From positions 1-28,282 of IMG/VR virus record IMGVR_UViG_3300022690_000579: DNA of 28,282 nucleotides. One strand, 5' to 3'. How positions within the stretch are numbered: the stretch's first letter is position 1; every line of letters begins with the position of its first letter. Both the position numbers and the translations under genes were made by a program. The notes under the pieces were generated by a model. That model worked only from the letters and a program-made list of their open reading frames with translations. It made no database searches and was not told the origin of the DNA. Below, in pieces: positions 1-28,282 of the stretch. The stretch is from a virus. Its lineage: Duplodnaviria; Caudoviricetes.

Positions 1-244
1 TGATGGGGGGTATAGGCATCCTGAGAAGGTACCATCTAGTGAAATCCTGAGGGGATATCAATCATAACATATATTTGACTTTTAATTTTAACTAAAATGG
101 TCCCCTTGGGACTCCTATTTAAAGGATAGTATAAAATTTTATAAGAATTAGAATTTTTGAAAAAGGCGAATAGAAGGCGAAGGTCTCATCCTTCGACGGA
201 AAAGTGGACCTAAACTGTTGAAAAGAGAGAAGTTAAGAAAAGAC

Positions 245-274
245 TTGACAAGGAGCTGGGTTCCGTGCTAAGAT
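245..274 (+). promoter_or_regulatory. sigma70-type promoter (-35 TTGACA, extended -10 TGcTAAGAT)
   Basis: Perfect TTGACA at 245-250, 18-bp spacer, TAAGAT at 269-274 preceded by TGn, A-rich upstream sequence; lies just before the first ORF of the operon. Confidence 0.7.
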
Positions 275-308
275 CCGTTTTACGGTGGGGTCCATCAAGA
301 AAGAGATT

Positions 309-521
309 ATGACTGATGGATTATACCAGGTTACTACATCCTATTTATGTGCAGGATTTGTAATTCAAGATAATGAAGTAATTAAATGCGCTCCTATCCT
401 AAAGAGAAAATTATCCTATTGGAAAACAATTGCAATTAGGATCCCTAGAGGAAGTGCTGGTGAGACCCCAGCTTGTATGTTCGGTAAGCCATGGCATAGC
501 CGGCATTCTGAAGGGGAATAA
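309..521 (+). CDS. Small phage hypothetical protein
   Basis: ORF 285..521; ATG at 309 preferred over GTG at 285. Sequence MTDGLYQVTTSYLCAGFVIQDNEVIKCAPIL...; the 3' third overlaps a GC-rich structured element. Confidence 0.6.
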   Translation: MTDGLYQVTTSYLCAGFVIQDNEVIKCAPILKRKLSYWKTIAIRIPRGSAGETPACMFGKPWHSRHSEGE

Positions 522-536
522 ATGCCCCGGCTTCCT
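449..536 (+). ncRNA. Candidate multi-branch structured RNA element
   Basis: Closing stem aggaagt(449-455)/gcttcct(530-536) encloses three arms: gctgg/ccagc, atgttcggt/gccggcat (bulged) and gggg/cccc. Locally GC-rich against an AT-rich background. Confidence 0.35.
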
Positions 537-565
537 TAACTATTAAATTCAGAATCAAAAGAGTA

Positions 566-1117
566 ATGGCAATCGGAATAGTCAGCGAAAGTGATTTTGA
601 TGATGAATTATCTAATTCCGGTGAAGGTGAATCTGCGTCTGCACGAATTGAAGATCTTAAAATTGGTAGAGGCGGAAAAAGTGCAACTCCTGAATCTTTA
701 CGAAAAATTATTAGTGAAACCGCTATTCAAGAAGGAAATCCAGCCGCGCAAGAACTAATAAAATCCATAGGAGGGGATATATCCCAATCTTCTATTTCAG
801 CTTATAAGAATAGTGCAACTTCCACGGCAACCTACCATGAGCCCAATTCTGGGTTAGAAAATCATAACGAAAAGACACATAGAGAAATAGCAGCAAAGTC
901 TCGAAAGATACTTCTCGATGCTATGGAATCTATTACTCCTGAAAAGTTAGAAGCTGCTAAGGTGCGTGATGCATCTGGTGTGGCTAAGGATATGTCTGGT
1001 ATTATTAAGGATATGGAACCTTCTGTCGAGAAGGATGTGGAAAGAGTCCAGTTCGTTCTATTAGTGCCTCCTTTGAGAAAAGAAGAATCATTTGAAGTTA
1101 TTGATGTTAAGGAATAA
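566..1117 (+). CDS. Putative terminase small subunit
   Basis: 183 aa, first substantial gene upstream of terL. N-terminal HTH-like segment (ISQSSISAYK), long central helices and a C-terminal beta strand (VQFVLLVP) match the usual TerS layout. Inferred from position and architecture. Confidence 0.55.
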   Translation: MAIGIVSESDFDDELSNSGEGESASARIEDLKIGRGGKSATPESLRKIISETAIQEGNPAAQELIKSIGGDISQSSISAYKNSATSTATYHEPNSGLENHNEKTHREIAAKSRKILLDAMESITPEKLEAAKVRDASGVAKDMSGIIKDMEPSVEKDVERVQFVLLVPPLRKEESFEVIDVKE

Positions 1118-1120
1118 ATC

Positions 1121-1753
1121 ATGATAAGAAGAACTGCATTGAAATTACTCGGTGGAATTCCTTTTCTTTCTTTTCTTAAAGAGAATGAATTAGAGTGGGA
1201 TCATAAGGAAACTAATTGGACTCTTGAGGATAATGAACCCTATAGATATTATTTTGGTGGCTTTGCTACAGGCAAGACTACGCGATTGGTTAATGATGCT
1301 GTTAATTGGTTGATGATGAATCCAGGGACCAATGGATTGTTTGTTGTGAATCATTTTGGCCAAATAAAACATTCTATATTAGATATTCTTAGGAAAAATT
1401 GGCCAGATAATTCTATCTTCTCTCATCATTCCAGAACATTAAATCTTCCAAATAAATCATCTTTAAGATTTACTCCTCAAGATCTGATAGCTTCAGATTT
1501 ATATAGTATGTATGATGCATTATGGACTGATCAGATAACTACTGAAAAGAGAAAACTTATTCAAAATACTCCATATTATACGCGAGTCCAGCATGTAATC
1601 TCAATGAATGAGGCTCATAATCTTCATGATAGATTGGGGCTGAAACCGATTCTAATTAGCAATAAAGCTTACGCATCATATGATAATCTTATGATGCTAG
1701 AAAAATCCGTCCGCGATAAGTTGGCCGTTCCAAAGTTGTGGGGATTCAGATAA
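1121..1753 (+). CDS. Truncated terminase-large-subunit-like ATPase domain (probably catalytically degenerate)
   Basis: Walker A YFGGFATGKT, TerL-like NPGTNGLFVV and LNLPNKSSLRF segments, Walker B-like YDALWTDQ (Q in place of E). No nuclease domain. N-terminus MIRRTALKLLGG. Confidence 0.65.
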   Translation: MIRRTALKLLGGIPFLSFLKENELEWDHKETNWTLEDNEPYRYYFGGFATGKTTRLVNDAVNWLMMNPGTNGLFVVNHFGQIKHSILDILRKNWPDNSIFSHHSRTLNLPNKSSLRFTPQDLIASDLYSMYDALWTDQITTEKRKLIQNTPYYTRVQHVISMNEAHNLHDRLGLKPILISNKAYASYDNLMMLEKSVRDKLAVPKLWGFR

Positions 1754-1763
1754 GGAATAAATC

Positions 1764-2141
1764 ATGCCTTTATGGAATAATACAGATTATGTCACGTCAC
1801 TTTCTAGACATAGTGGTCTAGTTGAAGTCATTACTGCTACGGTCATGTCTGATGCTGAAGCTACTCAAGCTGTAGCTTTACCTCCAACACCAGATGGACA
1901 AGGATTAGATATAGCATTTGAAGTTCGTTTTGCCTCGAATCCCCCAGGAACTGTGGATTACAGATTACAAGTAGCACTTAATAATGTAGCTGCTGAGTTT
2001 CAAGATGTTTCTCCTTTTATGACTACTTCCGAAACTGCTGGAGATATCATAGCTATAGGTGATATAGTAGGTAGGTTCGCGCGTGTATTAGCTTCTGATG
2101 CTGATTCTGTAGCAGTGACTATCACAATTATGGTTCAATAA
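1764..2141 (+). CDS. Hypothetical beta-rich protein, possibly virion-associated
   Basis: 125 aa, Ala/Val/Thr-rich with alternating beta pattern; SD aaggaa upstream. Confidence 0.6.
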   Translation: MPLWNNTDYVTSLSRHSGLVEVITATVMSDAEATQAVALPPTPDGQGLDIAFEVRFASNPPGTVDYRLQVALNNVAAEFQDVSPFMTTSETAGDIIAIGDIVGRFARVLASDADSVAVTITIMVQ

Positions 2142-2142
2142 T

Positions 2143-2304
2143 ATGACTGATGCATTACCAGAAGATATTCCTGTTCAGATTAATCAGGGTGACCTTAATG
2201 AACAAATAGGTTCTATGGTTATACAGGTAGTAATTGAACAGAAAAGGAATAAACAGTTACAAGAAATCATTAAAGATTTGCGTTCTCAATTAGAAAAGAA
2301 GTAA
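2143..2304 (+). CDS. Small coiled-coil protein (53 aa; not in ORF track)
   Basis: MTDALPEDIPVQINQGDLNEQIGSMVIQVVIEQKRNKQLQEIIKDLRSQLEKK exactly fills the gap between flanking genes. Confidence 0.65.
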   Translation: MTDALPEDIPVQINQGDLNEQIGSMVIQVVIEQKRNKQLQEIIKDLRSQLEKK

Positions 2305-2305
2305 T

Positions 2306-3319
2306 ATGGCTTATATAATTGGAAGTAGATCAGGCGCTACGACCTTTAGTGGTGATATCACTATGGGGGCGGGGACTCGTATTCTATTTGATAATTTAGA
2401 AGGTTCGGCAGCACTTCCTGCTATTGCCTGGGCTGATGCTGGTGGTGTGTATGATACAGGGATTTATCAAAATGCAACTGATGAACTAGATTTTACGATG
2501 GCGGGGGTCGTGCAGTTCAATATGAACGCTGCCTCGTTTGTAATACAGCAAGGTAATAATTTAGCTTTTGATACAGCAACTGGCGTAGGAGATGCATTTA
2601 TAGAAATAGACGCCGCCAACATTATAGCACAACGAAACTCCACCAATGCCCAGGAATTTAGAATATATGGTACCTTTACGGATTCATCTAATGGAGAATG
2701 GTTACGTCTTGGTCATGATGGTAGCACAGGTATTATTGATGTTCAGGCTAATGGAACAGGAGGATTTGGTAATCTTAATATTCGAGTTAATAATGGAACT
2801 AGATGGATATTCAATACAAATGCTCATTTTATAGCAAGTACAGATAATTCTAGTGATATTGGAATAAATCAGTCAAATCGGCCCCGCACTGGATACTTTG
2901 GAACATCAGTGAATGTTCCCTCAGCGGATTTAATTAATAATACTGAAGGTGGAACAGCTAAATGGACCCCAAAGTCTTCCCATGATTCCGTTACTCTTAC
3001 AGGTGCTACCACAGATACTACTACTATCTCAGTTCCATCCGGTGCACGTCTAATTGCTGTCCTCCTAAATGTAGATACTACTGTAGTAAATGATGGTGAT
3101 GATACATGGGCGGCGGCGTTCATTACAGGTTCAACCACTACAGTGGCCGCGGCAGGAACAGCAGCGGCACAGAATACTAAGATTACTCTTATGCTTCCAG
3201 ATGAGATTACTACTGCTATAACCCAGATTAGATTTACTCCACAAGGTGCAGATTTCACTGCTGGAGTAATTGAAGTAGTTGTATATTACGAAGAACTCAC
3301 ACCGATGGCTGATGCATAG
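2306..3319 (+). CDS. Fibre/spike-like virion protein (putative receptor-binding or head fibre)
   Basis: 337 aa, G/T/N/A-rich. Motifs GSAALPAIAW...DTGIY and STDNSSDIG..SNRPRTGYF are typical of phage fibre shafts; C-terminal beta-sandwich-like domain. Confidence 0.65.
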   Translation: MAYIIGSRSGATTFSGDITMGAGTRILFDNLEGSAALPAIAWADAGGVYDTGIYQNATDELDFTMAGVVQFNMNAASFVIQQGNNLAFDTATGVGDAFIEIDAANIIAQRNSTNAQEFRIYGTFTDSSNGEWLRLGHDGSTGIIDVQANGTGGFGNLNIRVNNGTRWIFNTNAHFIASTDNSSDIGINQSNRPRTGYFGTSVNVPSADLINNTEGGTAKWTPKSSHDSVTLTGATTDTTTISVPSGARLIAVLLNVDTTVVNDGDDTWAAAFITGSTTTVAAAGTAAAQNTKITLMLPDEITTAITQIRFTPQGADFTAGVIEVVVYYEELTPMADA

Positions 3320-3328
3320 GAGAAATCA

Positions 3329-3622
3329 ATGGCGGATTTTACAGTTGAATTGAATCGTAACCAGAACGATGCTGTGTCGGTAACAGTAAATAAAACATCT
3401 CCGAATGGACTTGCATTTACTTTCGCGTTCGATCAAAATAATGCAGAACTAGTGAGCAGCGGACAATCACCCTTATCAGATGAACCTACATATCTTAGAG
3501 ATTTATTAGTTGGTATTCTTCAGTCGTGGCGTAGTCAACAATTAAATGAAGGTGTGAGTGAAGCATATAAGAATGCAGATGAATCTACTAAGGCTACTGT
3601 TCGATCTACTCTAGGTCTTTAG
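3329..3622 (+). CDS. Hypothetical protein (possible fibre chaperone)
   Basis: 97 aa with strong SD aggaga, directly after the fibre-like gene. Confidence 0.55.
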   Translation: MADFTVELNRNQNDAVSVTVNKTSPNGLAFTFAFDQNNAELVSSGQSPLSDEPTYLRDLLVGILQSWRSQQLNEGVSEAYKNADESTKATVRSTLGL

Positions 3623-3623
3623 G

Positions 3624-3911
3624 ATGCCTGATGCTTCCATACTAGAACCTTTAGGATCACTGATAGGTATGGTGATCATAGTCTGGTTTTTTCTGAATCA
3701 TATTACCAAAGAAGGAAAAACACATACTGAACATCTTAAAGAAATAAGCACAACTAATCGTGCCGAATCACAATCGCGTAAGGACGAGATGATGAAACAT
3801 CTTGATAAAAATACAGAAGTCATTAGCGAGAATACAAAACAATCAGGTGAAACTTCTACAGTATTGGGTCAAACTAATGATATCCTAAGAAGAATTCATG
3901 ATGGGAAGTAA
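3624..3911 (+). CDS. Holin-like single-pass membrane protein
   Basis: N-terminal hydrophobic helix LGSLIGMVIIVWFFL followed by a charged coiled-coil tail, a BhlA/UviB-like layout. Confidence 0.5.
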   Translation: MPDASILEPLGSLIGMVIIVWFFLNHITKEGKTHTEHLKEISTTNRAESQSRKDEMMKHLDKNTEVISENTKQSGETSTVLGQTNDILRRIHDGK

Positions 3912-4081
3912 TGATGAAAAGAAATGATGAAAAGAAGACCAAACAATTAATGCAGGCTGAAAGGTATATCCATTCAGTAGAACCAAATTTTGATAATTGG
4001 ACTACAGCTGTTGATATTAAAAAGCTCATACGAGATGCTTACATAGCTGGTCAGAATGAAATAGATGTCTCCAAACAATAA
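3911..4081 (+). CDS. Small hypothetical protein (56 aa; not in ORF track)
   Basis: TAATG-coupled to the upstream gene; MMKRNDEKKTKQLMQAERYIHSVEPNFDNWTTAVDIKKLIRDAYIAGQNEIDVSKQ; overlaps the terL start. Confidence 0.55.
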   Translation: MMKRNDEKKTKQLMQAERYIHSVEPNFDNWTTAVDIKKLIRDAYIAGQNEIDVSKQ

Positions 4082-5708
4082 CGAGTGGCGCCCCACAAAA
4101 AAGCAATCTCTATTTCTATCTATTCCTTTATCTGTAAAAGAAGCATTCTATGCAGGTGCTCTTCATGCTGGTAAGACAGATGTCCTTCTTCTATATCCTA
4201 TACTGAGAAGATGGCATGAGAATTCGGAATTCAAAGCTATATTTCTTCGTAGAACTTTTCCAGAGCTTAAAAATGAGGTCATACCACGTTCAAAGAAATT
4301 ATTTAGGATGGTTGGGGGAAAGTATAATCAGAATGATAAGGTATGGGAATTCAACACGGGCCTTAATCATTCTAAAAGTCCACAGGGATCCGGGGCTTTA
4401 TTCTTTTTCTGTCACTGTGAAAACGAAGATGATGTTCATAACTATGATTCAATGCAGCCTAATTACGCTGCCTTCGATGAGTTAACATCTTTTACTGGAT
4501 GGCAATACATTTATATAACAATAGAAAGAGTTAGGGCAAAATTAGGATCATCTTTACCCCAGATTGTTAGAAGTGCAAGTAATCCTGGTAATACAGGACA
4601 TAATTGGGTTAGAAAAAGATTTATTGATCCTTACCCTGAAGGGGGGAAAATTATACGTGATCCATCAGGTTCTAAGAGAATTTTCATCCCCGCGACGATT
4701 TATGATAATCCCCATACGGATCCTAATTATCTTAGAAATTTAGAATCATTACCAGAAGCAGAGAAGCAAGCCAAGCTCTATGGTAATTGGGATGCGTATG
4801 AAGGATCAGTGTTTGATGAATTTAGAGACAGAAAGTATCCTGATGAACCTGACAATGCATTACACGTAATAGATTCATTTGATATACCGGAATGGTGGCC
4901 CAAAATTGTTGTAGGGGATTGGGGAATGCGTGCCATGACCTGGGTGGGTTATCTAGCCATTTCCCCAGAAAGGCGAGTCTACCTTTATAGGGAGCAGACT
5001 TGGAGAGGTTGGAAGATTGAGGAGTGGACTCCTTATGTTAAACAATTCATTGATAAGGAGAATCCTCGTTCAGTTATATTTTGCCAATCGGCAGGTCAAG
5101 ATAGAGGTCAGGAACATACTATTCAACAACAGATATCATCTGCTTTAGGGTGGCCAGTTGAACTAAGTCGTAATTCTACTGGTTCGCGTATAGCTGGTAA
5201 AAATCTTCTTCATGAGTATCTTAGATGGAGACCAAAGCATGTTATCTCTGTTGAAGCCAATAAATATGATGAAGATCATGCAATGTGGATATTCCGTAAT
5301 CGTTCTATGGAGGAATATAATTCTTATTTACGTTCATTTACTCCGTCTGAGCCTGAAGTGAACCTTCCCAAATTGCAGATATTCAAGGATTGTAATGAAG
5401 AACTTAGAGTTCCTGAAATTGTAAATGCCATTAAAGCATGTGTATATGTAAAGGATAAGGATGGTAAACAGAAGGAAGATGTTGCAGAATTTAATGGTGA
5501 TGATGCTTATGATGGTATTCGTATGGGATTAGATGGTGTTGAAAGATTCTTTTCTGAATCAGAAGGTGAATTCATTAAGGTTCAGAGGCAAGAAGAATTA
5601 ATTCAGAAGTTGAGTTCTACTGGTAATTGGACCGCGTTCTATAGAAATATGGAGAAAGTTGAAGCGAAATCTGGGGGAATACGGCCTGTATCGAGGTATC
5701 ATCATTGA
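4065..5708 (+). CDS. terL: Terminase large subunit
   Basis: 547 aa. Adenine-binding PTKKQ, Walker A AGALHAGKT, LRRTFPEL, Walker B YAAFDE, motif III ASNPG, ATIYDNPH, LYGNWD, RNase H-like nuclease VVGDWG ... DDAYDGIR. Confidence 0.95.
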   Translation: MSPNNNEWRPTKKQSLFLSIPLSVKEAFYAGALHAGKTDVLLLYPILRRWHENSEFKAIFLRRTFPELKNEVIPRSKKLFRMVGGKYNQNDKVWEFNTGLNHSKSPQGSGALFFFCHCENEDDVHNYDSMQPNYAAFDELTSFTGWQYIYITIERVRAKLGSSLPQIVRSASNPGNTGHNWVRKRFIDPYPEGGKIIRDPSGSKRIFIPATIYDNPHTDPNYLRNLESLPEAEKQAKLYGNWDAYEGSVFDEFRDRKYPDEPDNALHVIDSFDIPEWWPKIVVGDWGMRAMTWVGYLAISPERRVYLYREQTWRGWKIEEWTPYVKQFIDKENPRSVIFCQSAGQDRGQEHTIQQQISSALGWPVELSRNSTGSRIAGKNLLHEYLRWRPKHVISVEANKYDEDHAMWIFRNRSMEEYNSYLRSFTPSEPEVNLPKLQIFKDCNEELRVPEIVNAIKACVYVKDKDGKQKEDVAEFNGDDAYDGIRMGLDGVERFFSESEGEFIKVQRQEELIQKLSSTGNWTAFYRNMEKVEAKSGGIRPVSRYHH

Positions 5709-5724
5709 TTGAAGAGGAAAAGAA

Positions 5725-5880
5725 ATGCCAAGATTAGATAAAGTTCCAGACTGGGATCTTCCAAAACCTCTTAGTGAAAGAGTTATGAGAATCCCCCTTG
5801 AGATCAGAAAGTCTGAAAGAGATAAGATCTTCGAGGATATAGATATGAATAAAATACCTATAATTGGTGAAAGAGAATGA
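5725..5880 (+). CDS. Small hypothetical protein (51 aa; not in ORF track)
   Basis: SD gagga; MPRLDKVPDWDLPKPLSERVMRIPLEIRKSERDKIFEDIDMNKIPIIGERE; ATGA overlap with the next gene. Confidence 0.55.
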   Translation: MPRLDKVPDWDLPKPLSERVMRIPLEIRKSERDKIFEDIDMNKIPIIGERE

Positions 5881-6227
5881 TTAAATTCTTTCATAGATTA
5901 CTAAATCCACACTGCGATCACTGCATAGAAGAGGCACGTGAGAGTAAAATTTGCCCAACATGCGAAGTTTATAGATCGCAATTGGAATTGGCTAATCATG
6001 AGAAGAAGCTCCTATTAGAGACTATAGAGAAGATAAATAATCCTATTATAGAAGAGAAGGAATTTCCACATACCGAGCCTATTCAATCTAGGACTACTCC
6101 TTGGCCTATCCAAAGGAAAATTTTGGAGAGAGAAGATAGAATAGCTGCTAAATTAACTAGGGATAAAGAAGCTGAACTTAAATCTAAGAAAATTGAAGAA
6201 TTAGAAAAGGAAGTTGGAATTGGGTAA
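5877..6227 (+). CDS. Zinc-binding coiled-coil hypothetical protein
   Basis: 116 aa with CDHC and CPTC pairs followed by a charged helical region. Confidence 0.65.
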   Translation: MIKFFHRLLNPHCDHCIEEARESKICPTCEVYRSQLELANHEKKLLLETIEKINNPIIEEKEFPHTEPIQSRTTPWPIQRKILEREDRIAAKLTRDKEAELKSKKIEELEKEVGIG

Positions 6228-6324
6228 AGGACCTAGGAAGAAGAAGGATAAGTTGAATATAGCTGTAATTGTTCCAGAAAAGGATAGAATACTGAAAAAG
6301 AGGAAAGATGCCAGCAAAAAGTAA
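6220..6324 (+). CDS. Possible small basic peptide (34 aa, TTG start)
   Basis: MGKGPRKKKDKLNIAVIVPEKDRILKKRKDASKK; SD aaggaag upstream; fills the gap between neighbours. Confidence 0.35.
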   Translation: MGKGPRKKKDKLNIAVIVPEKDRILKKRKDASKK

Positions 6325-6475
6325 GAAACAATATAATTACATGCAGATGATGGCTCATTCTCCTGGTAAGGCTCGTAAAATGGGTGGTCCATCTAAGGAA
6401 GTAGCTAGAGAAATGGTGATGAAGACTCCTAAGAAGAAGAGAAAGATGGGAGATAATCCTGGTCATTCTTATTAG
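6308..6475 (+). CDS. Small basic phage protein of the MPAKSKKQ type (55 aa; not in ORF track)
   Basis: SD gagga; MPAKSKKQYNYMQMMAHSPGKARKMGGPSKEVAREMVMKTPKKKRKMGDNPGHSY resembles small basic proteins often seen near phage head genes. Confidence 0.65.
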   Translation: MPAKSKKQYNYMQMMAHSPGKARKMGGPSKEVAREMVMKTPKKKRKMGDNPGHSY

Positions 6476-6482
6476 ATGAATC

Positions 6483-6740
6483 ATGAATCCAATGACAATA
6501 GATAAAACAGCTGAGGCTCTGTGGGATTTATTAGATGATATTGATACTGCTAGTGATATGTTCAAACCATCTAATGAAATTGGATATCGCAAGTTTTATA
6601 ATTATACAATGAGGAAAGTTGCAAAGCGACATGAATTATTGAAAAGTAATGGTTACGCATTATTTTTACCTGGAGATATTCCAAAACGTTCTTCTAAATC
6701 AGATCGTGATTCACCTATGAAAAGAAATGCCTCATCATAG
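6483..6740 (+). CDS. Hypothetical protein
   Basis: 85 aa ORF in operon orientation (LWDLLDDIDTASDMFKP). Confidence 0.6.
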   Translation: MNPMTIDKTAEALWDLLDDIDTASDMFKPSNEIGYRKFYNYTMRKVAKRHELLKSNGYALFLPGDIPKRSSKSDRDSPMKRNASS

Positions 6741-6912
6741 ATTCTGGACTCAAAAGAAGGAAGATGCGGCTAAAAGAAAAAGGATGGCTGGTCCATCCGA
6801 AGAAGTTGAAGAAGAGATAACTAAGAAAAAGGGAAAGAGAGATTACTCTATCTTAGGTAAAATCTTTAAAGGGTTTAAGAAAGTTAGGGAATTGGGGAAA
6901 AAAGGTAAGTAG
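6727..6912 (+). CDS. Small Lys-rich basic protein
   Basis: 61 aa, strongly K/R-rich, overlapping the upstream stop. Confidence 0.55.
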   Translation: MPHHRFWTQKKEDAAKRKRMAGPSEEVEEEITKKKGKRDYSILGKIFKGFKKVRELGKKGK

Positions 6913-6922
6913 GGAGATTAAT

Positions 6923-6997
6923 ATGATGTTTTTTGCTGGATTTCTTCTTGCAGTCGTAATATGTATACTGATTCAACTTCTTCCAGATAATGTCTGA
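6923..6997 (+). CDS. Possible 24-aa single-TM micropeptide
   Basis: SD agggag; MMFFAGFLLAVVICILIQLLPDNV; overlaps the portal start codon. Confidence 0.4.
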   Translation: MMFFAGFLLAVVICILIQLLPDNV

Positions 6998-9221
6998 ACA
7001 CACTGACGAGGAAATTCGTGTAAGTCTAAAGAGTATCATTGATCACTTCGATCAAGAGGATAGGGCTGTCCGCGATAGACAAATTAGAATGTGGCGTCGT
7101 CTTAAGCTAACCTGGGATGGCTTCCAGAAAATATGGTATAGTGAAGTCGCGCATGATTGGCAAGTTCAAGACGATATTCAATCAGATAATGATAATAATG
7201 ATGATCACTATGATAAGCCTATCAATGTATTTCGTGCGTATCTAGAGACTATTATTGCTGCGTTATCAATACAAGTTCCACCAGTTAGTTGTAGTCCAGA
7301 TGATGCTCAAGATCCAATGGACATATCAACAGCAAAAGCTGGAAATATAATTTCTGAATTAATCTATAAGCATAATAATGTTACTGTTCTTTGGATTCAT
7401 GCTCTATTCGTTTATTGCACTGAAGGTCTGGTCGCATGCTATAACTATACTAAAGAGGATGAATCTTTTGGAACTTATGAGAAGAAACATTATAAGGATG
7501 TAGATGAGGATCATTTCTTGTGTCCTGAATGTGAAGCTCAAGTGGATGAAATCTTTGAGAATCGTTCATTGGAGATGGAAGATCAGGAAATTCCAATAAA
7601 CTGTCCCGAATGTGCAACTGAATTAGATCCTAATCTACAAAAGACTACAATTAAAGTTCAGAGATTAGATAAGATAACAGATGAACCTAAGTCTCGTCAA
7701 ATTTTGGAAGTTTATGGTGGGCTATATGTGAAGATTCCCAACTATGCAATAAATCAGGCTCAGTGTCCTTATCTTTTCTTTTCACATGAGATCCATTATG
7801 CTGAGGCAATGGAGCAATTTAAGGAACTTAGATCTCTGAGGCATGATTGGCAAGCTAAGGTTGGATATGATGCTGGTGGATTATATGATCCCTATGAAAG
7901 ATGGGGTCGTCTAAATACTCAATATCGTGGAGAATATCCTGTTAATACAGTTACTATTCGTAAATGTTGGTTGCGTCCTTGCTCCTATAATGTATTGCCA
8001 GAAGAGCAGGCTGATGCAGTAAGAGAGAAATTTCCTAAAGGTGTTAAGGTAGTCCTAGCCAATGAGGAAATAGCAGAAGATCCGATAGAGGAACTTTTAG
8101 ATGATCATTGGACTCTAACTAAGAATCCTCTATCCGATTATCTGCATCATGATCCTCTTGGCCTACTACTTACTTCGATACAGGATATTACAAATGAACT
8201 TGTTTCTCTTACTCTTCAAACTATTGAGCATGGTATTCCCCAGACAATTGCAAGTCCAGAAGTTTTAAATTTCGACCAATATAGACAAACAGAAGTATCT
8301 CCAGGAGCTATATATCCAGGAAGAATATCATCTAATCAGCGAATGGGTGATGCATTTTATGAGATTAAGACCGCAACATTATCATCAGAGGTATTACCTT
8401 TTGGCAAGAATATACAGGAATTTGGTCAATTAGTTGTTGGTGCACCTCCCTCCTTATTTGGTGGTGCTCCCACAGAGGGTAGTAAAACAGCGGCTGAATA
8501 CTCAATGAGTCGCGCACAGGCATTACAAAGACAGCAGAACGTATGGAAAATGTTAGTTATATGGTGGAAAACTATATTTGGTAAGGCTATTCCAGCGTAT
8601 ATTAATAACATTGTTGAGGACGAACGGTTCGTAAAGAAGGATACAAATGGAAAGCATATCAATGTTTTCATTCGTAAGGCTGAACTACAGGGTAAGATTG
8701 GTGATATAGAATGTGAAGCAGATGAACAATTACCAATCTCATGGTCACAGGTAAAGGACACGATCATGAGTATAATGGAAAGTGGTAATCCTGTGTTAAT
8801 AGAGGCCCTTACTGATCCTGAGAATTTAGATTTTGTTAAGAAGATCATAGGTCTTCCTCAGTTTAGAATTCCGGGGGAAGCTGATAGATTAAAACAATAT
8901 GAGGAAATTGATTTACTGTTAAAATCCTCACCTATACCGAGAGAGAATCCTGAAACAGATGAAGAAGAGGAAGGCCCATCTATTCCAATTGATCCTGATA
9001 TAGATAATAATGCTATTCAAGCTAGTATCTGTAGAGGATGGGCAATATCTGAACCAGGACAATTAGCTAAGATAGAAAATTCTGAAGGATATAGGAATGT
9101 TATACTGCATCTTAGAGATCATACTGAAGTTGAACGACTTATGATGTTGGAACAGCAAATGCAACAGGCACAAGGTGGGGCACCACCCAGTAATGAAGAA
9201 GGAGCCGAGAATGTCACCTGA
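6990..9221 (+). CDS. Portal protein (P22-like, large) with zinc-ribbon insertion
   Basis: 743 aa between terL and scaffold/capsid. Segments PINVFRAYLETIIAAL, LLTSIQDITNELVSL, SKTAAEYSMSRAQA and a Q-rich C-terminus; internal CPEC...CPEC. Confidence 0.85.
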   Translation: MSEHTDEEIRVSLKSIIDHFDQEDRAVRDRQIRMWRRLKLTWDGFQKIWYSEVAHDWQVQDDIQSDNDNNDDHYDKPINVFRAYLETIIAALSIQVPPVSCSPDDAQDPMDISTAKAGNIISELIYKHNNVTVLWIHALFVYCTEGLVACYNYTKEDESFGTYEKKHYKDVDEDHFLCPECEAQVDEIFENRSLEMEDQEIPINCPECATELDPNLQKTTIKVQRLDKITDEPKSRQILEVYGGLYVKIPNYAINQAQCPYLFFSHEIHYAEAMEQFKELRSLRHDWQAKVGYDAGGLYDPYERWGRLNTQYRGEYPVNTVTIRKCWLRPCSYNVLPEEQADAVREKFPKGVKVVLANEEIAEDPIEELLDDHWTLTKNPLSDYLHHDPLGLLLTSIQDITNELVSLTLQTIEHGIPQTIASPEVLNFDQYRQTEVSPGAIYPGRISSNQRMGDAFYEIKTATLSSEVLPFGKNIQEFGQLVVGAPPSLFGGAPTEGSKTAAEYSMSRAQALQRQQNVWKMLVIWWKTIFGKAIPAYINNIVEDERFVKKDTNGKHINVFIRKAELQGKIGDIECEADEQLPISWSQVKDTIMSIMESGNPVLIEALTDPENLDFVKKIIGLPQFRIPGEADRLKQYEEIDLLLKSSPIPRENPETDEEEEGPSIPIDPDIDNNAIQASICRGWAISEPGQLAKIENSEGYRNVILHLRDHTEVERLMMLEQQMQQAQGGAPPSNEEGAENVT

Positions 9222-10410
9222 AGTAGAAGGCGCGATTGAAGATGGTGAACTATCTAAGGATCAGATTCTTGACCTCTTATCCGATGATTCTGATGAAAAG
9301 GATGATGATGAAAAACTTGAATTGAAGGAAGATGATGAAGAAGACGAGTCTGATAAGGAAAAGGAAGAAGATGAGAAGGATGATGATAAGGAAGAGAAAA
9401 AAGAATTAAAGTTAAAGGATGATGAAGATGAAGAAGATGATGAAGAGATAGTAACTCATCTTCATCGTAAAGAAATTCTCAAGGCATTTCCAAAGCTCTT
9501 TGATAAGTATCCTCAGCTTGAGAAATCTTGGTATAAGGAACAAGAATATACTGAGCTATTTAGCACGTTAGGTGATGCTAAAGAAGTTCTAGAAAAAGCA
9601 GAAACACTAGATGATTATGAAAAATCACTGATGGAAGGTGATACGGAGTCCATTCTCCAGGCAGTTAAAGATAGTGATGATAAAGATACTTGGAATAAAG
9701 TAGTAGATGATTATCTTCCTACCTTAGCTAAAGTTGATGAGAAGGCTTATTTTCATGTTCTAGGTGAGGTTATCAAAAATACTATCATAAGTATGTCAGG
9801 TGAGGCTAAAAAAACTGATAATAAACAATTACAAGCTGCTGCTCAGTTAGTTAATCAATTTGTATTTGGAACATCAGAATTTCAGCCTACGGAAAAACTA
9901 TCTAAGACTAATGATACAGGAAATGATAAATTAGAAGCTGAACGTGAAGAATTCATGCAAGAAAGATTTGAAACAGCGAGGGACGAGCTAGATACTAAAA
10001 TTCAGAATGTTCTTAAGTCTAATGTAACAGAATATATTGATCCGAAAGATGCAATGTCTTCGTATGTAAAGAAACAAGCAATTAGAGAAGTAATGGAAGA
10101 TATTCAGGAGAGAATTTCTCAAGATGCTTCCTTCGCGAAAGTTCTTGATAAGTTATGGATAACATCAAGAGACAATAAATTCTCACCAGTAACTACTAAG
10201 AAAATTCGTTCTGTTTATCTATCTAAGGCTCAAACACTTTTACCGTCTGTAATCAAAAGAATCCGTATAGAAGCCTTAAAGGATTCGGGCAAGAGGACTA
10301 CAGATAGTAGAAGTAAGAGTCCAGAGAGAACAAGGGTAAGATCCTCCCATAAAGGATCAGATAATGATGGAAAGGGGATGTCAACCATAGATTTTTTCAA
10401 TCAGGATTAA
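9211..10410 (+). CDS. Capsid scaffolding protein
   Basis: Between portal and capsid. Extremely acidic N-terminus, helical body, basic C-terminal tail. ATG at 9211 (SD ggag at 9201) preferred over the 9175 start. Confidence 0.7.
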   Translation: MSPEVEGAIEDGELSKDQILDLLSDDSDEKDDDEKLELKEDDEEDESDKEKEEDEKDDDKEEKKELKLKDDEDEEDDEEIVTHLHRKEILKAFPKLFDKYPQLEKSWYKEQEYTELFSTLGDAKEVLEKAETLDDYEKSLMEGDTESILQAVKDSDDKDTWNKVVDDYLPTLAKVDEKAYFHVLGEVIKNTIISMSGEAKKTDNKQLQAAAQLVNQFVFGTSEFQPTEKLSKTNDTGNDKLEAEREEFMQERFETARDELDTKIQNVLKSNVTEYIDPKDAMSSYVKKQAIREVMEDIQERISQDASFAKVLDKLWITSRDNKFSPVTTKKIRSVYLSKAQTLLPSVIKRIRIEALKDSGKRTTDSRSKSPERTRVRSSHKGSDNDGKGMSTIDFFNQD

Positions 10411-10450
10411 GGAGAATATCTATACTAGAAATAGTATGGATTAAAAAATG
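10409..10450 (+). promoter_or_regulatory. Capsid-gene translation initiation region: SD separated from ATG by a GAAA-tetraloop hairpin
   Basis: aaggaga (10409-10415), then stem atctatacta-GAAA-tagtatggat (10418-10441), then ATG at 10448. Confidence 0.55.
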
Positions 10451-11701
10451 CCTGCTTTAACAGAGGTTCAAGTAGAAGGATTGGAACTCGAAAGAGTTAT
10501 TCCAAAGATTCGTGTTGTGTTTGAAAGAGATGATAAATTCTATTCAAACATTAAAAAGAGGGATGTGCAGAAGATATCTAATAGGCAAATGCGCGTTCCT
10601 CTTGAGCTGCGACCTGGTGGATCATTTGGATATTTTAATCCCGATGGTGGTGATCTAGGACGTGGTGGCGCACCGCAATTTGATAAGGCTGTGCTAACTC
10701 CTGTATTTGTTAGTGAAGCTATTGAATACACGAAGTTGGCTCAGTGGGCAACTGATGATGCTCGCAAGGCTATTATCAATTCTGTGCGCAGACTAACGGC
10801 TACTGCATTAGATGAACTCCGACGACAATTGGATTCTCAAATGATGCAGGCTGGTGATGGTGTTGTTGGCACCATTACTACTGTTGCTACAGCAGGTGGT
10901 GTTGATACTTATACTATGACCACAGATGGATTTGGTGCACGCCTAGTCCGTTTCGGTCAGACAGTGCAAGTATTTGATACTACATTGGCAACTCTCCGTG
11001 GTAGTGGAGAGATTACTCTTTGGGATATTGCAAATAAGACTATTGATGTTACTCCTGCGGTAGCTGGTGCTGTTGCAACTGATGTTATTGTTGTTAACGG
11101 TATTGCTACACCTACCTCATTGCCTGCTCTTTTTGGTGTTCCTTATCATCATTCCAATGCATCTACAGGAACATGGCTAGGCTTCTCTAGAGCATCTACT
11201 CCTGAAATTAGAAGTAATAGGGTTAATGGTGCTTCGGCTGCATTAACTCTTCCTCTACCACGTCTTGCTATCAATCTGATCGGCGATCGCGTAGGAATTG
11301 ATCATAACTTTAGTCCTAATGCATGGATGCATCCTGGGCAAAAGCAAGCATATGAGGATATTGGTCAACTAATTACTACTATTCAAACTAAGACGGGTGG
11401 CAATAAGAATCTTGATATGTATTTTGATGATATGCAAATGGCTGGTGCTCCGGTGAAGACTAGCTATAACTGGGATAGAACTAGAATTGACTTCGTGGTT
11501 GAGTCTGTATGGGGTAGGGGAGAAATTCTTCCTATTGGTTTCTATACTACAGATGGTAGGCGAATCTTTGAGATTCGTGGAGCATCTGGTGGTGTGGCTA
11601 CCTCTGAGATTTTCTACATGGTAGTAGGTATGCAGACTTTTGTAAATAACCCCGCGGCAACTGCCTATATTGATGCACTTGCTGTCCCATCAGGATACTA
11701 G
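10448..11701 (+). CDS. Major capsid protein (HK97 fold expected)
   Basis: 417 aa after the scaffold. Long backbone helix (INSVRRLTATALDELRRQLDSQMMQAGDG) and C-terminal VNNPAATAYIDAL are typical of coat proteins. Confidence 0.85.
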   Translation: MPALTEVQVEGLELERVIPKIRVVFERDDKFYSNIKKRDVQKISNRQMRVPLELRPGGSFGYFNPDGGDLGRGGAPQFDKAVLTPVFVSEAIEYTKLAQWATDDARKAIINSVRRLTATALDELRRQLDSQMMQAGDGVVGTITTVATAGGVDTYTMTTDGFGARLVRFGQTVQVFDTTLATLRGSGEITLWDIANKTIDVTPAVAGAVATDVIVVNGIATPTSLPALFGVPYHHSNASTGTWLGFSRASTPEIRSNRVNGASAALTLPLPRLAINLIGDRVGIDHNFSPNAWMHPGQKQAYEDIGQLITTIQTKTGGNKNLDMYFDDMQMAGAPVKTSYNWDRTRIDFVVESVWGRGEILPIGFYTTDGRRIFEIRGASGGVATSEIFYMVVGMQTFVNNPAATAYIDALAVPSGY

Positions 11702-11711
11702 AAAGGAGGAA

Positions 11712-12041
11712 ATGATGTCTGATCTTCTTCACCAAAATTTTGGCACTGTCCAAAGTCAGCAGCAGCCACAGCCACAAACTATTGCTTCGGCTGCTACTAT
11801 TACACCGACAGGATTTTTGACTCTGTTAACGGGAACAGTGAATATCGATATTATTACTCCGCCTGTAACTGGAGCACATATGTTGGCATTTGTTAGTAGT
11901 GCAGCTACGCCCTTTGTTACGGGGGGAAGTGGCAATGGTGCTATTGCGGCTAATGTGACACTAGCTGCTGATCAGTTATGTTTAATGGTATATGATCCAA
12001 TAAGCACTCAGTATACTGGTGGAGTAACTGCTGCTACATAG
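11712..12041 (+). CDS. Putative capsid decoration/cement protein
   Basis: SD aaggagg before ATG at 11712/11715 (preferred over 11670); T/A/G-rich beta protein directly after the major capsid gene. Confidence 0.55.
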   Translation: MMSDLLHQNFGTVQSQQQPQPQTIASAATITPTGFLTLLTGTVNIDIITPPVTGAHMLAFVSSAATPFVTGGSGNGAIAANVTLAADQLCLMVYDPISTQYTGGVTAAT

Positions 12042-12087
12042 ATTTAAGCAGGGGACGCGCATCTGATGAAAACACGCGGTTTATGAA

Positions 12088-12498
12088 ATGATGGAAAGTA
12101 AGTTCCCACACATAATGAATGGAGCTAAGGCTATTATTAGAGATGATAAACTTACGTTCACTTATATTGATTCATATGCAGATGTAATAACTGAAACTAA
12201 ACCTATGCTAACTCCTATGGAAGTATGTCAGAAAGTAATAGATCGTATGGAAAGGTTTAAGTGTTCAGGTCCAGGTGTTAGGGAATCAGAAATTTCACGT
12301 GCGGAGAGAAAGTGGATTTCAGCTCATCCTGAGAAATGCTTAAAAAAGGCATGGGATCAACTAGATGAATATGGCAAGATGGAAATGTCTATGATGTTGA
12401 GTATGGATTCACATCACGGCATTTCTGATCCTGGATGGGCTAAGAAACATACGGATGAACGTCATGAAATTGTGGGAGATAATGAGGTTCCTCTCTAA
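12088..12498 (+). CDS. Hypothetical protein
   Basis: 136 aa ORF, TAATG-coupled to the next gene. Confidence 0.6.
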   Translation: MMESKFPHIMNGAKAIIRDDKLTFTYIDSYADVITETKPMLTPMEVCQKVIDRMERFKCSGPGVRESEISRAERKWISAHPEKCLKKAWDQLDEYGKMEMSMMLSMDSHHGISDPGWAKKHTDERHEIVGDNEVPL

Positions 12499-12737
12499 TG
12501 AAATTAAGTGAAAAAATAAAACCACTATTTAAATTATTTGGAATCTGTTTTTGGATTCGTAATTCTACGGAAGATTTTGATCATTATTATATAAACCAAA
12601 GGAGTTTTGGTAGCCTTAATGCTAAATTCAAATTTAGATCAAATGGTTATATTTGTATAAATAATTTCATTGTGCCGGGATTAGTACTAGTCATCCGTAA
12701 GGATAAAGAAATTTCAGATCGTTTAGCATCTTTATAA
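12498..12737 (+). CDS. Hypothetical protein
   Basis: 79 aa, AT-rich, basic and aromatic. Confidence 0.5.
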   Translation: MKLSEKIKPLFKLFGICFWIRNSTEDFDHYYINQRSFGSLNAKFKFRSNGYICINNFIVPGLVLVIRKDKEISDRLASL

Positions 12738-12748
12738 GAGGATGGAAC

Positions 12749-12979
12749 ATGCCAGCATCAGAATCAGCTAACGTAACGATTACGGCGCCGTCAGGAGCAG
12801 GTCTAGCAGGTGTAACAGATGTCTTCAATAATATTAGGAGTATTGAATATCAGATTGATAGGGCTATAGTTTCTATTACTGAGAGTAATGGTCATGTTGT
12901 CGAATATGAATATGGCACCGTCGCAACAGTAACTCATGTCATTGCCAATAATGTTGCAACTATTACGATTTCTACATAA
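12749..12979 (+). CDS. Small beta-rich virion-like protein, paralog 1
   Basis: 76 aa; aligns end to end with 13302..13523. Confidence 0.7.
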   Translation: MPASESANVTITAPSGAGLAGVTDVFNNIRSIEYQIDRAIVSITESNGHVVEYEYGTVATVTHVIANNVATITIST

Positions 12980-12989
12980 GGAATAAAGA

Positions 12990-13292
12990 ATGATTATTAC
13001 TAGAATTCAAGAAGTTGTAGATTCTTTTATGGCTAAACTTCCTATACCAAGTAGAGTATATTGTTATCGAGTTGATGGGCGTAGTGTATTTGATATAAGA
13101 AGTCCAAATGATGGAGTAACTAGTAGACAAATGATGTATTTTACTACCTCTTATAATTATGGAGTTGAGATTCCTTTAAATTCTACTGAGGGTGAAGTGC
13201 GCGAAAGACTTGGAAAAGCGTTAAAGGAATTTGAAGCTAAAATAGACAAAACAGATACCTTTCTTGATGATAAATTAGTTCGATTGGAATAG
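12990..13292 (+). CDS. Hypothetical protein
   Basis: 100 aa with SD aagga, inserted between the two paralogs. Confidence 0.6.
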   Translation: MIITRIQEVVDSFMAKLPIPSRVYCYRVDGRSVFDIRSPNDGVTSRQMMYFTTSYNYGVEIPLNSTEGEVRERLGKALKEFEAKIDKTDTFLDDKLVRLE

Positions 13293-13301
13293 GAGGAAAA
13301 G

Positions 13302-13523
13302 ATGGCTTCAGGTAATATAACAATCACAGCTCCAAAAGGTCCGGGTGGGACTGTAACATCTCTTCTATTAAGTAATGCCAGATCAATTAAGTTTGATATG
13401 GCTCATGAAACTTTCATAGTGGAAGATGTTGATGGAAAGATCTCCCATTATGATTATGAGACAATTGCTACTGTCACTTATACTATTTCTGCTGAGTTAG
13501 CTACTATTGCGGTTAGCACCTGA
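13302..13523 (+). CDS. Small beta-rich virion-like protein, paralog 2
   Basis: 73 aa, SD aggagg; shares N[VI]TITAPxG, RSI, Y[ED]YxT[VI]ATVT and ATIx[IV]ST with paralog 1. Confidence 0.7.
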   Translation: MASGNITITAPKGPGGTVTSLLLSNARSIKFDMAHETFIVEDVDGKISHYDYETIATVTYTISAELATIAVST

Positions 13524-13526
13524 GTT

Positions 13527-14087
13527 ATGGATCAAAATAACATAATCGAGATCAATACGCGATTAGATGATTACTATGGTCAATTAGATAATAAATCGAA
13601 ATGGCGTATATCATGGTCTGATGATCAATTTGAAACTCGTTATGGAGACTTTGAAGATCGAAATAAAGAAGGACTTATTATTCGTCGTGTAAGTGAGTGG
13701 CGTCAGCTTCCAAAATATAGGCAATATATTAATCCTGGTCGTTGGCTACTTGAACGTCTCATGGAAATGCCTTCTTTCACAAGTAAGTTTGCAACAAAGT
13801 TGAGTTATGAGTGTTTATTTGCATTTAAGGTAGATCAGATTCCTAATTGGGTTGTAGTGCGAGCTATAGTAGAAACAGTAAATAAGAATATGGAACAGGC
13901 TGGTATTTACACTAAATATAAAGATCCTGATAGAGATCCTAAAGAAGCTGAAGCAAATAAAGAGGCCCGCTTGCAGGGATTGGAAGAGGCATTATTTGGA
14001 AATGAAACAGAACTAGGTGATGCACTAGCATATAAACAAGGAGTTGGATTTACCACTAGTAAGATAAAGGAAGAAAATAATGCCTGA
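13527..14087 (+). CDS. Phage hypothetical protein (head-completion region)
   Basis: 186 aa Trp-rich ORF (KWRISWSDDQFE, RWLLERL) overlapping the next gene. Confidence 0.65.
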   Translation: MDQNNIIEINTRLDDYYGQLDNKSKWRISWSDDQFETRYGDFEDRNKEGLIIRRVSEWRQLPKYRQYINPGRWLLERLMEMPSFTSKFATKLSYECLFAFKVDQIPNWVVVRAIVETVNKNMEQAGIYTKYKDPDRDPKEAEANKEARLQGLEEALFGNETELGDALAYKQGVGFTTSKIKEENNA

Positions 14088-14760
14088 ATTAATTCGCAAG
14101 AGAGTCATTCGTGCTCCTGTTAATCCTATGGATAAATCTACTATTGTTTCAATTTATCCTAGATCAATTAAGGAACGCAAGCCTACTATTCAACCTGGAA
14201 TTTTTGAAATTGAAGCAGGATCATATGAGAATCCTGCTATTCTAGTAGTTGGATCTAGTAGTTGGTGGAAGGAGACTGATGTAGATCAGTTTCTTGAAAT
14301 TCCCCAACAATCTATTCAAATTGCTGATTCATTTATACGTGATTGGGCTGTTGGTCTCTTCCAATGTAATATGGGAGATGCTATGCCTGGGCTCTTCTAT
14401 ATTCCGGGTAATCATGATATAGATGTGGTGAAGGTTTTTAAAGATAAGGATGATATTCTTCTTCTAGATATTGCTCAAAAGAAACAAAAGAGATGGTATG
14501 AATCTCTAGTAGAAGCAGCTGATATTTTGTGGGCTAGAAGTAATGGTAGTCCAAGGGCTATTTCTGATAATATGAGACTAGCCGCGCAGGATCTAGGTTT
14601 AACTAATAAGGCTTGGTTGGCAGATTTTACTACACTACAATTAGAAAAGTGCCCTGCATGTGGGGAACTCAGAGATAGTGATTTTCCTGTATGTAAGCAC
14701 TGCAATACGATTGTTAATAAAGAACAATATGATAGTATGCAATTGAGTGCTGCATCATGA
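14080..14760 (+). CDS. Hypothetical protein with C-terminal zinc ribbon
   Basis: 226 aa with CPACG...CKHC at the C-terminus. Confidence 0.7.
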   Translation: MPELIRKRVIRAPVNPMDKSTIVSIYPRSIKERKPTIQPGIFEIEAGSYENPAILVVGSSSWWKETDVDQFLEIPQQSIQIADSFIRDWAVGLFQCNMGDAMPGLFYIPGNHDIDVVKVFKDKDDILLLDIAQKKQKRWYESLVEAADILWARSNGSPRAISDNMRLAAQDLGLTNKAWLADFTTLQLEKCPACGELRDSDFPVCKHCNTIVNKEQYDSMQLSAAS

Positions 14761-14912
14761 AGATAAGTAAATATAGACTTGATATACCTCCAAATACCAA
14801 GCTATCTCCAGCACTGCGTCGTCTTATTGAGGAAGTTAGAAATGAACGAGATCATTTGGAATTAGCTAGATATGATCGTATACACAGTAGACATAATCGA
14901 TCTGTAGGATAG
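14757..14912 (+). CDS. YhhA-like cyclophane (triceptide) RiPP precursor peptide, 51 aa (not in ORF track)
   Basis: MKISKYRLDIPPNTKLSPALRRLIEEVRNERDHLELARYDRIHSRHNRSVG: leader-like SPALRRLIEEVRNE and core YDRIHSRHNR (YxRxHxRHxR). ATGA-coupled to the upstream gene; ends 5 nt before the next start. Confidence 0.75.
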   Translation: MKISKYRLDIPPNTKLSPALRRLIEEVRNERDHLELARYDRIHSRHNRSVG

Positions 14913-14917
14913 AAAAA

Positions 14918-15613
14918 ATGCCCACTCCAGCAGCTATAATGAGCATGACAGCGTCATTAATGAATGATACTTCACAGGTATCATATACTGATTCTGCCAT
15001 TCTCCCTTATTTGAATATAGCTCTGGATGATCTACAGGAGATATTCCAACATAATAATATTCCTGTAACTAATGAGGTAACCGGAACCTTAACTCCAATA
15101 ACAGCTGGTGTGACAGTGGTATCATTCACTACTACACCAGCATTACCAGCTAATTTAATAGAAATTCAACAGTTATATGAAAGAGCTACCGGTGTTACAC
15201 CTTGGATACCAATGACTAGGAGAGAATTTCTTCCTCTCACTAGGGAAGATCAGAATATCACACAATTCCTAATTTGGGCCTGGGTAAACCAAGAGATTAG
15301 ATTAATTGAATCCACAGCAAGTAATGATCTCAAGATTGACTATATCAAATCTATATTTGCCACGCCAATAGATATTGCTGATATAGCTACTAATCTTGAT
15401 ATCATAAATGTCCAGCAGTATCTTGGATATGCAACTGCTGCTCTCTGTAGTATGTTTATAGGCGAGAATGAGATGCGTGCATCTGTATTGGATAGTAAGG
15501 CTACTCAGGCTTTAGATAGGGAATTGGGTATTCCTATTAAGGGTCGACAGGCTATAACAACAAGAAGAAGACCATTCATGGGTCGGTATAGGCGTAGGGG
15601 ATATATTGGCTAA
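14918..15613 (+). CDS. Head-tail adaptor / tail tubular protein A-like
   Basis: 231 aa. N-terminal helices (ILPYLNIALDDLQEIF), central beta region and C-terminal helices (YLGYATAALC); positioned upstream of the nozzle. Confidence 0.7.
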   Translation: MPTPAAIMSMTASLMNDTSQVSYTDSAILPYLNIALDDLQEIFQHNNIPVTNEVTGTLTPITAGVTVVSFTTTPALPANLIEIQQLYERATGVTPWIPMTRREFLPLTREDQNITQFLIWAWVNQEIRLIESTASNDLKIDYIKSIFATPIDIADIATNLDIINVQQYLGYATAALCSMFIGENEMRASVLDSKATQALDRELGIPIKGRQAITTRRRPFMGRYRRRGYIG

Positions 15614-15629
15614 ATTAAAAAATTGGACA

Positions 15630-15755
15630 ATGGAACAGTTAGAGTTTCTGATCAATATGGATCTTGAAAATACTTTAATACCTGTTTTAGTATTTATGAT
15701 TTTTGCAGTAACATTGGTAACAGTAGTAATAGTTGTAGAGAAATTCTTAGGATAA
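15630..15755 (+). CDS. Possible small single-TM membrane peptide
   Basis: MEQLEFLINMDLENTLIPVLVFMIFAVTLVTVVIVVEKFLG; alternative in-frame starts at 15606 (TTG) and 15657. Confidence 0.45.
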   Translation: MEQLEFLINMDLENTLIPVLVFMIFAVTLVTVVIVVEKFLG

Positions 15756-15756
15756 T

Positions 15757-15807
15757 ACCTCGTAACTAGTCAATTCCGATTAGTTACGCTTCATAAAGGA
15801 GCGAGGT
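15757..15807 (+). promoter_or_regulatory. Structured leader occluding the RBS of the beta-helix gene
   Basis: 11-bp stem cgtaactagtc/gattagttacg (15761-15788, one G-U), hairpin cgcttc/ggagcg (15787-15803) covering SD ggag, and acct/aggt closing pairs. Confidence 0.5.
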
Positions 15808-15808
15808 T

Positions 15809-16810
15809 ATGTCACAAGCATTATGGGCAATGGTAAATCGGTTTCACAACATTGGAGGACCAGATGTTATTGGATTTCCTCCACTAGGGATAGGTAGAAA
15901 ATACTATGTAGATGGTGCTAATGGAGATGACGATCTAGCTGGTGATCGTCCTGATAGGCCAAAGCTCACATTAGGAGCAGCATTTGATAGGTGTGTTGCA
16001 GGTCAAAATGATGCTGTTGTTGTCATTGGTAATGGTGTTATAGGAGGTTCAGTTCTTCTCTCATCAGCATTCGCTTGGGATAAGAACGCTACTCATCTAT
16101 TTGGTATCACTGCTCCAACTACTACAGCACAGAGAGCTAGAATTGCGAGTCTTGCTACTGCTGCATCATTTACACCAATGATAACTGTTTCTGCAGATGG
16201 TTGTATGTTTAACAATCTCCATTTTGTTCATGAATTTAATTCTGATGTAGACGATGCAAATGAAACTTGCTGGAGAGATACAGGACAAAGAAACTACTAT
16301 GGTAATGTTCATTTCTCAGGAATTGTAAGTCCAGCAGCAGCCGCAGGAACAACAGCACGAACACTACATATTGGTTCTGGGGGTAATGGTGAGCATACAT
16401 TCTATCGTTGTACTATTGGTAATGATACACGAAGTAGAGGTGCTGCTAATGCTACTCTAGAATTTTCTGGTGCTACACCCCGTAGTAGATTCATTGAGTG
16501 TGTGTTCCCATTTCAAACTTCCGCTGCTGGTGTGTTGGGTATCATTAGCACTACAGGTGGTATGGACAGATGGCAACTGTTCGAGCGTTGTGTATTCATT
16601 AACAATGTAGGATCTGGGACCACAACGATGGCAGCCTTGGCAACTATTCCTGCTTCTCCTGGTGGAATTCTTCTTATTAAGGATTGCACAAGAGTGGATA
16701 TCACAGATCTTGGCACGGATGCTAATAGTCTCGCTGCTATCTTTGTAGATGGTGCACCTCTGCCAGTTGGTGATGATGCTGGTAAGGCAGTTGTAGCTAT
16801 TGCTACGTAG
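15809..16810 (+). CDS. Right-handed beta-helix (pectin-lyase-like) virion protein / tailspike-like
   Basis: YYVDGANGDDDLAGDRPDRPKLTLGAAFD is a typical beta-helix N-cap motif; periodic FxxCxF/I rungs (FYRCTI, FIECVF, FERCVF, IKDCT). Confidence 0.7.
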   Translation: MSQALWAMVNRFHNIGGPDVIGFPPLGIGRKYYVDGANGDDDLAGDRPDRPKLTLGAAFDRCVAGQNDAVVVIGNGVIGGSVLLSSAFAWDKNATHLFGITAPTTTAQRARIASLATAASFTPMITVSADGCMFNNLHFVHEFNSDVDDANETCWRDTGQRNYYGNVHFSGIVSPAAAAGTTARTLHIGSGGNGEHTFYRCTIGNDTRSRGAANATLEFSGATPRSRFIECVFPFQTSAAGVLGIISTTGGMDRWQLFERCVFINNVGSGTTTMAALATIPASPGGILLIKDCTRVDITDLGTDANSLAAIFVDGAPLPVGDDAGKAVVAIAT

Positions 16811-16821
16811 GGAGGTGAGAT

Positions 16822-17031
16822 GTGGCAGTTACTTACGAGCAGTTCAATTATGATTATAAGGTTGATGGGGACTTTGTAGAATTTTTGAATGACAAATCTA
16901 GTCCTCCAGGTAATATGGAATTAGTCTTTATACAATCTTTAGGTTCCCCTTTTATAGATGGAGCTAGGGTTCCTGTTACAGGTGAAATAAGAATGCAAAG
17001 TGTTTGTTATTTTATGAGAAAAGGGGCATAG
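16822..17031 (+). CDS. Small hypothetical protein
   Basis: 69 aa, GTG start with strong SD ggaggtg. Confidence 0.6.
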   Translation: MAVTYEQFNYDYKVDGDFVEFLNDKSSPPGNMELVFIQSLGSPFIDGARVPVTGEIRMQSVCYFMRKGA

Positions 17032-17035
17032 GAGT

Positions 17036-17186
17036 TTGGACTGTCTCACATTATTAGGAGAAGGCTTGAGGAGGCCGGTGAATACTCTTAATAAGTGAGG
17101 CAGTCCAATTAGAGTCGCCGAGGGGCTACTTATAGCCAGAGTAGACGAGACCTCTGGGGGAGGCGCAGTTAATATCCCCCACTTTT
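17036..17186 (+). ncRNA. Candidate structured RNA (long hairpin plus pseudoknot/terminator domain)
   Basis: About 24-bp stem at 17036-17108 with G-U pairs. Second domain has gagg/cctc, ggcta/tagcc, tggggg/ccccca followed by ctttt, and a cgcc/ggcg loop pairing. Largest non-coding gap in the operon. Confidence 0.55.
17155..17186 (+). terminator. Possible intrinsic terminator
   Basis: tggggg/ccccca stem followed by ctttt; the 15-nt loop is atypically long. Confidence 0.3.
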
Positions 17187-17205
17187 AATAAAAGGATTAC
17201 CAAAT

Positions 17206-17379
17206 ATGAATAAAAAACTTGAAATAGGAGATAGAGTTTTTGTAGTATTTGGACCCCATATGTCGTTTAATACTAGGGATGAAGCTAATAATTATGCAAA
17301 GGAAGCAGGGCCTACTTTCAAGATTGTGGAATGTAAAGTTGATAAAATTGAAGATGTTACTAAAGAATTTTTAGGATAA
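17206..17379 (+). CDS. Small hypothetical protein (57 aa; not in ORF track)
   Basis: SD aagga; MNKKLEIGDRVFVVFGPHMSFNTRDEANNYAKEAGPTFKIVECKVDKIEDVTKEFLG. Confidence 0.6.
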   Translation: MNKKLEIGDRVFVVFGPHMSFNTRDEANNYAKEAGPTFKIVECKVDKIEDVTKEFLG

Positions 17380-17383
17380 TCAT

Positions 17384-17656
17384 ATGGCAGAATCATTTAG
17401 AACATTTGATCAGGATAGAGAAGAAAATAAGGGAGTAGTGAAATCCTATACGTTATTTGTTTTCTTCTCGGAGGATGTAGACAAGGACAGATTAAAATTG
17501 CTTGAATTAGGAAAAGAAGATACAGAGTTAATGAATGAGTTTGCTAAAGCCCTATCAAATCTGACAAAATGTAAGCTTATTAATAAAATTGAAATGGGAC
17601 CATTTAGCACTGGAAATGATGATGTAGTTACAAGTCTTATAACTAATTCCAAATAA
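17384..17656 (+). CDS. Hypothetical protein
   Basis: 90 aa, TAATG-coupled to the nozzle gene. Confidence 0.55.
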   Translation: MAESFRTFDQDREENKGVVKSYTLFVFFSEDVDKDRLKLLELGKEDTELMNEFAKALSNLTKCKLINKIEMGPFSTGNDDVVTSLITNSK

Positions 17657-19182
17657 TGCCTATTAGACCGGGAGTCCTCAGGGATCATCCTTCAGTAGTC
17701 ATAGAAGAGTTCAATGGCTATTGGAATCGTGGTGGCGAAGAAGCTGTGCCTCTGGATCATTTTGATGATTGTGATAATATTAAATATATTGAGGGAGGAT
17801 TTGAGACGCGTGATGGGATAAATACATTTGTTGCACAGACTAATATCGTTCGTATGTATAATTATAAACTACAAAATGCTGAATCTTTGATTATGTTGGA
17901 TTCAAGTGGAAATATTCATCATGCACTTCTAGACGGAACTGAGACAATTCATACTAATATTCTCCAAATAGCTGCAATGGAAGATTTTGGATTTGTGGCA
18001 GTAGCAGGAAGAGCATACATTACACCATTTGAAATTTATCTAGATACTGATGGTGTGAATAAAGCTAGAGGATTAACTGGTGAATTCCTGTATGTGTATC
18101 TTGGGGCAGGTGTTGCTGCTAGAAAGGCTGCTGGTAATCCTATAACTGGTTCGGCTATGACTGTAGTAGAAGGAGCCGGAGCAGGATTTTATGAATTAGG
18201 ATTCCATTTGTTTGCTATTGTATCTGAAACTGATACTGGTTTCTTAGCAGCTCCCGGTCCAGCAATCTTTACTGGATTTACGGTTATAGATGCTACTAAA
18301 GAATTAGATTTGAGTGGTGTTTTAGTATCAGCAGATACAGCTGTAACCAGAAGGCATATCATAGCTACAAAAACTATAATTAATTACAATGGAGATCAGG
18401 ATGGATTTCAGTTCTTCTTTGTGCCTAATGGAGTTATTGAGGATAATACAACAACTACAATCAGCATCTCCGCCTTTGATATTGATCTCTTGACGGATGC
18501 CTCACATCTTATAGAAAATTTCAGTGAAATTCCTGCTGGTGTATCATTAAGTAAATATCATGCACGGCTGGTCCTCACAACAGAATTTGCCAATGTATCA
18601 CTCGCAAGATTGAGTTTTCCTGGTGAACCGGAATCATTTAATCAAGTAGATGGATTCGTTATTATTCCATTAGATGGAAGGAATATTACAATCGCGCAGG
18701 AATTCAGAGATGTTCTATACTATTTCAAACAAGTAAGAACATACGCAACTGCTGATAATGGAGGTGCTCCTGCTACTTGGTCAGTAGTTACAATCGATCA
18801 AGGAAAAGGTGCTCCTGTTCATGGAATTGCAGAGGTATTGGATTCGGGTGGTATCAATGTTGATATGTTGTTGATTTCTGATTTTTCTGGTGTAATAATG
18901 TTTAATGGAGCATATTCAGAGCCAGAATTATCATGGAAGATTCAGGATTTCTGGCGTGCTTTTGATAGAAATTTGTTTCATAGAATTCAAGTAATAATTG
19001 ATACTGTTGATGAGATAATTTACTTTACTCTTCCTGATCAGAGAATGTTGATTGCTGATTACAATAGAGGTATGGATGCTCAGAATATTCGATGGTCTCC
19101 TTGGCAATTTGATGTTCGAGCTAATACGATTGCGCTGATTGAGACTAATTCATTAGTAATTGGCTCGACTGGAGAGTTCTAA
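17656..19182 (+). CDS. Tail nozzle / tail tubular protein B-like (P22 gp10-like), N-terminal beta-propeller portion
   Basis: 508 aa. Start IEEFNGYWN...CDNIKY...FETRDG, plus YHARLVL, LSFPGEPESF, ITIAQEFRDVLYYFK and ELSWKIQDFW, are typical of podophage nozzle propellers; located after the adaptor. Confidence 0.7.
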   Translation: MPIRPGVLRDHPSVVIEEFNGYWNRGGEEAVPLDHFDDCDNIKYIEGGFETRDGINTFVAQTNIVRMYNYKLQNAESLIMLDSSGNIHHALLDGTETIHTNILQIAAMEDFGFVAVAGRAYITPFEIYLDTDGVNKARGLTGEFLYVYLGAGVAARKAAGNPITGSAMTVVEGAGAGFYELGFHLFAIVSETDTGFLAAPGPAIFTGFTVIDATKELDLSGVLVSADTAVTRRHIIATKTIINYNGDQDGFQFFFVPNGVIEDNTTTTISISAFDIDLLTDASHLIENFSEIPAGVSLSKYHARLVLTTEFANVSLARLSFPGEPESFNQVDGFVIIPLDGRNITIAQEFRDVLYYFKQVRTYATADNGGAPATWSVVTIDQGKGAPVHGIAEVLDSGGINVDMLLISDFSGVIMFNGAYSEPELSWKIQDFWRAFDRNLFHRIQVIIDTVDEIIYFTLPDQRMLIADYNRGMDAQNIRWSPWQFDVRANTIALIETNSLVIGSTGEF

Positions 19183-19493
19183 TGACACGATGGCGCCCAG
19201 ACACATGTGGTTGTGAATTGATATTCAAGGATGGGCCTGAGAATACTCCTACATTTGTTAAACAGTGTAATGATCATTTGCAGGATACCGAGCTGACTGT
19301 ATGGGATGAGAATAGAGAGAAAAATAAATCTATCAGTATTTTAATGGAGGCAGGATTTAAGGAAGAAGATATTACATGGGAATTTGAAAAGAAAGGTGGG
19401 GGACAGAGATTATTAAAAATATATGTTCCTCTTGCTGGTCCTATGATAGCAATGGCCAGTTCTAAAGTTCACTTGTTTAGAAGAAGTAAGTAA
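19182..19493 (+). CDS. Small Cys/His-containing protein (possible fibre chaperone)
   Basis: 103 aa with WRPDTCGC...CNDH; translationally coupled on both sides. Confidence 0.6.
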   Translation: MTRWRPDTCGCELIFKDGPENTPTFVKQCNDHLQDTELTVWDENREKNKSISILMEAGFKEEDITWEFEKKGGGQRLLKIYVPLAGPMIAMASSKVHLFRRSK

Positions 19494-20833
19494 TGGGCAC
19501 AGCAGCCGTTCATATGTCGACAAGTACTGGATCATCAATTCCTATTACTGCTAATACAAATCGTTTTATTCGTCCCGGTTGTGGTGCATTTTTTTCTCCC
19601 TCAGTATTTGAATTTCAGATGAGGGTTATTTGGAGAACTGCTGGGGTATGGTCTAATTTATGGGTTAGAGTTGTATCAAATAGTAATGATTTGACAGCTC
19701 ATTTTTTTAGTAGAATAAATGCTGCTGATGGAAATCAAGATATTTCTATCGCAGCAGCTACTACGGGTATTTTTCAAGATAGTTCAAATACTGACACAAT
19801 AGCAGCAGGAGACTTACTATCTATTAGAACTGCTGCTGCTCATAGTTCAGTCTCAATAAGTGGTCTACAAATAAGTATTATTCAATCTATATTCACTGCA
19901 ACTGCCGCGGAAAGAGTATATAGACTTACATGTGGTCAACAGACAGGCTTTAATGGTACAGGATTCGTTTCTTGTATGGCAGGATCTCCTGCTGATGTTG
20001 CTGAGACTCCTCTTCAGGCGCATATTCCCGGTGGCACTATGCGTAATGGTGCTATTCGTGTATGGATTCAAAATCGAAATGGGGCTTCTACTCTTGTTCT
20101 TCGCGTTAATGAATTAGATACCTTACTAACTATTTCTATTGCAGCATCAACAACTGGATATTTTGAGGATACTTCTAATGCAATAACCGTATTTGATCGA
20201 GATAGGGCAAACTGGCATTTTACATTAGGAGGAAATTCGGGGCTTTTCTTTTTCAATGATATATCTGTTGATCTAGTTACTACTGCATTTTTTGGTGGCG
20301 GATCTAGAGTTGGAGGAGGTATTGATTTAAGAGTAGGATCAGATGGTTTATGTGCCCATAGTGCGTGGCATTATCAAATTTCGACTGCTAATGAATCACA
20401 AGTTCAAGCAGAAGCATTAGTAACTGATACGTGGGCGGGTATAATTGTTGTAATTCCCACTAATGGTCAGAATGGTTCATGTGAGTGGAGAAGTAGAGTT
20501 GGTGGTTCAGATAGCACCTTAACTGTTACGGTAGCAGCATTTACTACAGGGACTTTTGAATCAACTGGTTCTTCAATATCTGTTACTCCAACTACTTTGA
20601 TTAATCTAAGAAGACTAAGTAATGGTACTAATGCTGATGCCTTAAATTACTTCACTCATAATTTCTTTGAAGCTGCTAGTGCTCCGCCTGCTGGTGATAC
20701 TTTATTAGGTGGTATTTATAGATTAATTCCTGCTAGAACTCAGGATACTCTTTATACAGGATTTGGCCCTGTTACCACTCAGAATAATAAAATTCCCGAT
20801 CCTTTATTTAGGCTAGCATTGGTTGGAGATTAA
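19493..20833 (+). CDS. Virion appendage protein with three ~130-aa repeats and a short nozzle-like C-terminal segment
   Basis: Three copies of a segment ending [IV][ST][IV]AAxTTGxF[QE], spaced about 390 nt apart; C-terminal GGIYRLIPARTQDTLY...KIPDPLFRLALVGD. Confidence 0.65.
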   Translation: MGTAAVHMSTSTGSSIPITANTNRFIRPGCGAFFSPSVFEFQMRVIWRTAGVWSNLWVRVVSNSNDLTAHFFSRINAADGNQDISIAAATTGIFQDSSNTDTIAAGDLLSIRTAAAHSSVSISGLQISIIQSIFTATAAERVYRLTCGQQTGFNGTGFVSCMAGSPADVAETPLQAHIPGGTMRNGAIRVWIQNRNGASTLVLRVNELDTLLTISIAASTTGYFEDTSNAITVFDRDRANWHFTLGGNSGLFFFNDISVDLVTTAFFGGGSRVGGGIDLRVGSDGLCAHSAWHYQISTANESQVQAEALVTDTWAGIIVVIPTNGQNGSCEWRSRVGGSDSTLTVTVAAFTTGTFESTGSSISVTPTTLINLRRLSNGTNADALNYFTHNFFEAASAPPAGDTLLGGIYRLIPARTQDTLYTGFGPVTTQNNKIPDPLFRLALVGD

Positions 20834-20835
20834 TT

Positions 20836-20976
20836 ATGAGTAAGAGGAGACAGGCATCGTATCAGGGTTATGAAAATTTGGGTAGACAAAAGATACTGCA
20901 TGAGATATATGAAATTCTAAAGGATAAATATCCTGAAGTAGCTAAGCTTTTAATGGATAGGTTTGGTAAAGAATAA
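20836..20976 (+). CDS. Small hypothetical protein (46 aa; not in ORF track)
   Basis: SD ggag; MSKRRQASYQGYENLGRQKILHEIYEILKDKYPEVAKLLMDRFGKE; abuts the next ATG. Confidence 0.55.
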   Translation: MSKRRQASYQGYENLGRQKILHEIYEILKDKYPEVAKLLMDRFGKE

Positions 20977-21237
20977 ATGCCAATCAGAGCTGTCTCAAAG
21001 ATAGCTAATAAAAATCGATTAAGTAGTTCATGGTCTGCTGAACAGTGTGTTGAGGGTTTTTTGGAGGATATTAGAGCTAAGAAAGTAAAACCTATCAAAT
21101 TAATGATTGCATATTTTGAGGAAGATGGAAATGGTAATCTTCTTCCTAGAAGATATTATGCACAAATAAATGATACGGAAGAAATTGCATTGTTAACATT
21201 ATTGACAAAATTAAGTGTAGATGATTGGTTTAAATAA
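20977..21237 (+). CDS. Hypothetical protein
   Basis: 86 aa, TAATG-coupled to the next gene. Confidence 0.55.
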   Translation: MPIRAVSKIANKNRLSSSWSAEQCVEGFLEDIRAKKVKPIKLMIAYFEEDGNGNLLPRRYYAQINDTEEIALLTLLTKLSVDDWFK

Positions 21238-21545
21238 TGCCAATAGGAGCTGCACGATCTCATGGTAGTGGTGGTGAAAACATTAACCATTTTACTGGTG
21301 TAAGAATGCGTGTAATTGGCACGGGTGATTTACAGATGACATTATTTAGTCAAGATTCAGTTCGTAGTCAAACCTTAGTACCATTTACGATGGCGACTAT
21401 AGCTAGGATTAGTCCCTTCAGATTAACTTCTTTTGTGGAACAGCGTGCACAGCTTGAGGGTAGAACTACGGCGATAAATGAAACTTTTAGAATCAATCGG
21501 ATAATTCTTTATGTTAAGCCTATCTTTACGATGGAACCGGGGTAA
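21237..21545 (+). CDS. Putative stand-alone C-terminal beta-sandwich domain of the tail nozzle
   Basis: HFTGVRMRVIGTGDLQMTL...RAQLEGRTTAINETFRINRIILYVK resembles the C-terminal domain pattern of gp10/tubular-B-like proteins. Confidence 0.5.
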   Translation: MPIGAARSHGSGGENINHFTGVRMRVIGTGDLQMTLFSQDSVRSQTLVPFTMATIARISPFRLTSFVEQRAQLEGRTTAINETFRINRIILYVKPIFTMEPG

Positions 21546-21558
21546 TTGGAGAAGATAA

Positions 21559-21903
21559 ATGGCTAAAACTGCAACACGTCTTGTAGGTCCAGCATTAATT
21601 GCTACAGGACCTACCACTGTGTATACTGTACCAGCATTAACAAAAACTATTATTAGACATATTCATATATCTAATCCATCTGGATCTCCTGTTACATTTA
21701 CATTATCAATTGGAACAGATGCGGCTGGCACTAGATTGTGGGAAACTTATAGTATCCCTGCCGCCGCTGCTGGTGTGGTTGATTCTGTTCGGGAGATTTA
21801 TATGTATCTAATTATGGATGCAGCTGAGATTTTAACTCTTTCAGCAGGAACAAATAATATTCTAAATATTACAATTAGTGGTGATGAACTTACTCTTGGA
21901 TAA
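21559..21903 (+). CDS. Small jelly-roll-like virion protein
   Basis: 114 aa with TTVYTVPA..KTIIRHIHISN, a motif common in small phage tail-region proteins; SD ggag. Confidence 0.65.
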   Translation: MAKTATRLVGPALIATGPTTVYTVPALTKTIIRHIHISNPSGSPVTFTLSIGTDAAGTRLWETYSIPAAAAGVVDSVREIYMYLIMDAAEILTLSAGTNNILNITISGDELTLG

Positions 21904-21906
21904 GGA

Positions 21907-22680
21907 ATGCCTTTTCAGCCAGATGACAGTTTACCTGATTTTTCACGATTGAAGTCTACTTTTTTAGGTGCTAGAGAACAAACTAAGAATTATCTTTTAT
22001 TTCAAACAATTATTGATTTTTTGGATTCTACACAGAAACTGAAAACAATATTTTCCAAGCAGATAGGTGACTTAGAGGCAATTGTAGAAGCATTACCTCC
22101 CCCTGTAAGAGATATAAGTAACTTCATATCTATAGATGGGGAGGATGGAATAGACGGATTGTTCTTTCCGGGTGGGGTAGGTCCAACAGGTAACACTGGA
22201 CCGGCAGGTAGTAGTGGAGGTTTATTAATAGGGCCTCCTGGATTAGATGGATTGGATGGTGAAGAGGGATTCACGGGTCTTCCTGGTATACAAGGTCCAA
22301 GAGGTAATATAGGTAATTTAAGTATTTATAAAGTAGGAGTTACAATCGATGGTTCTGGCTCTGCTATCTCAACTGGACAGAAAGGTTATAGTACCATACC
22401 AGTAACAGGAACCATAACCAAAATAAGATTACTTGCAGATCAGTCTGGTAGTGTAGTGATAGATGTTTGGAATGATGCATTTGCTAATTATCCCCCTACT
22501 GTTGCTGATACTATCACTGCTTCTGCTCTGCCTACTCTTTCTAGTGCAGATAGTGTTGAAGATACTACACTTACTGGCTGGACTACTGCTGTAACGGCAG
22601 GTGATGTATTAGGATTCAATGTAGATTCAGCAACTACTATAACTCGTGTGACTCTTGAAATTGAGATAACGGCGCCATGA
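21907..22680 (+). CDS. Collagen-like fibre protein
   Basis: N-terminal helical anchor, interrupted Gly-X-Y repeats (GPTGNTGPAG, GPPGLDGLDGEEGFTGLPGIQGPRG) and a C-terminal beta-sandwich head (VTAGDVLGFNVDS). Confidence 0.75.
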   Translation: MPFQPDDSLPDFSRLKSTFLGAREQTKNYLLFQTIIDFLDSTQKLKTIFSKQIGDLEAIVEALPPPVRDISNFISIDGEDGIDGLFFPGGVGPTGNTGPAGSSGGLLIGPPGLDGLDGEEGFTGLPGIQGPRGNIGNLSIYKVGVTIDGSGSAISTGQKGYSTIPVTGTITKIRLLADQSGSVVIDVWNDAFANYPPTVADTITASALPTLSSADSVEDTTLTGWTTAVTAGDVLGFNVDSATTITRVTLEIEITAP

Positions 22681-23090
22681 TGACTTATGTTGCAATAGTA
22701 ATTGTAGATGCTCAGGTGGCTAGAGATCAGGAAATTAAGAGGAATTTAGATTATAATATTGTTAGACGCCCCAATATATCTCAAGGTCAATTAAATATGC
22801 TAAGGAAGCGTATTGAAAATTCACATGGTAAATTAAGACCAGTGGGGACATTACATACAGTTGTAGCTTTAGAATGTCCAGAAGATATGCCTAATTGCAG
22901 AAATTGTGGTGATCCAGAAGAAGATTGTTATGGTCCTAATCATTGTCCATCTTGTGGAACATTACACGGTTGCGCACCTGATCGTATAGTTGCTCAGAAT
23001 GGTTATAAGCTGATTTCCATTGATAATCTTCCAACAGAAGATCAAATGTGGGATGTAAAGACAGAGATGTTTATTTCTCGTGAAGTCTAA
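22677..23090 (+). CDS. Cys-rich hypothetical protein (possible metal-binding fibre chaperone)
   Basis: 137 aa with CPEDMPNCRNCGDPEEDCYGPNHCPSCGTLHGC (7 Cys, 2 His). Confidence 0.6.
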   Translation: MMTYVAIVIVDAQVARDQEIKRNLDYNIVRRPNISQGQLNMLRKRIENSHGKLRPVGTLHTVVALECPEDMPNCRNCGDPEEDCYGPNHCPSCGTLHGCAPDRIVAQNGYKLISIDNLPTEDQMWDVKTEMFISREV

Positions 23091-23947
23091 TGCTTGCTAC
23101 AACTATTGAAACACTTGGTGCTGTTAGTAGTAGTGCTTCTAGAGGCACTCATGTTCCTGGTTCGGGGACCGCGAATGTTAAAAGTGCCTATGTTGAATTT
23201 GATGCATCTACATCTCTTCTTGTTGCATGGCTACAGTTTCAGTATGGCTATAGTAGCACTAATGTCTTAGCTGGTGATCATTTATGGGATTTAGCTACTG
23301 GGGCGGCGGCATCAGAAGTAGATGTAATTAATGATATGATATTTTCTTCACCAGCAGTTGTAGCAGGAACACATGCCCCCACTTTTTATCCCCTAGAAAT
23401 TGCTACATCTACTCGCCTTTCTATTAGAGAACAGATAAATGCTGCATCATCATCTGCTGTTCTATCTATTACTTTTCAAATAGCAGCAACATTAGATATA
23501 CCAGGAGCATCAGTAATTACATCATATGGTCCTGACACATCAGATTCAGGAGGTCTTCAGGTTGATCCTGGTGGAACTACTAATACTAAAGGATCTTATA
23601 GTGAATTATCTGCATCCGGTGTTGCATTGAATTATCTTACAGCATCTCAGGGAGCTAGAGATAATACGGCAGCTACTACTGCTGCATGGCTTATTGATCT
23701 TGCAACAGGAGCAGCAGCATCAGAAGTAGATTTCTTAGATGATTGGTTTACTACCATAAGTGGTAATACTGATGTGCCTTTTGGTATGAATCTTTCTACT
23801 AGTGTTCCTCCAATTGCAGCTACTGCTAGGCTTTCTGTTCGCGCGCAATGTTCGATTAATGATGCTACTGATAGATTACTTGATGTGAGTATTTATGTAT
23901 CTGATGTGACAGAACCTTCTGGTGGAGAAACTAGTCATGTCTTCTAG
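23090..23947 (+). CDS. Virion appendage protein with two ~136-aa repeats
   Basis: DLATGAAASEVD occurs twice (23288 and 23696) with flanking similarity (TANVKSAYVE/TTNTKGSYSE; IATSTRLSIR/IAATARLSVR). Confidence 0.65.
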   Translation: MLATTIETLGAVSSSASRGTHVPGSGTANVKSAYVEFDASTSLLVAWLQFQYGYSSTNVLAGDHLWDLATGAAASEVDVINDMIFSSPAVVAGTHAPTFYPLEIATSTRLSIREQINAASSSAVLSITFQIAATLDIPGASVITSYGPDTSDSGGLQVDPGGTTNTKGSYSELSASGVALNYLTASQGARDNTAATTAAWLIDLATGAAASEVDFLDDWFTTISGNTDVPFGMNLSTSVPPIAATARLSVRAQCSINDATDRLLDVSIYVSDVTEPSGGETSHVF

Positions 23948-23959
23948 ATTAGGACGGAA

Positions 23960-24358
23960 ATGAAAATTAGACCCTTAAGAGGAGAAGATATAGATTCTCT
24001 TAAGGAGATAAATTCCAGATGTCATCCTAAAGATGCATTTCCTGATTTCAAGAATTTCTATCCTCCTATTGTTGTAATTACAGATGACTATGATCGTGTT
24101 ATTATGGCTGGTGGAGTAGAATCAATCGCGGAAGCTGTTACTATTACAGATAGAAAATTTTCACCACATGTTAGAGTTACTGCATTAAAGAAATTATTGA
24201 GAAGTATGTTACTTACATGTGATAGAGTTAATCAGAATTATCTACATGCATTCGTTGTAAGTAATGATGAAATACATATAAGAGCTATCAAAGCTGTAGG
24301 ATTCAAATCAGTGGGTAGTGAAGCATTCTTTTTAGAGGTTGGAAATGGGCAAAAGTAG
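23960..24358 (+). CDS. GNAT-fold-like protein (T7 gp13 / internal virion protein A position)
   Basis: MKIRPLRGEDIDSLKEI start and IRAIKAVGFK C-terminal motif; directly before the ejection genes, as in many podophages. Confidence 0.6.
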   Translation: MKIRPLRGEDIDSLKEINSRCHPKDAFPDFKNFYPPIVVITDDYDRVIMAGGVESIAEAVTITDRKFSPHVRVTALKKLLRSMLLTCDRVNQNYLHAFVVSNDEIHIRAIKAVGFKSVGSEAFFLEVGNGQK

Positions 24359-25439
24359 AAGAGGTAAGGCTGAGGAATCCATACAGAAGTATGGTGATCC
24401 TAGTTATCAGGGATCACAGCAATTAACGAAAAGTTTTGGTCAGAGGGCTGGTCAAGCTCGTGATATATATTATGGTGCTCCTAGTCCTGGACCTTGGGGG
24501 GAGCCTGCTAGATCTGCAGGAGCTAAGTCTAGGGGGGCTAGACAAAGGGCACCTATAGACCTTGGTAAAGATTCTACTACAGGTGTATATTCTCAGGGAG
24601 CAGGAGCAGGTGGAAATAGTCAATCTATTGTAAAAGGTCTTATTGGAGATAGACCACTAAATATTGAAACTCTTAAATCTATTGAACCTCAACTTTCCCA
24701 ACATGGGATGAAACTTAGATGGAATGCTCGGGGAACTGGTGCAGATATCATACTTCCTGATGGAACTGAGATAGATTTCGTAGGAGGCATGGAAGGTCCA
24801 GAAGGTAGTAGAAGATTCCAATGGGATGCTACTGGTGAAACTGTAGGTGGAGCTGGAGGGGGTCAAGGACCTGGTGGTGTAGCAGGTGGGGCTATTAGAG
24901 ATTATGGAGAAATTTTAAATAGATATCGACAGTTTGCTGAGACCGGTGGATATAGTCCTGGAGATATATCTAATATCAGATCACGTGCTTTATCACCAGT
25001 TCGGGCTGTATATTCTGATGTGAATCGTGCCGTAGATCGTAGTCGCTCATTGCAAGGTGACTATGCTCCTGGTTATGCAGCTACTAAGGCTAAAGTGGGT
25101 AGAGAACAGGCTTATACTACAGCTGATGCTACTACTAATGTTGAGGCTGCTCTTGCTCAAATGACACAACAGGGTAAACTAGCCGGTATGGGTGGTATGG
25201 CAAGTCTTTATGGAACTACACCGGGATTAGCTAATATGTTTGGTAATCAAGCATTAGCAGCAAGTGGTCAACAATTACAGGCTCAACAACTACAAAATCA
25301 AATGGGGCTAGGAATGATTGGCGGCCAAATAGAAGCAGGTAAACAACCTGGTAGATTTGGTGAGATAATGGGTGGTCTTGGTCAGATTGGTGGAATGATA
25401 TATCCTTGGAAAGATGTACTTAGAGGGGGAGCAGGATAA
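24345..25439 (+). CDS. DNA ejection / internal virion protein 1
   Basis: G/Q/A-rich low-complexity protein with glycine-zipper C-terminus (GEIMGGLGQIGG); ATG at 24345 with SD gagg. Confidence 0.65.
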   Translation: MGKSRRGKAEESIQKYGDPSYQGSQQLTKSFGQRAGQARDIYYGAPSPGPWGEPARSAGAKSRGARQRAPIDLGKDSTTGVYSQGAGAGGNSQSIVKGLIGDRPLNIETLKSIEPQLSQHGMKLRWNARGTGADIILPDGTEIDFVGGMEGPEGSRRFQWDATGETVGGAGGGQGPGGVAGGAIRDYGEILNRYRQFAETGGYSPGDISNIRSRALSPVRAVYSDVNRAVDRSRSLQGDYAPGYAATKAKVGREQAYTTADATTNVEAALAQMTQQGKLAGMGGMASLYGTTPGLANMFGNQALAASGQQLQAQQLQNQMGLGMIGGQIEAGKQPGRFGEIMGGLGQIGGMIYPWKDVLRGGAG

Positions 25440-26503
25440 TGCCTAATTTTCCATCATCAACTGCTCCACAAAATCCCTTTGAACAGTTGAGATTACAGCA
25501 GATATTTGGGGGAACTAGACCTAGTCCTGCTCCTATGGCTTCTACTCTTATGGATCCTATGATAAATGAGCCGGTACTAGGACCAGCTATGGGAGCAGGG
25601 CAACCTGAACCTATGAGAGGATATCAATCTGAAACTGGTGCCTCTGATAGATTTAATGAAATGTTAGGTGCTTATCCTGAAGATAGAAAAAGAGGATGGC
25701 TAGAGAATATTGCACTTAGCATGATAGCCGCTGGCGATCCCAGACTAAGTGCATCATTAATGGATCAGCCAAGTAGAGAACAGACAGCTTGGCAACGACA
25801 AATAGGACCTGCTCAGTTTGCTGCACAACAAGAAAGATTATCTAATGTTGATATTATATCGGGTCAGAGAGAAGATGTTAGATTAGGACAAGCTGGTGAA
25901 AGGATTGAGATAAGTAAGGCAGCACAAAAATTATCTGAATGGAGAGCCCAGCATCCTAATATGCAGCTTAAGACTAGGGAAGATGGAATGATTGTAGGTA
26001 TCAGTCCATTAGATCCCACTGATGTTGTGGAGAGTGGTGTTCAGAGTGGTGATTTGAGTGATCAAGAGAAGGAAGATGCTCGTGTAGAGGCTGCTGCTGT
26101 AGCTGAAACTGGTAGAGTTAGTAGGGCCGCAACTGTTATTGGGGAAAGAAAGACTGCTGCGGGACTACGCACAGGACAACGACAGGAAGCTGCAACATTA
26201 CAAGAGGAAAGATTAAGAAGTAGACCATCTAAACCTGGTGTATTGACTGAATCTGCTAGAACTACCAGAAGACTTAGTGCTGCGGAAGAACTTAAAAATA
26301 GAGATCCCAATGGATTAGGCAAATGGGTTACTATTGACGGAAGAAAGGTTGAGGTTGCTGAACCAGGTAAGGTAAAAGCATGGTGGCCAGATTCAAAGGG
26401 TCCTACTCCTGAAGAACATCAAAAGATTATGTCTATTCTTTATCCTAATGGTGAACCCATTACAGAGACTAGTGTCAATAGAGATCCTGGTGGTATTAGG
26501 TAA
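25439..26503 (+). CDS. DNA ejection / internal virion protein 2
   Basis: 354 aa, P/Q/R-rich and helical; TAATG-coupled between the other two ejection-like genes. Confidence 0.6.
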   Translation: MPNFPSSTAPQNPFEQLRLQQIFGGTRPSPAPMASTLMDPMINEPVLGPAMGAGQPEPMRGYQSETGASDRFNEMLGAYPEDRKRGWLENIALSMIAAGDPRLSASLMDQPSREQTAWQRQIGPAQFAAQQERLSNVDIISGQREDVRLGQAGERIEISKAAQKLSEWRAQHPNMQLKTREDGMIVGISPLDPTDVVESGVQSGDLSDQEKEDARVEAAAVAETGRVSRAATVIGERKTAAGLRTGQRQEAATLQEERLRSRPSKPGVLTESARTTRRLSAAEELKNRDPNGLGKWVTIDGRKVEVAEPGKVKAWWPDSKGPTPEEHQKIMSILYPNGEPITETSVNRDPGGIR

Positions 26504-28282
26504 TGCCTCAAGATTTAGTTGAACGCTGGCGCAATAAATATCCTGGCTCATACGATGATATGTCAGACGTTGAGTTGCAATCTGCTATTTTGAATAAGTT
26601 TCCTGTTTATGAAGATTTAGCTGATCCTTTGTTGCCTTCTACTCCTGAATCTGCACAGGAACAACCAGGCATGTTAGGTAAAGCATGGGATTGGGTAAGT
26701 AGCCCCCTAACTGAAGCTCCTGGTGAATTTCTTAGAAACATAGCTACATCTATAGATAGACCTACATTAAAGAGAAGTCCTTTTGAAGCTGCTGTAAGAG
26801 GTGGTATAGCTGGTATGATAGGTGGTATGCCGGGAGAAGAGGAATTACCTTTCATCGGTAGAGGTGGTGCAGCAGGTGAAGTAGATATAGCTGCATCTCC
26901 CCTTGGTTTAGGAACTTTGGCTGCTAAACCTATAACTAAAGTTGCAGGCATGGGGATTGAGGGATTGCGTGGGTTTAGTAAATTAGGGAAACTTGGCAAA
27001 GCACCTAGAGTTACACCACTTCTTGAAAGAAAAGTTCCATTAGGGGCTAAGCCAGAAATATTTCCTGAGCCTTCTGTCAGATTATCTCCGGTGGAAAATC
27101 TACAAATAGCATTAAAGGAATCCAAAAAACTAACTAAAAAACAAATTGAAATTAATAAATTAGAAAGATCTGAGAAATTTGCTAGAGCTAGAGGAGTTCA
27201 AGTTAAAGGAGAACAGGATGTTCCAGGATTTATGGCTCAATTTAAAGGTAAGCATCCAAAGGTTATAACTGAGCCAATCAGACCAAAAATCGAACAGGAT
27301 GATATTGATTCACTATTCAGACAGATTGGTGAAATTGAAGATATGCCTGAGCAAATACGTGCTCATAAGGCATTCTATAAACTCCTAGATGGGGGTGAGG
27401 CTCTTCAGAATAGTGAAAGAAAAATTCTTGAGCAGGTATTTGGCAAGGATGTTATTGATGTCATTCCAAAAGGAGGTAAGGGAAGAGAAACTTTATTGGA
27501 GGCTTTTAGTTTAGCTAAAGGAATGAAAGCCACTGCCGATGTTAGTTTCATGCTTCGTCAGGGAATTAATCATGTTGGTAGAAGAAGCTGGAGAAGAACT
27601 TTTATTCCACAACTCAAGGCATTTGCATCAGAGAATTATCATCAAATAAGTCAAGGCTTGCGCGATACAGCTAGAAATGCAGAATTAAAAAAGAAAGCAG
27701 GACTACATTTTACAAGTTTAAAAAGTTTTGGAACTAGAGAAGAAGCTATTATGTCGACCTGGGTTGAAAGAATTCCAGGCTTTGGTAGATTAGCTAGAGC
27801 ATCCAATCGCGCCTATACTACAGCTGGAAATGTTATGAGGGATGGTGCATTTGATACTTTGTATGATGACTATGCTAGGTATTATAAATCAGTCAAGAAA
27901 CTTGCAAAAAATACTGATGAACTAAAAGAGGCTGAGCTTTTTAATCCAGATACTCTTTATCGTGCACGAATAATTGCTGAAGAATCTAATGTTTCTACAG
28001 GGCGTGGAGGATTAGGTAAATTAGAATCAGTTGCGGAAGAACTAAATGCTGGTCTTTTTGCACCTCGTTTGATATCAGCGAGGATCAGAACTATTAATCG
28101 AGTATTTAATCCTATTAGTTATATTAAGCAAGATCCTGTGATGAGAAGAGAGCATCTAAGACAATTACGTTCCATTGTCGGTGTAGCTATGACTTCAGCT
28201 AGTATATTTAAATTGGCGGGTGCTGATATACAGATTGATCCACGTAGTACTGATTTTATGAAAGCTAAGATAGGTAAAACAA
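26503..28282 (+). CDS. Large DNA ejection / internal virion protein 3 (3' partial, about 593 codons in window; not in ORF track)
   Basis: ATG at 26503, open to the window end: MPQDLVERWRNKYPGSYDDMSDVELQSAILNKFPVY...DPRSTDFMKAKIGKT. Helical, with Gly/Ala hydrophobic stretches. Confidence 0.75.
   Translation, partial: MPQDLVERWRNKYPGSYDDMSDVELQSAILNKFPVYEDLADPLLPSTPESAQEQPGMLGKAWDWVSSPLTEAPGEFLRNIATSIDRPTLKRSPFEAAVRGGIAGMIGGMPGEEELPFIGRGGAAGEVDIAASPLGLGTLAAKPITKVAGMGIEGLRGFSKLGKLGKAPRVTPLLERKVPLGAKPEIFPEPSVRLSPVENLQIALKESKKLTKKQIEINKLERSEKFARARGVQVKGEQDVPGFMAQFKGKHPKVITEPIRPKIEQDDIDSLFRQIGEIEDMPEQIRAHKAFYKLLDGGEALQNSERKILEQVFGKDVIDVIPKGGKGRETLLEAFSLAKGMKATADVSFMLRQGINHVGRRSWRRTFIPQLKAFASENYHQISQGLRDTARNAELKKKAGLHFTSLKSFGTREEAIMSTWVERIPGFGRLARASNRAYTTAGNVMRDGAFDTLYDDYARYYKSVKKLAKNTDELKEAELFNPDTLYRARIIAEESNVSTGRGGLGKLESVAEELNAGLFAPRLISARIRTINRVFNPISYIKQDPVMRREHLRQLRSIVGVAMTSASIFKLAGADIQIDPRSTDFMKAKIGKT

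Follow-up and report, generated by a model that had tools for sequence, protein, structure and literature searches.

Bacterial Yhh clusters include the closest described relatives of the peptide gene considered here. Their precursor YhhA (NF041705) is modified by the radical SAM enzyme YhhB (NF041707) and by YhhC (NF041706). According to the excerpts of the two reports on this chemistry, YhhB joins Tyr C3 and His C2 to Arg C-beta (PMC11002830) and the product of YhhC is erythro-hydroxy-Asp (PMC12186529), and neither excerpt states a biological role for the Yhh product. A like core is present in ChlA/ChlB (PDB 9gmc, 9gm3), in which the radical SAM and HExxH enzymes are fused. In type I-A retrons (Ec78/Eco7), RT-msDNA sequesters PtuAB, the toxic unit, and Septu also functions stand-alone (PMC12819146). 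Lanthiphages likewise involve a RiPP cluster in phage defence and in defence islands, but the chemistry is different, and the abstract mentions neither an ATPase-nuclease partner nor a phage-borne precursor (bioRxiv 10.1101/2024.06.26.600839).

The window analysed here, 28,282 nt in length, is an entire viral record with an estimated completeness of 61%, and contains terminase, major head and tail genes. Its peptide gene (Table 1) shares with bacterial YhhA the precursor model, the leader and the three Tyr/His-x-Arg triplets. In contrast to the bacterial clusters, the gene is located on a phage, alone, and is coupled into a virion operon; yhhB, yhhC and an HExxH gene are not adjacent to it in this 61% complete record. 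Two of its core residues, Ile in position 4 and Ser in position 6, also set the peptide apart and occur in none of the 93 bacterial precursors among the matches listed. Compared with ChlA/ChlB, the core is alike and the profile match is weak (E 0.002). In that type the maturase is a fusion, GNAT and glycosyltransferase-like genes lie nearby, none of the 25 long-flank loci surveyed has ptuAB, and the leader is another one: the window leader scored 41.5 bits on the type II leader profile and 4.1 bits on the type I profile. What appears to be new here is the repeated carriage of orphan precursors by phages and the link of one Yhh subtype to a toxin pair. No description of a yhh-Septu link or of a phage-borne YhhA was found in the literature, where the original Yhh paper or its supplement may mention flanking genes.

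Table 1. Positions of the features in the window and, where a locus number (L) is given, in other loci
Feature	Position	Strand	Basis or remark
Terminase large subunit or the larger part thereof	4065..5708	+	phrog_979, E 4.8e-38
Major head protein	10448..11701	+	phrog_14242, E 4.2e-7
Upstream conserved phage gene, 226 aa, with C-terminal zinc ribbon; 5' border of slot	14080..14760	+	PF13248, E 0.0014, below cut-off
Orphan YhhA-family triceptide precursor gene, PtuAB-linked subtype (type II)	14757..14912	+	51 aa
ATGA, overlap of the upstream stop codon with the peptide start codon (coupling)	14757..14760	+	sequence
Extended leader segment, residues 7-16	14775..14804	+	common to one mostly Acidobacteriota YhhA clade
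Residues 17-30, conserved part of the leader, predicted to be recognised by the maturase	14805..14846	+	role inferred
Core, three aromatic-x-Arg triplets (Y39-D40-R41, H43-S44-R45, H46-N47-R48)	14871..14900	+
SU10-adaptor-like virion gene; 3' border of slot	14918..15613	+	PF24175, E 6.9e-5, below Pfam cut-off
OLD-like ATPases in or near the upstream slot	L018 8714-10261; L026 8384-10057; L028 4004-5548
SIR2-domain protein in or near the upstream slot, type II	L035 8383-10530
HEC-01B-like gene in or near the upstream slot, type II	L072 4917-7004
Ten phage lineages besides the window	L001/L002; L003; L004; L141; L150; L005/L187; L176/L190/L175/L163; L165/L181; L166; L170

The initial annotation had proposed a YhhA-type precursor with a YhhA-like leader and a C-terminal Y/H-x-R core. 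The proposal agrees with the profile results: the peptide matched NF041705 RIPP_cyclo_YhhA over residues 17-48 with 44.1 bits (cut-off 36; E 1.7e-11), far beyond chance, and all three triplets are present, so that by its sequence it is a member of the known YhhA family. No model of Pfam, PHROGs or PADLOC matched it. In the alignment, the leader lies at the family spacing from the core, and the core triplets end three residues before the C-terminus. Among 64 aligned type II peptides, L20, R22, L23, E26 and V27 are at least 90% conserved, and Y39, R41, H43, R45, H46, N47 and R48 are invariant, a core conservation that is partly built in because the search patterns had fixed the core residues. 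The Asp of the window core is a candidate hydroxylation site, and Ile42, at core position 4, is a residue enriched in phage copies. The ORF, listed when the minimum ORF length was 40 aa, was indeed as first annotated: its start codon (ATG) and the stop codon of the upstream gene (TGA) overlap, and 5 nt separate its TAG from the ATG of the adaptor-like gene at 14918. It has a GC content of 0.36 and a GC3 of 0.17, and since 16 other phage genes measured had a GC3 of 0.15-0.28, the gene has adapted to the phage genome. Both promoter-like sites (37 vs 31.5 expected by chance) and terminator-like sites (3 vs 3.7) were at chance level.

The peptide gene stands within a same-strand run from the major head protein to the SU10-adaptor-like gene. 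There were 1207 homologues of the upstream 226-aa gene, and we surveyed the slot behind it in the best 80 of 274 confirmed viral stretches, with flanks of up to 4 kb. The adaptor gene followed downstream in 77 of these best 80 loci; the slot was empty (at most 39 nt) in 21 of the 77 and held other DNA, mostly small genes, in 56. The core motif was not found in the slot region of any of the 80. In three of four metagenome runs, contigs of close relatives join across the peptide gene and are 146-149 nt shorter, although joints at the 80% likeness used for this comparison need care. Because the relatives' contigs join without the peptide gene and the motif is absent from all 80 loci, the gene is a one-gene accessory insertion in the head-adaptor operon. 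Conservation of the YxRxHxRHxR frame in related phages, on which the first reading had partly depended, thus failed for these 80 loci and for the close relatives, but this absence does not refute the YhhA assignment because the gene is an accessory insertion. Neither the peptide nor the adaptor brought up relatives in exact-word searches of viral contigs. In many related loci (L191-L270), the slot between the zinc-ribbon and adaptor genes contains a recurring Thr/Val-rich protein of 70-90 aa, often preceded by a charged ORF of 60-120 aa.

Orphan copies of the gene recur in other phages. We made five pattern scans of viral contigs and one metagenome scan restricted to Ile, counted as lineages only loci with PHROG-matched phage-type neighbours, and merged those with shared peptides or flanking proteins. 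This resulted in 11 lineages including the window; the other ten are given in Table 1. The fetched flanks of the 11 lineages share almost no proteins, an unrelatedness that covers the fetched DNA only, since many contigs are short. The NF041705 cut-off of 36 was passed by eight of the 11, and the other three scored 35.7 (L002), 34.3 (L166) and 30.7 (L005). For the metagenome lineages L165, L166 and L170, the phage call comes from replication or recombination genes and not from virion genes. L141 is from a complete phage of 62 kb that has terminal repeats, where the copy directly follows terL; ATGA coupling to terminase genes was found in both L141 and L005. Copies lie among replication or early genes in L004, L165 and L170, and L002 is probably a temperate phage with an invertase/integrase. 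The L005 copy is a 23-aa core without a leader, coupled to a terminase fragment, and may be a chance match. The L150 peptide has two tandem cores.

The Ile-restricted metagenome scan yielded 29 loci, of which 13 were dropped as chance; among the 16 leader- or core-type loci left, one had a maturase match. A further 23 homologues were found among cluster representatives, without genomic context. Loci L168/L179 and L171 had no maturase match and no PHROG match, and were not counted as phage lineages, while L127-L139, L142-L147 and L149 were dropped as chance (leader missing, frame continuing beyond the core, or pattern interrupted by a stop). With tblastn against annotated phages, only weak matches on unrelated genes were obtained (best E 0.1). 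Peptides with two cores or two leader-plus-core units were observed in L150 (9923-10126), P0006, P0011 and P0013, and none of the 93 bacterial cluster precursors among the matches listed extends more than four residues past the core. In L005 (588-2603; also in L187), a terminase-like gene appears to be split by DNA that encodes the 23-aa core-only peptide and an ORF of 130 aa.

No radical SAM (PF04055), YhhC or PtuAB match was present in the 61% complete window, in agreement with the earlier remark that it encodes no radical SAM protein. Neither a radical SAM gene nor PtuA was found in the five viral records searched whole, two of which are 100% and one 88% complete, and the two complete phages that carry the peptide thus also do so without a maturase. 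The orphan status of the gene is therefore upheld, and a maturase elsewhere on this phage, of which we have a 61% complete contig, is unlikely.

The bacterial loci present a different arrangement. A pattern scan of species genomes gave an estimated 170 loci, 120 of them listed: 31 type I, 62 type II and 27 chance matches, the last left out on the same grounds as the chance loci above. The maturase lies just downstream of 91 of the 93 precursors among these matches, at a distance of 37-181 nt in 90, as had been assumed when the gene was called an orphan; for the remaining two, no more than 329 nt of downstream DNA was available. In type I, rSAM and HExxH are fused in one enzyme, and the type is that of ChlA/ChlB. 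Its neighbours are a conserved unannotated protein of 330 aa and GNAT-like and glycosyltransferase-like genes (e.g. L006 4325-12874), and a plasmid copy adjoins an Argonaute system. Type II is a split cluster of yhhA, yhhB, yhhC and an HExxH gene, each above its cut-off in the one locus tested. Among neighbour families common to at least four loci, no exporter or protease was recognisable, which suggests that the product is kept in the cell. In L072, a 347-aa gene without a PADLOC match lies between yhhA and yhhB (8210-9250), the sole case of this arrangement among the long-flank loci of the matches listed.

Septu-like pairs accompany type II and not type I. In 62 long-flank loci (61 among the matches listed and one plasmid), 25 of the 37 type II loci had both PtuA and PtuB within about 5 kb, but none of the 25 type I loci did (Fisher 2e-8, kinship ignored); the other 12 type II loci had no full ptuAB pair in the fetched DNA. 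The initial annotation had called the host pathway possibly anti-phage, and this genomic link gives it a concrete candidate. The yhh-linked ptuAB spans five phyla and four gene orders (upstream in either direction, downstream convergent, and inside the cluster). All seven pairs tested consist of an adjacent ABC-type ATPase and HNH nuclease that match PADLOC PtuA PDLC00304 (E 1e-127 to 1e-150) and PtuB PDLC00339 (E 1e-59 to 1e-91), and belong to one PADLOC clade. Walker A is intact in 26 of 27 PtuA proteins. In the reverse test, 1163 sampled genomes from three groups gave eight non-seed PtuA genes of the clade. Six of them lie within about 3 kb of yhhB, two of the six in loci with peptides identical to known ones, which may not be new genomes; the pairs of the other two (G101, G113) had no yhhB anywhere in their possibly incomplete genomes. 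The two same-clade PtuAB pairs without a yhh cluster, L158 (7203-9340) and L159 (7899-10116), together make up one long branch. PtuA and YhhB distances correlated over 22 loci (rho 0.61) and after thinning to 11 loci (rho 0.45, p 0.004), while PtuB and YhhB distances did not after thinning (rho 0.15, p 0.20); correlations of this kind arise from co-inheritance alone.

As in the type I-A retrons, the host yhh cluster is partnered by a PtuA ATPase and a PtuB HNH nuclease. In the retrons, a separately made molecule sequesters PtuAB (PMC12819146), whereas the partner here appears to be a peptide-modifying cluster and not an RT with ncRNA. The yhh-linked proteins score far below the Ec78 effector cut-offs (NF041760, NF041761), with 139-154 of 500 for three ATPases and 41-58 of 150 for three nucleases, and a general survey of neighbouring genes revealed no further conserved family. 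In three type II loci, an OLD-like ATPase (HEC-04 / ATPase-Toprim matches) is in the upstream slot instead of ptuAB, and in one further locus a SIR2-type protein takes this place (Table 1); several of the remaining type II loci lie amid other defence genes. Because defence genes cluster, the adjacency may reflect location in an island; the type I plasmid copy beside an Argonaute system is a case in point. A PtuA query against plasmids gave no match at 1e-40.

All phage copies with a full leader scored higher on the type II than on the type I profile. Two of the five viral scans required a type II-like leader; the other three and the metagenome scan had no such requirement, and gave no type I orphan. 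The 11 bacterial leaders closest to that of the window among the matches listed, with 16-19 identities, all have the extended leader segment and form one mostly Acidobacteriota group. The PtuA proteins of this Acidobacteriota-rich group form a fully supported clade in a quick-mode tree, which cannot place the two yhh-less PtuA. The loci with these closest leaders have a GC content of 0.59-0.71 among the matches listed, compared to 0.38 in the phage. Of 401 genomes of the phylum Acidobacteriota, one contains a partial and distant homologue of the 226-aa gene (E 2e-13), a match too weak to assign a host. The nearest leaders differ between phage copies, which suggests several captures by phages, although peptides of this length are too short to prove it.

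We tentatively propose, at slightly less than an even chance, that the phage copy, most likely captured from a bacterium, is a counter-defence gene that keeps a predicted peptide-controlled PtuAB off. The host YhhB, YhhC and HExxH enzymes would convert YhhA into an Arg-rich triple-cyclophane peptide retained in the cell, and the modified peptide would restrain PtuAB in parallel to RT-msDNA in type I-A retrons. Infection may deplete or displace the host peptide and thereby release the nuclease. The phage would translate its own copy together with the head and adaptor genes, and the host enzymes would read its intact leader and core, with a product that keeps PtuAB off. Phages are known to supply look-alikes of a restraining molecule of the host, as with T4 Dmd and the pseudo-ToxI RNA repeats, but the mimic proposed here is a RiPP precursor, and to become active it probably needs the enzymes of the host. 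The core is whole, doubled in L150 and alone in L005, so that it seems to be the selected part. Two of the eight clade pairs have no yhhB in their possibly incomplete genomes and Septu functions stand-alone, which means that PtuAB does not always need a guard. The structure prediction of two PtuA copies with the unmodified peptide scored 0.00 and gives no evidence either way.

In its broader form, for which our confidence is a little lower again, the proposal would give the Yhh triceptide the part of antitoxin or sensor in an anti-phage system so far undescribed. A stapled peptide would replace the retron DNA and restrain a swappable toxin (PtuAB or an OLD-like ATPase-nuclease), and unrelated phages would repeatedly have captured the precursor alone, leaving the host enzymes to make the off-switch. 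Yhh triceptides are chemically characterised, and the phage copies point to a role for them in the control of a Septu-like abortive toxin. If this is true, a RiPP fills the place of msDNA in retrons and phages disarm the toxin via a 150-base gene, which would represent a new class of defence and of counter-defence. All parts are small and clonable, and the proposal can thus be tested directly in E. coli. It also suggests a search rule, namely that phage-carried precursors without their enzymes mark immunity RiPP clusters.

The same genomic evidence can be read in another way, in which the host peptide activates PtuAB, serves as its cofactor or is itself anti-phage, and the phage copy acts as a decoy that occupies YhhB/YhhC or yields an inactive imitation which blocks the PtuA site. 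Anti-phage RiPPs exist, as the lanthiphage abstract shows (bioRxiv 10.1101/2024.06.26.600839), and only one of the 16 Ile-restricted metagenome loci had a maturase match. In the seven viral lineages from patterns free at core position 4, Ile occupies this position in four, compared to none of the 93 bacterial precursors among the matches listed (Fisher 9e-6; three of six lineages without the window, Fisher 1e-4). A decoy that is not a faithful copy would account for this substitution and for the L005 copy, which has no leader, and both favour the decoy reading. However, three of the seven lineages lack Ile, and a Val-to-Ile change can stem from mutational bias in AT-rich genomes. A pure maturase sponge, moreover, needs the leader only, whereas the phage copies retain the complete set of three triplets, sometimes with a doubled core, which favours mimicry of the restraining peptide. 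We consider the decoy unlikely on its own, but the two counter-defence readings jointly hold about two thirds of our confidence. In the earlier interpretation, the assignment to YhhA and the absence of an accompanying maturase are supported, as is the occurrence of orphan copies in other phages; the phage's own relatives do not conserve the motif.

Less probable still is that the phage uses the host maturase for a RiPP with another purpose, such as signalling, superinfection exclusion or priming PtuAB against competing phages. The timing of the copies is not uniformly late, with L004, L165 and L170 among early or replication genes and L002 probably temperate, and this would suit such a use. 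No export signal or exporter accompanies the gene, however, and the phage copies found belong only to the PtuAB-linked subtype, though type I makes up 31 of the 93 bacterial precursors among the matches listed. We regard as very improbable a dispersed phage pathway whose maturase would be encoded in genome sequence absent from this record. The incompleteness of the record leaves room for it, but the more complete peptide-bearing records (two at 100%, one at 88%) have no radical SAM gene, the bacterial maturase is nearly always close by, and the peptide gene is a single-gene insertion. Equally remote appears a neutral passenger from the host that is of no use to the phage. The slot is indeed variable and expression of the gene is putative, but the gene shares the codon use of the phage and still has an intact leader and core, it is translationally coupled, and the 11 lineages, with nearly no common proteins in their flanks, always lack a neighbouring maturase.

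Two other observations concern the window itself. The terminase large subunit is apparently split: positions 1121-1753 have a weak N-terminal match to Terminase_6N (E 0.003), and the second piece (Table 1), 2.3 kb further on, matches phrog_979 from profile position 154, with about six ORFs between the two. At 3624-3911, a 95-aa protein matches phrog_1625, which is annotated as bacteriocin production or immunity (E 7e-8), and also has a weak match to a spanin family.
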